In this document: positions 1 to 64,000 of the stretch, in pieces | How positions within the stretch are numbered: position 1 is the stretch's first letter | How the letters are laid out: the number at the start of each line of letters is the position of its first letter | Source: Candidatus Palauibacter poriticola | GTDB lineage: Bacteria; Gemmatimonadota; Gemmatimonadetes; Palauibacterales; Palauibacteraceae | Direction of reading: 5' to 3' | DNA: 64,000 nucleotides | NCBI GenBank assembly: GCA_012270965.1 | Contig: JAAXHJ010000066.1 | Coordinates: 29,183-93,182, forward strand | The notes under the pieces: generated by a model | The model's database searches: none | Seen by the model: only the letters and a program-made list of their open reading frames with translations | What the model was told of the DNA's origin: nothing | Program-made: the position numbers and the translations under genes

Positions 1-102
1 GTAGCCCCGGTAGACGAGGATGCCCTTGAGTCCGTCGATGAAGCTGAGTGAGGTCTGCGAGGCGACGACGCCTTCCAATCCCTTTCCGGCGGCGGCGGTC
101 AT
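1..102 (-). CDS. citrate synthase, N-terminal fragment (gene continues beyond the left edge)
   Basis: Minus-strand ATG at 102..100 translates to MTAAAGKGLEGVVASQTSLSFIDGLKGILVYRGY, matching the conserved citrate synthase N-terminus (GLEGV..S.IDG..G.L.YRGY). Confidence 0.5.
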   Translation of the reverse strand, partial: MTAAAGKGLEGVVASQTSLSFIDGLKGILVYRGY

Positions 103-190
103 TCTGTCACGAGCCCTTTCGGTATGGCGCGGAGGTTTTCCACGCGGACGGTCGGCAGCCCGTTGAGAAAACCCTGGCGCGATCGAGCCG

Positions 191-244
191 CGATGCGGGT
201 TCTTGCCGCGATGCGGGTTCTTGCCACGATGCGGGGTCTTGCCA
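191..244. repeat. 3 x 18-bp tandem direct repeat (cgatgcgggttcttgcc[g/a])
   Basis: Read directly: 191-208, 209-226 and 227-244 are near-identical units immediately 3' of the 252..536 gene stop. Confidence 0.8.
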
Positions 245-251
245 CGGACTG

Positions 252-536
252 CTAGCGGATAGCGGGATCGAGTTTCGCCTTCTTGAAGTGCTTCTTGAGA
301 TCTTCGAGACTGAGCTGCTCGAACGAACCCTGCGGGAGCCGAAGCCGCCGCTGGGTCTGGTACGGGTCGGAGAAACAGACGAACACGACCGCCTCGAAGT
401 CGTCCGGCGGAGCCTTCTCGTTCGGGTCCGGCCAGAAGACCTCGCGCGAGGCGAGCCATGCTTTCCACCGGCGTCCGTCGTCATCCTGGAAGGTCTTTGT
501 CATCTCCACCTCTGGCGGCCGGGACGCTCGGCTCAC
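252..536 (-). CDS. hypothetical small protein (alternative ATG at 503 has GAGGTGGAG just upstream)
   Basis: ORF with ordinary composition and a Lys-rich C-terminus (DLKKHFKKAKLDP); GC3-biased; no recognisable motif. Confidence 0.45.
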   Translation of the reverse strand: MSRASRPPEVEMTKTFQDDDGRRWKAWLASREVFWPDPNEKAPPDDFEAVVFVCFSDPYQTQRRLRLPQGSFEQLSLEDLKKHFKKAKLDPAIR

Positions 537-662
537 GAATGGGCAACGGGACGTTTCCGGCCTGGATACGCGTTTGCCGCAGCCGTGAAAGATAGCGTGC
601 GATCACAAGATCGGGAAGAAGGTTCGCGGCTCGGCGGGACCGGCGAATGCAGGCTGATTCGG

Positions 663-800
663 TCAGCCCGGCGGGACCTCCCGGTCCGGCGCATCGGGCG
701 CGGGGAGCCGGCATGCGAACGCGAAACCGCCGCCCATGAGAAGGCCCACGAGCAGTGCGAGCAGTATCGTCACGAGGACGTAGTACAGTGTGATGGTCAT
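663..800 (-). CDS. possible 45-aa single-pass membrane peptide
   Basis: ATG 800..798 gives MTITLYYVLVTILLALLVGLLMGGGFAFACRLPAPDAPDREVPPG with one clear TM helix; no obvious SD. Confidence 0.2.
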   Translation of the reverse strand: MTITLYYVLVTILLALLVGLLMGGGFAFACRLPAPDAPDREVPPG

Positions 801-920
801 GGGGAAGAATGTCGGATCCGACGGCGGATGTCCAGCGCTTGGCGGCTCGTGGCGAACAGTTCATGGCCGCCGGATCGGCCACGCCGCAGCGCTAAAACCC
901 TTGGAGAGTTCCACAGAAGA

Positions 921-960
921 GCCCCGCGTCCCGGCGCTCGAAGGCGGCGGGGCTTTGCTT
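921..960. terminator. candidate bidirectional intrinsic terminator downstream of plsC
   Basis: GC hairpin GCCCCGC-N19-GCGGGGC at 921-953 followed by TTTGCTT; on the minus strand the same hairpin follows the plsC stop at 968. Confidence 0.3.
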
Positions 961-967
961 CGGGCTG

Positions 968-1747
968 TTACGGGCGTCGGCGGTGCGGGCGGCGCCGGTG
1001 CAGGCGGCGGATAATGCGTTGCTGGAAGGCGATCCGTTCCATCACCCGATCGACGATCCGCTGGGCGCTCCTTCGCGAACGGCCATCGGAGACCAGGTCG
1101 TCGTACCGCACGGGCCGGCCCACGTAGATGGAAACGCGCTGTCCGATCCGCGGCAGGCGGGCACCGATCGGAAGGACGCGATCAAGTCCCTCGAGCGTGA
1201 CCGGGACCACCTGTGGGTGGTTTCGGAGGATGACCATGCCCGCGCCGGCCCGCCCGCGTCCGACCTGCCCATTTCGCGAGCGCGTACCCTCCGGAAAGAG
1301 CGTAAGCGTCCCCGCTTGAAGCACGCTTGCCGAGCGAATCATCGCCCTCAGGTCGCGGCGGCCGCGCCGCACCGGAATGCACTTGAACTGGTGGAACACC
1401 CAGGCAAGGAACGGGTTTCTGAAGAAGTTCTCCGCCGCGGCCGCGTTCCACGGCCCGAGGTGGGGCCGGAACATCTTCTCGGGAAAGAACAGGTAGTAGG
1501 CGATCGGAAACGAGTCGATCATCGATTGGTGATTCGAGAGGACGAGCGTGTTCGCGAGGTGCGGGATTCGCCGGCGCCCGTACACCCGCGTTCGATTGAG
1601 GAGGCCGAAGAGAAGGAAGACGCAGGGCGGAGCGATGAAGTTCGTGATGATCCAGCGGGTGACCGGCGTCAGCCACCGAGTGATGGGGCCAGGGGCCCAC
1701 TCCGGAGGCGATGCGCTCGCCCGCTTCGGGTTCTCGCGATCCATCAT
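968..1747 (-). CDS. plsC: 1-acyl-sn-glycerol-3-phosphate acyltransferase
   Basis: Acyltransferase motifs NHQSMID (HX4D) and FPEGTRS with an N-terminal hydrophobic anchor. Confidence 0.85.
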   Translation of the reverse strand: MMDRENPKRASASPPEWAPGPITRWLTPVTRWIITNFIAPPCVFLLFGLLNRTRVYGRRRIPHLANTLVLSNHQSMIDSFPIAYYLFFPEKMFRPHLGPWNAAAAENFFRNPFLAWVFHQFKCIPVRRGRRDLRAMIRSASVLQAGTLTLFPEGTRSRNGQVGRGRAGAGMVILRNHPQVVPVTLEGLDRVLPIGARLPRIGQRVSIYVGRPVRYDDLVSDGRSRRSAQRIVDRVMERIAFQQRIIRRLHRRRPHRRRP

Positions 1748-1843
1748 CGCCTGAGAGTAGGTTGCCGCGGAACCAGCGGGAAGGCCGGGCAGTCGAGACT
1801 GTCGGCGAACCGCGATGATCGGGAGTCAGCGCGCGTGCGAGTG

Positions 1844-3079
1844 ATGGATCTTGCCATCATCGGAGCAGGGCCGGTCGGGCTCGAGGCCGCGGCCCGCGCG
1901 TCCCGGGCGGGACTCGCGACGGTCTTATTCGACGCGGGGGCGGTGGCGGACCATGTCCGTGCCTGGGGCTGGCTGCGGCTCTTCTCCCCCTTCGAGTGGA
2001 ACGCGGGACCGGCCGGGCTGGAGGTGGTGCGCGGCCAGGGGGGCGAAGTGCCGGCGGCGGCGACGCTGCTCACGGGCGCGGAGTTGCGGCGACGCTATCT
2101 GCTTCCCCTGGCCGCGGCCCTGCGGCCGAGCGTGGAGGTCCGTGAGGGCGCGCGCGTGCGGGACGTCGCCCGGGCGGACCGGCTGAAGGGCGAGGCGCTC
2201 GGCGACGCCGCCCGGGCCGACCAGCCCTTCCGGCTGCTCGTGGAGGAGAGCGGGGCCGAGGCCGAAGTGTTCGCCCGGGCCGTGTTCGACTGCTCGGGGA
2301 CCTACGGGCGGCCCAACTGGGCGGGCCCGGGCGGCACGCCCGCCATCGGCGAGCGGTCCGCGCGACGCGCGATCGAATACCGCATCCCGGATGCGCTCGG
2401 TGCCCAGCGCGGACGCTACGCCGCGCGACGCACGCTCCTGCTCGGAAACGGACACTCCGCCGCCACGACCGCCTGCGCCCTCGGGTCGCTGGCCCGGGCT
2501 GTGCCGGGGACGCGGTTCACCTGGGCTAGCCGCGAAGCGCACGGCGTCCCGCTGCGGGCGATCCCGGATGATCCGCTCCCCGAGCGCGTGAAGCTCACGC
2601 GCCGCGCCAACGCGATCGCCGCCGAACCGCCCCCCGGTTGCGAATGGCTGTCCCGGAGCCGGCTGCTTGCGGTCGCGCAGGTCGACTCGCGGGGGCTCGA
2701 GGTCGATTTGGAGGTTGGCGGGAAGGTTCGGTGCGACCGCTTCGACCGAATCGTGGCGAACGTCGGCTACGAGCCGGACGACCGCCCGTATCGCCAGCTC
2801 CAGGTGCACGCCTGCTACGCGTCTCTCGGCCCGATGGGGGTCTCCGCCGCGCTCCTCGCCGCTCAGGGCCCGCAGGGCGGCGCGCCGGCGGACTGCCTCA
2901 TCGGCCAAGGCGCGCTCGGGCCCGAGACGTTGCGCAACCCCGAACCCGATTTCTTCATCCTCGGTGCCAAGAGCTTCGGCAAGAACTCCGCCTTCCTCAT
3001 GCGGACGGGGTACGAGCAGGTCGCCGACGCCTTCGCTCTTCTCGGGCGGAACACGGCGCGCACGGCGGAGGCACGGTGA
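1844..3079 (+). CDS. FAD/NAD(P)-binding oxidoreductase (flavin monooxygenase-like)
   Basis: Start MDLAIIGAGPVGLEAA (GxGxxG Rossmann); a second dinucleotide-binding motif LLLGNGHSA; the longer ORF from 983 is antisense to plsC. Confidence 0.8.
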   Translation: MDLAIIGAGPVGLEAAARASRAGLATVLFDAGAVADHVRAWGWLRLFSPFEWNAGPAGLEVVRGQGGEVPAAATLLTGAELRRRYLLPLAAALRPSVEVREGARVRDVARADRLKGEALGDAARADQPFRLLVEESGAEAEVFARAVFDCSGTYGRPNWAGPGGTPAIGERSARRAIEYRIPDALGAQRGRYAARRTLLLGNGHSAATTACALGSLARAVPGTRFTWASREAHGVPLRAIPDDPLPERVKLTRRANAIAAEPPPGCEWLSRSRLLAVAQVDSRGLEVDLEVGGKVRCDRFDRIVANVGYEPDDRPYRQLQVHACYASLGPMGVSAALLAAQGPQGGAPADCLIGQGALGPETLRNPEPDFFILGAKSFGKNSAFLMRTGYEQVADAFALLGRNTARTAEAR

Positions 3080-3128
3080 GCCGGCCCCGGGGCACGCTGA
3101 CCTGGCGGGCCGTGGCGGGCCGCGGGGC

Positions 3129-4853
3129 TCACATGCGCTTGTAGGCCGGGCCGCTGCCGCCTTCCCGCGGCGTCCAGCGAGGACCCAGAACGTCCGTCGC
3201 CTTGCAGTCGATGCAGTTTGGCGCATTCACGACCAAGCGGTCGCCGTCGCGCTCGTACACGCCCGCCGGACAGAGGTGGGCGTACAGCTCCGCCATCTCC
3301 GGCGAAACCTGGCCGCCGCCTCGGCCAGCCCCTCCAGCCTCCGTGCCCGCCCCCGCACCCGGCAGGAGGTGCGAGGGGATGTCGTCGCGGGTCGCGTTTC
3401 CTGAGCGGAAGACCGCATCCACCTTGGTGACGGCGTGTTCGGAGTCATACGCGGACTCGAGCCCCAGCCGCTTGCGGCGGGGGCCCGCCGCGTCGGGCTC
3501 GCTCGGGGTCCGGGCACCGGGAAACGTCCCGCCCGTGGCCTGCATGACCCCCGCCTTGAGACCTCCCGAGAAGAAGCCCGACTTGAAGGCGAGCCGCTGG
3601 TTCCGGTTGCGGTATAGCGGATCCTGGATGAGGCTCTCCCTCAGCGCCGCGTCGTAGGACGCGAGCCGGGCCGCCGGGACGGCGTCCCCCGCCCCGTTCG
3701 CCCCCTCGCCCCCGTCCGAGAGAGCCCGGCCGATGGCGTCCGCCGCGAGGATTCCCGACCGCATCGCGTAGTGGATGCCCTTGAGGGAGGCGACGTCGAC
3801 GAGGCCCGCCGCGTCCCCCGCGATGAGCAGGCCGTCCCCGCTGAGCCGGTCCGGGATGGCGTGGTATCCACCTTCCGGAATCGTCTTCGCTCCCCACTCC
3901 ACGAGTTCGCCCCCGTCGAGGATCCCGCTCACGAACGGATGCTGCTTGAAGCGCTGCAGCAGTGCGTGCACGTCGAGGTCGACGTAGGGCGCGTCGAGAC
4001 CCACGACGAGACCCAGGGAGAGGAGATTCCCACCCATGGGATAGATGAAGCTGCCCCCGAACGCATCCCGCGGAAGCGGCCAGCCCATCGCATGCGTGAC
4101 CGCGTCGGGCGGGTGCGGCACCTCCCACAGTTCCTTGACGCCGAGCGCGAAGATCTGCGGGTTCGCCGAGCCGACGCCCTCCCGCTCGAGCCAGGCCTGG
4201 CTCAGAGGCCCGCGAGTCCCTTCGGCAAGAACCGTGACCCTCGCGGAGAGGTCCATGGCCGGCATGTAGCCGCCCGCCGGATTCCCCTCCCGGTCGAGAC
4301 CGGCGGGCGTCGTGCGGACGCCGACGACCTGCCCGCCGCGCATGAGGAGCGCGTCCGCCGGGAACCCCGTGAACACGTTCACTCCCAGATCCTCCGCTCG
4401 CGCACCCAACCAGCGCACGATCTCGCAGATCGAGGCCACGTGGTGGCCGTGGTTCCGCATCGAGGGCGGGGTAGGGATCCGGATCCTGCCGCGCCGCGTG
4501 AGAAGGAGCACCCGGTCGCCCGCCACACGGCCCCGGAGGGGGAACTCCGCCTCATCGAGGTCCGGAAAGAGCGCGCGAAGGGCCTCCGGGTTCACGACCG
4601 CCCCTGAGAGGCAGTGCTCACCGATTTCGCCCGACTTCTCGAGGACGCCGATCTCGATGCCGGCGAGCGGCCCGCCCTCGGCGCGGTCGAGCGCCGCCAG
4701 TTGCGCCATCCGCATCGCTCCCGCCAGCCCGGCGGGGCCTCCGCCCACGAAGAGGACGTCCAGCGGCACCGCTTCCGGGTCGGGATCCTCTTCGACTATG
4801 AAGCGCGCCGCGGGCAGCGGTGGCTGCGCGGTGGCGGGAATAAGCGGTTTCAC
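3129..4853 (-). CDS. electron-transfer flavoprotein-ubiquinone oxidoreductase
   Basis: N-terminal FAD fold DVLFVGGGPAGLAGA; C-terminal 4Fe-4S segment AELYAHLCPAGVYE...NAPNCIDCKATD; GTG start at 4853 overlaps the upstream stop (GTGA). Confidence 0.85.
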   Translation of the reverse strand: MKPLIPATAQPPLPAARFIVEEDPDPEAVPLDVLFVGGGPAGLAGAMRMAQLAALDRAEGGPLAGIEIGVLEKSGEIGEHCLSGAVVNPEALRALFPDLDEAEFPLRGRVAGDRVLLLTRRGRIRIPTPPSMRNHGHHVASICEIVRWLGARAEDLGVNVFTGFPADALLMRGGQVVGVRTTPAGLDREGNPAGGYMPAMDLSARVTVLAEGTRGPLSQAWLEREGVGSANPQIFALGVKELWEVPHPPDAVTHAMGWPLPRDAFGGSFIYPMGGNLLSLGLVVGLDAPYVDLDVHALLQRFKQHPFVSGILDGGELVEWGAKTIPEGGYHAIPDRLSGDGLLIAGDAAGLVDVASLKGIHYAMRSGILAADAIGRALSDGGEGANGAGDAVPAARLASYDAALRESLIQDPLYRNRNQRLAFKSGFFSGGLKAGVMQATGGTFPGARTPSEPDAAGPRRKRLGLESAYDSEHAVTKVDAVFRSGNATRDDIPSHLLPGAGAGTEAGGAGRGGGQVSPEMAELYAHLCPAGVYERDGDRLVVNAPNCIDCKATDVLGPRWTPREGGSGPAYKRM

Positions 4854-6046
4854 CGCGGCGGCCCTCCAGATCTCGGGTTCCTCCCCCGCGGCGGCCCGAC
4901 AACGCCCGCCTCGCCGAGCAGCCGCAGCGTGGGTTCGAGCGGGAGCGCTTCGACCGTCCGTCCCCGGTGTCCCGTGACGGACGTTGCCTTGAACAGGGAG
5001 TTGATGACGGCCTCGTCCGTCGCCTCGACCACCGCTTCGAAGACGCGGGACAACGAGCCGCCGCCCCGGACGGGAACCCCCTCGCCGGTCGAAAGGGCGA
5101 TCGCGTAGTCGCCGGAACCGTGCGACATGTACGACCCCGTGCGGGCGATCCCCATAAAGGCGCGGTCCGCCACCCGGTCGAGTTCGCGGTGGGCCAGCGG
5201 CAGGTCCGTCGCGATCACGATCATCACGGAGCCGCCGCCATCGCCCTGGCCACGCCCGCCGCGCAGACCGGCCGCGGCGAGCTGCTCTCCCACGCGTACG
5301 CCGTCGATCCTCAGCGAGCCCCCGAAGTTGCTCTGCACGAGCACGCCGACGTTCACGATCCGCCCGCCGATCTCGAACCGCCGCGACGAGGTCCCGATGC
5401 CGCCCTTCCAGCCGAAGGCGATCGTCCCCGTCCCGGCCCCGACCGCCCCCTCCTCCACCGGGCCGCCCGCCGCCGTCCGCAGCGCCTCGCGCACGTGCTC
5501 TGGCCGGATCGGGCGGACGCGGATGTCGCTCAGATACCCGTCGTTCGTCTCGCCGACGACCGGATTCATCGAGCGCACATCGCGGTTCGCCGGGAGCGAC
5601 AAGAGCGTATCGAGGAGCGCATCCGCCGCGCGGAACACGCTCAGTGTCCCGGTGAGGAGGATCGGCGTCTCGAGTTCGCCGAGTTCGTTGACCTGGCTCA
5701 GTCCCACCAGCTTCCCGAACCCGTTCCCGACCGCGATCGCCGCCCGCACCCGCCGCTCGAAGACGTTGTCCCCGTGCGGGAGAATGGCCGTGACCCCCGT
5801 CCGGATCGAGTCGCCCACCCACACCGTGCGGTGGCCCACCCGCACGCCGGGCACGTCCGTGATCGCATTGTGCGGCCCCGGCGGCAGACGCCCGATGAGG
5901 ACGCCCGCCTCTCGCGCGCGCGACCGTTCTCCGTCGCCCGGCCGCGCCTCCTGGCCCGGCGCCTCCCCAGGCGGCAACACCGCTATCGCCGCGAGAACGA
6001 GCGCCGCCCGCGACCCCGCCCGGCTCGCCGCCCGGCTAATCTCCAC
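4850..6046 (-). CDS. S58/DmpA-family aminopeptidase with a signal peptide
   Basis: DmpA-type segment NAITDVPGVRVGHRT and GS-rich autoprocessing region; likely GTG start at 6046 (VEISRAASRAGSRAALVLAAIAVLP), since the first M at 6190 overlaps the cyclophilin gene. Confidence 0.75.
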   Translation of the reverse strand: MEISRAASRAGSRAALVLAAIAVLPPGEAPGQEARPGDGERSRAREAGVLIGRLPPGPHNAITDVPGVRVGHRTVWVGDSIRTGVTAILPHGDNVFERRVRAAIAVGNGFGKLVGLSQVNELGELETPILLTGTLSVFRAADALLDTLLSLPANRDVRSMNPVVGETNDGYLSDIRVRPIRPEHVREALRTAAGGPVEEGAVGAGTGTIAFGWKGGIGTSSRRFEIGGRIVNVGVLVQSNFGGSLRIDGVRVGEQLAAAGLRGGRGQGDGGGSVMIVIATDLPLAHRELDRVADRAFMGIARTGSYMSHGSGDYAIALSTGEGVPVRGGGSLSRVFEAVVEATDEAVINSLFKATSVTGHRGRTVEALPLEPTLRLLGEAGVVGPPRGRNPRSGGPPR

Positions 6047-6755
6047 CGCTGATCGTCGCCCGCTCGATGTAGTCCAGTGCGGCGAACTCCGCCTCCAGAT
6101 AGGCGTTCCCCTCCTCCTGGATGCGCCCCTGGCTTGGCCCGCTCCCGTCCGGCGCCCCTTCGCCGTATTCGGCATACAGCGCGTCCACAACCTCCATGCC
6201 TTCGACGACCTCGCCGATGGCCGCGAACCCCATCCCGTCCAGACGCGAGTTGTCGCCGAAGTTGATGAAGAGCTGCGTACTCCGGCTGTTCGGCATCGCC
6301 GTCTGCGCGAAGCTCACCCGCCCGCGCGTGTTTCCCATCACGACCGGATCGTCCTGGATGTTCGCCTCCCGCCAAGCGCTCTGGATCTCCGGGTCTCCGT
6401 TGATCCCGAACTGCGCCATGAAACCGGCGATCACGCGGAAGAACCTCACGTCGTCGAAGAACCCGTTCTCCACCAAGTTGTAGAAGCGGTCCACGCCGTT
6501 GGGAGCCCACTCGCGGTGCGCCTCCACCACGAACGTTCCCTTCGACGTCTCGAAGCGCGCCTGAAACGTCTCCGGAGCCGTCATGTTCACCCCTGCCGAT
6601 ACCAGGTCCCCAAGGAATGCGCTCGGTCCTCCGCCCCCTTCATCCACCTCACCCACCTCACCCTCCTCACCCACGCAGCCCGCCCCGGCCATCAGACACC
6701 CGAGGAGCAGCCAACCCAGCCCCGAACCGGACTTGGACAGACGCGACCGTGCCAT
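6036..6755 (-). CDS. cyclophilin-type peptidyl-prolyl isomerase, lipoprotein
   Basis: Lipobox LLGCLMAGAGC; cyclophilin motifs FFRVIAGFMAQFG and NTRGRVSFAQT. Confidence 0.85.
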   Translation of the reverse strand: MARSRLSKSGSGLGWLLLGCLMAGAGCVGEEGEVGEVDEGGGGPSAFLGDLVSAGVNMTAPETFQARFETSKGTFVVEAHREWAPNGVDRFYNLVENGFFDDVRFFRVIAGFMAQFGINGDPEIQSAWREANIQDDPVVMGNTRGRVSFAQTAMPNSRSTQLFINFGDNSRLDGMGFAAIGEVVEGMEVVDALYAEYGEGAPDGSGPSQGRIQEEGNAYLEAEFAALDYIERATISGGD

Positions 6756-6836
6756 CTCGACCCCCGTCAGCTTTCATGTTTCGTGTTTCCCGCGCTCACC
6801 ACGCACCGTCGCCACGCTCTGCCGGCGGGCGTGCCG

Positions 6837-9800
6837 TCAGATACGGCGTGCCACGATGTAACGATATGCCACCGGAATCGCGACAAGTACGAACAGCGTG
6901 CTCGAGATCAGCCCGCCGATCGTGGCCAGCGCGAGCGCGTTCCAGATGTTCTCATCCTGGGAGGGGGCGAAGAGGACGAGAGGCAGGAGTCCGAACACCG
7001 TCGTCAACGTCGTCATGAGGATGGGACGCACCCGCTCCAGCGTCCCCTGTACGATGGCCGCGCCCGTCGGCATCCGTTTGCGCACTTCGCCGATGTGGTA
7101 GACCACAAGGATGGCGTTGTTCACCACGATGCCGCCCATCATGATCGTGCCGATGAACGCGGTGCGGGTGAAGGTGGCGTCGGTGTAGAAGAAGATGAGG
7201 AAGACGCCGATCAGGGCGAAGGGCAGCGAGAAGAGCACCACGAACGGCGCCACGAGCGACTCGAACAGACCGGCGGTCACCATGTAGATGAGAAGGATGG
7301 AGAAGGCGAGGACGACCCACATCTGCGTCGTCTCCTCCGTCGTCCAGCCCCCGAAGCGCGACTTCTCGATCCTGTATCCCGGCGGGAGTTCCATCGCGTC
7401 CACCACCGCGTCGCGGACGACATCGCCGAACCTCACCGGGCCCCGAAACTCCCAGGCCACCGTCCTCTCGTACTGCTGGTCTTCGCGCCGGATGCTGGCC
7501 AGCACCTGCCGGCGCCCCACCTCCGCGACGTTGGCGAGCCGGAGTTCCTCGCGGGGCGAGATCGGCACGCGCAGATCGCTCAGGTCGTGGAAGTCGAACT
7601 CGCGGTAGCCGTCCACCTTCACGGCGTAGCGCACCTCCTCACCGCCCACCCGGATTCGGCTCCCGGACGGACGCCCCTGGATGTTGCGGGACACGTAGTC
7701 GAGCAACTGCGAAACGGGGAGATTGTAGGACGCCAGCGCCTCCCGGTCCGGCTCCACGTAGTACTCGAACTCCTTGTCGCGCTGGTACCAACTGCCGCTC
7801 GCGTTCGGGTCCACCTCGCGGATCCGGGAGAATCGCTCCAGGCGCGACGCGATCTCCTCGGCGATCTCCTGCACCGTCAAGTAGCTGTACCCGAGCACCT
7901 TGAGGCTGTAGTTGGGTGGACTCGAGCCGCCGCCGTAAAAGCTGGGACCGAACCCCATCACGCGTACGTCGACGCCCGAGAACCCGTAGCTGTAGGCCGT
8001 CATCTGGTCCTTGATGGCCACCGGAATCGACGTGTGCTCGATCTCGTCCGGGAACTCCGCGCGCATGTAGGCGTAGTTGGGCTGAACCCGCGCGTCGAAG
8101 CGCTCCACTTCATCGATGGTGGCGAGCTTCGCCTCGAAGGAGCGCACGAGTTCGTCCGTGCGGTCCAACCCCGCGCCGCGCGGGAAGCTGATCGTGATCG
8201 TGATATAGCTGTCGCGTCCGCCGAATCCGCTCCAGTAACTCCCCGTGCTCACGTGTCGGTCGAACAGGATCCAGCTCCCGGCGAGGCTCCCCAGGCAGAC
8301 GAACGCGACGAGGACGGGGTGCCGAAGGGCGAACCCGAGGAGCGACCGGTAGCCCATGATGTAGAACGGTTCGGACCGCCGGGTCGGCGCTGACGCGGCT
8401 TCCCCCGTGGTCAAGGCCGAATCGACCACCGCTCCGGTGGAGTCCCGCATGCGGGCCACCCGCGAGGCGAGGGCCGGGACGAAGGTGAACGCGACGAAGA
8501 GGCTCGCGATGATCGAGAAGCCGACGGCGAAGGTGAGCGGCAGGTAGTAGACCCGCAGCTCTCCCTGTAGGAAGAGGAAGGGGACGAGCACGATCGCGGT
8601 CGTCAGCGTCGCGGCGAGAACGGGCAGGACGACTTGGCGCGCCCCTCGGCTCGCGGCATCCGATGGGCCGGCCCCCGCCCGGCGGTGACGCTCCACATTC
8701 TCGAGCACGACGATGCCGTTGTCGACGACGAGGCCGAACCCCCACGCGAGTCCCCACAGCGTGAGCAGGTTGAGCGAGAAACCCCCGATGTAGAGGAAGT
8801 TCACCGCCGTTAGCACGCTGAACCCGATCGTCGCGAACACGACGAGGACGGCGCCGAGCGACCGCAGGAAGAGCGTGAGCACGATGAAGATCACGATGGC
8901 GGCCGCGATGGCGCGGAGCCGAAGTTCCGTGAGCTGCTCGCGGATGTTCTCGCTCGTATCGCGCAGCAACTCGAGGCCCACGCCCGCCGGGAGCGTCGAG
9001 GCGAGTTGGGTCATCGCGGTCTTTACGTCGTCCGCGACCTGGATCACGTTCGTGCCCGACTGGCGGTACACGCCGATCGAGATCGTGGGCTGGGAGTTGA
9101 TGCGCCAAAGGAACATCGGGTCTTCCGTCTGGTCGCGCACCTGCCCCAGGTCGCCCACGCGCACGGGACCATCGGGCCGCGTGAGGACGATCATGTCCGC
9201 GATGTCGGCCACCTCGAGCGCCCGCGTGCGCACGGCGATGGCGTACTGCCTCCCGTCAAGTTCGACCGATCCCGGAGCCTTCGGCTCGGACAGCTCGACG
9301 ATCCGCCGGCTGATCTCCTCCGGCCGCAGCCCGAGCGCCTCCATGCGGCCGCGATCCAGCTCGACGGCGATCTCGCGGCGCTCGGCGCCCCAGACTTCCA
9401 CCGCGGACACGCCCGGCAGCCCCCGCACGAGAGGGGCGATCTCCTCCTCGGCGATCTCTCCCAAGCGCGCGAAGGTGTACGGGCCGGTGAGGGAGAAGCT
9501 GAGGAGCTGCTCCTCCTCCTCGGCGAATTCCTGCGGGACGTACTCGGAGAGGAGGGGCACCACCCCCTCGGGCAACTCGTCGCGGATCGAGTTGATCCGC
9601 TCGCCGAGCGCGAGGCGGGCGAACTCCATGCGCGTGTCGCGCTCGAATTCGACCTCGATGCGGGCGCTGGACCCCGTCCCGCGCTGATCGGCGGCGGACT
9701 CCGAGACGACCTTCTCCACGCCGCCGACCTGCTGGATGACGGTTTCGAGCGGCGCGGTCACGAACGCCTCGAGCGCCTCGGGCGAGGCACCGTTCCAAGT

Positions 9801-9941
9801 GGCGGTGACCGTGAGACGCGGGAACTCGACTTCGGGCAAATCCTCGACCGGAATGAGCCGGAAGCTCGTCACGCCCAGCGCGAAGAGGGCGACGTAGATC
9901 GCGGCGGTCGCCACCGGCCGGCGGATGGCCAGATCGATCAT
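6837..9941 (-). CDS. RND efflux transporter (HAE1/AcrB-like), permease subunit 2
   Basis: 1034 aa; N-terminus MIDLAIRRPVATAAIYVALFALGV... is the typical AcrB TM1 and porter start; 12-TM pattern. Confidence 0.9.
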   Translation of the reverse strand: MIDLAIRRPVATAAIYVALFALGVTSFRLIPVEDLPEVEFPRLTVTATWNGASPEALEAFVTAPLETVIQQVGGVEKVVSESAADQRGTGSSARIEVEFERDTRMEFARLALGERINSIRDELPEGVVPLLSEYVPQEFAEEEEQLLSFSLTGPYTFARLGEIAEEEIAPLVRGLPGVSAVEVWGAERREIAVELDRGRMEALGLRPEEISRRIVELSEPKAPGSVELDGRQYAIAVRTRALEVADIADMIVLTRPDGPVRVGDLGQVRDQTEDPMFLWRINSQPTISIGVYRQSGTNVIQVADDVKTAMTQLASTLPAGVGLELLRDTSENIREQLTELRLRAIAAAIVIFIVLTLFLRSLGAVLVVFATIGFSVLTAVNFLYIGGFSLNLLTLWGLAWGFGLVVDNGIVVLENVERHRRAGAGPSDAASRGARQVVLPVLAATLTTAIVLVPFLFLQGELRVYYLPLTFAVGFSIIASLFVAFTFVPALASRVARMRDSTGAVVDSALTTGEAASAPTRRSEPFYIMGYRSLLGFALRHPVLVAFVCLGSLAGSWILFDRHVSTGSYWSGFGGRDSYITITISFPRGAGLDRTDELVRSFEAKLATIDEVERFDARVQPNYAYMRAEFPDEIEHTSIPVAIKDQMTAYSYGFSGVDVRVMGFGPSFYGGGSSPPNYSLKVLGYSYLTVQEIAEEIASRLERFSRIREVDPNASGSWYQRDKEFEYYVEPDREALASYNLPVSQLLDYVSRNIQGRPSGSRIRVGGEEVRYAVKVDGYREFDFHDLSDLRVPISPREELRLANVAEVGRRQVLASIRREDQQYERTVAWEFRGPVRFGDVVRDAVVDAMELPPGYRIEKSRFGGWTTEETTQMWVVLAFSILLIYMVTAGLFESLVAPFVVLFSLPFALIGVFLIFFYTDATFTRTAFIGTIMMGGIVVNNAILVVYHIGEVRKRMPTGAAIVQGTLERVRPILMTTLTTVFGLLPLVLFAPSQDENIWNALALATIGGLISSTLFVLVAIPVAYRYIVARRI

Positions 9942-12900
9942 GGTTCCACACTCCCTCGCGCCATGCCCGGAGCCGCCGGCCCGGAGCGGCCACCGAGGCC
10001 GTACCCCGGCTGCGGCCGGAGCGCGGCCGGGTCGCGGCGCTCGGGCCGCGGTCCCGGGTCGGGCCTCACGGATACGGATGGCTCGACAAGAACCGAATAT
10101 ACGACCGGCACGACGATCAGCGTGAGGAAGGTCGCGGAGATGAGGCCGCCGATCACCGCGACGGCCAGCGGGGCGCGGAGGTCGGCCCCGGCCCCCAGCC
10201 CGGCGGCGAGCGGGAGGAGCCCGACCACGGTCGTGATCGTCGTCATCACGATGGGACGAAGCCGCAGCCGGCCCGCTTCAAGGATCGCCGCCCGCTTCGC
10301 CAGCCCCGCCCGTCTCCGCTGGTTGATGAAGTCGACCTTCACGATGGCGTCGTTGACGACGATGCCGATGAGGATCACGAGCCCGATGCCGCTCATGGCG
10401 TTGAGGCCGTCCCCGGCGATCCAGAGCGCCGTCACCGCCCCGATCGCCGCCAGCGGCACCGCGGTGAGGACGACGAGCGGCTGCACGAGCGACTCGAACT
10501 GGGCGGCCATGATGAGGAAGACGAGGGCCAGCGCGAGGGCGAAGGCGAAGGTGAGCGAGCGGAAGCTGTCCTGCATCTCCTCGTTCTCGCCGCCGACGCG
10601 CACCGTCGTGAGCGCCGGCCGCGGGATATCCGCGATCGCGGCCTCCACCTCCCGGACGGCCGTCCGGAGTCCCCCCTCCGCCACGTCGGCGAGCACTTGG
10701 ATCGTGCGGTTCTGGTCCTCTCGCCGGATTTCGACCGGACCGAACCCCTGCCGGACCGTCACGAGTTCGCCGATCGGCACGCCCTGCAGCCGCAGCGCGA
10801 GCACCCGCTCGAGTTCCCGGCGGGCCGTCTCCGGAATCGTGACCCGGATGTCCACTTTGTCTGCGAAGACCGAGTACGCGTTTCTCGTCTCCGACCCCCG
10901 CAGGTAATCCTCGATCGCGGTCGCGACCGAAGTCACGGTGATCTGGTGGCGGGCCGCCACCTCCCGGTTGACCTCGATGACGAGTTCCGGCTGCGTGCGG
11001 AGGAAGTCCAGCCGGACATCGGCCAGCGCCGGCACGCCCGAGATGCGGGTCTCGATCGCCTCGGCGACCGGCACGAGTTCATCCAGCTCCCCGCTCTGCA
11101 CCTTCACCGCGAGGTCGGCCTCCCCGATCGCCAGCGCCCGGCCGAGGGAGGTGGCCCGTCCGGTTTCGATCGTCACGAAGGCCGGATCCAACCCGCTCCC
11201 CGCGAGTCGCGCGCGCAGCTCGGCGATCGCGTCGCGCGTCGGCCGCGACGACCCGGCGAGCTGGACGTCGAGCGCCGCGTTGTTGAGTCCGGTCAGGTCG
11301 CGCGCGGCGAGTTCGCTGCCCCGGCTGCGCCCTACCCGGGTGAAGACGCCCGAGACGTCCGCCATGCCGAGCAGGAGCCGCTCCACGTCCCGCGCCGCCT
11401 CGTCCGTCGTCCGAATGGGCGTCCCCTGCGGGAGGTTGAGTTCGACCCAGAACTGCCGCTCGTCGACGCGCGGCATGAGTCCCCGCGGGAGAGATGCGGC
11501 GAGCATGACGGCGCCGGCCAAGGCTACGACGGCGATCGAGAGAACCTCCAGCCGGTGCCCCAGCGCCCATGCGAGCGTCCGCTCGTACCGGTCCGCGAAA
11601 CGGAGGAAACCGCGCTCGAAGGCGCGCAGGAAGGGACCGAACAGCCGGCCCAGGATCCGGCCGACCCCGATCGCGACATCGACGCCCGTGAGCCGGACCG
11701 AGCGCCCCACGTAGGCGACCCCGCCCCCGACTCCGCGCACGACCGCGACGGCACCCCTCCGCAGCGCCCGGCCGAACTGGCGCAGGCGCCCCGGCCGCTC
11801 GGCTTCCGATGCGCCGGGCTGCCCCGAAGGGGAAGTCTCGCCGTCGAAGCCCGCAGCTTCTGCTCCGCGCCTCCCGCGAGCCACCTGGGCGGCGAGTACC
11901 GGGAGCAGCGTGAGCGCCACGAGCAGCGAGGCGAGGAGAGAGAAGGTGACCGCGAGCGACAGATCGCCGAAGAGCGCGCCCGCCACGCCCTCCACGTACA
12001 GCACCGGCCCGAACACGGCGATCGTGGTGAGCGTGGACGCCGTGATCGCGGCCGCAACCTCCCGGGCGCCCCGCCCGGCCGACTCCCGCGCGCTCCCGCC
12101 CGACTCCTCGCGGTGCCGGAAGATGTTCTCGAGCACCACGATGGAGTTGTCGACAAGGAGGCCGACCCCGAGCGCCATGCCGCCGAGAGACATGATGTTG
12201 AGACTCACGTCGAACGCGTAGCAGAGCGCGAAGGCCGCCATAACCGAGATCGGGATGGCGAGCCCGATCGCGAGCGGATACCTCGGATCCCGCAGGAAGA
12301 GGAAAAGAACGAGGAAGGCCAGCGCCCCGCCCAGCAGCAGGGCCGAGACGACGTTCGAGATCGCGTCCCGGATGAACGCCGCCTGGCTGGAGGCGATCTC
12401 GATCGAGATCCCGGGGAACTCCTCGCGGAGCTGGTCCAGCGTCTCGCGCACGCCGTCCGCCACGCGGACCGTGTTCGTGCCCGCCTCCTTGAACACCTGC
12501 AACCCGATCGCGGGCTCCCCGTTGTACCGCGCGATCGTCTCGAGATCCGCGATCGTGTCGACGACGGTGGCGACGTCGGCCAGCCGCACGGGGCGAACCC
12601 CGAGACGCTGCGGCCGCGCGATGACGACGTCGAGCAGTTCGTCGACCTCCCGGAACTGGCCCAGCGTGCGCAGGCTGTATTCGAACCGGCCCCGCTGGAT
12701 CGTGCCCCCGGGCGCGTTGTAGTTCGCCTGGTCGAGCGCGTTCGAGATCTCGCTGAGCGAGACCTCGTGCACGTCCAAGTATTCCGGGTCCACGATGACC
12801 CGCAACTCCCGCTCGGGCCCGCCGGTGAGCCCCGCCAGCGAAACGCCGTCCAACTGCTCCAAGCGGCGCTTGAAGACGACCTCGGACAGATCGCGCAGGT

Positions 12901-13348
12901 TTCTCAGATCGGCGCCGCTCACGGCCAGCGTCATGATCGGATCGCTCGTCGGGTCCGATCTCAGAATCGTGGGCCGCTCCGAGCCTTCGGGGAGGAGGTC
13001 GGAGAGGTTGTCCAGCTTCTCCCGCGTGTGGAGGGTCGCGAACTCCATGTCCGTGCCCCACGCGAACTGGAGCTGGACGAGCGACTGTCCCTCCCGCGAG
13101 CGCGAGGAGATGCCGCGCGCCCCCGGGATCGAGTACAGTCGCTGCTCGATGGGTTCCGTGATGAAACGCTCGACCTCCGCGGGCCCCGCGTCCGAATACG
13201 TCGTCCACACGGAGAGCGTGGGGAAGGCGACATCCGGCAGGAGGTCGATGGGCAGGCGGAGGAAGGACACCACGCCCAGCACGCCGATGCCCACGTAGAG
13301 CATCGCCGTGGCGACGGGCCGTCGAAGCGAGACGTCGGGAAGCGCCAA
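9938..13348 (-). CDS. RND efflux transporter (AcrB-like), permease subunit 1, carrying an ~90-aa hydrophilic insertion
   Basis: 1136 aa; MALPDVSLRRPVATAMLYVGIGVLG...; ATGA overlap with the downstream RND gene; insertion AAQVARGRRGAEAAGFDGETSPSGQPGASEAERPG... near the TM6/TM7 junction. Confidence 0.9.
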   Translation of the reverse strand: MALPDVSLRRPVATAMLYVGIGVLGVVSFLRLPIDLLPDVAFPTLSVWTTYSDAGPAEVERFITEPIEQRLYSIPGARGISSRSREGQSLVQLQFAWGTDMEFATLHTREKLDNLSDLLPEGSERPTILRSDPTSDPIMTLAVSGADLRNLRDLSEVVFKRRLEQLDGVSLAGLTGGPERELRVIVDPEYLDVHEVSLSEISNALDQANYNAPGGTIQRGRFEYSLRTLGQFREVDELLDVVIARPQRLGVRPVRLADVATVVDTIADLETIARYNGEPAIGLQVFKEAGTNTVRVADGVRETLDQLREEFPGISIEIASSQAAFIRDAISNVVSALLLGGALAFLVLFLFLRDPRYPLAIGLAIPISVMAAFALCYAFDVSLNIMSLGGMALGVGLLVDNSIVVLENIFRHREESGGSARESAGRGAREVAAAITASTLTTIAVFGPVLYVEGVAGALFGDLSLAVTFSLLASLLVALTLLPVLAAQVARGRRGAEAAGFDGETSPSGQPGASEAERPGRLRQFGRALRRGAVAVVRGVGGGVAYVGRSVRLTGVDVAIGVGRILGRLFGPFLRAFERGFLRFADRYERTLAWALGHRLEVLSIAVVALAGAVMLAASLPRGLMPRVDERQFWVELNLPQGTPIRTTDEAARDVERLLLGMADVSGVFTRVGRSRGSELAARDLTGLNNAALDVQLAGSSRPTRDAIAELRARLAGSGLDPAFVTIETGRATSLGRALAIGEADLAVKVQSGELDELVPVAEAIETRISGVPALADVRLDFLRTQPELVIEVNREVAARHQITVTSVATAIEDYLRGSETRNAYSVFADKVDIRVTIPETARRELERVLALRLQGVPIGELVTVRQGFGPVEIRREDQNRTIQVLADVAEGGLRTAVREVEAAIADIPRPALTTVRVGGENEEMQDSFRSLTFAFALALALVFLIMAAQFESLVQPLVVLTAVPLAAIGAVTALWIAGDGLNAMSGIGLVILIGIVVNDAIVKVDFINQRRRAGLAKRAAILEAGRLRLRPIVMTTITTVVGLLPLAAGLGAGADLRAPLAVAVIGGLISATFLTLIVVPVVYSVLVEPSVSVRPDPGPRPERRDPAALRPQPGYGLGGRSGPAAPGMARGSVEP

Positions 13349-13379
13349 GGTCAGCCGACTCGAATCGAGCGGAGTGTCG

Positions 13380-14777
13380 TCATGGGATGCCGGGCCTGCC
13401 CTCGATGTATTCGGCGAGACCGGACCACGCGAGTAGGTAATCGTACCGGCGCTGGATCAGCGAAGTCTCCGCGCGTTGCACCGCGTCGACGGCGTTCTGA
13501 AGCTCAACAAAGCTCCCGGTGCCGAGCCGGTACCGCTCCTGCTCCATGTCGAGACGCTCGCGCGAGATCGCATACGCCTGGTCCAACAGGCCGAGGGTCT
13601 GCGCCAATTCCCCGATATCGGCACCGTAGCGCCGCACGTCGCGCTCGATCTCCAGCCGCCGGCGCCGCAGGTCTTCCTCGGCCTGCCGTCTGGCGGCCGA
13701 TGCCTGCGCATTCTGCTGCTCACGCTGGAAGCCGTCGAAGAGGCTCCAAGAGGCCGAGATCCCGAAGCTGTGACTCGTGTCGCCGGGGTCGAACTGCCAG
13801 AACGAGTCCTCGGGACCGAAATTCTCACCGCGACCCCAGCCCAGACTCACGCTGATGCGTGGCAGGTAGCGGGTGCGGGCGGACCACAACGACGCGGCGG
13901 CGGCGGAGCGTTCCGCCTCGAGCGCCGCAAGCTCGGGATCGGAGGTCACGGCCGTCCGAACGATGAGGGCGATATCGGGGACGCCCTCGGGCATGCCATC
14001 GTCGCCCGCGAGCACGAGGCCATCCCCCGCTTCGGGCGGCAGTCCCATGGACACCACGAGTTGGCGGAGCCCGGCGCGCAACTGGTTTTCTTCGGCGTTG
14101 AGGGCTATCCGCGCATTCAGGAGGTTCGTCTCCGCGCCGAGCACATCCGTTCGTTCCACGGCCGCGATCTCGTACCGGCGGCTGGCGATCTCGAGTTCGA
14201 GTTCCCGGTCCGTGATTTGAGTTCGCGTAAGCTCCAGCAGTTCCTGTCGCCGCAAGGCTTCGAGGAACTCCCGGCGCACCGTCAGCACGACGTCGCGCTG
14301 CTGGTTGTCGTAGCGTCGCTGCGCAGCGCGAAGGCTTGCCGTGGACCGCGAGATCTCGGAGAAGCGCCGGCCGCCATCGAGCAGGGTCCAGTTCAGGCTC
14401 AGCCCCTGGCTTGCACTCTGGCTCGAAGACGTGAGCGTACCCGGGAGCGTCTCCGACAACCCTTCCTCGCCGACGAACGTGGTCCGCGAGAAGCCCGACC
14501 GGTTGAGCCCGGCGCTCACGCCGGCCGTGGGGAGAAGGGCTCCCCACGCAGCCAACCGGTCGGTGCCCGCCCGATCCGCCTGAGCCCCGGATATCCGCAA
14601 AACCGGACTCTCGCTGAGGGCGACTCGGATCGCCCCCGTGATGTCGAGCGTATCCGGGAGCGCCAACCCCTGCGCCACCGAGGGCGCAGGGGCCGCGAGA
14701 CCTCCAGTCGCGAGCAGGGCGGCGAGCGCCGCCGCCGCGCGGGAGCAAGGCCTGCGTTGTCCGCCTCCGGGCCTCAC
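13380..14777 (-). CDS. outer-membrane efflux protein (TolC-like OMF)
   Basis: Two repeat units of the TolC fold; signal VRPGGGQRRPCSRAAAALAALLATGGLAAPAPSVAQ; GTG at 14777 overlaps the MFP stop (GTGA). Confidence 0.8.
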   Translation of the reverse strand: MRPGGGQRRPCSRAAAALAALLATGGLAAPAPSVAQGLALPDTLDITGAIRVALSESPVLRISGAQADRAGTDRLAAWGALLPTAGVSAGLNRSGFSRTTFVGEEGLSETLPGTLTSSSQSASQGLSLNWTLLDGGRRFSEISRSTASLRAAQRRYDNQQRDVVLTVRREFLEALRRQELLELTRTQITDRELELEIASRRYEIAAVERTDVLGAETNLLNARIALNAEENQLRAGLRQLVVSMGLPPEAGDGLVLAGDDGMPEGVPDIALIVRTAVTSDPELAALEAERSAAAASLWSARTRYLPRISVSLGWGRGENFGPEDSFWQFDPGDTSHSFGISASWSLFDGFQREQQNAQASAARRQAEEDLRRRRLEIERDVRRYGADIGELAQTLGLLDQAYAISRERLDMEQERYRLGTGSFVELQNAVDAVQRAETSLIQRRYDYLLAWSGLAEYIEGRPGIP

Positions 14778-16036
14778 CGCGAACCGTCCGTGGAGCCACT
14801 CGCCGAACCGTCCGTCGCTCCGTCGGCGGCCGGCTCCGTCGGCGTCTCCAGCTCGCCGTGGTTTTCGATCCGCACCTGGGTGTCGTGCGTGAGCGTGGCG
14901 TGGCCGTCGACGAGCACGACCTCGCCGCCCGCGGGTACGAAGGTGTCGTCGCCGTCCGGGTTGGGGATGATCTCGACCTGCGTGTCGTTCTCGAGGCCGA
15001 GCGTGACGTATTCCCACTGCGCGCGCCCCGCATCCGACCCCGGGGCTCCCTCCTCGAAGACGAACACCACCTGGCGCCGGTTCCGCTCGACGACCGCTTC
15101 CTTCGGCACGAACGTCCGGTCCGCGAGCTGGCGGCCGGCGATCCGCACGTTCCCCGGCATCCCCGGCACGATCCGGGCCTCGGGATTCGACAGGCGCACC
15201 GTGACCCGCGCCGTCTGCGTCTCAGGATCGATCAAGGGGTTCACGCTCACGACGCTGCCCTGAAAGACCTCCCCCCGGAGCGCGGCGAAGGTGGCGGTCG
15301 CCTGCCGCCCCACCTCCACGAGCGGGAGTTCGGAATGGAGAACCTCGGCATCGATATCGATCTCGGATAGGTCGACGATCGTTGCGATCGAATCGCCCGT
15401 TCTGACGCGGCTCCCGTGCGCCACTCCGAGGTTCGCCACCAAGCCGGCAAAGGGGGCGACGATCCGCGTCTTCTCCAGTTCGTAGCGAGCTTCCGCGAGT
15501 TGCGCCTCCTGGTCGGGGAGCCCCACCCGGATGCGGGCCTGCTCGGCACGAGCCAGCCGGACCGAATCCGGCAACTCCTCATCGAAGAGTACGCGGTCCA
15601 GATACTCCGCCTCGGCGCGCGCCACCGCGGCTTCCACCCGCTGCTCCCGGATCTCGTAGAGCGTGGGATCGATCCGCACCAGGAGCTGGCCCGCGCGCAC
15701 ATGCGTCCCCTCCTGCACCGATACCGCGGTCACGGGTCCTTGGACCTCCGCATGGAGCGGGGCCCGGCGGAGAGATGCGGCCCGCCCGCTCGCCGTGACC
15801 CAGAGCACGAAGGTGTCGCGCTGGATGACGGCCCCCTCGACGGGAAGGAAGATATCCGTGGCGAAGGCGGCCGCCGAAGCCGTCCCCCGCACCGCCTCGA
15901 CCACGGAGTCGGCCGCCGGGTCTCCGAAGGTCTGCGGTCCCTCTTCCTCGTCCTCGTTCAGCCGCATGAAGATACCGGTGACGGCCGCGCCCGCGACGAG
16001 CAGAACGATCAACGTGACCCAATGACGTGCCTTCAT
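14774..16036 (-). CDS. RND efflux periplasmic adaptor (membrane fusion protein, HlyD/AcrA family)
   Basis: N-terminal TM MKARHWVTLIVLLVAGAAV, then coiled-coil, lipoyl and beta-barrel segments. Confidence 0.85.
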   Translation of the reverse strand: MKARHWVTLIVLLVAGAAVTGIFMRLNEDEEEGPQTFGDPAADSVVEAVRGTASAAAFATDIFLPVEGAVIQRDTFVLWVTASGRAASLRRAPLHAEVQGPVTAVSVQEGTHVRAGQLLVRIDPTLYEIREQRVEAAVARAEAEYLDRVLFDEELPDSVRLARAEQARIRVGLPDQEAQLAEARYELEKTRIVAPFAGLVANLGVAHGSRVRTGDSIATIVDLSEIDIDAEVLHSELPLVEVGRQATATFAALRGEVFQGSVVSVNPLIDPETQTARVTVRLSNPEARIVPGMPGNVRIAGRQLADRTFVPKEAVVERNRRQVVFVFEEGAPGSDAGRAQWEYVTLGLENDTQVEIIPNPDGDDTFVPAGGEVVLVDGHATLTHDTQVRIENHGELETPTEPAADGATDGSASGSTDGSR

Positions 16037-16515
16037 AAGCCTCGCACCGCTGTGTTCGGGGGCGCGTTCCTCGCCCCTCGATGTTCAAGTCATCGCCCCG
16101 GTCGTCCCCCAAGGCACCGACCACCGAGCAGTCACAACCGACATCGATCGACCAAGCGGGTCGGACCGAGTAGTCGCGTCAGGCTCAATCTATCGCAGAA
16201 CCGTCAACCGTGTATCAATCGGAGGGGATCGAGGCTTTGACACGGGAACACGTTCCGACCGTTGTACGGCCCGGGGACCGTCCGCCTCACTCCGCGAGGG
16301 AACCTACGCCGAGGGGGACGCCCGGCCAACTAGTTAATTAGTAGAGCGTGCTCCCATGGCCCGTCGAGCGCAGGGCGAGCGCCGACGGAGGCAACGGGAC
16401 GGGGCGCGCGGAGCGAGAACCCGTCGGTCACCGTGCCGGAACGCGGCTGTGGACGGCTACGCGTTGGGCGCGAATTCGCGTCGAGCCGCACCACACCCAC
16501 GGTGTGCCGGTCAGA

Positions 16516-17682
16516 TCAGATCCAGTCCTTCTTGCGGAAGTCCGTCATGACTTCGGCGAGCTTCTCCATGTCGGACGGGAGGCCCATCGAGAGCCGGCTC
16601 CAGTCCGTCATCGGCGGGAACGGGCGGCCCACGTTGAACCCGGCCTCGTACATGCGCTCGTTGTAGGTCGCGAGTTCGCCCTTGATCCGGTGCATGATGA
16701 AGTTCGTGTGGCTCGGCAGCACCTCAATGTCGAGCTGGGCGAGGGCGTCGTGCATGACCGCCTTCGCCTCGTTGTTCGTCTTCACGCTCTGGGCGAAGAA
16801 GTCCTCGTCGGCGAGCGAGGCGATGGCGGCGACGCCCGCGACGTGATTGGGCGCGTTCCGCGTCGCGAAGGGGAGAACCCGCTGGACGGTGGCCTCGTGC
16901 GCGACTCCGTAGCCGAGACGAATCCCGGCCATCGCGTACACCTTGGAGAAGGTGCGGGCGACGATCAGGTTCGGGTGGCGCTCGATGAGCGGGATGAAGG
17001 TCTCGTAGCCGGGATCGTCCGCGAGTTCGAAGTACGCTTCGTCCACGAGGAAGAGGTGCTGCTCGCTCTCGTCGCGGATCCAGTCCGCGATGGGCCTGGT
17101 CGAGGTGAGCGTACCCGTCGGGTTGTTCGGGTTGCAGAAGTAGATCACGCTCGGCGCGGACGACTTGGCGACCTCCTCGCGCATGCGGTCGATGTCGTGT
17201 GCGTAGTCGCTCGTGAGCGGAACCGTGACATGATCGTACGCGAACGGCTGCGAGTACCGGGGGACGTCCTCGTACGTCGGCTCCGCGTAGATGAGGCGGC
17301 CGCCGGGCGCCGCCCAGGCCGCCGCGGCGATGCGCAGGATCTCGGTCGATCCGGAGCCGAAGAAGAGCTGGCCGGGCTTGACGCCGAGGCGCGCGACGAG
17401 CGCCTCGCGCACGAGTTCGCCGGTCGCGCCGGGATAGCGGTTCGCCTCGTCGAGTCCGTCGATGATCGCCTGCCGCGCCGACGGAGCGATGCCGAGCGGG
17501 TTCTCGTTCGAACTCAGCCGGACGGGTCCGTTGTAGTCGCGTCCCGGTCGGCGCGGGTTGAAGATGGTGTCGAGACCGCGCGCCGTCGTCGCGCCCGCCA
17601 GGGGTGCGGCAAGGGGTGCGGCGGCGATGCCGGCAACGCCGGCGCCCGTGAGTCCGGTTCGGAGAAACGCCCTTCGCTTCAT
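16516..17682 (-). CDS. class-II (HisC-like) PLP aminotransferase with a Tat signal peptide
   Basis: MKRRAFLRTGLTGAGVAGIAAAPLAAPLAGA (twin-arginine RRAFL); aminotransferase motifs SSNENPLG, FCNPNNPTG, ARTFSKVYAMAGIRLGY; GGGAGG SD 5 nt upstream. Confidence 0.85.
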   Translation of the reverse strand: MKRRAFLRTGLTGAGVAGIAAAPLAAPLAGATTARGLDTIFNPRRPGRDYNGPVRLSSNENPLGIAPSARQAIIDGLDEANRYPGATGELVREALVARLGVKPGQLFFGSGSTEILRIAAAAWAAPGGRLIYAEPTYEDVPRYSQPFAYDHVTVPLTSDYAHDIDRMREEVAKSSAPSVIYFCNPNNPTGTLTSTRPIADWIRDESEQHLFLVDEAYFELADDPGYETFIPLIERHPNLIVARTFSKVYAMAGIRLGYGVAHEATVQRVLPFATRNAPNHVAGVAAIASLADEDFFAQSVKTNNEAKAVMHDALAQLDIEVLPSHTNFIMHRIKGELATYNERMYEAGFNVGRPFPPMTDWSRLSMGLPSDMEKLAEVMTDFRKKDWI

Positions 17683-18079
17683 GTGGCCTCCCTGATGTTC
17701 CGAGGACGCCGCCGCCGCGGGGAGGCGGCGCGCGTCCGTCCCGCGCGTGCGGCTACGGACCTGTTGTAACGCGACCGTTGGAACATGGCCGTTGTCCCGG
17801 CGTTCGTCCAGCATGGCGGGTTCAGGCGGGATGCAGCGCCGCTCGAACGCAGCGGGGCCTTCGCCACGGGCTGCCGAGACACCCGTGTCCGGCGGGCCGC
17901 GCACCATCCACCCTACGCCATCCGCACCTGTACAGTTATGTTTTCTTCCGCGGGTGCCCCCGCCGGCCGTTGGTGGTGGGCGAGGACGGCCCCGATCGGC
18001 ATTGCGGATTCTTGCTTGCCGCCGTCGCACATCGGCGCGGCGGCTCTGTTCATGAAGACACTTGTGACGGATTGCGACT

Positions 18080-19867
18080 GTGACTGAATCGACGTTCACC
18101 TCCCTTGAACAGCTTGGTGCCTGGGAACTCGCCGCCAAGGGGCGGGCCCTGCACGTGACGGCGCAGATCGCCGCTGGCGCGGACGGACGCCCCGCGGTTG
18201 GCGAATGCCGCACGGCGGCCATCGACTGCATCGGGCGCCGCCTCGCCGGCGAGTTGCCGCGGAAGGCATCCCGGCACCGGTCCTTCCACTTCGACGACGG
18301 GCAGACGAATTGCCGGGTGGTTCGCCAGCGCAGCGGCCGCGGGGATTTTTGGGCGGCGCGCGTGGAGTCGCGCGCGGAACCCGACCGCGCCCTCGTGACC
18401 GAAATCGTCGTCGCGGCGCCCGGCGACGAGCGGGAGCCGACGGTCGGGGTCCGTGTCCCGGGCTGGCCGGCTTCGGCAGGCCAGGCGCAGGAGACCCTTC
18501 CTCCGGCCGTGCTGCGCCACATTGCCGGGGCGGCTCCCCTCCTTCAGGGTGGCGACGCCCTGGTCCTCGACCCCGCGGCGGTGTGGACTCCGCAGGAGAT
18601 GCACGAGTTCATCACCACGCTCGTCGATCCGGCGCGTTCGCTGCCGGTCGTCGTCATCACGGAACCGACTCTGGGGGGCGATGCGCGCGCCCTGCTGGAA
18701 CGGTCGGCGCGGGTGGCCCGCGCGCTGACCGGACTGGCCACCGTGACCGTGCTTCCACAACGGTTCACGTACACGCTGAGCGATACCGTCACGAAGACGC
18801 TCTCGGTGTACGACGGCGCCTGGCGGGTGTACCTGCCCGGCTTCAGCCCGCAGGCCCGGCGCTTCGACCATCCGGTGTACCTGCGCGACCGTGTGGAGAC
18901 GGCGGACGGCTTCGAGGCGACGACGCAGGAGGTCCTACGGATCGTCGGCGACCACCATGTGCGGACGACCGAGGGGGATCAACTCCGCTTCGATGCGGTT
19001 CTGCCTCGCAAAGACCGGCTCGCCGATGCCGCGCTCGGCCTCGCCGCGCCGTGGCGGCGCCTCCCGGCCGCCGTGTCGGCGGGCGCGGCCCGGCTGGCCG
19101 TGCGGCCGCGCCGGTGGATGGGACGGCGGCGCGCACACGGACCCGCGACCACGCCCGCCCCCGGTTCCGGCGCGGGGGTCTCGTCCGGCGGGACGGCCCC
19201 GGAAGTGCCCCAGCCCCCAGGCACGAAGACCAGGAAGACGGAGGCCGCGGCGCTGCGCAAAGAACTCTCCGGCGTGCGGCGCGACCTGCAGGCGGCGCGG
19301 AAAAAGAGCGAAACGCTGGCGGGCGAACGCGACCGCGCACGCGAGCTGGAGGCGGCCGCGCGAGAGGAGCGGCAGGGGGCGGAGCGGGAGGCGCGCCGGC
19401 TCGAGGGGCTGGTGCGGTTCCTGGGCGGCGACCCGCGGACGCCCTTCCCCGTCGCCTGGGACGAAATCCCCAAGTGGTGCGAATCGACGCTGGAGGGCCG
19501 CGTCGTGCTCGCGGAGCCGGTGCTAAGGGGTCTGCGGGGGACCCTGTTCGAGGATGTGGGGCTCGCCGCCATCTGTCTTCACTGGCTCGGCCACGAGTAC
19601 CGCGATGCCCGCCTGCACGGCGGCGACGGCCACCTTTACGGGCTCGTCCCCGGCCTGGCGGCCGGCATTCGCAACGAACGGTGCGGCGGGGACAGCTTCC
19701 AGTTCGACTGGCGCGGCGAGAAGCACCAGGTGGATTGGCACCTCAAGAACGGCGGAAACACCCGCGACCCCCGCCGCTGCCTGCGCGTCTACTACTTCTG
19801 GGACGCCAGCCGCCGGGAAGTCGTCGTCGCTTCGATGCCCTCCCACCGGCGGTCGGCCCTCACCTGA
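18080..19867 (+). CDS. uncharacterised 595-aa protein: N-terminal domain, G/P-rich linker, ~70-aa coiled coil, C-terminal domain
   Basis: Strong GC3 codon bias over its full length; GTG start after an in-frame TGA at 18065; coiled coil TKTRKTEAAALRKELSGVRRDLQAARKKSETLAGERDRARELEAAAREERQGAEREARRLEG; no known catalytic motif recognised. Confidence 0.6.
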   Translation: MTESTFTSLEQLGAWELAAKGRALHVTAQIAAGADGRPAVGECRTAAIDCIGRRLAGELPRKASRHRSFHFDDGQTNCRVVRQRSGRGDFWAARVESRAEPDRALVTEIVVAAPGDEREPTVGVRVPGWPASAGQAQETLPPAVLRHIAGAAPLLQGGDALVLDPAAVWTPQEMHEFITTLVDPARSLPVVVITEPTLGGDARALLERSARVARALTGLATVTVLPQRFTYTLSDTVTKTLSVYDGAWRVYLPGFSPQARRFDHPVYLRDRVETADGFEATTQEVLRIVGDHHVRTTEGDQLRFDAVLPRKDRLADAALGLAAPWRRLPAAVSAGAARLAVRPRRWMGRRRAHGPATTPAPGSGAGVSSGGTAPEVPQPPGTKTRKTEAAALRKELSGVRRDLQAARKKSETLAGERDRARELEAAAREERQGAEREARRLEGLVRFLGGDPRTPFPVAWDEIPKWCESTLEGRVVLAEPVLRGLRGTLFEDVGLAAICLHWLGHEYRDARLHGGDGHLYGLVPGLAAGIRNERCGGDSFQFDWRGEKHQVDWHLKNGGNTRDPRRCLRVYYFWDASRREVVVASMPSHRRSALT

Positions 19868-19928
19868 TCGCGCCGGGGTGCTCGCACGCCGCACGCCGGG
19901 CGTGGACATGCCGTTACGCAGCTGACCG

Positions 19929-20457
19929 GTGACCTTCGACGAACACGAGATCCGGCGGCGGCTGCGCCTGGGTGAAGACAGCCGCGTGGGATTCAAGGGG
20001 TTCGAGTTCCGCGGCAACCGTCCGATGCGCCCGGAGAGGAGGAGCATCGCCGACGAGCTGGCGGCGTTCGCCAACGCCCGCGGTGGCGTGATGTCCTGCG
20101 GCGTCACTGACTCCGGTCGGGTCCCCGGGATGACGCGCGGCGAGATGGGTGCGCTTGAGGAACTCGTCGTCAACCTCTGTACCGACGCGGTAAGGCCGTC
20201 CATCGAGGTAACCACGTGTCGTGCCGAGGCCGACGGCAGGACGCTTCTTCTCGTCGAAGTTCCGCCCGGCTACGCGCTGCACGAAAGCCCCGGGGGGGGT
20301 CGTTCCGCCGCATTGGCAGTTCCAAGCGCCGGATGACCAGCGACGAGAGCCTGCGTCTCGGGTCACCGACGGCGGCGCCGCCGAACGGCTCATCCGGATC
20401 GTGAGCATCGTCGGCCAGTCCGCGCTCGTCGAATACCGAGTCGCCAGCGGGCCGTAG
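19929..20457 (+). pseudogene. AlbA_2 (Schlafen-like divergent AAA/DNA-binding) domain gene, frameshifted and truncated
   Basis: Frame 1 reads EDSRVGFKGFEF...LAAFANARGGVMSCGVTDSG...LLLVEVPPGYALHESPGG. The conserved continuation SFRRIGSSKRRMTSDESLRL is in frame +2 and VTDGGAAERLIRIVSI...VASGP in frame +1; the first shift is at the C4G8 homopolymer at 20289-20300. Confidence 0.6.
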
Positions 20458-20511
20458 CCCTGTCCGCATGGAGCGGCGAACGACGACACCGGCATGGCGG
20501 CCGGCTCGCCG

Positions 20512-21789
20512 CTATCGGCGTCCCCCGGGTTCGGGGCGCCGCGGTGGGTCGGGGGGGAGGTCGTCCGGGCCGGTGGCGGACGGCGGTTCTCCGAACAGGA
20601 GGCGGACGGCGGACCTCGTGCCGCCCGTCAGGGAGTCGAGGGTGGCGCGCAACTCCTCCCCGCTCAGTCCCTCCAGCTGGATCTTCAGATTCTCCGGCAA
20701 TCGGCGGAAGAGTTGGGCGGTGCGCCGTTCCCGCCACTCGGGACTGGGCTGCCGCCGCGACTCGTCCTCCCCGCCGCGCGAGGCCAGCAGCGGGAGGGCG
20801 AACGCCGTGTCGATCTCGGCCGCGCGCTCGTAGTGAGCTTCGGCCTCCTCCATGTCACCGGCCCGGGCGAGGGCGTTTCCGCGATGGAACGCGGCCCACG
20901 CCTCCATATTTCGCGTCCCCAAGTGGCTGAGGCGAACCACCTCGGTCGACGGCGGCGCACCGGAGAGGTGGGCGGCGAGACGCACCGTAAGCGTGTCCAC
21001 GAGGGCAAACACGTCGTCGCCCCGCGCGAAGTCGGCCGACGCGATGGTCCCGTTGTCGAGTTCGAGCAACTGGGCGTCGATGCGCATGTCCTCGGCCGAC
21101 CCCGTCACGCTGCCCCAGAGCAGCGTGCGGGCACCGCTCCCGCGCGCCACCGTCATCGCCAGAGCCTCCGGGATCTCCTCCTCCTCGGAGACCCCTCCCT
21201 CCATCAGGAGGTCGTACAGACTCTGCCGGCCGACGACGCGCAGACCCGGGAGTTGCGCCAGGTTCGTCGTGAGCAGGTCGGCGAGACCCGAACCGAGCCA
21301 CTCGAGTTCGGTGTCGGGCACATTGTTCCGGAAGGGCAGGACCGCCAGCGAGTTTCGCCCCAGATCGGACGCCGAGCCCGAGAAACTCAGCGCCTCTCCA
21401 CCGCCGCCCACACCGTCCCCGACCGCGGCGGGCGCCGCAATCTCCGCGCCTCCGCCGTTCGCCGGCTCGGCCGTCGCGATCCGGTAGGTGCCGATCGCGC
21501 CCAGGGAGGCCAGGGTGACGAGGAGCCAGGCCTCCGCCCGGCGGATGCGCTGGGGGCCGCGTTCGCCGTGATACCAACCGATGACCAGGAAGGCGGGGAA
21601 CCCGAGGATGCCGAGGAAGACGACCGTGTCGAGAACCTTCCTCGAAAACCCGTAGGTCCCGACGAGGAAGTCGGTGATCTCCACGCCGAGCCAAGCCGCG
21701 CCCACATACACGAGCGCGATCTGCACCATGCGCCGCTTCCGGATCTTCTCCAGAATCGACGCGCCGCTCCCCTCTTTGTTCGTCATCAT
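20512..21789 (-). CDS. membrane-anchored TPR protein with a TolB-N-like periplasmic sensor motif
   Basis: TM segment VQIALVYVGAAWLGVEITDFLV; motif SLAVLPFRNNVPDTELEWLGSGLADLL; TPR-like helices near the C-terminus; starts at MM 21789/21786 (the ORF extends to 21879). Confidence 0.7.
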   Translation of the reverse strand: MMTNKEGSGASILEKIRKRRMVQIALVYVGAAWLGVEITDFLVGTYGFSRKVLDTVVFLGILGFPAFLVIGWYHGERGPQRIRRAEAWLLVTLASLGAIGTYRIATAEPANGGGAEIAAPAAVGDGVGGGGEALSFSGSASDLGRNSLAVLPFRNNVPDTELEWLGSGLADLLTTNLAQLPGLRVVGRQSLYDLLMEGGVSEEEEIPEALAMTVARGSGARTLLWGSVTGSAEDMRIDAQLLELDNGTIASADFARGDDVFALVDTLTVRLAAHLSGAPPSTEVVRLSHLGTRNMEAWAAFHRGNALARAGDMEEAEAHYERAAEIDTAFALPLLASRGGEDESRRQPSPEWRERRTAQLFRRLPENLKIQLEGLSGEELRATLDSLTGGTRSAVRLLFGEPPSATGPDDLPPDPPRRPEPGGRR

Positions 21790-21959
21790 CCGCCCGTCCC
21801 CGTCTCCGTCTCCGTCTCTCGCAGGTACGCTGGTCCGCCGCCGAAGGCTATCGCTAAAGGCTATCGAGTCGTGCGACACCGCCGGAGCGGCGAACGGTTG
21901 CCGCTCCGGCGAGCCACCGAAGCCACGGACGCCGCGGACGCCGCGAGAGCCTCGGGCCG

Positions 21960-24900
21960 TTAGCGGTCGTTCCCTCCGTCGGGCTCATCCCAGAACCCGA
22001 AGCCTTCCTTGCGCAGCACCTCCAGCGGGATCGTGTGTGTTTCGTCGCCGATCGTGATCGCCACGGTGTAGCTTCCCGGATCGGCCAAGCCGCCCCCGCC
22101 GCCCCCGCCGCCGAAGAAGCGGCGGATGGTCGACATGCCGCCCCGCTCGCGGACGGCCTCCCCCACCTGCTGGAAGACGGCGCGCATGGCCGCCGGGTCG
22201 GCACCGCCGGCCGCGCCGCCCGCCATCGCCACCGCGGCGCGCACTCCCCTTCCGCCGCCGCCCCGCGCCGCCTGCCGGCCGGGCTGCGGATAGCGCTCGG
22301 CGGGCCTCTCCTGCCAGCCGCCGGCGCCGCCGCCTCCACCGCCTCCGCCTCCGCCGAACATGCGAATGATCGCGCCCTGGTTACCGCCCTGCATCATCCC
22401 GAGCACCTGGTCCATCGTCTCCCGCGCCACCCCTTCGTGCTCGACGAGCGAGTCTCCCACCGCCTCGTAGAGCCGCGCGGTCCGCAGGCTGTCCAGCCGA
22501 TCCGCCGGCGACGGTTCCCGCGGCGCGCTCCGCCGGTTGAACGTCCACCGTACGCGCTGCACGCCCGCCGAGGCCGGACCGTTGAGCGTCTGCACGGTGT
22601 CGCCGGCCGCGTTCAGGATCGCGATCGAGGCCTGCGGGCGGTTTCCGCCCCGCGCGGCCGCCATACCCGCCGCCATCGCGAAGGCGGGAACCTCCGACGC
22701 GGCAGCCGGAGCCTCCTCCTCTCCGGCCTCCTCTTCGTCAGCCTGCTCCGCGGCCTCCTCGCCCTCGCCCTCCTCCTCGCCCTCTTCCTCGGCCTCTTCC
22801 TCGGCCTCTTCCTCGGCCGCCGCGGCCGCCTCCGCCTCCGCCTCGGCCACCTCAGCGAGCGCGTCCGCTACATCCTCCGGGATGTAGTAGGAGATCTCGG
22901 CCCCGTAGCGTCCCGCGTCCCCCTGGAAGGTGCTCTGCGCGATGAACTCGCCACCCACGGGCGAGTCCCCGAACTGGATCGCCGTCTTGGGCTGGAACAC
23001 CGTCACGGCCTCCGGCAGGCGTCCGCCATCGAGTTGCTGCAGGAGCGAGATGTCGGCCACGAAAATGGAGCGGCCGTGCGTGCCCGCGATGATCTCGCTC
23101 TCGCGCGGGTGGATCTTGAGATCGTGGACCGGCACCGTGGGCAGCCCGTTCATGAAGCGCGTCCACGATCCGCCCCGGTCCGTGGACACGTAGGCCCCCA
23201 CGTCCGTCCCCACGAAGAGGAGGTCCGGGCTCACCGGGTCTTCCCGGATCACGTGCACGAAGTCCGGCGCCCCGGTCGGAAGGTTCGACGAGATCGAGCG
23301 GAAGGTCTCCCCCGCGTCATCGGTCACGTAGACGTACGGCGTGTAGTCGTCGCGCCGGTGGTTGTCGAACGTCACGTAGAAGCGGCTCGGGTCGTGGCTC
23401 GAGGGCTCGATCCGGCTCACGTACGTCCCCTCCGGAACGCCGTCGAAGCGATCCGTGAGTTCGATCCACTCCGCCCCCTCCGGCGTCCGCCACACGCGGC
23501 CATCGTCCGTCCCCGCGTACAGTTCGCCCTCGTTGAGCTTCGACTCGGCGAGGGAGACGATCGTGGCGAAGTTCTCCGCGCCCGTGACGTCCGGCGTGAT
23601 GCCGCCCGTCGTGTTGTACGCGATTTCGATCTTCTCGGGGTCCGCGTAGGTGAGGTCGGCCGAGATCGGCGCCATCTCGTCCGTGTCGTACGTCCACTTC
23701 AGGACGCGGTTCGCCCCAATGTACAGCGTCTGCGGATCGTGGGGCGACAGTTCGAGCGGCGTATTCCAGTTGAACCGCATGTCGTAGAGGGCCGAGTCCC
23801 GCGCCACGAGGCCCTGCAGTTCCTCGATCTGCGCGACGTTGCCCGCCGGGGGATCGTCGGGGTCGTCCCCCGTCAGGATCGCGATCGAGTCGCGCAGCAC
23901 CTGCGTTTGTTCGCGCCAATCGGGATGCTGCAGCTGATGGCGCTCGCCCGTGCGCGTGTTCCGCCAGTAGATCCGCCCCTGCTGCGATTCCCCGAACACG
24001 ATGTCCGGGTTCGTGGGATCCTGCGGCGCGTAGAAGCCGTCGCCGCCCCCGATCGAATACCACATGTGATTGTCGATGGAGCCGCCGGCGCGGGCGCTCG
24101 GCCCGCACCAAGTATAGTTGTCCTGCAGTCCGCCGCACACGCGATAGGGCGTGTCCATGTTATAGCTGACCGCATAGAACTGTCCCATGGGAATGCGGTT
24201 GGGGAACTCGAAGTTGCCGCCGCGATCCCACGTGATCGCGATCCCGCCGTCGTTGCCCAATATGAAGTGATCCGGATCGGTAGGATCCCACCACAGTGCG
24301 TGATAGTCGACGTGTACGCCTTGGGCCGGGTTCCCGACCGTACGACCTCCGTCCCGGGAGAAGAAGAGGGAGGACCAGTAGATGAAGTCGGGATCGTCCG
24401 GCGACACCCAGACGCCGGAATAGTAGAAGGGCCGCGAGTTGTTCGAGTTCATGAACTCCCACGTCTCACCGCCGTCCGCGGAGCGGTACAGGCCGGAGGC
24501 GTGACGATCCCCGTTGTCATCCGCCTCCTCCGGAGCCTCCGCCTCGACCATCGCGTACATGACCTGCGGATAGCTCGGCGCGATCGCGATCTCGAGCCGT
24601 CCCAGCATGGTCTCGGGGAGGCCGTTGCCCTCCACCTTCTCCCATGTGTCGCCGGCGTCCGTGGACTTCCAGATCGCACTCCCCGGGCCGCCGCTCTGAA
24701 AGAAGTACGGACCGCGCACGCGCTCCCAACTCGTCGCCCACAGGATGTCCGGATTCCGTGGGTGCATGTCGATGTCGACGAAGCCCGCCTTGTCGGAGAC
24801 GAAGTTCACGCGCTCCCAAGTGTCGCCGCCGTCCCTCGTGCGGTAGAGTCCGCGCTCCTCGTTGTCGCCCCACGGGTGCCCGAGCGCGGCAACGTACACC

Positions 24901-25382
24901 CAATCGGCCTTCGTCGGGTGGACGACGATGCGGCCGATCGCCTGCGTGTCCTCGAGTCCCTTCAACTCCCACGTGAGCCCGCCGTCGACGGACTTGTAGA
25001 TGCCGCCGCCGGGCGAGATCGAGTTGCGGGAGTCCTCCTCGCCGGTCCCGGCCCACACGATGTCGGGGTTGCTCGGCGAGATCGCGAGGTCGCCCATCGA
25101 GATGACCCGCTCGTTGTCGAACACGGGCCGGAAGGTCGTTCCGTGGTTCGTCGTCTTCCAGATTCCGCTCGTGGCGCCGGCCACGAAGAAGGTTCCCGTC
25201 CCCGGGATCCCCTCGACGTCGGTGACGCGCCCGGCCATGTTCGCCGGGCCGATGGAACGCCACTCCATCTCGGCCATGAAGTCCTCATCGGCCACCGCCT
25301 CCCGGGCGGCCTCTTGGGCGGCCGCCGAGGCGGGGAGGATGACTGTCGCGAAGAAGACGGGAAGAAATGCACGCTTCAGCAT
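21960..25382 (-). CDS. secreted BNR/Asp-box repeat protein (sortilin/Vps10-like beta-propellers) with an acidic and Gly-rich C-terminal tail
   Basis: Signal MLKRAFLPVFFATVILPASAAAQEA; many SxDxGxTW Asp-box repeats (SVDGGLTWE, TRDGGDTWE, STDAGDTWE, SADGGETWE, STDRGGSWT); AGGAG SD; tail with 50-aa poly-E/A and G9-G10 runs. Confidence 0.85.
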   Translation of the reverse strand: MLKRAFLPVFFATVILPASAAAQEAAREAVADEDFMAEMEWRSIGPANMAGRVTDVEGIPGTGTFFVAGATSGIWKTTNHGTTFRPVFDNERVISMGDLAISPSNPDIVWAGTGEEDSRNSISPGGGIYKSVDGGLTWELKGLEDTQAIGRIVVHPTKADWVYVAALGHPWGDNEERGLYRTRDGGDTWERVNFVSDKAGFVDIDMHPRNPDILWATSWERVRGPYFFQSGGPGSAIWKSTDAGDTWEKVEGNGLPETMLGRLEIAIAPSYPQVMYAMVEAEAPEEADDNGDRHASGLYRSADGGETWEFMNSNNSRPFYYSGVWVSPDDPDFIYWSSLFFSRDGGRTVGNPAQGVHVDYHALWWDPTDPDHFILGNDGGIAITWDRGGNFEFPNRIPMGQFYAVSYNMDTPYRVCGGLQDNYTWCGPSARAGGSIDNHMWYSIGGGDGFYAPQDPTNPDIVFGESQQGRIYWRNTRTGERHQLQHPDWREQTQVLRDSIAILTGDDPDDPPAGNVAQIEELQGLVARDSALYDMRFNWNTPLELSPHDPQTLYIGANRVLKWTYDTDEMAPISADLTYADPEKIEIAYNTTGGITPDVTGAENFATIVSLAESKLNEGELYAGTDDGRVWRTPEGAEWIELTDRFDGVPEGTYVSRIEPSSHDPSRFYVTFDNHRRDDYTPYVYVTDDAGETFRSISSNLPTGAPDFVHVIREDPVSPDLLFVGTDVGAYVSTDRGGSWTRFMNGLPTVPVHDLKIHPRESEIIAGTHGRSIFVADISLLQQLDGGRLPEAVTVFQPKTAIQFGDSPVGGEFIAQSTFQGDAGRYGAEISYYIPEDVADALAEVAEAEAEAAAAAEEEAEEEAEEEGEEEGEGEEAAEQADEEEAGEEEAPAAASEVPAFAMAAGMAAARGGNRPQASIAILNAAGDTVQTLNGPASAGVQRVRWTFNRRSAPREPSPADRLDSLRTARLYEAVGDSLVEHEGVARETMDQVLGMMQGGNQGAIIRMFGGGGGGGGGGAGGWQERPAERYPQPGRQAARGGGGRGVRAAVAMAGGAAGGADPAAMRAVFQQVGEAVRERGGMSTIRRFFGGGGGGGGLADPGSYTVAITIGDETHTIPLEVLRKEGFGFWDEPDGGNDR

Positions 25383-25525
25383 GATTCGCGGCTCCTGACC
25401 GTGGTGGTGCTCGTGGCCCTCTCCGCCAACGCTCGTTGACGGGTTCCCGGGACGCAATGCTGCTTCGTGGGCGCACGGGAGTAGACACCCGCGCGTGACC
25501 CGGCGTTTGAGGACTCGAAGGCTCT

Positions 25526-26488
25526 TCAGCTTCCGGGCGGAGGATCGTCGCCCTTCAGGGCGCGGATGCGCCGCACCACGCGGTCGCGCCATGCACACAG
25601 CGCCTCGGTGGCGGATGCTCCGTACGTCTCCTCCATCTCCTCGTGGATGCCGTCGATCACGCGGCCCGAGAACTCGGGGTCCGCTTCAAGCTCCCGCCAC
25701 ATTGCCCGGTACGCGTCGCCGTAGCGCCGGTAGTACTCCCCCGCGCCCCCGTCCGCGTTCGTGTGTCCGGTGCCGAACGGTCCGAGCAGCGCCCACCGCA
25801 GCCCCATCCCGTCCCGGACCACCGTGTCGATCGCCTCCGCGGAGGCCGCGCCCGATCCGTACAGGAAGACGGCCTCCCGGATCAACGCGGCTTGGAGCCG
25901 GTTGAGGAGGAAACCGGCCAGGTAGCGGTTCATCCGCACCGGAGACTGGCCCACGCTCTCGAGAAAGGCGAGCGCGGCAGTCAGTACGCCGGGGTGCGTG
26001 CCCTCCCCGGGAAGGACCTCCACGACCGGGATGACGTGCGGCGGATTCACGGGGTGCGCGACGACGCAACGGCCGGCGCCCGCGAGACCGTCCGCGATCC
26101 GCGACATGTCGTGCGCGGATGTCGAACTGGCCAGAACCGCGCCGGGATCCGCCGCCGCGTCCAGTTCGGCGAAGATCCGCTGCTTGATCGCGAGCGTCTC
26201 CGGCCCGCTCTCCTGCACCCATCCCGCGCCCGGCAGCGCCTCCTCCAGCGTGTCGCAGCGGCGAATCCCCCGCCCTTCCCGGGTGGCGCCCTCGGCATCG
26301 ATGAACCCGAGGGCCTCGTCTTCGTCCGCGGACCCCCGCGCCCAATCGAGCGCGCGCGCCAGCTGCTCCGGGTCGGGGTCGAAGACGCGCGTCTCGCAAC
26401 CGGCCCTCGCGAACACGCGGATCCAACTCCGCCCGATGACTCCCGCCCCGACGACGGCGGCGGTTCGAATCGCGGGCTGGCGGGGCAT
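25526..26488 (-). CDS. 3-hydroxyacyl-CoA dehydrogenase family protein
   Basis: MPRQPAIRTAAVVGAGVIGRSW Rossmann start; the overall 3HCDH N/C layout. Confidence 0.85.
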   Translation of the reverse strand: MPRQPAIRTAAVVGAGVIGRSWIRVFARAGCETRVFDPDPEQLARALDWARGSADEDEALGFIDAEGATREGRGIRRCDTLEEALPGAGWVQESGPETLAIKQRIFAELDAAADPGAVLASSTSAHDMSRIADGLAGAGRCVVAHPVNPPHVIPVVEVLPGEGTHPGVLTAALAFLESVGQSPVRMNRYLAGFLLNRLQAALIREAVFLYGSGAASAEAIDTVVRDGMGLRWALLGPFGTGHTNADGGAGEYYRRYGDAYRAMWRELEADPEFSGRVIDGIHEEMEETYGASATEALCAWRDRVVRRIRALKGDDPPPGS

Positions 26489-26564
26489 GGCCACCGGTCC
26501 CTTGCAACCTGGATGCTGCCGGGTCACGGGCCTGCTTCGTCGGGGAAGCGGGGCCGAAGGGTCA

Positions 26565-26648
26565 TGCCGGAGGAGGGACTCGAACCCTCAAGGGATTGCT
26601 CCCACCGGATTTTGAGTCCGGCGCGTCTGCCAGTTCCGCCACTCCGGC
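26565..26648 (-). tRNA. tRNA-Leu (anticodon CAA)
   Basis: Minus-strand sequence GCCGGAGTGGCGGAACTGGCAGACGCGCCGGACTCAAAATCCGGTGGGAGCAATCCCTTGAGGGTTCGAGTCCCTCCTCCGGC folds as a cloverleaf with a long variable arm and anticodon loop CUCAAAA. Confidence 0.85.
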
Positions 26649-26692
26649 TTGCGAGCGCGGCCCTCAGATCTACAACAGCGGGCCGCGCGCGG

Positions 26693-27967
26693 CTATTGCA
26701 TCTCGTCGAGCGCTTGGTACACCAGCGTGCGCAGCTTCGCGTGATCGTCCACGCCACCCGCCGGGATGAGCTGCGTGAAGTAGACGACCACGAGGTCCTC
26801 CTCCGGGTCCACCCAATAGGTGGAATGGTACGCCCCGCCCCACGCGTACTCGCCGACCGAACCGGGGGTCCCGCGCGCACCGAGATCGGAGAGCACGCTG
26901 AACCCGAGCCCGAACCCGACGCTGCCATCCGGCCGGAACCGGTTCCCAATGTGGTTCACGGTCATGAGTTCGACGCTCTTCGAGGACAGGATGCGCGCCC
27001 CGTCGAGTTCGCCGCCGTTCAGCATCATCTGAAGGAAGCGGGCGTAGTCGTGCGCGGTGGAAAGGAGGCCGGCGCCGCCGGAGAAGCTCGTCCGCGGGCC
27101 ATCGACGTACGCGCCCTGGCCGACCATGCCGCCCGGGTTGGGCGCGGGGGCGAGACCGTCTGCCGACGCCGAGTACACGACGCTCAGCCGGTCGCGCTTC
27201 TCCTTGGGCAGGTAGAAGTGCGTGTCCGCCATGCCCAACGGCTCGAACATCCGACTGCGAAGGAAGCCGTCCAGCGGCTCGCCCGACACTTCCTCCACGA
27301 GCGCGCCGAGGATGTCCGTCGCATAGCCGTACACGAAGCGTTCGCCCGGCTGCGCGTCCATGGGGAGGGCGGCCATGCGTCGTACCGTCTCCCGGATCGG
27401 TTCGTCGCGGTGCGCGAAGTACCAGCCCTGGATCTCCGCCTCCGCCCACAGATCGGCCGCCGGACCGCCCCCGTAACCGATTCCCGCCGTATGGGTGAGA
27501 AGATCCCGGATCGTGATCGGGCGGTTCGCCGGCACCACATCGTAGCCGCCCCCGCCATCCGCGACGGCGACGGTCGTCTCCATGTACTCGGGCAGGTAGC
27601 GGCCGAGCGGATCGGAGATGAGGACTTCTCCCGCCTCCTGCAGCATCATGACCGCGACGCTCACGATCGCCTTCGTCTGCGAGGCGATGCGGAAGATGTC
27701 GTCCGTCTCCATGGGGTCGCCCGCCGCAACGTCCCGGTGACCGACCGCCTCGAGGTAGGAGACCTCGCCCTCGCGCGCGACGAGTGCGACCGCGCCGGCC
27801 AGTTCCCCCTCCTCCACGTAGGACTCCAAGGCGCCGCTGAGCCGCTCGAGCCGACCCGCGTCCGACTCGGCCGGCGGCGACCCCGGGACGCCCGCCACCG
27901 CAAGCGCCACGCCGACCACGAGCACCGGGAGTGCGCCCCACAGGAGGCGCTTGGGCATTCCGTTCAT
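26693..27967 (-). CDS. serine hydrolase (beta-lactamase/transpeptidase-like) with a signal peptide
   Basis: Signal [23 protein letters not shown]; active-site SxxK at RIASQTKAI; downstream YxN-type and HTAGIGYG segments. Confidence 0.85.
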
Positions 27968-28037
27968 CCTTCGTCCTCCATCTGCCGGAGTCCCCGCCCC
28001 GTCAGTCGAGCGCGGGGTGCCGGGTGTGCCAGTTCCG

Positions 28038-29753
28038 TCAGTCGAGTGCGGGGTGCCGCGTGTGCCAGTCCGTCGCCGCCTGGAAGGCGTGCGCCACGCT
28101 CAGGATCTTGTCGTCGGCGAACAGATCTCCGATCAGGGTCGTCGTCAGCGGCTGCTCCGCCTCCTCGCCCTCGGGTCCGAGCGGGCCGAAGCCGTACTGG
28201 ACGACCGCCGCGGGGTGTCCCGTCTCGTTCGTGAGCCCCACTTCCCCCGAACCGGTGGCGAACATGTCGAAGCCCTCCATCGCCTCGGCCATGCGCTTCA
28301 TCACGATGAGTCGCCGCCGCTGCGCGTGCACGTAGTCCATCGCCAGACCCTCGCGTCCCCGGCGGAACCGCGTGAAGTCGCGCTCCTCCGCCTCGCCGAG
28401 CCCCTGCGGCACCGGGGGCAGCTCCCCGCCCGGGGCCACGTGGAAGTCGAAGGCCGACGACGACTCGGCACCCAGCGAACTCGCCGCCTGAGCGGGCAGC
28501 TCGCGCATGAGCCGCGGGCGCGCCCCAAGTTCCTCCAGCTTCTCGACGAAGGAGTGCGGCGCGTCCTCGGTGTATCCGATCGAAAGCGCGCCCAAGTCCG
28601 GGCTCCGCTCGAAGTGGAACGGCGTCGTGACGGAGGCGGGGTCCTTCTCGTCCGCGCCGTGGATCTCGTTGAATACGAGCGCGCAGTCCTCGATGGTGCG
28701 GCACATTGGGCCCGTCTTGTCCATGCTCCACGAGAGCACCATGCCCCCGTAGCGGCTCACGCGTCCGAAGGTGGGACGCAAGGCGCTCAGCCCGTTGCGG
28801 CGGCTCGGGGAGACGATCGACCCGCGCGTCTCGGTCCCGATCGAGAACGCGACGCAGCCCGCCGCCGTCGCCGACCCCGGCCCGGCGGAAGACCCGCTCG
28901 ATCCCCAGGCCAGGTTCCACGGATTCAGCGTCCGGCCGCGGTACCAGCGGTCGCCCCGCGCGAACTCTCCCGTCGCGAGCTTCGCGATGAGCACGGCGCC
29001 CGCCGCGCTCAGCCGGCGCACGACCTCCGCATCCTCCTCGATCATCTGAGTCTGGAACGCCGCCGAACCCCACGTCGTGCGCGCCCCGACGGTCGAGAAG
29101 AGGTCCTTCACGCCGTAGGGGATCCCATGCAGGGGGCCGCGCCATTCGCCCGCGCGGATCTCGGCTTCCGCCTGCTCCGCCTCCTCCCGGCCCCGGTCCT
29201 CGAGGATCGTCACCGCGCACAGCAGCACGGGGTCGTACCGCTTCATGCGCTCCATGTAGATGTCGAACAGCTCCGTCGGCGAGACCCGCCGCTCCCTCAC
29301 GAGGGCCGACAGCCGGTGCACGGGGAGGAAGGCGATCCCCTCCTCGGTGGAGGGCACGGGTCCGTCCCAAGCTTCGACTTCGATCGACGTCTTCTCGAAC
29401 GGGTTCTTGCCCGCGCGCCAGTACTTCTCCAGCAGCGCCCCCGTCCCGCCCGGATACGCTTGGAACTGAAGGGCCGGCGGCTCCCCGTTGCCGAGCGGGA
29501 TGACCTCCTCCTGCTCGGCTTCGCGCAGACGCCCCAACTCCGGAGAGCCGGGAGTGCGGGGAATCAACTCCGGAGAGCCGGGAGCGCGGGAAGCCGCCTC
29601 CGGAGCAGCCATCAGAGTGCGGGGATCCAGCGTTCCCGCCGCGGTCGCCGCCGCCGCCACCTTCAGAAAACCCCGCCGGCGAATCGCGCCGCGCGCCGCC
29701 CCGGAGCCCGCTCCGCCCGCTCTCCCGTCCGCCGTATCGTGGTTCCCGGACAC
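28038..29753 (-). CDS. amidase-signature family protein with a Tat signal peptide
   Basis: GTG start with AGGAGG SD; [18 protein letters not shown] twin-arginine signal; AS signature [17 protein letters not shown] plus GIPYGVKD. Confidence 0.85.
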
Positions 29754-29835
29754 TCGCTCCTCCTGTGGCTGAGTTGGGCAGGTCCCGGCTCCGCCCGGGC
29801 AGCCCGGCATTGAGACTGCGGAGGAACGCCCAACC

Positions 29836-29905
29836 CGACAACCCGCCGATGACGCCGACAACCCGCCCCCGACGCCGACAAGCCCGCCCCCGACGCCGAC
29901 AGACC
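29836..29905. repeat. ~4 imperfect ~17-20-bp tandem repeats (gacgccgacaa[c/g]cccgcccc)
   Basis: Read directly in the amidase upstream region. Confidence 0.7.
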
Positions 29906-29980
29906 CGCCGAGGCCGCGATCAAGGCGAGAGGCGGCAGGCGAGGAGGATCTGCGGCGTCGGAGGCTGCACGTCCGCCTCG

Positions 29981-30030
29981 GCGTACAGTAACACAATCAA
30001 ATAAGTAGGTATCCGTTACTTGATCGGTGC
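29981..30030. promoter_or_regulatory. AT-rich divergent promoter/operator region with inverted repeat AGTAAC-N22-GTTACT
   Basis: About 50 bp at roughly 40% GC in a ~70% GC genome, between the divergent amidase and 30057 genes; IR at 29987-29992 and 30015-30020. Confidence 0.35.
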
Positions 30031-30056
30031 CCCCCCACGAGGAGAAACACACGCCG

Positions 30057-30485
30057 ATGAGCCGCACGCGCGCGCGCCTGGTCCGAGAAGCTGCGGCGCG
30101 CGGAAAGTACGCGCCGCTCTACACCCACCTCTCGGTTCGCGCGGGACGAGAGTGGCGGGCCACGTTCGCGGAAATCGAGCGAATCCTCGGTTTCCGTCTG
30201 CCTCCCTCCGCCCGCCTTCACAGGCCATGGTGGTCGAACCCGGGGCGCGGCGGCGGGCCACAGCCTCGCGCGCTTGCCTGGAGCGCGGCGGGCTGGAGGA
30301 CGGGGTCGGTGGATCTGGAAGCCGAGACGCTGGTCTTCTCCCGGATCGGCAGGCCGACGAATCGTGACCGCGACCCGTCGAGCGAGCAACCCCCGCGCAG
30401 GCGATTCACCGTTGACGACATCTTCACGCCGCACGATCCCGGCCCGACCCGGATGCCGCGCGGCGTCCCTACCCGGGGAGGTTGA
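30057..30485 (+). CDS. conserved hypothetical protein
   Basis: ATG with GAGGAG upstream; motif FAEIERILGFRLPPSARLHRPWWSNP; GTG at 30027 is the alternative start. Confidence 0.55.
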   Translation: MSRTRARLVREAAARGKYAPLYTHLSVRAGREWRATFAEIERILGFRLPPSARLHRPWWSNPGRGGGPQPRALAWSAAGWRTGSVDLEAETLVFSRIGRPTNRDRDPSSEQPPRRRFTVDDIFTPHDPGPTRMPRGVPTRGG

Positions 30486-31596
30486 GGAAGGCGAGCCCGA
30501 GGAGGACGTACACGGCGAGGAGGAGCACACCCTCCATCCAGTGCGTCTTGCCGTCACCGGCGATCTGCCCGACGACGAGGACGGAGGCCGCGACCGCCAC
30601 GACTTCCAGCGGAGAGAAGACGAGGTCCATCGGCTCCGGCCCGATCGCGTAGGAGAGGAAGACGAGGAGCGGGGCGATGAGGAGGGCGATCTGGAGGGAC
30701 GACCCCACCGCGATCTGAATCGACAGGTCCATCTTGTTCCGCAGGGCGACGAGTACGGCGGTCGAATGCTCCGCCGCGTTGCCGACGAGGGCGACGACGA
30801 TCACCCCCACGAAGACCTCGGTCATCCCCAGGGCGTGGGCCGCCTCCTCCGCCCCCCCGACGAGAATCTCGCTCATCCAACCCACGAGCGCGGCCGCGCC
30901 GACGAGGACCGCAAACGACTTTCCCTTCGACCACGCGGGAGCCGCGTGCGCTTCGCCAGCGGGGTGCGCCGTTCCCTGATAGAGATCCGCGTGCGTCCGC
31001 AGCGCGAAAACGAGCGAGAGGACGTAGCAGACGATGAGGACGACGGAGATCTCGAGGCTCAGCGATCCCGATCCGGCCGCCGCCGCCGCTCCCGCCTCCG
31101 TGGCCGCCGCCGCCCCCGGCACCGATCCGGCCCGAAGAAAGTGAAGTAGCGACGGAATGACGAGGCCGACCGCGCTCAGCAGGAGGAGCGTGGCGCCCAG
31201 CTTGGCCGCGGTGCGGTTGAAGATCTGAGTCCGGAACCTCAGGCCTCCGAGCAGCGCGCTGAGTCCGAAGATGAGGAGGATGTTCCCGATGATCGACCCC
31301 GTGAGCGACGCCTTCACCAAGTCGTGCAGGCCCGCTCTGAGGGCGAAGATCGCGATGATCAGCTCCGCAGCGTTCCCGAACGTCGCGTTCAGCAGTCCTC
31401 CGAGACCGGCGCCCACGTGCTCGGCCAGCATCTCGGTGGATTTCCCCATGATCCCGGCGAGGGGAACGATCGCGACTGCGGAGGTAAGAAAGAGCGTGGT
31501 CGCCGACGCGTGGACGACGTACTCGAGAACGAGCGTGACGGGGACGAAGACGAGAACGAGCAGGAGAACCTGGTCCGCCTTCAACTTGAGAGCCAA
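30469..31596 (-). CDS. Ca2+/H+ antiporter (CaCA/ChaA family)
   Basis: Duplicated alpha-repeat motifs GNAAELIIA and GNAAEHSTA; 10-11 TM helices; TTG start with AGGAGG SD, chosen because the first M at 31704 overlaps tRNA-Cys. Confidence 0.8.
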   Translation of the reverse strand: MALKLKADQVLLLVLVFVPVTLVLEYVVHASATTLFLTSAVAIVPLAGIMGKSTEMLAEHVGAGLGGLLNATFGNAAELIIAIFALRAGLHDLVKASLTGSIIGNILLIFGLSALLGGLRFRTQIFNRTAAKLGATLLLLSAVGLVIPSLLHFLRAGSVPGAAAATEAGAAAAAGSGSLSLEISVVLIVCYVLSLVFALRTHADLYQGTAHPAGEAHAAPAWSKGKSFAVLVGAAALVGWMSEILVGGAEEAAHALGMTEVFVGVIVVALVGNAAEHSTAVLVALRNKMDLSIQIAVGSSLQIALLIAPLLVFLSYAIGPEPMDLVFSPLEVVAVAASVLVVGQIAGDGKTHWMEGVLLLAVYVLLGLAFLNLPG

Positions 31597-31647
31597 CCCG
31601 TGCTCCTCCTGTGTTCGCCGGAGCTGCGAAGGGGGATCCAAGGAAAG

Positions 31648-31718
31648 AGGCGCCGTCCGGATTCGAACCGGAGTAGGGGGCTTTGCAGGCCCCTGCCTAA
31701 CCACTCGGCCACGGCGCC
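31648..31718 (-). tRNA. tRNA-Cys (anticodon GCA)
   Basis: Minus-strand GGCGCCGTGGCCGAGTGGTTAGGCAGGGGCCTGCAAAGCCCCCTACTCCGGTTCGAATCCGGACGGCGCCT; anticodon loop CUGCAAA. Confidence 0.85.
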
Positions 31719-31819
31719 GGAGTTCGCATAGCCTAAGGGAGCGACCACGCGGACGCTACCGCCCGGAGCTTCTCTGTCGGGAGGTTCTCCATCGCGCCCC
31801 GGCCTGCTATACTCGCGCG

Positions 31820-33517
31820 ATGCTCCCGCCGACCCATCGCACCCTTCCGGTCCTTCTCGCTTTCGTCTCCGCGGCCGCGGCTCCCATCCATCTGGCCGGG
31901 CAGTTCAGCGACGCCCGACTGCCGCGGCAGGGGAAGCTGTGGCTCACCGTCGGGCCGACCCTGCTGAACTGGTCCGAACAGTTCGCCCTCGACTCGGACG
32001 CGGGGATCGCCGAGGGGGAGCGCGAGCCGCTTGCCGCCCACTTCGACGGTCCGCTCGCCCGCCGCATGTTCCCCGCCCCCCTCGCCCTCATCCAGGAACT
32101 CAACGGCAATGCGGAGGCGCTTGGCTTCGACCCCGTAAGCGAGGACGACTTCTCGTTCGGCGGGCTCGACTTCTCGGCCATGCGGGCGCAGGTGCGCCGA
32201 CTCGCACTCGGCGTCGAGGTCGGCGTCCTCGATTGGGCCAGCGTGGGGGCCCGGGCCCCGTTCACGCTCACGGACATGACGGTGGGCTTCGCCTTCGACT
32301 CCACCGCGACCGTGACCGGAAACGGCGCGGCCTTCGAGTCCGGCGCACCCTTTATCGCGGACGCGCAACGCGCGCTCGGCGATCTCGGTTCGCTGATCGA
32401 CGGTGGTTCTCTGACGGGAGCCGCTCTCGAGGAGGCGATCGCGCTCCGGAGCGCCACGCGGAACTTCGTCAACACTCTGGGGCGGCGGGCCGCCGACGGA
32501 GCCCTGATTCCGACCGCTTCCAGCGCCGCGGGAACCCAGATGGCGCAACGCTTCGCGGATTACGCGGCGGCGTTCGACGCGCTCGGCCTGACTTTGCCGG
32601 AGCTTTCCCTGCCCGAGTTCGCGACGGAGGATGACTTTGACACGTTGTTCCTGAGCCAAGGCTTCGCCGATCGACTGCCGAGGGATAGCAGGAACGAACT
32701 CGATCTGGGAGAGGTCGAGGTTTTCGTGCGCGTGAACCTCATCGACGGCATCACGCGCCGAAGGCCGGTCCCGGGGCCGAGCGCCGATGGGGGCGCGGGG
32801 TCCGGTGCGGACGCCGGGTCTGATCCGGGCGCGGGGTTCGATCCGGACGCGGATTCGGAACGCGGCATTCGGTTCCGTACGAGCGTGGGCGGCCTGGCCC
32901 GGCTTCCTATCCGAAACCGCAACCTGACGATCTTCGGAGACCCGTCGAATTCGGCGGACCTACCGATCGGAGACGGCCAGACGGACATCGAACTGGCGTT
33001 GTATCAGGATATCGCCTTCGGGAGCCTCTTCATGATCCGCGCCTCCGCCCGCTACGGCATGCAGCGCCCCGACGAGGCGGTGTTCCGCTTCACTCCCCCG
33101 GACCGCCCCTACGGGCAGGAGGACCTGGTGGCGCTGATGCGGCGGGATCTGGGCGACTACCTCGCGGTGTTGGTCCGCCCTTCCCTTCGCTTCAACTCCG
33201 CCCTCAGCGTGGGGATCGAGTACGACTACTTCCGGATGCCCGCACCCACCTACCAGTTCGCCGGGATGGTCGAGGGGCCGGACCCGAACACGGTGGCGGC
33301 GGAGGGCGCGCAGACCCGCCATCGGCTGGGAGTCGGGTTCCTCATCGATCTCTCCGAGGCCGGGGGCGTCGAGGAGCTGCATGAGGGGGTAAGGCCCGTG
33401 CGCGGCGCATGGCAGTTCGGTATCTCGCTGCGCCGGTCAATCTCGGGCTCCGGGGGCCGAACGCCGGCCTCCTTCCGCTACGGCGCCGAACTCCGCTTCC
33501 CGATCAACATCTTCTAG
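31820..33517 (+). CDS. secreted hypothetical protein, probably an outer-membrane beta-barrel
   Basis: Signal MLPPTHRTLPVLLAFVSAAAAPIHLAGQ; ends ...RYGAELRFPINIF (C-terminal Phe, alternating hydrophobic beta-strand pattern). Confidence 0.65.
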   Translation: MLPPTHRTLPVLLAFVSAAAAPIHLAGQFSDARLPRQGKLWLTVGPTLLNWSEQFALDSDAGIAEGEREPLAAHFDGPLARRMFPAPLALIQELNGNAEALGFDPVSEDDFSFGGLDFSAMRAQVRRLALGVEVGVLDWASVGARAPFTLTDMTVGFAFDSTATVTGNGAAFESGAPFIADAQRALGDLGSLIDGGSLTGAALEEAIALRSATRNFVNTLGRRAADGALIPTASSAAGTQMAQRFADYAAAFDALGLTLPELSLPEFATEDDFDTLFLSQGFADRLPRDSRNELDLGEVEVFVRVNLIDGITRRRPVPGPSADGGAGSGADAGSDPGAGFDPDADSERGIRFRTSVGGLARLPIRNRNLTIFGDPSNSADLPIGDGQTDIELALYQDIAFGSLFMIRASARYGMQRPDEAVFRFTPPDRPYGQEDLVALMRRDLGDYLAVLVRPSLRFNSALSVGIEYDYFRMPAPTYQFAGMVEGPDPNTVAAEGAQTRHRLGVGFLIDLSEAGGVEELHEGVRPVRGAWQFGISLRRSISGSGGRTPASFRYGAELRFPINIF

Positions 33518-33785
33518 ACTGCGGCCGCGGAGGTCCGTCTCCCACTTCCACGCCGCCGCGGCGGTCCGTCTCCCGCTTCCACGCCGCCGCGGCGGCGGCG
33601 GGCGACCGGAGCGCACCGCCCCGCGAACCCCATCGATGGTGCATCCGCCGGACGTTGCAGTTACGATTCTCGGGCTGATCGTGCCGTACAGGGAGTGGCC
33701 GCGACCGTTACCGATGCCAGCGCGTGAATCGTGCCAAACGCGTCGGATCCGGATCAATTGGCACCCCCATCTTCGGCTCGTCCGA

Positions 33786-34414
33786 ATGGTGAGATTCGGG
33801 AGAGGGCGTATCCGGCCAGCGTTGCTGCTCGCCCTGCTCGCTTGTGGCGACTCCTCCGCCACATCACCCGCCCCACCACCAACTCCTCTGTCGCGGCGAC
33901 CGCCGGAGGCGTATCCGGTAGCGCGACCGTGACCGTGTCGCAGTCGGTGGCGTCCGTGGTCGTGCTTCCGGCGGCGGACACGCTGTCGGTGGGTGACTCG
34001 CTGCGGCTGGTGGCGGAGGCGCGCGACGGCAACGGCCATCCGGTAAAGGGAACAGCCTTCGCGTGGAGCTCGAGCGATGAGGCGGTGGCGGCGGTGGACG
34101 AGGGCGGGCTGGTTCGGGCGCTGGCGACCGGGACGCCGGAGATCGCCGCCGCGTACGAGACCGCCTCCGGGGGCATCGCCGCCACGGCCGCAATCGTCGT
34201 GCTCCAACCCGCATCCCATGCCGACCGGGCCGCGCTGGAGGCCCTGTATCGCGCGACGGGCCGAGTGCGCGCCATACTCCGCGGCCAACCCGCCGTCGTG
34301 GCCGCCTCGGCGACCGCCGATGTCGCGCGCGGCTCCCTCGTGCCGGGGCGGGACTTGGAAATCCTCTTCAGCCGAGGTCTCCCGCTTCCGAAGCCCCGAC
34401 CGCCTCGAAGGTGA
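33786..34414 (+). pseudogene. disrupted lipoprotein gene (signal, Pro-rich linker, Big_2 domain, start of an LRR prefix), paralogous to 50466..54407
   Basis: Lipoprotein signal MVRFGRGRIRPALLLALLACGDSS and PAPPPTP in one frame; the Big_2 domain (VVVLPAADTLSVGDSLRLVAEARDGNGHPVKGTAFAWSSSDEAVAAVDEGGLVRALATG) is in another; then DRAALEALYRATG (compare DRDALEALYYATDGPNW in the intact paralog), after which the sequence degenerates. Confidence 0.55.
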
Positions 34415-34471
34415 CGCCGGCAGCGGCAGACGACCGCCGGAAACATTGTCGCCGCCGACGAGCCGCTCGAA

Positions 34472-34830
34472 GTGGTAGACCAGTCTCAGGCCCGGATCGT
34501 GTGGATGGGCGAGGAGCCGCTGGCGGTGGGACGCCCCTACCGGCTGAAGCTGCATACGCGCGAAGTGGGCGCCACGGTCACGCGCACCAGGCACCGGTTG
34601 GACGTGTCCGACGGTCGCGAACCTGTTGGAAAGGCGCCTCGCGGTCGAGGGTCGTCACACCTACCTGCTGGACGGCGCCAACGTGCGCCAGGTCTCAACC
34701 GGGACCTCGGCTTCACCGAGAGGGACCGCATCGACAACATTCGCCGGGTGTCCGAGGTGGCCCCCGTGTTCGTTGACGCGCCTCTTAAGGGAGTAGGCGC
34801 GAGGCGGTTCGCGCCACCGGCCGGTGAAGG
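34472..34830 (+). pseudogene. cysN/cysC (sulfate adenylyltransferase/APS kinase) gene remnant with a 1-bp deletion
   Basis: Only CysN C-terminal-like IVWMGEEPLAVGRPYRLKLHTREVGATV and the APS-kinase core motif TYLLDGANVRQ|GLNRDLGFTERDRIDNIRRVSEV, split between frames at cgccag|gtctc (expected cgccacggtctc). Confidence 0.55.
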
Positions 34831-34874
34831 CCGCACGGCACGCGGCAGGTTCGACATGGGCGGCGTCGCCGGCG

Positions 34875-36539
34875 TTACAATTGGCCTGCGAGCAACTCCT
34901 CCGCGTGGGCACGCGAGGCGCGGCTCGCGGGGTCGCCTCCGAGCATGCGGGCGACTTCCTGGACGCGCTCTCCGCCGGTGAGCACCCGGACCGATGCCCG
35001 CGCGCCCTCGGCCTCCGTGACCTTTCCGATGGAATAGTGGGCGTCGGCGCGCGCCGCGATCTGCGCGAGATGCGTGACGACAAGCACCTGATGCGCGGCC
35101 GAAAGCCGCACGAGCCGGCCCGCGACGCGATGCGCCACCTCGCCCCCGATCCCCGCGTCGATCTCGTCGAACACGAGCACCGGCAGGTTGTCCACCTCGA
35201 TGAGGGCGGTCTCGAGCGCGAGCATGAGGCGGCTCATCTCTCCCCCGGAGGCGACGCGTCGCAGCGGTGCCGAAGGGAAACCCGGATTCAGGGAGATGAG
35301 AAACTCCACGCGTTCGGCACCCGTCCCCCGGATCTCGCCGAAGGCGTCGAGCGCGATCTCGAGACGGCCGCCGCGGAGACCGAGTTCCGGGAGCGCCGCC
35401 GTCACGGCCTCGGCGAGCGCGCGGGCGGAGGCGCGGCGCCGTTCGGAGAGTTCGGAGGCCAGCGCGGCCAGTTCGGCGGACACCGCCTCCCTCGCCGCTT
35501 CGAGGCGCTCGATCTCGTCGTCGACGCCCCGCACGGTCTCCAACTCACGCCGCGCCTCCTCGCCCGCGCGGATCACATCCTCCAGCGTGCCGCCGTACTT
35601 GCGCTTGAGCCGGTAGAGGAGATCCTGCCGGACCCGAATTTCGTCGAGCCGTCGGGGGTCGTGCTCGATCGAGTCGCGGTAGGGAGCCAGGTTCCGCCCC
35701 AGTTCCTCCACGTTTCGGAGGGCGGCCACGATCAGGTCGCGGAATGGATCCGCCTCGCGGTCGATTGCGACGAGGGCCTCGAGGCGGGCCGCGAACTCGC
35801 CCAGTTGGTCGACGATCGACCCCTCGGCCTCGTACAGCCGGTGATGGAGCGAACCCGACAGTTCGATCAGCTCTTCGGAATGTGCGAGGCGGTGGGCCTC
35901 CGACTCGAGCGCCTCATCCTCGTTCGGTTCAAGCCCGGCTCGCGAGATCTCGTCCCGCTTGAAGCGCAGGTAGTCCGCCCGCTCACGCCCCTCCCGCGCG
36001 GCGCGGCGCGTGGCCTCGAGACGCCGCTCGATGGAGCGTAGCCCCTCGTATGCGGCCTCCGTCTGGGAGGCCAGCCCCCCGTGCCGACCATAGGCGTCGA
36101 GAATCCGCCGCTGCCAGGCGCGGTTTAGGAGCCGCTGGTGATCGTGCTGCCCGTGGAGGTCGAGGAGCCGGCCCCCGAACTCGCGCAGCCTTCCCGCCGT
36201 GGACGGCGAACCGTTCACCCATGCCCTGTGCCGGCCCTTGCGCCGCAACTCGCGACGCAGAATGAGCCATCCATCTTCATGATCGACACCAGCCTCCTCG
36301 CACAGCGTCCGCAGCCCCGCGAGGTCCTCGATCTCGAAACGGCCCTCGACGCGGGCGGTTCCGGAGCCCGCCCGGATCATGTCCGGCCCCGGCCGCCCTC
36401 CGACGAGGAGTGCGAGCGCTTCGACGAGGAGGGATTTCCCCGCGCCCGTCTCGCCGCTGAGCACGCTGAGGCCCGGTCCGAACTCAAGCGTGGCCTCCTC
36501 AACGACGGCGAAGTTCCGGACGCGAAGCTCCCTCAGCAC
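34875..36539 (-). CDS. recN: DNA repair protein RecN
   Basis: VLRELRVRNFAVVEEATLEFGPGLSVLSGETGAGKS (Walker A); long coiled coils; C-terminal SGGE signature; GTG start just after the nadK stop. Confidence 0.85.
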   Translation of the reverse strand: MLRELRVRNFAVVEEATLEFGPGLSVLSGETGAGKSLLVEALALLVGGRPGPDMIRAGSGTARVEGRFEIEDLAGLRTLCEEAGVDHEDGWLILRRELRRKGRHRAWVNGSPSTAGRLREFGGRLLDLHGQHDHQRLLNRAWQRRILDAYGRHGGLASQTEAAYEGLRSIERRLEATRRAAREGRERADYLRFKRDEISRAGLEPNEDEALESEAHRLAHSEELIELSGSLHHRLYEAEGSIVDQLGEFAARLEALVAIDREADPFRDLIVAALRNVEELGRNLAPYRDSIEHDPRRLDEIRVRQDLLYRLKRKYGGTLEDVIRAGEEARRELETVRGVDDEIERLEAAREAVSAELAALASELSERRRASARALAEAVTAALPELGLRGGRLEIALDAFGEIRGTGAERVEFLISLNPGFPSAPLRRVASGGEMSRLMLALETALIEVDNLPVLVFDEIDAGIGGEVAHRVAGRLVRLSAAHQVLVVTHLAQIAARADAHYSIGKVTEAEGARASVRVLTGGERVQEVARMLGGDPASRASRAHAEELLAGQL

Positions 36540-36540
36540 G

Positions 36541-37437
36541 CTAGCCCTTGTCTCCCCCGGACGGGGGCGTTGGGTGCTCCCGGACATCTCCCCACCGCAG
36601 CTTTCGCCTCAGGACGGTAAAGAACGAATGGCCGGGGAGCCGGACCAAGCCCACGGCGTGCCTCGAGCGGAAGACTTCCACGCGGTCCCCCACCGAGAGA
36701 AGGCAGCCGGGCTGTCCGTCGACGGTCAGTTGCAGGTCGTGGTCCCCCGAGAGGAGTTCGACGGAGATCCTCGTGTCTCCCGAAAACACGACCGGGCGCA
36801 CGGCCAGAGTGTGCGGAGAAATCGGCGTGGCGACGATGCTCTCCATCGTCGGCGAGACGATGGGGCCGCCCGCGGAGAGGCTGTAGGCCGTCGAGCCCGT
36901 CGCCGTGGCGAGGATGATGCCATCCGCACTGTAATGTCCCACTTCGTCGTCGCCAGCCAGCACGCGCAGCCCGATCAGGCGGGCGAAGCCGCTCTTGTGG
37001 ATGACGGCATCGTTGATCGCGTAGAAGCTCCGCCCGTCCGGCCCGCCGGATCCGTTCGGAACCACCCGGATGCGGAGGGCGAGCCGCTTCTCGAGCGCGT
37101 ACTCCCCGCTCGCCACCATCGACATCGCCGCCTCAAGTTCATCCTCCGAAACCATCGTGAGAAACCCGAGCCGGCCCAAGTTGCAGCCCAGCAAGGGGAT
37201 CCCGCGGGGCGCCGCCAAGCGAGCCGCCCGCAGCAGCGTCCCATCCCCGCCGAGGGCGAGGACGAGGGCGACGTCCCCCTCGATCTCCTCCGGCGAGGCG
37301 GAGTCGCGTCCGGCCTTCCCTGCGAGCGGCGGCTCGAAAACGAGAGAGACCCCGAGGTCGTCCGCTCTCCGCTCGACGCGCCGAAGGAGCGGCTCCAGTT
37401 CCGGGTGATCGGCGTTGCCGATGATGAGGAACTTCAC
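36541..37437 (-). CDS. nadK: NAD+ kinase
   Basis: GGDGT motif (LALGGDGTLLRAA) and NE/DGxxxxTxxGSTAYSxSAGGP motif; GTG start VKFLIIGN. Confidence 0.85.
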   Translation of the reverse strand: MKFLIIGNADHPELEPLLRRVERRADDLGVSLVFEPPLAGKAGRDSASPEEIEGDVALVLALGGDGTLLRAARLAAPRGIPLLGCNLGRLGFLTMVSEDELEAAMSMVASGEYALEKRLALRIRVVPNGSGGPDGRSFYAINDAVIHKSGFARLIGLRVLAGDDEVGHYSADGIILATATGSTAYSLSAGGPIVSPTMESIVATPISPHTLAVRPVVFSGDTRISVELLSGDHDLQLTVDGQPGCLLSVGDRVEVFRSRHAVGLVRLPGHSFFTVLRRKLRWGDVREHPTPPSGGDKG

Positions 37438-37444
37438 GGGCCGC

Positions 37445-38350
37445 TCAACGGTCGCGCTCGAGAACGAGGCGTCCGATTTCGCGCAGCCGGTCCGCACCCG
37501 CGAGAGGTGAAACCTCGCCGAGTGCCTCGCGGCCGAGCTCCTCCGCGCGCGCCCTTGCCTCATCCAGACCGAGGACCGATGGCGCCGTCGCCTTTCCCAA
37601 GGCTTCGTCCCGCCCTCCGATCTTCCCCATCCGGGTCGAGAATCCCGTCACATCGAGGATATCGTCCACCGTTTGGAACGCGAGTCCGATCGCGATCCCG
37701 AAGCGGGTCAGCCGGCCGACCGTCTGCTCGGGCGCCCGGGCCGCGACGCCGCCCATGGTGCAGCAGGCCGCGATGAGGCGGGCGGTCTTGCCGAGATGGA
37801 TGCGCGCGAGCGTGTTGAAGCCGACGCTCTCCTTCTCTGCGAGGAGGTCGAGGAGTTGGCCTCCGACCATGCCGTCGCTGCCGGCCGCGGCGGTGAGGAC
37901 CCCGACGAGCCGGCTCGCGACGCGGTCCGGCAGCTTCAAATCCGCCGCCCCCCCGACCACCGCGCGGATCGCGAGCGGAAGCAGCGCCGCACCCGTCATG
38001 ACCGCGGCGCGCTCCCCGTACCGGACATGCACCGTCGGCCGCCCCCGGCGAAGGTCGTCGTCGTCCATGCAGGGGAGATCATCGTGGATCAGGGAATACG
38101 TGTGGACGAGTTCGGGCCCCAGCGCCACGCGATGAAGCGCGCACGCGCCGTTTCGCACGCCCGGCCCGGCGACGCCGCCCGCGGCTTCCCAAGACCCGAG
38201 GAACAGGAGAGGCCGGATCCTCTTCCCCTTCGCGAGGACGGCGTATCGAATGGATTCCGCGATCGGGCCCGCCCCACGCAGCGTCTCGGACAGCCAGCCC
38301 TCCAGCTCCGCATCGATGGCGGCCCGCATCTCGGACAGCCCGCGGGTCAA
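37445..38350 (-). CDS. ispA: farnesyl/geranylgeranyl diphosphate synthase
   Basis: First Asp-rich motif LIHDDLPCMDDDDLRRG and second motif FQTVDDILD. Confidence 0.85.
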   Translation of the reverse strand: MTRGLSEMRAAIDAELEGWLSETLRGAGPIAESIRYAVLAKGKRIRPLLFLGSWEAAGGVAGPGVRNGACALHRVALGPELVHTYSLIHDDLPCMDDDDLRRGRPTVHVRYGERAAVMTGAALLPLAIRAVVGGAADLKLPDRVASRLVGVLTAAAGSDGMVGGQLLDLLAEKESVGFNTLARIHLGKTARLIAACCTMGGVAARAPEQTVGRLTRFGIAIGLAFQTVDDILDVTGFSTRMGKIGGRDEALGKATAPSVLGLDEARARAEELGREALGEVSPLAGADRLREIGRLVLERDR

Positions 38351-38676
38351 GGTTCGCCGTCCCGCCGGTCCTCCGGCTTGCCGTCCAACGGGTGCTCGGG
38401 CCTGCCGTCCGGCTGGTCGTCCGGCTTGCGGTTGGGCTCTTCCACGCCTTCGAGCGGCTTCGCCGCCAGTCTTCCCGTGGACGAGGCGATGAGTTCCTCG
38501 ACCCGGCCGCTCGCCGTCTCGAGCCAGCGCCGGGCCTCGCCGAGACGCTCGATCCCCTGCTCGAAGAGGGCGATCGCCTCGTCCAGGCCGATGCCCTCCC
38601 GGTCGAGGCGCGCGACGATCCCCTCCAGCTCCCGGATCGCCGCCTCGAATTCGAACTCCGTCGATGGCTCTCTCAT
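38347..38676 (-). CDS. xseB: exodeoxyribonuclease VII small subunit
   Basis: FEFEAAIRELEGIVARLDREGIGLDEAIALFEQGIERL matches the XseB helical hairpin; ATGA overlap with ispA. Confidence 0.8.
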   Translation of the reverse strand: MREPSTEFEFEAAIRELEGIVARLDREGIGLDEAIALFEQGIERLGEARRWLETASGRVEELIASSTGRLAAKPLEGVEEPNRKPDDQPDGRPEHPLDGKPEDRRDGEP

Positions 38677-40013
38677 GCGTCCAGCTCTGCGGCGGCCGGC
38701 TCGCCAGCGTGACGTTCCGCGGCGACCGGCTCCGCAGCGTCGCGCTCCACGGTGTCCGTCGTCGCCGCGACCCGTCCCCCCCTGACCCGCAGACGGAAGC
38801 GTTGGCTCGGCGTGAAGTCGTCGATTCGCGTGAGCCGGCGTCCCTCGAGGTCGGTGGCGACGGCGTAGCCTCGGGCCACGGTCTCGAGCGGGCTCAGGGC
38901 GTCGAGCGCGGCGGCAAGTTCGGCCAGCCGCGTGCGCGACCGGGCGAGCACGCGTTCCATCCCCGCCGGAAGGAGAGCCGCCATGGTTTCGAGGCGCAGC
39001 TTCGCGACATCGCGAGCGTGTCCGGCGGAAGCCGGCATGCGCTGCGCGAGCGCCTCCACCCGGTCACTCCCGCGCGTGATGAGCCGGCGCAACCCGCGAG
39101 CCAAGCCTCCCCCCGCCGCATCGAGCGAGGCGCGCACGCTGCGGATATCCGGCACCGCGAGTTCCGCGGCCGCGGACGGCGTCGGCGCCCGCAGGTCGGC
39201 CACCAACTCGCACAGCGTCACGTCGACCTCGTGCCCGACGGCGCAAATCACCGGAACCGGACTCGCCGCGACCGCTCGCACCGCCGTCTCCTCGTTGAAG
39301 CACCACAAATCCTCCACCGACCCGCCGCCCCGGCTCAGGATGATCGCGTCGAGCCTCCGCTCCGGACCGCCCGCGCTCCAATCCGCGAGACGCCGAAGGG
39401 CGGCCCGCACCTCGCCGGCGGCGCCCTCGCCCTGCACCCGGCAGTGGCGCACCACGATCTCGACCCACGGGGCCCGCCGCCGGAGCACCGTGATGATGTC
39501 GTGAAGCGCCGCGCCCCCGCGCGACGTGACGACGCCGACGCGGCGGGGGAACGCGGGCAGCGCCCGTTTGCGCTCCGGATCGAGCATACCCTCCGCCGCC
39601 AGCTTCCGGCGGAGCCGCTCGAAGGCGATCCGCCACAGCCCCTCGCCCGCCGCCTCGAGGGCGCGCACGCGCAACTGGAAGCGGCCCTGCCGCGCGTAGA
39701 GGGTCGGACGGGCATGAACGAAGACCTCCATGCCGTCCTCCGGATCCGCCGGCAGACGCCACGCATCGCCGCGGAAGAAGACGCACGCGACGCTGGAATC
39801 GCGCTCCTGGTCCCGGAGAGAGAAGTAGCGGTGCCCGGCGGAGGAGCGGGTCCAGTTCGTCACTTCGCCGCGGACCCAAAGGTCGCCGAACCGCTTCTCC
39901 AGCGTGCCGCGCGCGGCTTCGTTGAGGCCGGACACGCTGATCGCCCCCTCCGGAGAGCGACCATCGCGAACCTCCGCCGCGCCGAACAGCGAGGCTTGAC
40001 GCATCACGTTCAA
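38673..40013 (-). CDS. xseA: exodeoxyribonuclease VII large subunit
   Basis: OB fold LSVSGLNEAARGTLEKRFGDLWVRGEVTNW and a catalytic core; 4-nt overlaps with folD and xseB. Confidence 0.85.
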   Translation of the reverse strand: MNVMRQASLFGAAEVRDGRSPEGAISVSGLNEAARGTLEKRFGDLWVRGEVTNWTRSSAGHRYFSLRDQERDSSVACVFFRGDAWRLPADPEDGMEVFVHARPTLYARQGRFQLRVRALEAAGEGLWRIAFERLRRKLAAEGMLDPERKRALPAFPRRVGVVTSRGGAALHDIITVLRRRAPWVEIVVRHCRVQGEGAAGEVRAALRRLADWSAGGPERRLDAIILSRGGGSVEDLWCFNEETAVRAVAASPVPVICAVGHEVDVTLCELVADLRAPTPSAAAELAVPDIRSVRASLDAAGGGLARGLRRLITRGSDRVEALAQRMPASAGHARDVAKLRLETMAALLPAGMERVLARSRTRLAELAAALDALSPLETVARGYAVATDLEGRRLTRIDDFTPSQRFRLRVRGGRVAATTDTVERDAAEPVAAERHAGEPAAAELDA

Positions 40014-40927
40014 CCCGACGCCGCCACCGTCCCCGCCGCGGAGAGGCGCGCGCTCCGCTCCGCCGACCTCACGGTGTTGCGGAGGAGCATGGCGATCGTC
40101 ATGGGCCCGACACCGCCGGGCACCGGCGTAATCCAGCTCGCGCGCTCCACCGCCTCGTCGAAGGCCACATCGCCGACGAGCCGATAGCCTCGCTCCGTGG
40201 CCGGATCCTCCACCCGGTTCACTCCCACATCGATCACGACCGCCCCCTCCCGCACCATGTCGCCCCGGACGATGCCGGGCACGCCGACGGCGACGATGAG
40301 GATCTCCCCCTGGCGCGTCACGGCGCCGAGGTCCGCGGTCCGGCTGTGTGCCACGGTCACCGTGGCGTTCGCCCCGGGTTCCTTCTGGAGCATGATCTGG
40401 GACATCGGCATGCCGACGATGTTCGAGCGGCCGACGATGACGACGTGGGCGCCGGAGGTCTCCACGCCCGTCCTCCGGATGAGTTCCTGCACGCCGGCGG
40501 GCGTGGCGGGGCGGAATGCGCTCGCGTCCCCCTGGGACATGCGGCCCTGGTTCACCGGATGGAATCCGTCCACATCCTTGGCAGGGTCGATCCTCTCCGT
40601 CACTTCGCGTTCGTCCAAGTGTCGAGGCAGGGGGAGCTGTACGAGAATCCCGTGGATGGCCGGATCCGCGTTCAGCTCATCGACGATGCCGAGGAGTTCC
40701 GCGCGGCCGATGCCGGCGGGCGGCGTGATGTCGCGGGCGTAGATGCCGGCCTCCTCGCAGGCCCGCGTCTTCATCCGCACGTAGACGTGCGAGGCGGGAT
40801 CGTCACCGACCAGGACGACGCCGAGGCCGGGCCGGATCCCCCGCTCCGCAAGGCCCCGCGTCCGTTCCGCCACTTCCGCCCGGATCTCGGCCGCGATCCG
40901 CTTCCCGTCGATGAGCTGCGCCGTCAT
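40010..40927 (-). CDS. folD: bifunctional methylene-THF dehydrogenase/cyclohydrolase
   Basis: MTAQLIDGKRIAAEIRAEV...; HGILVQLPLP; VVIVGRSNIVGMPM. Confidence 0.9.
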   Translation of the reverse strand: MTAQLIDGKRIAAEIRAEVAERTRGLAERGIRPGLGVVLVGDDPASHVYVRMKTRACEEAGIYARDITPPAGIGRAELLGIVDELNADPAIHGILVQLPLPRHLDEREVTERIDPAKDVDGFHPVNQGRMSQGDASAFRPATPAGVQELIRRTGVETSGAHVVIVGRSNIVGMPMSQIMLQKEPGANATVTVAHSRTADLGAVTRQGEILIVAVGVPGIVRGDMVREGAVVIDVGVNRVEDPATERGYRLVGDVAFDEAVERASWITPVPGGVGPMTIAMLLRNTVRSAERSARLSAAGTVAASG

Positions 40928-41026
40928 CCATTCTCTCCGTTGTTTTTTTGTGAATCTCTGGGGATTCCTGCGAAACTCCCCAAGGTTTCGGCGCGGCGGG
41001 GTGGCCGGCTCGGCGGTCGTGAACGG

Positions 41027-42598
41027 TCAGCGTGCGAAGTCCACGGTTCGCGACTCGCGCACGACGACGACCTTGATCTGCCCCGGATACTGCAACTCGT
41101 TCTCGATGCGGCGGGCCGTCCGTTCCGACAGCCTCGCCATCTCCTCGTCGGAGACCTTGTCGGGGGTCACCATGATCCGGATCTCCCGCCCCGCCTGAAT
41201 CGCGTAAACCTTCTCGACCCCGTCCCAGGAACTCGCGATCTCCTCCAATTTCTCCAGTCGCTTCACGTAGTGCTCAAACGACTCCCGCCGGGCACCGGGA
41301 CGGGCACCCGAAATCGCGTCCGCCGCGGTGACGAGGAAGGTCTCCGGATAACGGGCGGGCTCCTCCCCGTGGTGCGCGCGGATCGCGTTCAGCACGCCGT
41401 CCGTCTCCCCGCACTGCTTGCACAGATCGTAGCCGATCTCGACGTGGCTCCCCTCCTTCTCGTGCGTGAGCCCCTTGCCGATGTCGTGCAGCAGGCCCAT
41501 CCGCTTCACGAGTTGCGTATCGAGCGACAGCTCCGCCGCCATCGTCGCCCCGATGAGCGCGACCTCGTGCGCGTGCTGCAATTGGTTCTGCCCGTAACTG
41601 GTCCGGAAGCGAAGGACGCCGAGCACTTCGCGGAGTTTAGGGTGCAGATCATGGATGCCGAGTTCGTACAGGACCTCGTCGGCCGCCTGCCGCATCGTCG
41701 ACCGAACATCTTCGCGCGCCTTCTCCACGACCTCCTCGATGCGGCCGGGGTGGATGCGGCCGTCGCCGACGAGGTGATCCATCGCCATCCGCGCGACCTC
41801 GCGGCGGACGGGATCGAAGCAGGAGAGGATGACGGCCTCGGGCGTATCGTCCACCACCACGTCGACGCCGGTAGCCGCCTCAAACGACCGGATGTTGCGG
41901 CCCTCGCGCCCGATGATGCGGCCCTTCATGTCGTCGCTGGGAAGGGTGACGACCGAGACGGCCGCTTCGGAGGAATGATCGACGGAGAGCTTCTCGATCG
42001 CCTGGGAGATGATCTTGCGGGCTTCCCGCGCGGCCTCGCCGCGGGCCCGTTCGGTGACCTCCCGCACGTGCTGCGCGGCGTCCGCCCGCGCCTGGTCGCG
42101 AATCCGGCCCACCAACTCGCGGCGCGCGGCTTCGCGGCTGATGCCCGCGATCTCCTCGAGGCGCCTACCGAGTTCCCGCTCCCGGTAGACGAGTTCCTTC
42201 GCTCGCGTGTCGAGTGCGCCGCGTTCCGCCTCGATCTGCTCGCGGCGGCGATCCACCCGCTCCTGCCGCTGGTCCATCTTCTCGAGCTTCCGCTCGAGCG
42301 TCTCGCTCCGCTCGAGCGTCCGCTGCTCCAGCCGCTCCAACTCGGCGCGCCGGCGCTCCGCTTCCCTGGCCGATTCCTCCCTCAGCCGCTGCGCCTCCTC
42401 GCGCCCCGCCAGCTGCGCCGCCTTGCGGAGGCTGCCCGCCTCCATCCGGGCGGACTCGATGATGTTCCGACCGTCGCTCTCGAGGCGGCCGCGCGCCCGG
42501 CGCAGGCCGCGCCGCTCGATCAGAATCCCTGCCACGCTCCCCGCCACGAGAGTTGCGATGGCCAACAGCATCGTCGGCACGGTGATGGATTCCAGCAT
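41027..42598 (-). CDS. rny: ribonuclease Y
   Basis: N-terminal TM MLESITVPTMLLAIATLVAGS; coiled coil; KH domain (IIGREGRNIR); HD domain (HAHEVALIGATMA...LLHDIGK). Confidence 0.85.
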   Translation of the reverse strand: MLESITVPTMLLAIATLVAGSVAGILIERRGLRRARGRLESDGRNIIESARMEAGSLRKAAQLAGREEAQRLREESAREAERRRAELERLEQRTLERSETLERKLEKMDQRQERVDRRREQIEAERGALDTRAKELVYRERELGRRLEEIAGISREAARRELVGRIRDQARADAAQHVREVTERARGEAAREARKIISQAIEKLSVDHSSEAAVSVVTLPSDDMKGRIIGREGRNIRSFEAATGVDVVVDDTPEAVILSCFDPVRREVARMAMDHLVGDGRIHPGRIEEVVEKAREDVRSTMRQAADEVLYELGIHDLHPKLREVLGVLRFRTSYGQNQLQHAHEVALIGATMAAELSLDTQLVKRMGLLHDIGKGLTHEKEGSHVEIGYDLCKQCGETDGVLNAIRAHHGEEPARYPETFLVTAADAISGARPGARRESFEHYVKRLEKLEEIASSWDGVEKVYAIQAGREIRIMVTPDKVSDEEMARLSERTARRIENELQYPGQIKVVVVRESRTVDFAR

Positions 42599-42689
42599 GG
42601 CCAGACTCCGATCCTCGAACCATCTATGAACAAAAAAACCGGCGGACTCGTCCACCGGTGCATGCCGCTCGGATCGGACGGAACGGTGC

Positions 42690-42894
42690 GCTCCGTTCGA
42701 TCATCTATCTGAAGCTGGGGCCGCGCTCGCACGCAGCCGCCTTACCGACAGCACCACACCGATTGCCGCTTGATCCCTCTAACTCACGCCGGGAAACGTT
42801 GCTCTGGACTCCGCACGCCGCAAGCGGACGGCGCGGCCCCCGGTTCCGCCGCGGCCCCGGTTCCGCCGCAGCCTCGCCGCCGCGGCGAAGCGAG
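42690..42894 (-). ncRNA. candidate structured ncRNA (possibly 6S/SsrS-like) in the zapA-rny intergenic region
   Basis: 235-bp non-coding gap directly 3' of zapA; terminal segments can pair (GGGGCCGCGC/GCGCGGCCCC) around a lower-GC central stretch; direct repeat ccccggttccgccgc x2. Confidence 0.25.
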
Positions 42895-43200
42895 CTACCG
42901 CACGGCGTTGCCCGCCATGGACTCGAGTCGTTCGGTCACATCGGTGACTCGCGCCTCGATGGCGGCCGTGAGCTGCTCGACCTCGCGGTGGGTCTGGAGA
43001 AGTTCATCGGTAATCTCGAGCGCGGCGAGGATCGCGGCGCGGCGGGGCTCCGCCACACCCGCCATGTGCGCACGTCTTATTGCGTCATCCACATACTTCG
43101 CGCACGCCCGCGTGTACGCCTCACCGCGGTCCGTCCGGATCCGGTATCGGTCGCCGAAGATCGTCACGCCGACCGGAGGCGCATCATCCGCTGAAGTCAT
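42895..43200 (-). CDS. zapA: cell division protein ZapA
   Basis: VGVTIFGDRYRIRTDRGEAYTRACAKYVDDAIRR matches the ZapA N-terminal domain and coiled coil. Confidence 0.75.
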   Translation of the reverse strand: MTSADDAPPVGVTIFGDRYRIRTDRGEAYTRACAKYVDDAIRRAHMAGVAEPRRAAILAALEITDELLQTHREVEQLTAAIEARVTDVTERLESMAGNAVR

Positions 43201-43457
43201 ACCTCATCCTCCACGTGGGCGAGGCGGTTGCGCAGTCGCACGGCCCTCTCCCTCGCCTCGGCCAGCATCTCGCGCAGGCGGCGGTTCTCCGCCGTCACCG
43301 CCTTGAGCCGCGCCTCGATGCCGGGGGTCGCCGATCCGTTCTCGTCCCAAGTCCGGGGTTCCTCCCAGTGCGTCTCGATCCTGCCCACCGCCCGCGACAG
43401 GCGGTCGAGCAGCCGTTCGACTCTCCGTTGACGGTCAGGACCGCCGGATTCTGGCAT
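43197..43457 (-). CDS. coiled-coil protein (ZapB-like), overlapping zapA by 4 nt
   Basis: Heptad-rich ARLKAVTAENRRLREMLAEARERAVRLRNRLAHVEDEV; start uncertain (ATG 43457 or 43508). Confidence 0.5.
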   Translation of the reverse strand: MPESGGPDRQRRVERLLDRLSRAVGRIETHWEEPRTWDENGSATPGIEARLKAVTAENRRLREMLAEARERAVRLRNRLAHVEDEV

Positions 43458-46014
43458 CGAACCGTTTCTCCAAGGCGGCGGAGAGGGCGGACATCTCCGA
43501 TTCGACATCCCCGTCCGTGAGCGTACGGTCGGGAGCCCTGAAGCGAAACGTCCATGCCAGTCCGAGGCGGCCGCCCTCGATCTCTTCGCCCGAGTAGACG
43601 TCGAAGAGTTGCACGTCGCGCAGGAGATCCGATGTCGCTTCCCTCGCCGCCCGCTCGACGTCAGCGGCCGGGACGCCTCGCGGCACCGTCATCGAGAGGT
43701 CCCGGCGCACGGCCGGGAAGGGCGACGTCTTCCGGTAGGCGGGCACGGTGCGCCCCTCGACGGCGGCGAGATCGAACTCGAGCCCGAAGGCGGGCGCGGC
43801 CCAAGGAGGAGCGTCGAGGGACGCCCCGTCCACGGCTCCCGCGACGCCGACCACGCGACCCTCCTTCACGGCCCGGAACCCGCCGGGGGAGAGCCAGGGT
43901 CCCGCGAGCGGCGCTCCACTCTCCGGCGCGTCCGCGGTCGCGGCGGTTCCGGCGGTATCGGCGCCCTCGAGCGGCTCCAGCGTCGCCCCGCACAGGCGCT
44001 CCGCGAACGACGCGGCGATCTCCTTGAGATCCCACAAGTCGAAGTCGAGCCCCGGTCCAGACCAGTGATCCGGGCGCCGGGCTCCGGTGACGATGGCCCC
44101 CACTCTGCCGGACTCCTCGAAGCGGCCGGTTCCCTCCGCATCCCCTTCCGAACCCGGGCCGCCCGCGTACGCGAACACGGTGCCGAGTTCGAACAGGCGT
44201 ACGTTGCGGTTGCCGCGCGCGTAATTGTGTTCCAGCCGCCGAAGCAGCACCGGGACCATGGCGGAGCGGAGGCGACTCTCCTCGGCCGAGAGCGGGTTCG
44301 GGACCGAGACGACGGCGCGATTCCCCCGGTAATCCTCCGGCATGAAGCTCAGACTGCGCGCTTCGAGGAGTCCGCGTCCGGTGAGCATCTCCCGCACTCT
44401 GGCCGCCTGTTCGACGCGCGGATCCGCCGGCACCGCGCTGGGCCGGAACCTGCGGTCCTGGCCCGCCCCGGCGTCGTACCCCACCCGGCGCGCAACTTCC
44501 TCCACGAGATCGATCTCCCGCGCGACGTCCGTGCGCCAGCCGGGCACGGAGACGCGCAACACGTCACCTGTCCCGTCCGCGCCACCGCCACCGGCCACGC
44601 CAACGTCACCGCCCACAGCATCGCTACCGTCCACGGCATCGCTACCGTCTCCGGCGTCGCCGCCGTCCGCGCCGGGGAGGGCCTCGAAGCCGATCGGCTC
44701 GAGCGCGGCGAGGACCTCCGCCCCGCCCAAGCCGAAGCCGAGCACCTGGTTCACGCGACTCACGCGAACCTCGATCGGGGGGACCGGGGCCGGCGCCGGG
44801 CCCGCGCGGAGGCCGACGAGGTCCGCCTCGCCGCCCGCCGTGGCGAGGATGAGGTCCACGCACCGCGCGAGCGCCCGCTCCTGGGCGTGGACATCGATCC
44901 CCCGCTCGAAGCGGTACGATGCGTCGGTGGAGAGCCCCGCCCCCGTCCGGGTGCGGCGCACGCCGGCCGGATCGAACGACGCACACTCGATGAGCAGATC
45001 GACGGTGTCACTCGTCACCTCCGTGTCGAGCCCCCCCATCACACCCGCGAACGCGATCGCGCGATCGCGGTCGGCGATTACCGTCTGCTCGGGCGTGAGC
45101 TTGTGCTCCTGGCCATCGAGCGTGGTCAGCGGCTCGCCCGCCACGGCCGCGCGCACGCGGATCACCGCCCCGGGCAGCCGCGCGAGGTCGAAGGCGTGCA
45201 GCGGTTGGTTCTGCTCGTGGAGGACGTAGTTCGTCGCGTCGACGACGTTGCTGATCGGACGGGCGCCCACTGCGAGCAGCCGGCCCGCGAGCCACGCCGG
45301 CGACGGCCCGACCCTGACCCCCCGGATGACGGCGGCCATGTAGCGGGGACACCGGTTGAGATCCTCGATGCGGACCGTGACCCCGGCTCCGCTCGCCCCG
45401 GACTCGCCGTCCCGCCACTCGGGCGACCACACCGGCCCCCCGAAATCGCGCGGCGCCGGCGGCCACCCCACCTCCCGCGCGACCCCCATGTGGCAGGCGA
45501 GATCGACCCGGTTCGGGTTCAGGTCCAGCGTGAGACGGGTGTCGGGGAGGCCCAGCGCCGCCGCGAGCGGCGTTCCCGGCTCGAGCCCGTCGGCGAGGCG
45601 CATGATGCCCCCCTTGTCGCGGCCCAACTCCAGTTCGGCCTCCGAGCACAGCATGCCGTGACTCAATTCGCCGCGGATCTTCCGGCTCTCGATGCGGAAG
45701 CCGGCGGGGAGTTGGCCGCCGGGCGCCACATGCGGATAGACCCCCCCGGCGGCGATGACGGGAGCCCCGCACACCACGTCGAGCACCTCGCCGGAGCCCC
45801 GGTCCACCCTGCACACGGTGAGGCGGTCGGCGTTCGGGTGCGGGCGGGTCTCGATGACGCGGGCCGCGACGATCCCCTCCAGCCCCTCCCCCACGGTCTC
45901 GACCTTCTCCACCGCGGCGGCGGTCATCGTCAGGCGCTGGGCCAGAACCCTCGGGTCGCGCAACTCCCCGCGCAGTCCGGCCAGCTCGTCGATCCAGTTG
46001 AACGAGATGTTCAT
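43435..46014 (-). CDS. pheT: phenylalanine--tRNA ligase beta subunit, carrying a Gly/Asp-rich low-complexity insertion
   Basis: [14 protein letters not shown]... tRNA-binding, B3/4, B5 and FDX-ACB domains; insertion GADGGDAGDGSDAVDGSDAVGGDVGVAGGGGADGTGDV. Confidence 0.9.
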   Translation of the reverse strand: MNISFNWIDELAGLRGELRDPRVLAQRLTMTAAAVEKVETVGEGLEGIVAARVIETRPHPNADRLTVCRVDRGSGEVLDVVCGAPVIAAGGVYPHVAPGGQLPAGFRIESRKIRGELSHGMLCSEAELELGRDKGGIMRLADGLEPGTPLAAALGLPDTRLTLDLNPNRVDLACHMGVAREVGWPPAPRDFGGPVWSPEWRDGESGASGAGVTVRIEDLNRCPRYMAAVIRGVRVGPSPAWLAGRLLAVGARPISNVVDATNYVLHEQNQPLHAFDLARLPGAVIRVRAAVAGEPLTTLDGQEHKLTPEQTVIADRDRAIAFAGVMGGLDTEVTSDTVDLLIECASFDPAGVRRTRTGAGLSTDASYRFERGIDVHAQERALARCVDLILATAGGEADLVGLRAGPAPAPVPPIEVRVSRVNQVLGFGLGGAEVLAALEPIGFEALPGADGGDAGDGSDAVDGSDAVGGDVGVAGGGGADGTGDVLRVSVPGWRTDVAREIDLVEEVARRVGYDAGAGQDRRFRPSAVPADPRVEQAARVREMLTGRGLLEARSLSFMPEDYRGNRAVVSVPNPLSAEESRLRSAMVPVLLRRLEHNYARGNRNVRLFELGTVFAYAGGPGSEGDAEGTGRFEESGRVGAIVTGARRPDHWSGPGLDFDLWDLKEIAASFAERLCGATLEPLEGADTAGTAATADAPESGAPLAGPWLSPGGFRAVKEGRVVGVAGAVDGASLDAPPWAAPAFGLEFDLAAVEGRTVPAYRKTSPFPAVRRDLSMTVPRGVPAADVERAAREATSDLLRDVQLFDVYSGEEIEGGRLGLAWTFRFRAPDRTLTDGDVESEMSALSAALEKRFDARIRRS

Positions 46015-47045
46015 GCGAACTGCTGCAGAAAGCTCATCTCCCCCTCGTAGAGGAGCCGCATGTCGGGGATGCCGTGCCGCACCATCGCGATGCGGGCCGG
46101 TCCCATCCCGAACGCATAGCCCGTGTAGCGTTCCGGGTCGTACCCCACCGCCTCGAAGACGGCGGGATCCACCATCCCGCTACCCATGATCGTGATCCAT
46201 CCCGTGCGCTTGCAGGTGGAGCAGCCGCTCCCGGCGCACACGGCGCACGACACGTCCACCTCCGCCGAGGGTTCGGTGAAGGGATAGAAGGACGGCCGGA
46301 AGCGGCTCGCCGTCCCCGGGCCGAAGAAATGGCGTACGAAGTGCTCGATCGCGGCGCGGAACTCGACGAAATCCACCCCTTCATCGACCGCGAGACCCTC
46401 GATCTGCTCGAAGGCGGGAGCGTGCGAGGGGTCGAAGGAGTCGCGCCGGTAGGCGAGCCCCGGCACGACGACCCGCACGGGCGGCCGGAAGGCCTCCATC
46501 ACGCGCGCCTGGACGGGCGACGTGTGCGTCCGCAACACGACATCCTTGTCCAGGTAGAAGGTGTCCATCATGTCGGCGGCGGGGTGATCGAGCGGGATGT
46601 TGAGCGCGGTGAAGTTGTACCACGTGGACTCGATCTCGGGGCCGAGCACGCGCGTGAAGCCGAGTTCCGCGAAGATCTCGCAGATCTCGTCGATGACCCG
46701 GGTCACGGGATGCACGCCACCGACCCAGCGCCCGCGCGCGGGAAGGGTCAGATCGATGCCGTCGACCGGAGCGGCGGCGGCGCTCTCCAGCGCCTTCATC
46801 CGCTCCTCGAGGGCTCCGCGCAGCACCTTCTTCACGGCGTTTGCGCGCTGTCCGACATCGCGCCGGGCCGCGGCTTCCACGGTGCCGATCCGGGACATGA
46901 CGTCGGCCAACTGGCCGTTGCGGCCCAGATATTCGACGCGGGCGGACTCGAGCGTGGCGGCGTCCGCCGCCTCCCCGATCGCGACGAGCCCCTTCTCCTC
47001 GATCGCGGCGAGCCGGTCGAGGAGAGAAGCTCCGGCCGCGATCAT
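46011..47045 (-). CDS. pheS: phenylalanine--tRNA ligase alpha subunit
   Basis: Class II motifs ([29 protein letters not shown]); ATG overlaps the rplT stop (ATGA). Confidence 0.9.
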
Positions 47046-47398
47046 GGGCCGTGCGCTTTGGCCACCTCGACGAGCTTGGTAAAGGCGGCCGGATCCCGAA
47101 TCGCGAGGTCCGCGAGCACCTTGCGGTTCAGGTCGACGCCGGCGCTCTTCAGCCCGCTCACAAACCGGGAATACGACATTCCGTTCTGCCGGGCCGCGGC
47201 GTTGATGCGGGCGATCCACAGCCGGCGGAAGTCGCGCTTCCTCCTGCGCCGATCGACGTAGGCGTAGGCCCAGCCGCGCTCGACCGAGTTCTTCGCCGTA
47301 CGATAGAGCTTCGACCGCGCTCCGAACTGGCCGCGGGCTTCCTTGAGGATCTTCTTCTTTCGACGGTTGCGTGCAACACTGCTCGTCGCGCGTGGCAT
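47042..47398 (-). CDS. rplT: 50S ribosomal protein L20
   Basis: [70 protein letters not shown]. Confidence 0.9.
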
Positions 47399-47461
47399 GG
47401 CCGCACCTCCTGATTCCTGATACCGAGACTGTCTTGGGTACTGCCCGGGGAATGGGGTGAG

Positions 47462-47656
47462 CTAGTTCCCCAGGAGCCGCTTCACCCGCTTCTCGTCCGC
47501 CTTCGCCACAAGGGTTCCCTGACGGAGCCGGCGCTTACGCTTGGGGCTCTTCTTCGTCAGGATGTGGCTGTGGTAGGCACGCCGGCGCCGGAATTTCCCG
47601 CTCCCGGTCTTCCGAAACCGCTTCGCGGCGGACCGGTTCGTCTTCATTTTCGGCAT
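47462..47656 (-). CDS. rpmI: 50S ribosomal protein L35
   Basis: [33 protein letters not shown]. Confidence 0.9.
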
Positions 47657-47738
47657 CTTGCGTATGCTCCGGTTCAGCTCCGTCCGTGGCCGTCCGTGAC
47701 GGAGTCTTCGTGGTCGGTTCTCGTCGTTCCGGGGTCGA

Positions 47739-48251
47739 CTACGTGCGGTGCGGCCCCATCAGCATGGTCATCGTGCGACCCTCGTGAGAGATGTCCGACT
47801 CGACCATCGCGATGTCCCGCAGTTCGGTCTTCACGAACTCGAGAACCCGGCGCCCCCGCTCGGGGTGCGTCACCTCGCGCCCGCGAAACATGAGCGTGAA
47901 CTTCACCTTGTCGCCATCACCGAGGAATCTGCGCGCGTGGCGCAGCTTGAAGTCGATGTCGTGCGTCTCGATCTTCGGACGCAGCTTCACTTCCTTGACG
48001 GTGATGATGTGCTGCTTCTTCTTCGCCTCCCGCGCCTTCCTCGCCTGCGCGTATTTGTATTTTCCGAAGTCCATGAGCCGGCAGACGGGCGGCCGCGCGC
48101 CGGGCGCCACCTCCACCAGGTCGAGTCCGCGCTCGGCCGCGAGGGCACGGGCCTCATCCGTGGCCACGATGCCGAGCTGGCTGCCCTCCTCATCGATGAG
48201 ACGGATCGGGCTGATCCGGATCTTGTCGTTGACTCTGGGATCTCCGTTCAC
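47739..48251 (-). CDS. infC: translation initiation factor IF-3
   Basis: [19 protein letters not shown]...; GTG start with AAGGAG SD; the longer ORF to 49136 is not supported. Confidence 0.85.
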
Positions 48252-48273
48252 TGCGCTCCTTCGATTGAACCCC

Positions 48274-48310
48274 AAAAAAAGCGGCCCGCATCGGCACTCG
48301 CCGATCGGGC
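48274..48310 (-). terminator. intrinsic-terminator-like hairpin plus U7 tract, 22 nt upstream of the infC start
   Basis: Minus strand GCCCGATCGGC-GAGT-GCCGATGCGGGCCGC followed by TTTTTTT; no minus-strand gene lies upstream of it. Confidence 0.4.
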
Positions 48311-48680
48311 ACGGCCACACGCCCCCGTCGCGGGGGGGCAGTGTCGCTGACCCGGCGGCAGCACGACCCGTGCGCCGATGGGGTGGGGGCCACGCGGCCC
48401 CGCTTGCCTGTTTTCCCAACGCGGGGTAATCTGCGCGGCCAAGACCCCCCGTGTCAACGCCGCCAGTCGCCCGAGTGGCGGGCCGCGAAGATGCGCCGGA
48501 GTGCCGCGGGGCCGGCCGCGGCGAACCAGATCTTCGATCGGGGCGACGGTTGCCACCCTCGTCGGGGCAACCCATTCTTCGGGCGCCCAGGGGAGCGGAG
48601 AGCCCAGCACGGTATGTCTCGTGAAGCAGCCGCAGCGAGGAAGTTGGACCGAAATCCGAAGTAGACACCGCTTGGCCCTG

Positions 48681-49877
48681 ATGCTGCCGGCAGCCCTCGG
48701 CGCCTGCGGGGGAGACACTGGACCAACACAAGCTGTCCAAGTCCGGACCTCGGACAGCGCTGGCGTGCGGATCGTCGAGTACTTGAGCGAGCCGGAGGTC
48801 GAGGCACCCTTCGCTCTGGCGGCGGAACCGCTGTACCGGCACGGCGCGAACCCGGGCGACTATGAGTTCCTGTCGGTCGACGCCGGCCGGCTCTTCCCGG
48901 ATGGAGGCGCGGTCGTCGCCGACTGGTACGGCGAAGTGGTCGTCTTGAGTCCGGACGGGACGACGCACCAAGTGCTCGCCAAGGTTGGAGAGGGACCAGG
49001 CGAAGTCGTCTCCCCCTACTCGGCGTTCGTCCTGGGTCAGGACAACGTCCTTGTGCCAGACAGTCGTCTGTCCCGCCTCACTCTCTTCGCCGGCGATTCG
49101 GTCGCGCGCATCGTGAGCCTCCCTCGGGCAGCCCACTTCGGTGTGGCGGGGATCGGTTCATCCGGTGAGCTGCTGCTCTGGAACCGATACCCCTACCGTT
49201 CCTGGTTCGATATCGAGGAGGACTGGCTCGTCGGACACATGACCCTGTTCGATACTGAAACCGGCACCCTCGACACGGTCGCGTCGTACGACCACTACCC
49301 GCGACAGCGGTCGGGGGTGGCGCGTCCGATTATCAACCCCGTTGGCGAGGTTACCGCCGCTGCGGGGCGGTTCGTCTACACGAGGTCCGACAGGCCCGAG
49401 ATCACTTGGCGGCTGCCGGACGGCACGGTGACGCAGATCGTTCGCTGGCGGCCCGAGCCCAACCTGCTAGCGGAGGAACTCCTGGAGCACGGCGAGGCGT
49501 ACAACCGGATGATCGGCCGGATGAACTACGGAGTATCCGAGGCTCGGCTCGAGGAGATCATTCAGGAAGACATGGCCCGGTATCGCGCCATGATCGGCCA
49601 GCCGGTGCCGTTCTTCGGCACCCCGTTCGCCGACGCCGACGGCAACGTGTGGCTCCCCTCCTTCCGGCCGGCCTACCCGCAAGAGGGGTCGCCGTACACC
49701 GTCATTTCCCCGGACGGAGAGTGGTTGGGACGGGTTGAGACTCCGCCCAAGTTCCGAATCCTCGATGTGACCGGGGGACTCGTCCTCGGGGTACTCAGAG
49801 ACGAAACGGACGTGGAGAATGTCGTGGTGTACGGACTGGCAGGCGGACCGGCCGAGGGCTTCCGGCCTACCTCGTAA
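48681..49877 (+). CDS. hypothetical lipoprotein, probably a beta-propeller
   Basis: Lipobox MLPAALGACGG; repeated SPDG..W / beta-strand-rich segments. Confidence 0.6.
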   Translation: MLPAALGACGGDTGPTQAVQVRTSDSAGVRIVEYLSEPEVEAPFALAAEPLYRHGANPGDYEFLSVDAGRLFPDGGAVVADWYGEVVVLSPDGTTHQVLAKVGEGPGEVVSPYSAFVLGQDNVLVPDSRLSRLTLFAGDSVARIVSLPRAAHFGVAGIGSSGELLLWNRYPYRSWFDIEEDWLVGHMTLFDTETGTLDTVASYDHYPRQRSGVARPIINPVGEVTAAAGRFVYTRSDRPEITWRLPDGTVTQIVRWRPEPNLLAEELLEHGEAYNRMIGRMNYGVSEARLEEIIQEDMARYRAMIGQPVPFFGTPFADADGNVWLPSFRPAYPQEGSPYTVISPDGEWLGRVETPPKFRILDVTGGLVLGVLRDETDVENVVVYGLAGGPAEGFRPTS

Positions 49878-50331
49878 GCACCCCGCTTATGGTTAGGAAC
49901 CCGCAGTGGTCCGTGTTGGCTCCCAAGTACAACTCGGCAGCGTTACCTCGAAACGCCAAGCTGGAATCGGTGGTCGTGACGGTCCCGCAGGTCGCATCCT
50001 CCCACGGTTCATTGTCGGAAGCGCCTCCGGTCGTCACGAATCCCGTTTGGTTGACGGTCCCCGTCCGGGCGGGGAGCTGCAGCACCTCTCCGGCGGCCGT
50101 CACGCTTCCGCTGAACGTAACCTGTGCGCCCGACTGGACGACGTTCAGAGTCATGGGGAAGTCGGCCGAGCCTGCGAAGGCCGACATCCGCAGCGTTACG
50201 AAGCCGGTGTATGTCCCGGCCACTTGAGGGTATTCGGGAGCCGGCGGCGCCGTGGGCTCCCCGCCACCGCATGCCGTGATCAGAACTGCCGACACCACCC
50301 CGAGCAGGATCCGTCCTTCGGTGCTGGTCAT
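49867..50331 (-). CDS. small hypothetical lipoprotein
   Basis: ATG with AGGAGG SD; lipobox VLITACGGG; Thr/Gly-rich beta-type sequence. Confidence 0.55.
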   Translation of the reverse strand: MTSTEGRILLGVVSAVLITACGGGEPTAPPAPEYPQVAGTYTGFVTLRMSAFAGSADFPMTLNVVQSGAQVTFSGSVTAAGEVLQLPARTGTVNQTGFVTTGGASDNEPWEDATCGTVTTTDSSLAFRGNAAELYLGANTDHCGFLTISGVLTR

Positions 50332-50465
50332 GAACGACCTCCTTGTTTCGCAAGCAGCGCAACGATCACTCGTCCGGCCATTCGTCCGGCGGATCGGCTT
50401 CGAGCGAAGTCCCGGCAGGCTGCGGATTCCCTCGACCGTCGTCAAGCTTTCGATAGGGGTCCCGG

Positions 50466-53400
50466 CTATCGCCGCCACGCGCCGGGCTCCGGGAGCCCGC
50501 GGCTGAGCTGGACTTCGAACTCGGTGCCGCCCCCGAAGATCGCAGCCGCGTCGGCCAGCACGGCCTCCCGGTCCGGGGCGTCGCGGAGGATGCCCCGCAC
50601 CGACCCGCTGCCGGGATCGCGCACGATGGCCATGGGCAAATCGCTGGCACCGTCAAGGGTGACGGAGCCGCCCGGGCCCGAAAGCGTGAGCGAGACGAGG
50701 TCGCGCTCCCACGCGGCTCTCATGGGGAGCACGAAGACAAACCCGGCGCCGCCGTCCGTGTCGGCCGCCTCCCGCATTGCGAAGTCGAGCGAGAAGAGCT
50801 CCGTGCCGTCCGCCGCGTACCCGGTAAGCCGGTGTTCGCCATCGGCTTCGGGGAGGAGCGGAGGGGCGTCGACGGCGAACGCCGGTTCGAGATACAATCC
50901 CCCATCCGGTCTGACGCCTCCCCACAGAAGGAGCGACTTCGCCGGAGCGCCTGGTGCCGCCGCCCCCTCCGAAATCAGCCGGTGCCCCAATGCGTTCGTG
51001 AAGTGGTAATCGCTGACCCACTCGGGATCGCAATAGGACATGAGATCCGGGCGGGATGGGGAGACCAAGCTTCCCCGGCCGAAATCATACCCCCACGCGC
51101 CGATCGATCCGTCCGCGTAGGGGAAGGAGGGATCGACACCGGCGGGGTCCCCGCACGGCGCATGCCGAAGATTCATGTTGTGGCCGAGTTCGTGCGCTAC
51201 GACGCTGGCGTAGGGTTGGGCGAAGCTCGACGTTCCGGGGCGATGCGCCACGCCGCCGATGTTGCGGCTAAGGGGGGCGACCATCATTCCCATGTAATGT
51301 CCGCCGCCGCCCTCGATGGCTCGAATCGCCGCCGTCTCGCCGAGCAGAACGTACGGGTCGTTGCTTGCGCTCAGCACCGGATCGTGGGCCGTTACGGAGA
51401 GGTCCCCCACCGGTAGGAGCGTTCGGGTATCCTCCAGCATATGGTGGCGCTCGGGGTCGGCGGCCACGGCACCCACCAGCCCTACAATCGACGAATCATA
51501 AGTCCCCGCCCACACAAACGGAATCACGGTGAGATCGAAGAGCGGCATCGCCCTGACTTCCACCGGCAGCCGACCCGTTTCGGGTATCCGTCGGGTGACG
51601 CCCAAGGCCGGATCCAACCTTCCCGACGGATCGACCTCCACGACCAGTTCCAGCCCCGGGTGAATCAGGTATCCCGGAATCTCGGCGTTGGATGACCGTG
51701 AGAGCAGGGCCTCGTTCACCTCGGTGGGGATCGCCGCGGACTTCGGCGGAATGTCCACCACGTGCGCCTCCCGCCCGTCGAGGAAAAGGCGGGCCCGCAC
51801 TTCCGGAATGCCCTGGCTGGTGGCGCGGGCGGCCGTCGGAAAGACGCGCAGCAGCGCCCTCTCGCCCGCAACCAGAGGAACGGGGTATTGTCGGGATTGC
51901 ACGGCCTGCGTCAGGTACGCCGCTCCTTCCCCAGCTGCGGTGCAGAAGGCGACGCGCCGTTTGGGGACGCCTTGCAGCCAAACACGGAAATCCGGATCCG
52001 AGGGTGCGCAGAGACTCGTGCCCCCGGCCATGAACTCGACGAGGCGCGTTAGGGACGTCATGTCCGCCGGGAGAACGCCCGCCATGCCAGCGTTGTTTGA
52101 CACATCGAGCTCCTCCAAGCTCACTAATTCCGCCAGCCGGGCCGGGATGGGGCCGCTGAGTCGGTTGTTGGCGAGCGACAACCAAGCGAGTTCCCGGAGA
52201 TTGCCCAGGTCGGGCGGAACTGGCCCCGTCAAACGGTTTCCGCCGAGATTCGCAAATGTGAGTGCAGTCAAGTTGCCGAGGGCGGTCGGAATCCCACCCG
52301 AAACTCGGGTGTCGTAGAGCCAGATTCCCGTAAGGCTGGTGAGGCGACCCAACTCGGACGGGATCGGACCCGTCAGATCATTGCCTCCCAAGGCGAGCGT
52401 CGTCAGGCTTCCGAGGTTCCCGAGCTCGGGCGGGATCGGGCCCGTTAGGCGGTTCCCGACGAGATTGAGCTCAGTCAGACGGACGAGGTTCCCCAGTTCC
52501 GGAGGGATCCTGCCGGTGAGTTCGTTCTGGCCGAGCCATAAATCCCGGACATTGACGAGGTCTCCGAGTTCAGGTGGGACCGGGCCCGTTAGCTCGTTGC
52601 CGGCGAGCCAGAGCCGAAAAAGACCGGCGAGATTCCCGAGGGCGGGCGGAATCCGCCCGGTGAGGCCCGTCCAATGAGCGTAGAGATAGTTCAGGTTCAC
52701 TAGGTTGCCCAACTCGGGCGGGATCGAACCCGTCAGGTCGTTGAAATTGATGGCAAGATACCAGAGGTTGGTGAGATTACCGAGTTCCGGCGGAATTCGC
52801 CCCGAAAGATCGTTGCCCCCCAAAGCGAGCAGCCCCAGGTTGGCAAGCTCGCCGAGCTCGGCGGGGATGCGACCTGACAGCTCGTTGTAACCAAGGTCCA
52901 AGTATTCCAAGCTGCCAATGGTGCCCAGTTCGGGAGGGATCGTGCCGGCCAAGCCGTTTCCAAGCCACCGAGAGGCATCGTCATCGTATACGTTGAGCCG
53001 GATCTCGGTGACCCGCCCGAGTGCGTTCGTCTCCACGCCGTACCATTCCCCGAGGGGTGCGGCGGTGAGCCAGCCGTCGTTGCGGTCCCAGTTCGGCCCG
53101 TCCGTCGCGTAATAGAGGGCCTCCAGAGCGTCGCGATCCGGGTTCACCACGGTGACCCGCGCCGTGCCGCGAGCCGTGCCCGCCGCCGCGGCAATCGTCG
53201 CCGTACCCTCCGCAGCCCCGGACACGACTCCGGACGAACTCACCGGGGCGACGGACGGAGCGCTCGACGACCACGCGAACTCCGCTCCTTCGACCGGGTG
53301 GCCGTTGGCGTCGTGCGCCGTCGCCGAAAGACGAAGCGTGTCGCCGGGTCCGAGCGTTGGAGCGGCGGGAAGCACCGCGACCGAGCGCGGCTCCTGTGCG

Positions 53401-54407
53401 ACGCGCACGGTCCCGGTCCCCGACGCGGAGCCCTCGGACCCGGAATACGTCGCCGTGATCGTCGCCGTCCCGTTGCGAACGGCCGTCGCGAGCCCGGACG
53501 CGGCCACTCTGACGACCGATGGCGCGCTGCTCGCCCACGTCACGGCGGCCCCGGGGATGACTCGCCCGGCGGGGTCTCGCACCTCCGCCGACAGCCGCAG
53601 GCTGGCGTCGATGGCCGTGAGCTGCGCATTGGGAGGGGTTACGGTTACGACCGGCGCCGGACGGCGCACGGTGACGCCGAACGCCTGGCTGGCGCTCGTG
53701 CCGTCGGTGTCGGTCGCGACCACGGTGACCTGGACCTCGCCCGGTCCCACCCCGGTTACCGTCGCGATCGTCCCGGCCAGGGACACCGCCACGACCGTCG
53801 TTCTGGACGAGATGGCCGTGTGGGTCAGCGCGTCGCCATCCGGGTCGCTGAACGCGCCGGTAAGGTCGACGGTTCTCGCCGCGCCCTCGAGGAGTTCGAG
53901 CGCGGGAATCGTGTCCATCGCCGTCGGCGGACGGTTGGGCACCGTGACCGCGAAGGACAGCTGGGCGCTCAGACCGCCGCCGTCCGTTGCGGACACCGTC
54001 ACCACCGCGCGGCCCTTGCCGACCGCCGTCACGGTCACCAGCCCGCTCGCCAGGGCAACCGCGACGACTTCCACGTCGGAACTCGTGGCGGCGAAGGAGA
54101 GGGCGTCGCCGTCGGGGTCCGAGAAAGCTCCCGAGATGCGGATCGACGCCGTATCGCCCACGTGTACTTCAACGGGCGCAAGTGAGGCCGTGGCCGCGGG
54201 CGGACGGTTGGGCGGCGGTGGGGGCGGAGGAGGAGGTCCGGCAGGCTCCCCGCCGCACGAGCCGACGAGGGCCGCGGCGGCGGTTGCCAAGATGGGGATG
54301 GTCGCCGTCACGTGGCGCGACCCCGGGCGACGGGGGCGCACAGCTCCAGTCCACCGCTGGAGCCGTTGGATGCCGCACGGGGTGTGGGTTCCTTCGCTGG
54401 GGAGCAT
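50466..54407 (-). CDS. giant surface lipoprotein: 2 cadherin-like domains, Big_2 domains, ~14 plant-type LRRs, C-terminal metzincin-like metallopeptidase domain
   Basis: Lipobox ILATAAAALVGSCGG, then PPPPPPPPPNRPP; cadherin-like DxDxDxL(T/S) motifs (SGAFSDPDGDALSF, TGAFSDPDGDALTH); LRR prefix DRDALEALYYATDGPNWDRNDGW; LRR consensus LxxLxLxxNxLTGxIPPELGNL repeated; zinc site VVAHELGHNMNLRHA (HExxHxxxxxH) and Met-turn DLMSY; start either ATG 54407 or GTG 54341. Confidence 0.8.
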   Translation of the reverse strand: MLPSEGTHTPCGIQRLQRWTGAVRPRRPGSRHVTATIPILATAAAALVGSCGGEPAGPPPPPPPPPNRPPAATASLAPVEVHVGDTASIRISGAFSDPDGDALSFAATSSDVEVVAVALASGLVTVTAVGKGRAVVTVSATDGGGLSAQLSFAVTVPNRPPTAMDTIPALELLEGAARTVDLTGAFSDPDGDALTHTAISSRTTVVAVSLAGTIATVTGVGPGEVQVTVVATDTDGTSASQAFGVTVRRPAPVVTVTPPNAQLTAIDASLRLSAEVRDPAGRVIPGAAVTWASSAPSVVRVAASGLATAVRNGTATITATYSGSEGSASGTGTVRVAQEPRSVAVLPAAPTLGPGDTLRLSATAHDANGHPVEGAEFAWSSSAPSVAPVSSSGVVSGAAEGTATIAAAAGTARGTARVTVVNPDRDALEALYYATDGPNWDRNDGWLTAAPLGEWYGVETNALGRVTEIRLNVYDDDASRWLGNGLAGTIPPELGTIGSLEYLDLGYNELSGRIPAELGELANLGLLALGGNDLSGRIPPELGNLTNLWYLAINFNDLTGSIPPELGNLVNLNYLYAHWTGLTGRIPPALGNLAGLFRLWLAGNELTGPVPPELGDLVNVRDLWLGQNELTGRIPPELGNLVRLTELNLVGNRLTGPIPPELGNLGSLTTLALGGNDLTGPIPSELGRLTSLTGIWLYDTRVSGGIPTALGNLTALTFANLGGNRLTGPVPPDLGNLRELAWLSLANNRLSGPIPARLAELVSLEELDVSNNAGMAGVLPADMTSLTRLVEFMAGGTSLCAPSDPDFRVWLQGVPKRRVAFCTAAGEGAAYLTQAVQSRQYPVPLVAGERALLRVFPTAARATSQGIPEVRARLFLDGREAHVVDIPPKSAAIPTEVNEALLSRSSNAEIPGYLIHPGLELVVEVDPSGRLDPALGVTRRIPETGRLPVEVRAMPLFDLTVIPFVWAGTYDSSIVGLVGAVAADPERHHMLEDTRTLLPVGDLSVTAHDPVLSASNDPYVLLGETAAIRAIEGGGGHYMGMMVAPLSRNIGGVAHRPGTSSFAQPYASVVAHELGHNMNLRHAPCGDPAGVDPSFPYADGSIGAWGYDFGRGSLVSPSRPDLMSYCDPEWVSDYHFTNALGHRLISEGAAAPGAPAKSLLLWGGVRPDGGLYLEPAFAVDAPPLLPEADGEHRLTGYAADGTELFSLDFAMREAADTDGGAGFVFVLPMRAAWERDLVSLTLSGPGGSVTLDGASDLPMAIVRDPGSGSVRGILRDAPDREAVLADAAAIFGGGTEFEVQLSRGLPEPGAWRR

Positions 54408-54487
54408 CGCGGTTCCTCGCAGGCGTCCCACGGGTGAATGATTACGCCGGGGCCGGGAGAGTGCGCCCTCCCGGCCCCCGGCGGAGG

Positions 54488-57400
54488 TCAGCGAATCCTG
54501 AGTGCCCAGACCGAGACGTGGCCGGGCGCGGGCGCGCCATTGGACGAGGTCACCTTGAGGCTGGTCGGCGCCATGCCGCCCCCCGGCGTCCAGTGAAGAT
54601 AGAAGGAGGAGCCGGCGCGGACGTTCCACGAGCCCTTGAAAGCGGCGTGCGAGGAGGTCCACGGGAGGAGCCGGGCGCTCTCGACGAAGTTGCTGAAGAT
54701 ATCGTAGAGGTTCCAAGAGGTCATGCCAACGGAGTTCCAGACGCGGCCATCGGTCCACAGTGACATGTAGAAGTTTGCAAGGATCCCCTCGATGGGCTCG
54801 CCGCCGACATCCTCCAAGGACGCGAACCCAACTTGCGGCGACTGTGTGAGACGCTTCATTAGTGCCTGTTCGCCGCCGGGGTAATCCCCACCCCAGCGGT
54901 CCATCGCGGATCTGAGGACCATGGAGGGGACGCCGTACACGGCATTGCCGAGACACGGGCCATCGTTCCCCTCGCTGGCCCGGCCGATCCAAGTGCACTC
55001 TTCCGGGGCACCGACAGTGCGGTCGCCGCCGCTCCCGCCCCAGCCGAAGAAGTAGGCCATGTCGGCAACCCACGCGTGAAGGTACCAGTTACCCCCGGCC
55101 TGATACTCGTCATAGTCCAGATCCCGGTTCGACCCGTGCCCGAACAGCCGGTAGGCGACCAGCTGCTGCGCCAAGCTGGCTCCGCCTTCGACCTCCCAGC
55201 TCGTCTTGAAGTCGGCCGACCCCAGCACCTGGGCGTTTGCCTGCACCAAGTGGGTGACTTCGTGGGTCAGGAGCTGCGGATAGAAATCGAGCAGGCTCTG
55301 CTTCGTCGTCGCCTGTCCAACGATGCCCGCCGGATCGGGCACTTGGACGTATGTAATCTCAGCCTCGTTGCTCGTCGCGCAGTCGGAGACCGGATAGAGA
55401 TCCGCCCATGAGACCCAGCCCCCCGCATTTTCGACGCGATTCACCTCCTGGGTCATGAGGACGAGTATCCGTCCGTTCCCGTCCACGTCGGACAGGGCCC
55501 CAAAGTAGCCGTCGAGCACCGGAGCGGTATGCCGGGTCAAAAACGCGTCAAGACCGGAGAGTTCCGCGTCGGTGAAGGTTCCGCTCGGATTCGCGATGTC
55601 GTCCAGCCAGATGCCGGTATCTCCGACGAGCCGGACCACGGCGCGAACCTGGGTGGACTGCCGGCAGGTCCGGTTGGGGTCGGCGTAGAGGGTCACCGTG
55701 TCGCCGCGCGCGTAGTTCACGGTGTCGGCGAGCGCGTCCACTGTTCGAGCCGGCCATTCGGGCGGACCCAAGCGCCGCGCCAAGCTGCGATTGCGCTCCA
55801 TGATCTCGTCGTGCCGACGCCGGTCGCGCGGTGGCCCGAGAGCCTCTTGATCAAGGTCCGCCGGCACCCCTCGTCCGGCCGCGTCGAATCGCGGCACCCC
55901 GGTCCCGCCCAAGTCCGCAGGCGCGAACGCCTGCGAGGCGGCGAGGAGGTGTGCCACCACGCCGCTGCCCTCGGCGGCCACGGTGGGATCGCCCGGGGTG
56001 CCCGTCATCGTGACCGGGGTCAGCGAGGACGGTACCTCCGAGGTCGAAACGACGCCGATCAGATACTCGGCCCCCGTCGCGGAACGAGGCAGGTGGAGAC
56101 ATCCGTTCCCGGCGTACGTGTAGAGGTACCAGCCCGCGGGAAGCGCAAGATCCTCCTCCCGCGCCGGGGTCACGCCGACCGCCGCGGCATCGTTCCGGCC
56201 GAACGCTGTGACGCTCAGCTGGACCGTCCGGGGCGGCAGGCAGTCGGCGTACGGCACGTCGATCACGAGGCTGGTCGCGCTTGCCGCAGTCACCGTAGCG
56301 GCGAGACCGCCGATCAGAACCTCGTTCTCGCCCGGCACCGACGCGAAACCCTGTCCGTGGATCGTCGCCGACTCGCCCTCCACGAGCACGGGTGGCTGCA
56401 CTCCCGTAATCCTCACAGGCACCGGCTCCCGCACGGACACGGCCAGCGTTTGGGTTGCGCTCAGGCCTCCACCGTCGGTCGCCACCGCCGTCACGACGGC
56501 ATCGCCCGCACCCACCGCAGCCACCGTCACGACGGTCCCCGACACCGTAACCGAAGCCACGCCGGCCTTCGATGACGTGGCCGTGTGGCTCAGCGCGTCG
56601 CCGTCCGGGTCGCTGAACGCGCGGGAGATGTCGACGGTCCGCGACTCGCCGACGATCAGGTCGAGGCCGGGAAGCGTGCCCACCGCCGCCGGGGCGCGGT
56701 TGGGGACGGTGACCGCGAAGCTCTGTTCCGCGCTCAGTCCGCCGCCGTCGGTCGCCGTCACCGTCACGACCGCCCTGCCCTGCGACGCCGCCGTCACCGT
56801 AACCACGCTGCCCGTGGTCGAGGCGGTCGCCACGGCCACGTCGGTGGAGGACGCCGCGTAGGTCAGGGCGTCGCCGTCCGGGTCGCTGAACGCACCCGAC
56901 ACCTCCACCGTCCGCGACTCGCCGACGGCGACCTCGATCCCGGGAAGCGTGCCCACCGTCGCGGGCGCGCGATTGATGACGGAGACCTCGAAGGCCTGCC
57001 GCGCACTGAGCCCGTCCGGGTCGGACGCCGTAACGGTCAACGTCGAGCTTCCCTGCCCCACACCGGTGACCGTCACCACGGACCCCGACGCCGCACCCGC
57101 CGCCACGGCGTCGTTCGACGAGGCGACGGCGAAGGTCAGCGCGTCGCCGTCCGGATCCGCGAACGCCCCCGACACATCCACCGCCTCGGTCTCGCCGATC
57201 GCGAGTTCCACGACGGGAAGCGTCCCAACGGCGGCGGGGGCGCGATTGGGCACCGTCACACCGAAGCTCTGCTGTGCGCTCAACCCGCCGCCGTCCGTCG
57301 CGGTTACGGTCACCGTCGCCGACCCCTTCGCCGCAGCCGTCACCGTCACCGAGGCACCCGACACGGAGACGGTTGCCACGCCCACGTTCGAGCTCGCCGC

Positions 57401-57724
57401 CGTGTACGTCAGCGCGTCCCCATCCGGGTCGCTGAACGCCCCCGACACGTCGACCGAAGCCGTCCCACCCACCTCCACCTGGACCGAGGGCAGTGCCCCC
57501 ACGGCGGTCGGCGCGCGATTGGGCGGGGGAGGCGGCGGCGGGGGAGGCGGCGCCGGGCCGGCGGTCCCCCCGCCGCACGCGGCGGACAACACCGCGGCGA
57601 ATCCGAACAGCACGGCGCACACGGTAGTCCTTGGTGCGAGCAGGGCAAACGATGAACAGCGCGGTGCCCGGGACGGATCAAGTGACGCCGGGTTCATTAC
57701 TGTCCCTTTCGTTCGAGTCGCCAA
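54488..57724 (-). CDS. giant surface lipoprotein: 4 cadherin-like domains, IPT/TIG-like domain, C-terminal gluzincin-like HExxH domain
   Basis: Lipobox VLFGFAAVLSAACGGG, then P10; four ~90-aa repeats with NRAPxAVGxLP...SGAFSDPDGDALTY; IPT-like PVRITGVQPPVLVEGESATIHGQGF; LLTHEVTHLVQ then SWEVEGGASLAQQ (HExxH...EGxA); C-terminus VSVWALRIR. Confidence 0.8.
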   Translation of the reverse strand: MATRTKGTVMNPASLDPSRAPRCSSFALLAPRTTVCAVLFGFAAVLSAACGGGTAGPAPPPPPPPPPPNRAPTAVGALPSVQVEVGGTASVDVSGAFSDPDGDALTYTAASSNVGVATVSVSGASVTVTAAAKGSATVTVTATDGGGLSAQQSFGVTVPNRAPAAVGTLPVVELAIGETEAVDVSGAFADPDGDALTFAVASSNDAVAAGAASGSVVTVTGVGQGSSTLTVTASDPDGLSARQAFEVSVINRAPATVGTLPGIEVAVGESRTVEVSGAFSDPDGDALTYAASSTDVAVATASTTGSVVTVTAASQGRAVVTVTATDGGGLSAEQSFAVTVPNRAPAAVGTLPGLDLIVGESRTVDISRAFSDPDGDALSHTATSSKAGVASVTVSGTVVTVAAVGAGDAVVTAVATDGGGLSATQTLAVSVREPVPVRITGVQPPVLVEGESATIHGQGFASVPGENEVLIGGLAATVTAASATSLVIDVPYADCLPPRTVQLSVTAFGRNDAAAVGVTPAREEDLALPAGWYLYTYAGNGCLHLPRSATGAEYLIGVVSTSEVPSSLTPVTMTGTPGDPTVAAEGSGVVAHLLAASQAFAPADLGGTGVPRFDAAGRGVPADLDQEALGPPRDRRRHDEIMERNRSLARRLGPPEWPARTVDALADTVNYARGDTVTLYADPNRTCRQSTQVRAVVRLVGDTGIWLDDIANPSGTFTDAELSGLDAFLTRHTAPVLDGYFGALSDVDGNGRILVLMTQEVNRVENAGGWVSWADLYPVSDCATSNEAEITYVQVPDPAGIVGQATTKQSLLDFYPQLLTHEVTHLVQANAQVLGSADFKTSWEVEGGASLAQQLVAYRLFGHGSNRDLDYDEYQAGGNWYLHAWVADMAYFFGWGGSGGDRTVGAPEECTWIGRASEGNDGPCLGNAVYGVPSMVLRSAMDRWGGDYPGGEQALMKRLTQSPQVGFASLEDVGGEPIEGILANFYMSLWTDGRVWNSVGMTSWNLYDIFSNFVESARLLPWTSSHAAFKGSWNVRAGSSFYLHWTPGGGMAPTSLKVTSSNGAPAPGHVSVWALRIR

Positions 57725-57868
57725 ACGCGTGGACCGACACCCGCGATGGTGCCGGATCCTCTTCGGTGAAGTCCGCGTTTCAGTCCGACAGGGTTGAGCC
57801 CGCGGGGATTGTGAACTCTCAGCCCGAAGGCGGGATGCCCTGACGCTTCGCTCGGTTGTGGCGGTAGC

Positions 57869-58502
57869 TCAGTCGATCACGAATACGACGCCAGCCTGAA
57901 TCGCGAGGAATCGTGTCTTGTTGCCAGCGTCGTTGAGCTCCTTCAATCCGAGGCTGTACAATGCATCCAGACCGAGCCCAACCCCCGTTCGGAGCGCCAC
58001 GTCCACGCCAGCACCAACCGTCACGCCGAAGTCCGCCGCAGCAACATCAGGAATAACCTCCCCGCAGCTCACACTGGCCCTCACGTTCTCAATGGCTTCG
58101 CCGTAGTCGCACGACAGCCGAAAGGCCGCCCAAGGCCCGATCAGCAAGTACCCCGGCCGACACCGGACCGGGCGTACCGAGCCGACCCAAGGCCGAGAAC
58201 TGCACGTAGTCCATGGATAGGTCCGCCTCCGCTCCCAGCAGTGCGGCTCCACCGCCCTTTTGCGCGTAGCTGCCTCCGATGCGGAGATCGACGGCGTCGG
58301 ATACCGGCAAGCCGAGATCCATGCCGATTGTAACGCCGCTCCTTGCCGTCCTCGCGAGGTCCTCATCAATAGACACCGTCCCCCGCCCGAGCCCCGCGCG
58401 GATTCCGAGGGCGGTCTGCGCGGCAAGGGGAGCTGTGGCCAGGATGACGACAACGATTGGAACGATGAAGACCGCACCCGTTGATTGCAGCAGTTTTCGC
58501 AT
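57869..58502 (-). pseudogene. outer-membrane beta-barrel (porin/OmpW-like) gene split by a frameshift
   Basis: Signal MRKLLQSTGAVFIVPIVVVILATAPLAAQ plus the first strands in frame 58089-58502; the beta-barrel continuation GYLLIGPWAAFRLSCDYGEA...LAIQAGVVFVID is in the overlapping frame ending at 57869; junction around 58140-58200. Confidence 0.45.
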
Positions 58503-58820
58503 GACCCCTTGCTCTCTCCATATGCGTTGTTGGGCACGACCCGCATAGGTGCCGGGCCGTGTCACGATCGCGTACGAGGTATGCGGAAAGTCCCACTTAT
58601 TCGCCTAGCCTCGGGGAGCTACCCCTCGGCTTTCGGTTGGCTATGGTATTCAGCGGGAGGCCCGACTCGGACCTCGTACGCTCGTGACGGAGGGTACTAT
58701 ACGAGGAGATGTCATCGAAGTACAGCGACGCGACCGCGAAGCGTTGTCCGCGCTCACGCTGACCTCGAACCGCCGCACAGGTGTCTCCGGGGCCTACGAT
58801 GTCCCCCCAGACAAGGTGCC

Positions 58821-64000: not shown

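What the first reader, a model, noticed from the sequence alone, without database searches (positions are those of the whole stretch)
18080..20457. Uncharacterised 595-aa coiled-coil protein next to a decayed Schlafen-like (AlbA_2) gene: possible defence-locus remnant
ORF 18080-19867 has strong GC3 bias and ordinary composition throughout, so it is a real gene, but I cannot place it in any family. Its layout is a ~290-aa N-terminal domain, a G/P/A-rich linker, a ~70-residue charged coiled coil, and a ~170-aa C-terminal domain. The C-terminal domain holds R-x4-H (RDARLH) and D..E-K type motifs (GDSFQFDWRGEKH), which might indicate a HEPN- or PD-(D/E)xK-like nuclease. It starts with GTG behind a short lower-GC leader carrying three TGTGAC/GTGAC repeats. 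Immediately downstream is an AlbA_2-type domain gene, a Schlafen-like domain that recurs in antiviral or abortive-infection contexts. The pair sits between a periplasmic aminotransferase gene and a TPR sensor gene, which fits an accessory insertion. It may be a new two-gene defence or DNA-sensing module in which the Schlafen-like partner has been inactivated.
Basis: partly seen in the sequence, partly recalled or inferred. Interest (0 to 1): 0.7.

Follow-up and report, generated by a model that had tools for sequence, protein, structure and literature searches.

The report
HEC-07 phage-defence gene, decayed Schlafen-like neighbour
The "unplaceable" 595-residue protein belongs to HEC-07, a single-gene bacterial anti-phage family already catalogued and tested in E. 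coli, and the broken Schlafen-like gene beside it is a co-resident that recently decayed, not a required partner.

Summary
The ORF 18080-19867 (+) is real: GC1/2/3 is 0.76/0.56/0.87, and dN/dS against four orthologues is 0.28-0.38. The protein is not unplaceable. Pfam and NCBIfam find nothing, but PADLOC-DB matches its HEC-07 models at E = 9e-106. HEC-07 is a single-gene "Hma-embedded candidate" that reduced phage plaquing in E. coli (Payne et al., bioRxiv 2024). Its authors describe an AdoMetDC-like domain, a thioredoxin-like domain lacking CxxC, and a RelE-like RNase domain with a conserved C-terminal His.

The downstream AlbA_2 gene is a pseudogene, with frameshifts at a G8 tract and a 1.2-kb internal deletion. 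Sister genomes carry it intact, but upstream of the HEC-07 gene. Five other syntenic genomes lack it, and it appears in at most 1 of 118 neighbour gene clusters. The two-gene-module idea is therefore not supported. This is a divergent Gemmatimonadota member of a known kind.

The parts
18080..19867 (+). HEC-07 family gene (595 aa, GTG start, stop at 19865-19867)
   Evidence: It matches PADLOC HEC-07 model PDLC04161 at E = 8.9e-106 (353 bits) and three further HEC-07 models. The ORF and its GC3 signature are confirmed. dN/dS is 0.28-0.38 against four orthologues.
17887..18079 (+). Upstream leader that travels with the gene
   Evidence: The blastn block shared with L001 starts about 190-210 nt upstream of the start codon in both genomes (window 17887 = L001 7793). 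It is partly conserved with L004 and L005. No sigma-70-like promoter was found. Of the TGTGAC copies at 18063 and 18079, only the one overlapping the start codon is conserved.
18080..18484 (+). N-terminal alpha/beta domain (aa 1-135); called AdoMetDC-like by Payne et al.
   Evidence: The model has a helix at 37-54 packed on strands 69-127, with pLDDT above 90. W91 and E108 are near-invariant. The AdoMetDC-like fold itself did not appear in my fold-search lists.
18227..18229 (+). Codon 50: Cys where 95% of relatives have Trp
   Evidence: Column conservation is W 0.95. All close homologues have W, and only the window has C.
18485..18979 (+). Thioredoxin-fold domain without CxxC (aa ~136-300)
18980..19228 (+). 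Helical segment followed by a disordered P/G/A/R-rich linker (aa 301-383; disordered 345-383)
   Evidence: pLDDT is 41-49 over residues 345-383. Alignment occupancy is 0.1-0.3 for residues ~325-380, so this is a lineage-specific insertion. dN/dS is highest here, at 0.37-0.81. Other family members have 150-300-aa P/A-rich insertions at the same site.
19229..19420 (+). Long charged helix, probably a coiled coil (aa 384-447)
   Evidence: The model shows a single helix over 384-447. The only PDB sequence matches are coiled-coil proteins. PADLOC gives weak hits to the coiled-coil region of LmuB.
19433..19864 (+). C-terminal effector-type domain (aa 452-595); RelE/YafQ-like according to Payne et al.
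   Evidence: This is the most conserved part of the protein (dN 0.14-0.16 in all four comparisons, the lowest of any domain against L002, L004 and L005). W466, Y571, P587 and H589 are invariant, and H554, K556, R569 and D575 are at least 90% conserved. The topology is strand-helix-helix followed by five or six strands. No sequence or profile match to YafQ/RelE was found.
19929..20449 (+). Pseudogene remnant of an AlbA_2 + HATPase_c_4 (Schlafen-like) gene
   Evidence: Pfam SLFN_AlbA_2 matches at E = 1.8e-12. tblastn with the intact L001 protein finds aa 1-124, 122-143 and 531-578 in three different frames. The remnant is 88% identical in DNA to L001 6030-6458 and 87% to L001 7673-7763.
20286..20301 (+). 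Frameshift site in the AlbA_2 remnant (G8 tract)
   Evidence: Two single-base insertions relative to L001 lie on either side of the G8 run.
20355..20364 (+). Junction of the 1214-bp internal deletion in the AlbA_2 remnant
   Evidence: L001 6459-7672 has no counterpart in the window. A short CTGCG microhomology lies at both breakpoints.

Best explanation
The 595-aa ORF encodes a divergent Gemmatimonadota member of the HEC-07 family. HEC-07 is a single-polypeptide candidate anti-phage system catalogued in PADLOC-DB. One homologue has been shown to reduce phage plaquing in E. coli.

**What is shown here**
- The protein belongs to the family.
- It has a Cys-free thioredoxin-fold middle domain.
- It has a lineage-specific disordered linker and a long helix.
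- Its C-terminal alpha/beta domain is strongly conserved and carries invariant or near-invariant His, Lys, Arg, Tyr and Asp residues.
- The gene is under purifying selection.
- The gene sits in a fixed chromosomal slot that also collects other defence-type genes.

**What is inferred**
- The two N-terminal domains act as the sensing or autoinhibitory part.
- The long helix mediates oligomerisation.
- Infection releases the C-terminal RelE/YafQ-like endoribonuclease. H589 would be the equivalent of the catalytic C-terminal His of YafQ-type toxins.
- The nuclease then cuts mRNA and stops translation, so phage production is aborted.

**The AlbA_2 neighbour**
- The adjacent AlbA_2/HATPase_c_4 gene was a separate co-resident of the same small variable island.
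- It was already present in the common ancestor of this lineage and the L001 lineage.
- It was inactivated recently in this lineage. The HEC-07 gene does not need it.
For: **Family membership**
- PADLOC matches four HEC-07 models. The best is E = 8.9e-106 at 353 bits.
- Relatives match the same model end to end.
- An exhaustive HMMER search finds 2,530 clusters of relatives, typically 530-560 aa long.

**Published description**
- HEC-07 is a one-gene system and is among the seven that reduced plaquing.
- It is described as AdoMetDC-like, then thioredoxin-like without CxxC, then RelE-like with a conserved His at position 543.

**Structure**
- The model has mean pLDDT 86.5.
- There is no Cys in residues 136-300.

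**Conserved residues**
- H589 is invariant. H554, K556, R569 and D575 are at least 90% conserved, and Y571 is invariant.

**Selection**
- dN/dS is 0.28-0.38. The C-terminal domain is the most constrained against three of the four orthologues.

**Independence from AlbA_2**
- Five syntenic loci lack it.
- It occurs in at most 1 of 118 neighbour gene clusters.

**Defence context elsewhere**
- L006 has a Type IIG/ISP restriction enzyme in the same slot.
- L003 has a PDC-M26A gene and a DUF2357/PDDEXK_7 gene nearby.
- In non-Gemmatimonadota loci, Type I R-M subunit-sized genes flank the gene in L065, L066 and L074, and neighbour clusters include Type I methylases, GajA/AriA-like ATPases and integrases.

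**History of AlbA_2**
- dS for its first 120 codons is 0.345 with dN/dS 0.21. This dS is the same as that of the HEC-07 gene against L001, which is 0.344.
Against: - I could not confirm the RelE-like fold, which is the key to the mechanism. All three fold searches of the full-length model were filled by thioredoxin hits.
- Sequence and profile comparisons with YafQ and with PDB sequences were negative. Only the topology and the residue pattern agree.
- Anti-phage activity was shown for one distant homologue in E. coli, not for this protein. No mechanism has been published.
- In Gemmatimonadota the gene lies in conserved, mostly housekeeping neighbourhoods. That is unusual for a mobile defence gene.
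- This copy has Cys in place of a 95%-conserved Trp at position 50, which could impair it.
Confidence: 0.8

Rival explanations
1. This is a two-gene defence or DNA-sensing module in which the AlbA_2/HATPase_c_4 protein is the functional partner of the 595-aa protein. On this reading the module is crippled here because the partner has decayed.
For: - The two genes are adjacent in two sister lineages: the window, and L001/L089/L090/L091.
- Both were present in the common ancestor, since their dS values are equal at about 0.34.
- They stayed adjacent even though their order changed.
- The AlbA_2 domain gives domain-level matches to pAgo-associated PADLOC models.
Against: - Five other syntenic genomes keep an intact HEC-07 gene under purifying selection without any AlbA_2 gene.
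- AlbA_2 is found in at most 1 of 118 neighbour clusters across about 75 loci.
- HEC-07 was cloned and tested as a single gene.
- The HEC-07 gene is still intact here after its neighbour decayed.
Confidence: 0.07
2. In Gemmatimonadota the gene has been domesticated. On this reading it is a vertically inherited chromosomal protein, for example a stress-responsive RNase or translation regulator, and its main role is not antiviral.
For: - It holds the same slot in at least 10 Palauibacter-type genomes.
- A second conserved neighbourhood is shared by about 23 Longimicrobiales loci. By sequence inspection and one Pfam hit it contains peptidase, transporter-like, acetyltransferase-like, binding-protein and TonB-receptor-like genes.
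- GC content matches the surroundings.
Against: - dN is 3-10 times that of the flanking genes, and dN/dS is about 3 times higher.
- Against L002, dS is 3-4 times that of the flanks, which suggests allele replacement.
- The slot collects other defence genes (L006).
- Several genomes carry two copies.
- Outside the phylum the gene has restriction-modification and other defence genes as neighbours.
Confidence: 0.1
3. The C-terminal domain is a HEPN or PD-(D/E)xK nuclease, as the RDARLH and GDSF..D..EK motifs suggested.
For: The motifs are present in this sequence.
Against: - H513, E547, K548 and H549 each fall below 70% conservation in 108 relatives. Other residues are invariant instead.
- The predicted domain is strand-helix-helix followed by a five- or six-stranded sheet. 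That is not the all-helical HEPN fold.
- Pfam and PDB sequence searches of the domain find no nuclease family.
Confidence: 0.03

Closest known systems
HEC-07 (Hma-embedded candidate 07; PADLOC-DB models PDLC04158-04161; Payne, Hughes, Fineran & Jackson, bioRxiv 10.1101/2024.01.29.577857)
   Same: - The protein matches the family models across its length.
- It has the thioredoxin-like middle domain without CxxC, and matches the same PDB entry, 3VFI, that the authors used.
- It has the conserved His near the C-terminus.
- It shows a single-gene organisation in most genomes.
   Different: - It is about 40-60 residues longer than typical members, because of a disordered P/G/A-rich insertion before the long helix. 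That insertion splits the HMM match into two stretches.
- It is only 20-30% identical to most non-Gemmatimonadota members.
- It is not embedded in an Hma system. It sits in a conserved chromosomal slot.
- It carries a W50C substitution.
- Its activity has not been tested.
RelE/YafQ-type type II toxins (E. coli YafQ, H. pylori HP0892/HP0894; PDB 4ML2, 2OTR, 4LTT)
   Same: - Payne et al. report a structural match of the HEC-07 C-terminal domain to 4LTT.
- Here the predicted topology is strand-helix-helix followed by a sheet.
- An invariant His lies a few residues after the last strand. YafQ has an invariant H87 about five residues from its C-terminus. That H87 is the catalytic residue is taken from the literature, not tested here.
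   Different: - No sequence or profile similarity was found: hhalign probability is 0.3%.
- The domain is about 145 aa against about 90 aa for the toxins.
- It is fused to about 450 aa of other domains, and no antitoxin gene is present.
- Whether such a large protein could act in the ribosomal A site as RelE does is unknown.
AlbA_2 + HATPase_c_4 proteins (Pfam PF04326 + PF13749; Schlafen-like N-terminal domain)
   Same: The remnant at 19929-20449 is orthologous to the intact 580-aa protein of L001, L089 and L091, which has both domains.
   Different: - Here the gene is frameshifted and lacks about 390 internal codons, including the whole HATPase_c_4 region.
- The family is not itself a recognised defence system in PADLOC. 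Only domain-level hits to pAgo-associated models were found.

Membership tests
HEC-07 (PADLOC) | Significant match to the family's profile HMMs over the whole protein | tested here: met
   PDLC04161 matches at E = 8.9e-106 (353 bits) in two stretches, the best being residues 389-593 against profile positions 335-551 of 553. PDLC04159, 04160 and 04158 also match. Aligned relatives match profile positions 10-553 in a single stretch.
HEC-07 (PADLOC) | Thioredoxin-like second domain lacking the CxxC active site | tested here: met
HEC-07 (PADLOC) | N-terminal AdoMetDC-like domain | tested here: inconclusive
   A confident alpha/beta domain is predicted for residues 1-135. No AdoMetDC or spermine synthase match appeared in the lists returned, which were filled by thioredoxins.
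HEC-07 (PADLOC) | C-terminal RelE-like domain with a conserved His (H543 in the tested homologue) | tested here: inconclusive
   The His is met: H589 is invariant in 108 sequences. The RelE fold is not confirmed. The topology is compatible, but the fold lists were saturated and sequence and profile tests were negative.
HEC-07 (PADLOC) | Functions as a single gene | tested here: met
   This was tested by comparative genomics only. No neighbour is conserved across the family. Five syntenic loci have the gene without AlbA_2.
HEC-07 (PADLOC) | Reduces phage plaquing | not testable with these tools
   This has been shown only for one homologue in E. coli, by Payne et al..
HEPN nucleases | Conserved Rx4-6H motif in an all-helical domain | tested here: not met
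   R508 is 72% conserved, and H513 is below 70%. The domain contains five or six strands.
PD-(D/E)xK nucleases | Conserved D...(D/E)xK catalytic motif | tested here: not met
   D538 is 85% conserved, but E547 and K548 are each below 70%. Pfam finds no nuclease family.
RelE/ParE superfamily (YafQ family, PF15738) | Detectable sequence or profile similarity to family members | tested here: not met
   hhalign of the C-terminal profile against YafQ gives probability 0.1%, and against a 23-sequence YafQ profile gives 0.3%. hmmsearch of PDB sequences finds no toxin.
   The genes are adjacent in only two sister lineages, and in opposite order. AlbA_2 is absent from L002, L004, L005, L006 and L011. 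It is present in at most 1 of 118 neighbour clusters.
AlbA_2/HATPase_c_4 (Schlafen-like) gene | Intact reading frame containing both domains | tested here: not met
   The AlbA_2 domain is present. The gene is frameshifted, and the HATPase_c_4 region is deleted.

The most novel reading that the evidence does not exclude
In the Palauibacter lineage, HEC-07 and the AlbA_2/HATPase_c_4 gene might form a facultative functional pair. For example, the Schlafen-like, DNA-binding protein could tune or trigger the HEC-07 effector. This would explain why the two genes stayed adjacent through a change of order. The alternative novel reading is that Gemmatimonadota have fixed HEC-07 as a core chromosomal RNase whose role goes beyond phage defence.
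Probability: 0.1. Interest if true: 0.55.

Novelty: new member of a known kind. Interest (0 to 1): 0.25.

Why it matters
- It shows that a protein invisible to Pfam and NCBIfam can be placed at once with defence-specific profiles. That removes this locus from the list of unknowns.
- It extends HEC-07, a mechanistically unstudied anti-phage family, into Gemmatimonadota. There it is unusually stable in chromosomal position, and many related species carry it.
- The alignment and model point to testable catalytic candidates: H554, K556, R569, Y571, D575 and H589. They also identify a tolerated linker insertion site.
- None of this is surprising to a specialist in phage defence.

Tried and rejected
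- **Pfam and NCBIfam.** Searches on the whole protein, on three fragments, and on 20 relatives gave nothing meaningful.
- **First structure model.** The AlphaFold run on an 8-sequence alignment was too poor to use (pLDDT 47.6). It was replaced by a run on 108 sequences.
- **PDB sequence searches.** The full-length profile found only coiled coils. The C-terminal profile found nothing relevant.
- **hhalign against YafQ.** Comparison with YafQ alone and with a YafQ-family profile gave no signal.
- **Repeats as a clue to the changed gene order.** I looked for flanking direct or inverted repeats that could explain the changed order of AlbA_2 and HEC-07. Only weak matches typical of GC-rich DNA turned up.
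- **Promoter and terminator scan.** It found nothing.
- **TGTGAC repeats.** They are neither over-represented nor conserved.
- **Locus scan with the 108-sequence alignment.** It was too diverse for the search for related loci. A 24-sequence alignment worked.
- **Gene caller.** My first two home-made versions confused sense and antisense frames in this GC-rich DNA. They were replaced before use.
Full report
**1. The observation**

The ORF at 18080-19867 (+) is present as described, with a GTG start and 595 codons.
- Its GC1/GC2/GC3 is 0.763/0.557/0.867. The same signature holds in each of its five segments, and the overlapping alternative ORFs lack it.
- Homologues begin with the same MTESTF N-terminus, and one (L004) has ATG at the same position, so the start codon is right.
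- Against four orthologues dN/dS is 0.28-0.38, so the gene is under purifying selection.

A model built on 108 sequences (mean pLDDT 86.5) shows five parts:
- an alpha/beta domain at about residues 1-135;
- a second alpha/beta domain at about residues 136-300;
- a helical segment running into a disordered P/G/A/R-rich stretch at 345-383;
- a single long helix at 384-447;
- an alpha/beta C-terminal domain at 452-595.

The upstream "TGTGAC repeats" are two exact copies, at 18063 and 18079. The second overlaps the start codon. The hexamer is not over-represented in the window (11 found, 16.9 expected). The upstream copy is not conserved in L001 or L004.

**2. What the protein is**

Pfam and NCBIfam find nothing. 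PADLOC-DB gives a strong match to its four HEC-07 models, the best at E = 8.9e-106 and 353 bits.

HEC-07 is one of nine "Hma-embedded candidates" of Payne, Hughes, Fineran and Jackson (bioRxiv 10.1101/2024.01.29.577857).
- It is a single-gene system.
[quoted passage not shown] - I found no later paper that names a mechanism.

An exhaustive HMMER search with a profile of the close homologues found 2,530 clusters of relatives at E <= 0.001 and 388 at E <= 1e-30. Most are 530-560 aa long. Diverse members match the PADLOC model end to end in one stretch. In the Gemmatimonadota clade the match is split in two by the inserted linker.

**3. Testing the published domain description**

Thioredoxin-like domain: confirmed.
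- Foldseek agrees.
- There is no cysteine in residues 136-300.

Conserved His: confirmed.
- H589 is invariant in 108 sequences, together with R186, W466, Y571 and P587.
- H554, K556, R569 and D575 are at least 90% conserved.

RelE-like and AdoMetDC-like folds: not confirmed.
- All three fold searches had to use the full-length model, and their lists were filled by thioredoxins.
- Sequence tests were negative. A C-terminal profile finds no toxin among PDB sequences.
- hhalign against E. coli YafQ gives probability 0.1%. YafQ is a relative of HP0892 and 4LTT. hhalign against a 23-sequence YafQ profile gives 0.3%.

What does agree with RelE/YafQ:
- The topology is a short strand (475-477), two helices (479-487, 493-512), and then five or six strands (530-585).
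- An invariant His lies four residues after the last strand. YafQ's invariant H87 likewise sits about five residues from the C-terminus of that 92-residue toxin. That H87 is its catalytic residue is established knowledge, not tested here.

The RNase mechanism therefore rests on the preprint's structural comparison plus this pattern. It is an inference.

**4.

- H513 of RDARLH, and E547, K548 and H549 of GDSFQFDWRGEKH, each fall below 70% conservation in the family.
- The domain is not all-helical.
- HEPN and PD-(D/E)xK are therefore not supported.
- The G/P/A-rich linker is a lineage-specific insertion. Alignment occupancy is 0.1-0.3 for residues ~325-380.
- The linker has the weakest constraint, with dN/dS of 0.37-0.81.
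- Other high-GC members carry 150-300-residue P/A-rich insertions at the same site.

**5. The AlbA_2 neighbour**

The ORF at 19929-20336 matches SLFN_AlbA_2 (E = 1.8e-12). The intact orthologue is a 580-aa AlbA_2 + HATPase_c_4 protein in L001.

Compared with it, the window copy keeps only part of the gene:
- aa 1-124 in one frame;
- aa 122-143 in a second frame, after two 1-nt insertions on either side of a G8 tract;
- about aa 531-578 in a third frame, after a 1214-bp deletion with a short CTGCG microhomology at the junction.

It is therefore a pseudogene remnant.

Its first 120 codons differ from L001 by dS = 0.345 with dN/dS = 0.21. The HEC-07 gene has the same dS, 0.344. Both genes were therefore in the common ancestor of the two lineages, and the inactivation is recent.

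**6. Is it a two-gene module?**

The HEC-07 gene lies in the same slot, between the aminotransferase (-) and the TPR-like 400-500-aa gene (-) followed by the ~1111-aa Sortilin/BNR gene (-). This holds in the window and in L001, L002, L004, L005, L006, L011, L089, L090 and L091.

Only the L001 lineage (L001, L089, L090, L091) has an intact AlbA_2 gene. There it is upstream of HEC-07, whereas the window's remnant is downstream. I found no flanking repeats that explain the changed order.

The other five genomes lack AlbA_2:
- L006 has a Type IIG/ISP restriction-modification enzyme there instead.
- L002 and L006 have a small 115-134-aa gene upstream.

To sample the wider family I scanned one genome per species. 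That scan found 240 relatives. The 80 best are mostly from Gemmatimonadota/Longimicrobiales, with some from Alphaproteobacteria, Acidobacteriota and others.
- I called genes in these loci with a codon-bias caller validated on L001 and L006.
- I clustered the neighbours.
- I scanned one representative of each of 118 of the 124 clusters found within two genes of the HEC-07 gene.
- SLFN_AlbA_2 occurs in at most one cluster, the L001 one.

Recurrent neighbour families include Type I methylases and specificity subunits, GajA/AriA/Old-type ATPases, mad2, HipA and integrases. In L065, L066 and L074 the gene lies between genes of Type I R-M subunit size (about 517, 450 and 1024 aa). That would match the "embedded" pattern of the preprint. 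I did not assign the family hits to individual loci.

In about 23 Longimicrobiales loci the gene lies in a conserved, ordinary-looking neighbourhood. The two-gene hypothesis is therefore not supported. The AlbA_2 gene is a co-resident of a small variable island anchored by HEC-07.

**7. Evolutionary behaviour**

- The gene's dN is 3-10 times that of its flanks, and its dN/dS is about three times higher: 0.28-0.38 against 0.11-0.16 for the aminotransferase and Sortilin-like genes.
- Against L002, dS is 0.96 against 0.2-0.35 for the flanks, which suggests allele replacement.
- Against L001, dS equals that of the flanks.
- GC content matches the surroundings.
- Overall this fits a long-resident, fast-evolving defence-type gene better than a recent insertion.

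**8. Caveats**

- This copy has Cys at position 50, where 95% of relatives, including all close homologues, have Trp. The effect is unknown.
- Anti-phage activity is inferred from one distant homologue.

**9. Verdict**

This is a divergent member of a known, catalogued candidate defence family, sitting next to a recently decayed Schlafen-like gene. Interest is low to moderate.

Noticed in passing
window 17887-20449 compared with L001 6029-9796: The HEC-07 gene and the AlbA_2 gene lie in opposite order in two sister lineages: AlbA_2 then HEC-07 in L001, L089 and L091, but HEC-07 then the AlbA_2 remnant in the window. Both genes are on the same strand, and their dS values are equal. No flanking repeats explain the rearrangement.
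   Followed up: partly
window 18227-18229 (codon 50): Cys replaces a Trp that is 95% conserved across 108 relatives and present in all close homologues. This could be a real, possibly damaging change or an assembly error.
   Followed up: partly
L006 4108-7446: A 1112-aa Type IIG/ISP restriction-modification enzyme (N6_Mtase + Type_ISP_C) sits immediately downstream of the HEC-07 orthologue, in the same slot where the window has the AlbA_2 remnant. The slot therefore behaves as a small defence hotspot.
   Followed up: yes
window 25526-26527 (-): A 333-aa ORF with an NAD-binding GxGxxG start, which by eye looks like a 3-hydroxyacyl-CoA dehydrogenase. It lies in about 1 kb that has no counterpart in L001 or L002. 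L004 and L005 have a Peptidase_S58 gene at that position.
   Followed up: no
window 16346-16518: The enoyl-CoA hydratase (ECH_1) gene lies between the RND efflux operon and the aminotransferase gene in L002, L004, L005 and L091. It has no blastn counterpart in the window, where only about 170 bp separate the flanking matches.
   Followed up: no
P0020, P0094, P0099 (relatives); same site as window residues ~325-380: Some family members carry 150-300-residue proline/alanine-rich low-complexity insertions between the thioredoxin-like part and the long helix. P0053 has an extra N-terminal extension of about 530 residues with no Pfam match.
   Followed up: partly
L003 12616-16574: About 3 kb downstream of the 39%-identical homologue lie two genes. 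One matches PADLOC candidate PDC-M26A and has a weak AAA_5 hit. The other is a DUF2357 + PDDEXK_7 gene. Together they resemble a McrBC-like pair.
   Followed up: partly
L017, L029, L033, L037 and similar Longimicrobiales loci, +2 to +4 genes from the HEC-07 homologue: A recurrent pair of genes of about 147-176 aa. By eye these look like an Xre/DUF2384-type antitoxin with a partner toxin. This was not checked against any library on a per-protein basis.
   Followed up: no
window 21960-25598 (-): The Sortilin/BNR-repeat protein has long acidic (E/A-rich) and poly-Gly low-complexity stretches near its C-terminus. The listed ORF is about 100 codons longer at its 5' end than the orthologues, so the true start is probably internal.
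   Followed up: no
Genome-contig scan: OZ220468.1 (L030, L085), SB0664_bin_10 (L029, L041), RHO1_bin_51 (L013, L039): Several Gemmatimonadota genomes carry two HEC-07 family copies at different loci.
   Followed up: no

Follow-up and report, generated by a model that had tools for sequence, protein, structure and literature searches.

The window analyzed here is a 64,000-nucleotide stretch of DNA from Candidatus Palauibacter poriticola. Between positions 50466 and 54407, counted from its first letter, it holds a single gene with the features listed below (basis of the assignment in brackets where it is not self-evident).

50466..54407 (-): whole gene of 1313 codons and a stop
54255..54407 (-): lipobox-bearing signal peptide (aa 1-51), with RPRRPGSRH as n-region, TATIPILATAAAALVGS as h-region and Cys51 as the lipidated residue
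54198..54254 (-): Gly/Pro spacer with the nine-proline run GGEPAGPPPPPPPPPNRPP (sequence)
53658..54197 (-): pair of Ig domains of cadherin-like type (Big_9 / Cadherin_4), both carrying the motif SGAFSDPDGDAL (Pfam)
53148..53645 (-): two Big_2 bacterial Ig-like domains (Pfam)
52986..53147 (-): LRR N-terminal cap, DRDALEALYYATDGPNWDRNDGWLTAAPLGEWYGVETNALGRVTEIRLN (sequence motif)
52050..52985 (-): LRR solenoid assigned to the plant-specific class, 12 exact units (aa 475-762) and one degenerate unit (aa 763-786) (repeat phasing)
51921..52049 (-): final LRR unit, degenerate, followed by the C-terminal cap (Cys800, Cys822), LCAPSDPDFRVWLQGVPKRRVAFC (sequence)
51591..51920 (-): conserved beta-rich domain before the catalytic domain, aa 830-939 (tblastn, model)
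50931..51590 (-): predicted metzincin catalytic domain, aa 940-1159 (AF2 model, Foldseek, Pfam M66)
51162..51194 (-): zinc-binding motif HELGHNMNLRH, aa 1072-1082 (His1072, Glu1073, His1076, His1082)
51030..51047 (-): Met-turn segment DLMSYC, with Met1123 (alignment)
50469..50930 (-): C-terminal beta-sandwich domain, aa 1160-1313 (model, related loci)

Start codon, lipoprotein signal and Ig-like domains

An earlier note on this DNA had described the locus as encoding a lipoprotein in which a plant-like LRR is fused to a metzincin, and our analysis supports all three of these elements. The gene is a single intact open reading frame, and the 1313-residue product counted from ATG 54407 occurs verbatim in public collections, on metagenome contigs. 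Delimited mechanically, the open reading frame (50466-55073, (-)) is longer than the gene; the neighbouring gene upstream ends with its stop at 54488, so the true start is ATG 54407 or an in-frame GTG downstream of it. The sequence GAGGA lies 6 nt upstream of ATG 54407, and two alternative starts, GTG 54341 and GTG 54311, fall within the signal region.

That the product is a lipoprotein is indicated by the lipobox core (ATAAAALVGS/C) together with the PROSITE rule PS51257, which matches in full from GTG 54341 only: from that start the Cys stands at position 29 and an Arg is found in the first seven residues. Counted from ATG 54407 the Cys comes at position 51, later than the 15-35 that the rule allows, with the basic stretch kept. 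The suggestion that the choice between these two starts would decide the charge of the n-region proved incorrect: RPRRPGSRH is present in both, and the choice sets only the length of the n-region (33 residues from ATG 54407, 11 from GTG 54341). The basic stretch is lost only with the third candidate, GTG 54311. Whichever start is used the mature protein from Cys51 is identical, a lipoprotein of ∼130 kDa with a pI of 4.7. The adjoining gene opens with the same lipobox-CGG-polyPro-NR(A/P)P module.

Four Ig-like domains, absent from the earlier note, separate the signal peptide from the LRR, at aa 67-420. Pfam finds both types in two stretches each: Big_9 at 30.5 bits (cut-off 23.6) and Big_2 at 74.9 bits (E = 4.9e-21).

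The leucine-rich repeat and its caps

The LRR begins with a cap, whose motif DRDALEALYYATDGPNWDRNDGWLT starts at aa 424 (nt 53138), and continues as 12 units of 24 residues in exact register (aa 475-762; nt 52985-52122). Two to three degenerate units besides, one leading and two trailing, bring the total to ∼14-15, in good agreement with the description of a cap followed by a 24-residue unit repeated about 14 times. The stretch holding the last degenerate LRR and the C-terminal cap is kept in the A1 and A2 consensus sequences. Pfam, too, recognises LRR families in the protein.

The repeat consensus, xLxxLxLxGNxLTGxIPPELGNLx, is 24 residues long. LRRs of the plant-specific (PS) class are likewise built from a 24-residue unit, with the consensus LxxLxLxxNxL(T/S)GxIPxxLGxLxx. 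The unit of the bacterial class, from which the repeat here differs, has 20-21 residues with the pattern xxLPxLPxx (PMC5976695). Among solved structures the closest relatives of the LRR are GSO1 (E = 3e-155) and FLS2 (E = 1.6e-130), and the best 40 all come from plants, being ectodomains of LRR receptors; no bacterial LRR appears before Leptospira LIC11098, at 6e-47. By both repeat consensus and nearest relatives the LRR is therefore assigned to the plant-specific class, and the proposal that it is plant-type rather than bacterial-type stands. Given the E-value of the LRR match, and the conservation of the catalytic residues described below (invariant His, near-invariant Glu and Met), neither the repeat nor the zinc motif is due to chance.

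The likeness to plant LRR receptor-kinase ectodomains (GSO1, FLS2, MIK2, PEPR1 and BRI1; E-values from 3e-155 to 1e-69) extends beyond the shared LxxLxLxxNxL(T/S)GxIPxxLGxL unit to a variable concave face set upon an invariant scaffold. In our protein aromatic residues fill 15 of 55 x positions of the concave face and none of 209 positions elsewhere (Fisher p = 1e-11). Unlike the plant receptors, however, the protein is bacterial, carries its lipid anchor at the N-terminus, has its LRR fused to a protease and possesses neither a transmembrane helix nor a kinase.

The cap also differs. The segment returns no match to Pfam LRRNT_2, or to any Pfam family at E ≤ 10, and the Cys pair of the plant-type N-cap is absent, there being no Cys anywhere in aa 52-799. 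Judged on these features it is not a plant LRRNT_2 cap; its motif is common among the bacterial relatives (80 of 149 representatives and 48 of 99 genome copies). The helix-W-WxGV-GRVxxL pattern of the cap resembles a plant cap by eye only.

The protease module

The C-terminal module of the protein comprises three domains, two of which, the beta-rich domain and the C-terminal beta-sandwich, correspond to no Pfam family. The first was seen by tblastn in 81 loci, its beta strands being predicted with low confidence; the second is present in 80 related loci and was modeled with pLDDT of ∼80-94 in the first model. Between them lies HELGHNMNLRH, the sole HExxHxxxxxH of the window in any frame. All 150 aligned homologues have its three histidines (H1072, H1076, H1082), and 149 have E1073. 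M1123, also kept in 149, stands 41 residues past His1082 and is followed by a C-terminal helix. Cys1126 is likewise kept in 149 of the 150 and Cys1085 in 131, and the two are probably joined by a disulfide. The canonical Gly of HExxHxxGxxH is replaced by Asn; in homologues the position is held by Ser (86), Asn (46) or Gly (10), Ser and Asn together accounting for 88% of aligned relatives. It is possible that the change from Gly to Asn alters the turn on which the placing of the third His depends.

The first model of the full module was poor (pLDDT 60.7, falling under 50 between the third His and the Met-turn). The catalytic fold of the metzincins (clan MA(M)) consists of a sheet of five strands, backing and active-site helices, and a lower subdomain that has a C-terminal helix. 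An AF2 model of aa 940-1165 reached a pLDDT of 88.5 and a pTM of 0.86 and shows the classical order of strands and helices. Searched against the PDB with Foldseek it gave 99 matches at E ≤ 1e-3, of which the best 50 are without exception catalytic domains of adamalysins, ADAMs or fragilysin (probability 1.00; best E = 6e-7; TM 0.5-0.58). On the evidence of motif, Met-turn and fold matching of the model, the catalytic domain is predicted to be a metzincin. The earlier note had pointed to a metzincin signature with a Met-turn, and HELGHNMNLRH, DLMSYC, a Pfam M66 match and these fold matches bear it out.

The adamalysins and ADAMs (M12B) and fragilysin (M10C) are thus the best structural matches, and share with our protein the HELGHN that opens the motif. 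Profile matches at the zinc motif are weak, and fall below the Pfam cut-offs: 17-18.6 bits for Reprolysin_3 (cut-off 22.4) and 17-18.4 for Reprolysin_5 (cut-off 27). Identity is 11-16%, the spacing from third His to Met is here 41 residues, and no disintegrin, Cys-rich or adamalysin-type prodomain was detected. Going by the model, the resemblance to adamalysin M12B lies at the level of fold only.

Family, function and competing explanations

Contrary to the implication of the earlier note that such a fusion is rare, it is the norm within a very large family. Clustered at 50% identity, relatives form at least 4856 clusters when the cut-off is E ≤ 1e-3, and 1284 when it is E ≤ 1e-30; LRRs (four or more of the same type) are found in 127 of the best 149 representatives, and in 84 of 99 copies at genome loci the LRR lies in the same reading frame. 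Members occur in Gemmatimonadota, Acidobacteriota, Gammaproteobacteria, Latescibacterota and other phyla, and tandem arrays of paralogs are found in complete Palauibacter and Longimicrobiales genomes and also in sponge MAGs of other phyla. The gene is an ordinary member of this family, which is common to sponge-associated bacteria of several phyla.

Palauibacter (Gemmatimonadota) is a sponge- and coral-associated genus that takes in irciniicola, rhopaloidicola and poriticola (PMC10469786). The window encodes an L35 identical to the one in Ca. Palauibacter soopunensis and an L20 that shares a 90% cluster with many Palauibacter species. For the present organism, host association would follow from these relatives; the sample (ERZ27298222) carries no sponge label. 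In the same kinds of organisms genes for eukaryote-like LRR proteins, and for cadherin domains, are enriched in sponge MAGs and laterally shared; they have been read as attachment factors, and studies of LRRs in sponge symbionts tally Pfam LRR domains and consider how host phagocytosis may be modulated (PMC8163846). A search of the literature returned no paper noting that the LRR belongs to a lipoprotein metalloprotease as its N-terminal part.

The analysis shows the domain composition, LRR class, metzincin fold, conserved catalytic residues, family size and taxonomic spread. We conclude with good confidence that the gene encodes a lipid-anchored, multidomain, predicted zinc endopeptidase, putatively exposed at the cell surface of a Candidatus Palauibacter bacterium. 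The protein would be exported by the Sec pathway and then lipidated at Cys51, after which a rigid spacer of prolines, together with the four Ig-like domains, would hold the functional end off the membrane. The LRR solenoid (14-15 units), with its concave face rich in Trp, Tyr and Phe, may serve as an exosite for a protein ligand, and the C-terminal module (beta domain, metzincin catalytic domain and beta-sandwich, in that order) would cleave the bound or a neighbouring protein. In the putative active site His1072, His1076 and His1082 would hold the zinc, Glu1073 would act as general base and Met1123 would form the turn. The likely role is proteolysis guided by the LRR and directed at host or matrix proteins, the presumed targets being proteins of a sponge host or of its extracellular matrix.

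Three other explanations deserve attention. The catalytic domain might be that of a genuine M66 mucinase, specific for O-glycoproteins in the manner of E. coli StcE or Vibrio TagA and trimming mucin-like host glycoproteins. Peptidase_M66 is the only protease family to exceed its Pfam cut-off (29.8 bits over the full protein, 31.3 over the C-terminal module; cut-off 20.6), and NCBI already names relatives 'M66 family metalloprotease'. Our protein and StcE share a zinc motif, HExGHNxxLxH followed by WG(Y/W)D: hhalign sets HELGHNMNLRH...WGYD on the HEVGHNYGLGH...WGWD of StcE. StcE and TagA (M66, PF10462) are, like our protein, multidomain and of secreted or lipoprotein type, with a beta domain before the catalytic domain (a beta-sandwich in StcE) and another after it. 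The Pfam match, however, covers only model positions 174-250 of 306 (∼75), where StcE spans 1-305 at 282 bits, and the hhalign alignment has 46 columns and a probability of 37%. None of the StcE_b-sandwich, TagA and crystallin domains, all found in StcE, is detected here, nor did the flanking segments yield any of them at a cut-off as loose as E ≤ 10. When PDB sequences were searched by profile, snake-venom adamalysins came up and StcE did not; StcE is also missing from the best 50 fold matches, where adamalysins come first. The motif Gly is Asn or Ser, and the N-terminus carries an LRR of the plant-specific class and Ig-like domains. With only ∼75 of 306 model positions matched, the catalytic domain is peripheral to StcE, and we regard a StcE-type mucinase as unlikely.

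Less probable again is that the protein is mainly an adhesin, attaching the cell by its Ig-like, cadherin-like and LRR domains to other cells or to the tissue of a host, with the metzincin-like domain inactive or serving in structure or binding. Some 830 of the 1313 residues do lie in binding-type domains, the zinc-motif Gly is lost, and the reading of symbiont cadherin-domain and LRR genes as attachment factors points the same way. Against this, the three His, the Glu and the Met are kept in 149-150 of 150 homologues, and the protease module is kept in all ∼80 loci while the N-terminal domains vary: a pattern that fits selection on catalysis. As for an effector injected into the host, akin to Xanthomonas XopAC, XopAE or XopL, or a plant LRR gene recently acquired, there is scarcely any likelihood of either. 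NCBIfam does return partial matches (XopAC 110 bits, XopAE 105, XopL 31.5) and the LRR is closest to plant receptor ectodomains; but the scores are far under the cut-offs (450, 600 and 500 bits, respectively), and the matches all lie inside aa 513-783, the cap-and-repeat region of the LRR. The signal is of Sec/lipoprotein and not of type III kind, the composition is bacterial (63% GC in the LRR segment and 69% in the window; GC3 0.75), and the same type of LRR is found in thousands of bacterial relatives. These observations effectively refute the effector and the recent plant gene alike.

To return to the surface protease, a bolder proposal, which we offer only as a speculation with the odds clearly against it, is that the LRR-metzincin is a laterally shared factor of sponge and coral symbiosis: the LRR, by its hypervariable, aromatic-rich concave face, would recognise particular extracellular or immune-receptor proteins of the host and the tethered protease would cut them. 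If so, a symbiont could remodel the mesohyl matrix or escape phagocytosis, and the large paralog arrays would constitute a diversified recognition repertoire. The catalytic clade would then merit a peptidase family of its own, apart from M66, and many of the 'eukaryote-like LRR proteins' counted in genomes of sponge symbionts would be the targeting domains of surface proteases.

The lipoprotein gene and its neighbours

The mechanical reading frame occupies 50466-55073 on the minus strand and the TGA of the upstream gene lies at 54490-54488 on the same strand; the true start of the target gene is therefore either ATG 54407 or an in-frame GTG farther in. Three in-frame candidates are present. 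These, together with the features of the encoded protein, are as follows:

ATG 54407, minus strand: ribosome-binding site GAGGA 6 nt upstream; lipobox Cys at position 51, outside the 15-35 window of PROSITE PS51257; basic n-region kept, 33 residues
GTG 54341, minus strand: ribosome-binding site GGAG just 2 nt upstream; lipobox Cys at position 29, all PS51257 conditions satisfied; basic n-region kept (MRPRRPGSRH)
GTG 54311, minus strand: no evident ribosome-binding site; lipobox Cys at position 19; basic n-region lost
Signal peptide, minus strand: lipobox ...AAALVGS, followed by C51, at its end
Spacer after Cys51, minus strand: GGEPAG-P9-NRPP
aa 67-250: two cadherin-like Big_9 domains (Pfam)
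aa ~255-420: two Big_2 domains (Pfam)
aa 424 (nt 53138), minus strand: LRR N-terminal cap DRDALEALYYATDGPNWDRNDGWLT
aa ~475-790: LRR families (Pfam)
aa 1049-1122: Peptidase_M66 (Pfam)

The protein carries a Sec/lipoprotein signal, a spacer and stalk domains, an LRR, and a metzincin fold with intact catalytic residues. From ATG 54407, the start used by public gene calls, the product is 1313 aa; public collections already contain an identical sequence, carried by metagenome contigs as long as 225 kb. The earlier note had held that the choice between ATG 54407 and GTG 54341 decides the charge of the n-region. This is wrong, because both starts retain RPRRPGSRH, and the mature protein is the same whichever start is used. 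Ahead of the ribosome-binding site, in the gap after the upstream gene's stop, is a GC-rich hairpin (ccgggggccgggag / ctcccggccccgg, 54446-54481, minus strand) that lacks a T tract. A promoter and terminator scan around the target gene gave nothing informative, and its consensus terminator search did not report this hairpin.

The upstream gene (54488-57724, minus strand) shares its opening module with the target – lipobox, CGG, poly-Pro, NR(A/P)P – and continues with four Big_9 domains and one TIG domain. The 553 C-terminal residues of its product match no Pfam or NCBIfam family and have no homologue in about 80 related loci; they contain HEVTH and give a weak match (E = 2e-5) to lugdulysin, a staphylococcal neutral metalloprotease. 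On these features, two lipoprotein metalloproteases of different class therefore adjoin. A third poly-Pro surface lipoprotein may be encoded at 61664-63670 (minus strand), where the predicted product has a run of nine prolines and then LATGCGG, around 63517.

Downstream, 135 nt from the target gene, is a gene for a small 154-aa lipoprotein (49867-50331, minus strand; MTSTEGRILLGVVSAVLITAC followed by GGG...). It matches no Pfam family, and its single NCBIfam match is weak and below cut-off; as a conserved partner or inhibitor it was rejected, there being no homologue in ~80 related loci. Between the target and infC-rpmI-rplT-pheS-pheT (43435-48251, minus strand), a housekeeping cluster whose position shows the locus to be chromosomal, lie this small gene and, on the opposite strand, an unnamed gene of 370 aa. 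The window is assigned to Ca. Palauibacter: its L35 has exactly the sequence of the Ca. Palauibacter soopunensis protein, and its L20 shares one 90% cluster with many Palauibacter species.

The LRR solenoid and the catalytic domain

Following the cap, which is where the earlier note had placed the opening of the LRR block, there are 12 units in exact 24-residue register (aa 475-762); one degenerate leading unit and two degenerate trailing units give a total of 14-15, in agreement with the 14 or so repeats that had been claimed. Cys800 and Cys822 are the two cysteines of the C-terminal cap. The consensus, xLxxLxLxGNxLTGxIPPELGNLx, is that of the plant-specific class of LRR. It differs from the "bacterial" class, which has 20-21 residues with xxLPxLPxx (PMC5976695). 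When all PDB chain sequences were searched, the best matches were plant receptor ectodomains (GSO1 at 3e-155 and FLS2 at 1.6e-130, then MIK2, RGFR, TDR, PEPR1, ERL and BRI1), while the first bacterial LRR, Leptospira LIC11098, reached just 6e-47. The 24-residue consensus and the wide lead of the plant ectodomains uphold the assignment to a plant rather than a bacterial type of LRR.

The cap itself has no cysteine pair and no Pfam LRRNT_2 match even at E <= 10. It recurs in bacterial relatives (80 of 149 cluster representatives, 48 of 99 genome copies), and is thus typical of this bacterial group, not of plants. With 63% GC in the LRR segment, against 69% in the window, and a GC3 of 0.75, the base composition is bacterial, and nothing suggests recent transfer from a plant. 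Scaffold positions of the repeats are nearly invariant, whereas the x positions of the LxxLxLxx strand are variable and carry the aromatics: 15 of 55 such positions are aromatic, compared with 0 of 209 elsewhere in the repeats (Fisher p = 1e-11). Judged from sequence, such a distribution is typical of a concave face that binds a ligand.

The catalytic domain contains HELGHNMNLRH at aa 1072, the sole HExxHxxxxxH across the six frames of the window. In an alignment of 150 catalytic-domain homologues, extended with divergent members by a second search seeded with a Latescibacterota copy, His1072, His1076 and His1082 are invariant; Glu1073, Met1123 and Cys1126 are each kept in 149 sequences, Asp1121 and Tyr1125 in 144, and Cys1085 in 131. 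Both the zinc motif and the Met-turn that had been read from the sequence are thereby confirmed. The canonical Gly of HExxHxxGxxH is replaced in most cases: Ser occurs 86 times, Asn 46 and Gly just 10.

Plain sequence search of the PDB with the C-terminal 494 aa gave no match, and a profile search only marginal adamalysin matches (E about 0.02) at the zinc motif. A first AF2 model, covering all 494 aa of the module (45 sequences), had a pLDDT of 60.7, with values below 50 from the third His to the Met-turn, and a fold search with it was weak (best match ADAM-8, 4.5e-3). Because it was poor in the key region, this model was replaced by one of the catalytic domain only (aa 940-1165, 150 sequences), with pLDDT 88.5 and pTM 0.86. 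Its elements run in the order strand, helix, helix, strands, long helix, strands, active-site helix, irregular lower half and C-terminal helix. Foldseek returned 99 PDB matches at E <= 1e-3; the top 50 were all catalytic domains of adamalysin, snake-venom metalloproteinases, ADAM-8/22/33/17 or fragilysin (probability 1.00, best E = 6e-7, TM 0.5-0.58). The metzincin fold proposed in the earlier note is thus recovered, and from these fold matches, together with the conserved His, Glu and Met residues, the catalytic domain is therefore a metzincin.

Relation to M66 and rival readings

Pipelines already call relatives of the target "M66 family metalloprotease", a label that could be taken to mean a true StcE-like mucinase. 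Of the protease models in Pfam, only Peptidase_M66 does pass its cut-off (29.8-31.3 bits, the cut-off being 20.6), but the match covers only positions 174-250 of the 306 in the model, whereas StcE from pO157 aligns over positions 1-305 with 282 bits and has the StcE_b-sandwich, TagA and crystallin domains that are absent from the target. A family profile aligned with StcE over 46 columns (HELGHNMNLRH...WGYD on HEVGHNYGLGH...WGWD) at a probability of 37%. A tblastn search against the 'plasmids' collection missed StcE but picked up a Thermus thermophilus plasmid "M66 family metalloprotease" (34% identity over 295 residues, E = 2e-29), whose M66 match is also partial. The label rests on a short active-site segment and is not to be read as evidence for a StcE-like mucinase, which with a partial match and missing accessory domains we consider unlikely. 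On the model, the fold is nearest to adamalysins and fragilysin; the active-site segment is M66-like, and the domain lies on the periphery of M66 proper. The clade does not qualify for M66 over its full length and may warrant a separate family. The target is best described as a metzincin whose active-site segment is M66-like and whose function, like that of its entire family, is predicted.

That the protein is an adhesin carrying a dead protease is improbable, given the almost perfect conservation of the catalytic residues. An injected effector of the Xop type, or a gene derived from a plant, is rejected on the NCBIfam cut-offs, the signal type and the base composition; against a type III effector in particular, the scores with the Xop models fall far short of the cut-offs.

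Distribution of the family and its predicted role

In a 90%-clustered database, over 1000 close relatives of the C-terminal module are found (the best 64% identical). A search of 1.84 billion 50%-cluster representatives gave 4856 matches with a threshold of E <= 1e-3, of which 1284 also pass E <= 1e-30. The best 149 representatives reach 2750 aa in length and all carry the protease module at the C-terminus; 127 have at least four LRR motifs of the plant-specific class, and 137 have the zinc motif. With reading frames extended in 99 genome copies (median ORF 1193 aa), the LRR is in frame with the protease in 84 and the zinc motif is present in 97. The three-domain protease module is strongly conserved; the N-terminal domains vary among relatives. 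Among these sequences the LRR-protease architecture is the norm in its clade.

Taxonomic spread was read from one-genome-per-species contigs. The family occurs in Gemmatimonadota (Ca. Palauibacter irciniicola, ramosifaciens and unnamed species, Longimicrobiales and others), in Acidobacteriota including Vicinamibacteria and Terriglobia, and in Gammaproteobacteria, Deltaproteobacteria, Opitutales and Latescibacterota. Many of the carrier MAG series (SB06xx, RHO, COS) are taken, judging by their labels and by PMC10469786 and PMC8163846, to come from sponge projects. At chromosome level, copies in Acidobacteriota, Gammaproteobacteria and Latescibacterota share 49-67% identity with those of Gemmatimonadota, a distance no greater than that among Gemmatimonadota paralogs. 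Some protease modules in MAGs binned as Deltaproteobacteria, Vicinamibacteria and Acidobacteriota reach 84-93% identity to Gemmatimonadota copies (locus pairs L046 and L050, L014 and L015, L026 and L030); these would represent either very recent transfer across phyla or mis-binned contigs.

In complete genomes, tandem arrays of Big_2-LRR-protease genes are found, on a 4.0-Mb contig of Ca. Palauibacter (locus L001) and on a 1.8-Mb contig (locus L002), the latter with four copies within 15 kb. In some copies IS elements or frameshifts separate the LRR from the protease, one copy being cut by a DDE transposase, which explains why many database homologues start inside the LRR. The split copies may be pseudogenes or may reflect long-read frameshift errors.

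We infer that the target is lipid-anchored, with the protease held out from the cell; the LRR would serve as an exosite choosing a protein ligand, which the zinc protease would then cut. In a sponge- and coral-associated genus, plausible targets would be host matrix or receptor proteins. Genes with LRR and cadherin domains are enriched in sponge MAGs and laterally shared, and these MAGs are mostly without specialised secretion systems (PMC8163846); the proposed working fits these observations, and the ordinary Sec/lipoprotein signals of the family would answer the published puzzle of how the host is reached without specialised secretion. Literature searches found no description of an LRR fused to M66 or to a metzincin in sponge symbionts, and nothing relevant on M66 or PF10462 in these organisms. 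It is possible, and we put it forward only tentatively, that the members of the family are surface proteases guided by their LRRs and serve as a shared symbiosis factor.

Taken alone, the target gene is routine annotation: a multidomain surface metalloprotease, "M66 family" in pipelines. Eukaryote-like LRR proteins are, however, a much-cited genomic signature of sponge symbiosis, and in Palauibacter and several other phyla what that signature mostly represents is the binding arm of a predicted family of lipid-anchored zinc proteases, with thousands of members, tandem arrays and no separation by phylum. This would give the LRRs of sponge symbionts a concrete and testable role: substrate targeting for extracellular proteolysis.
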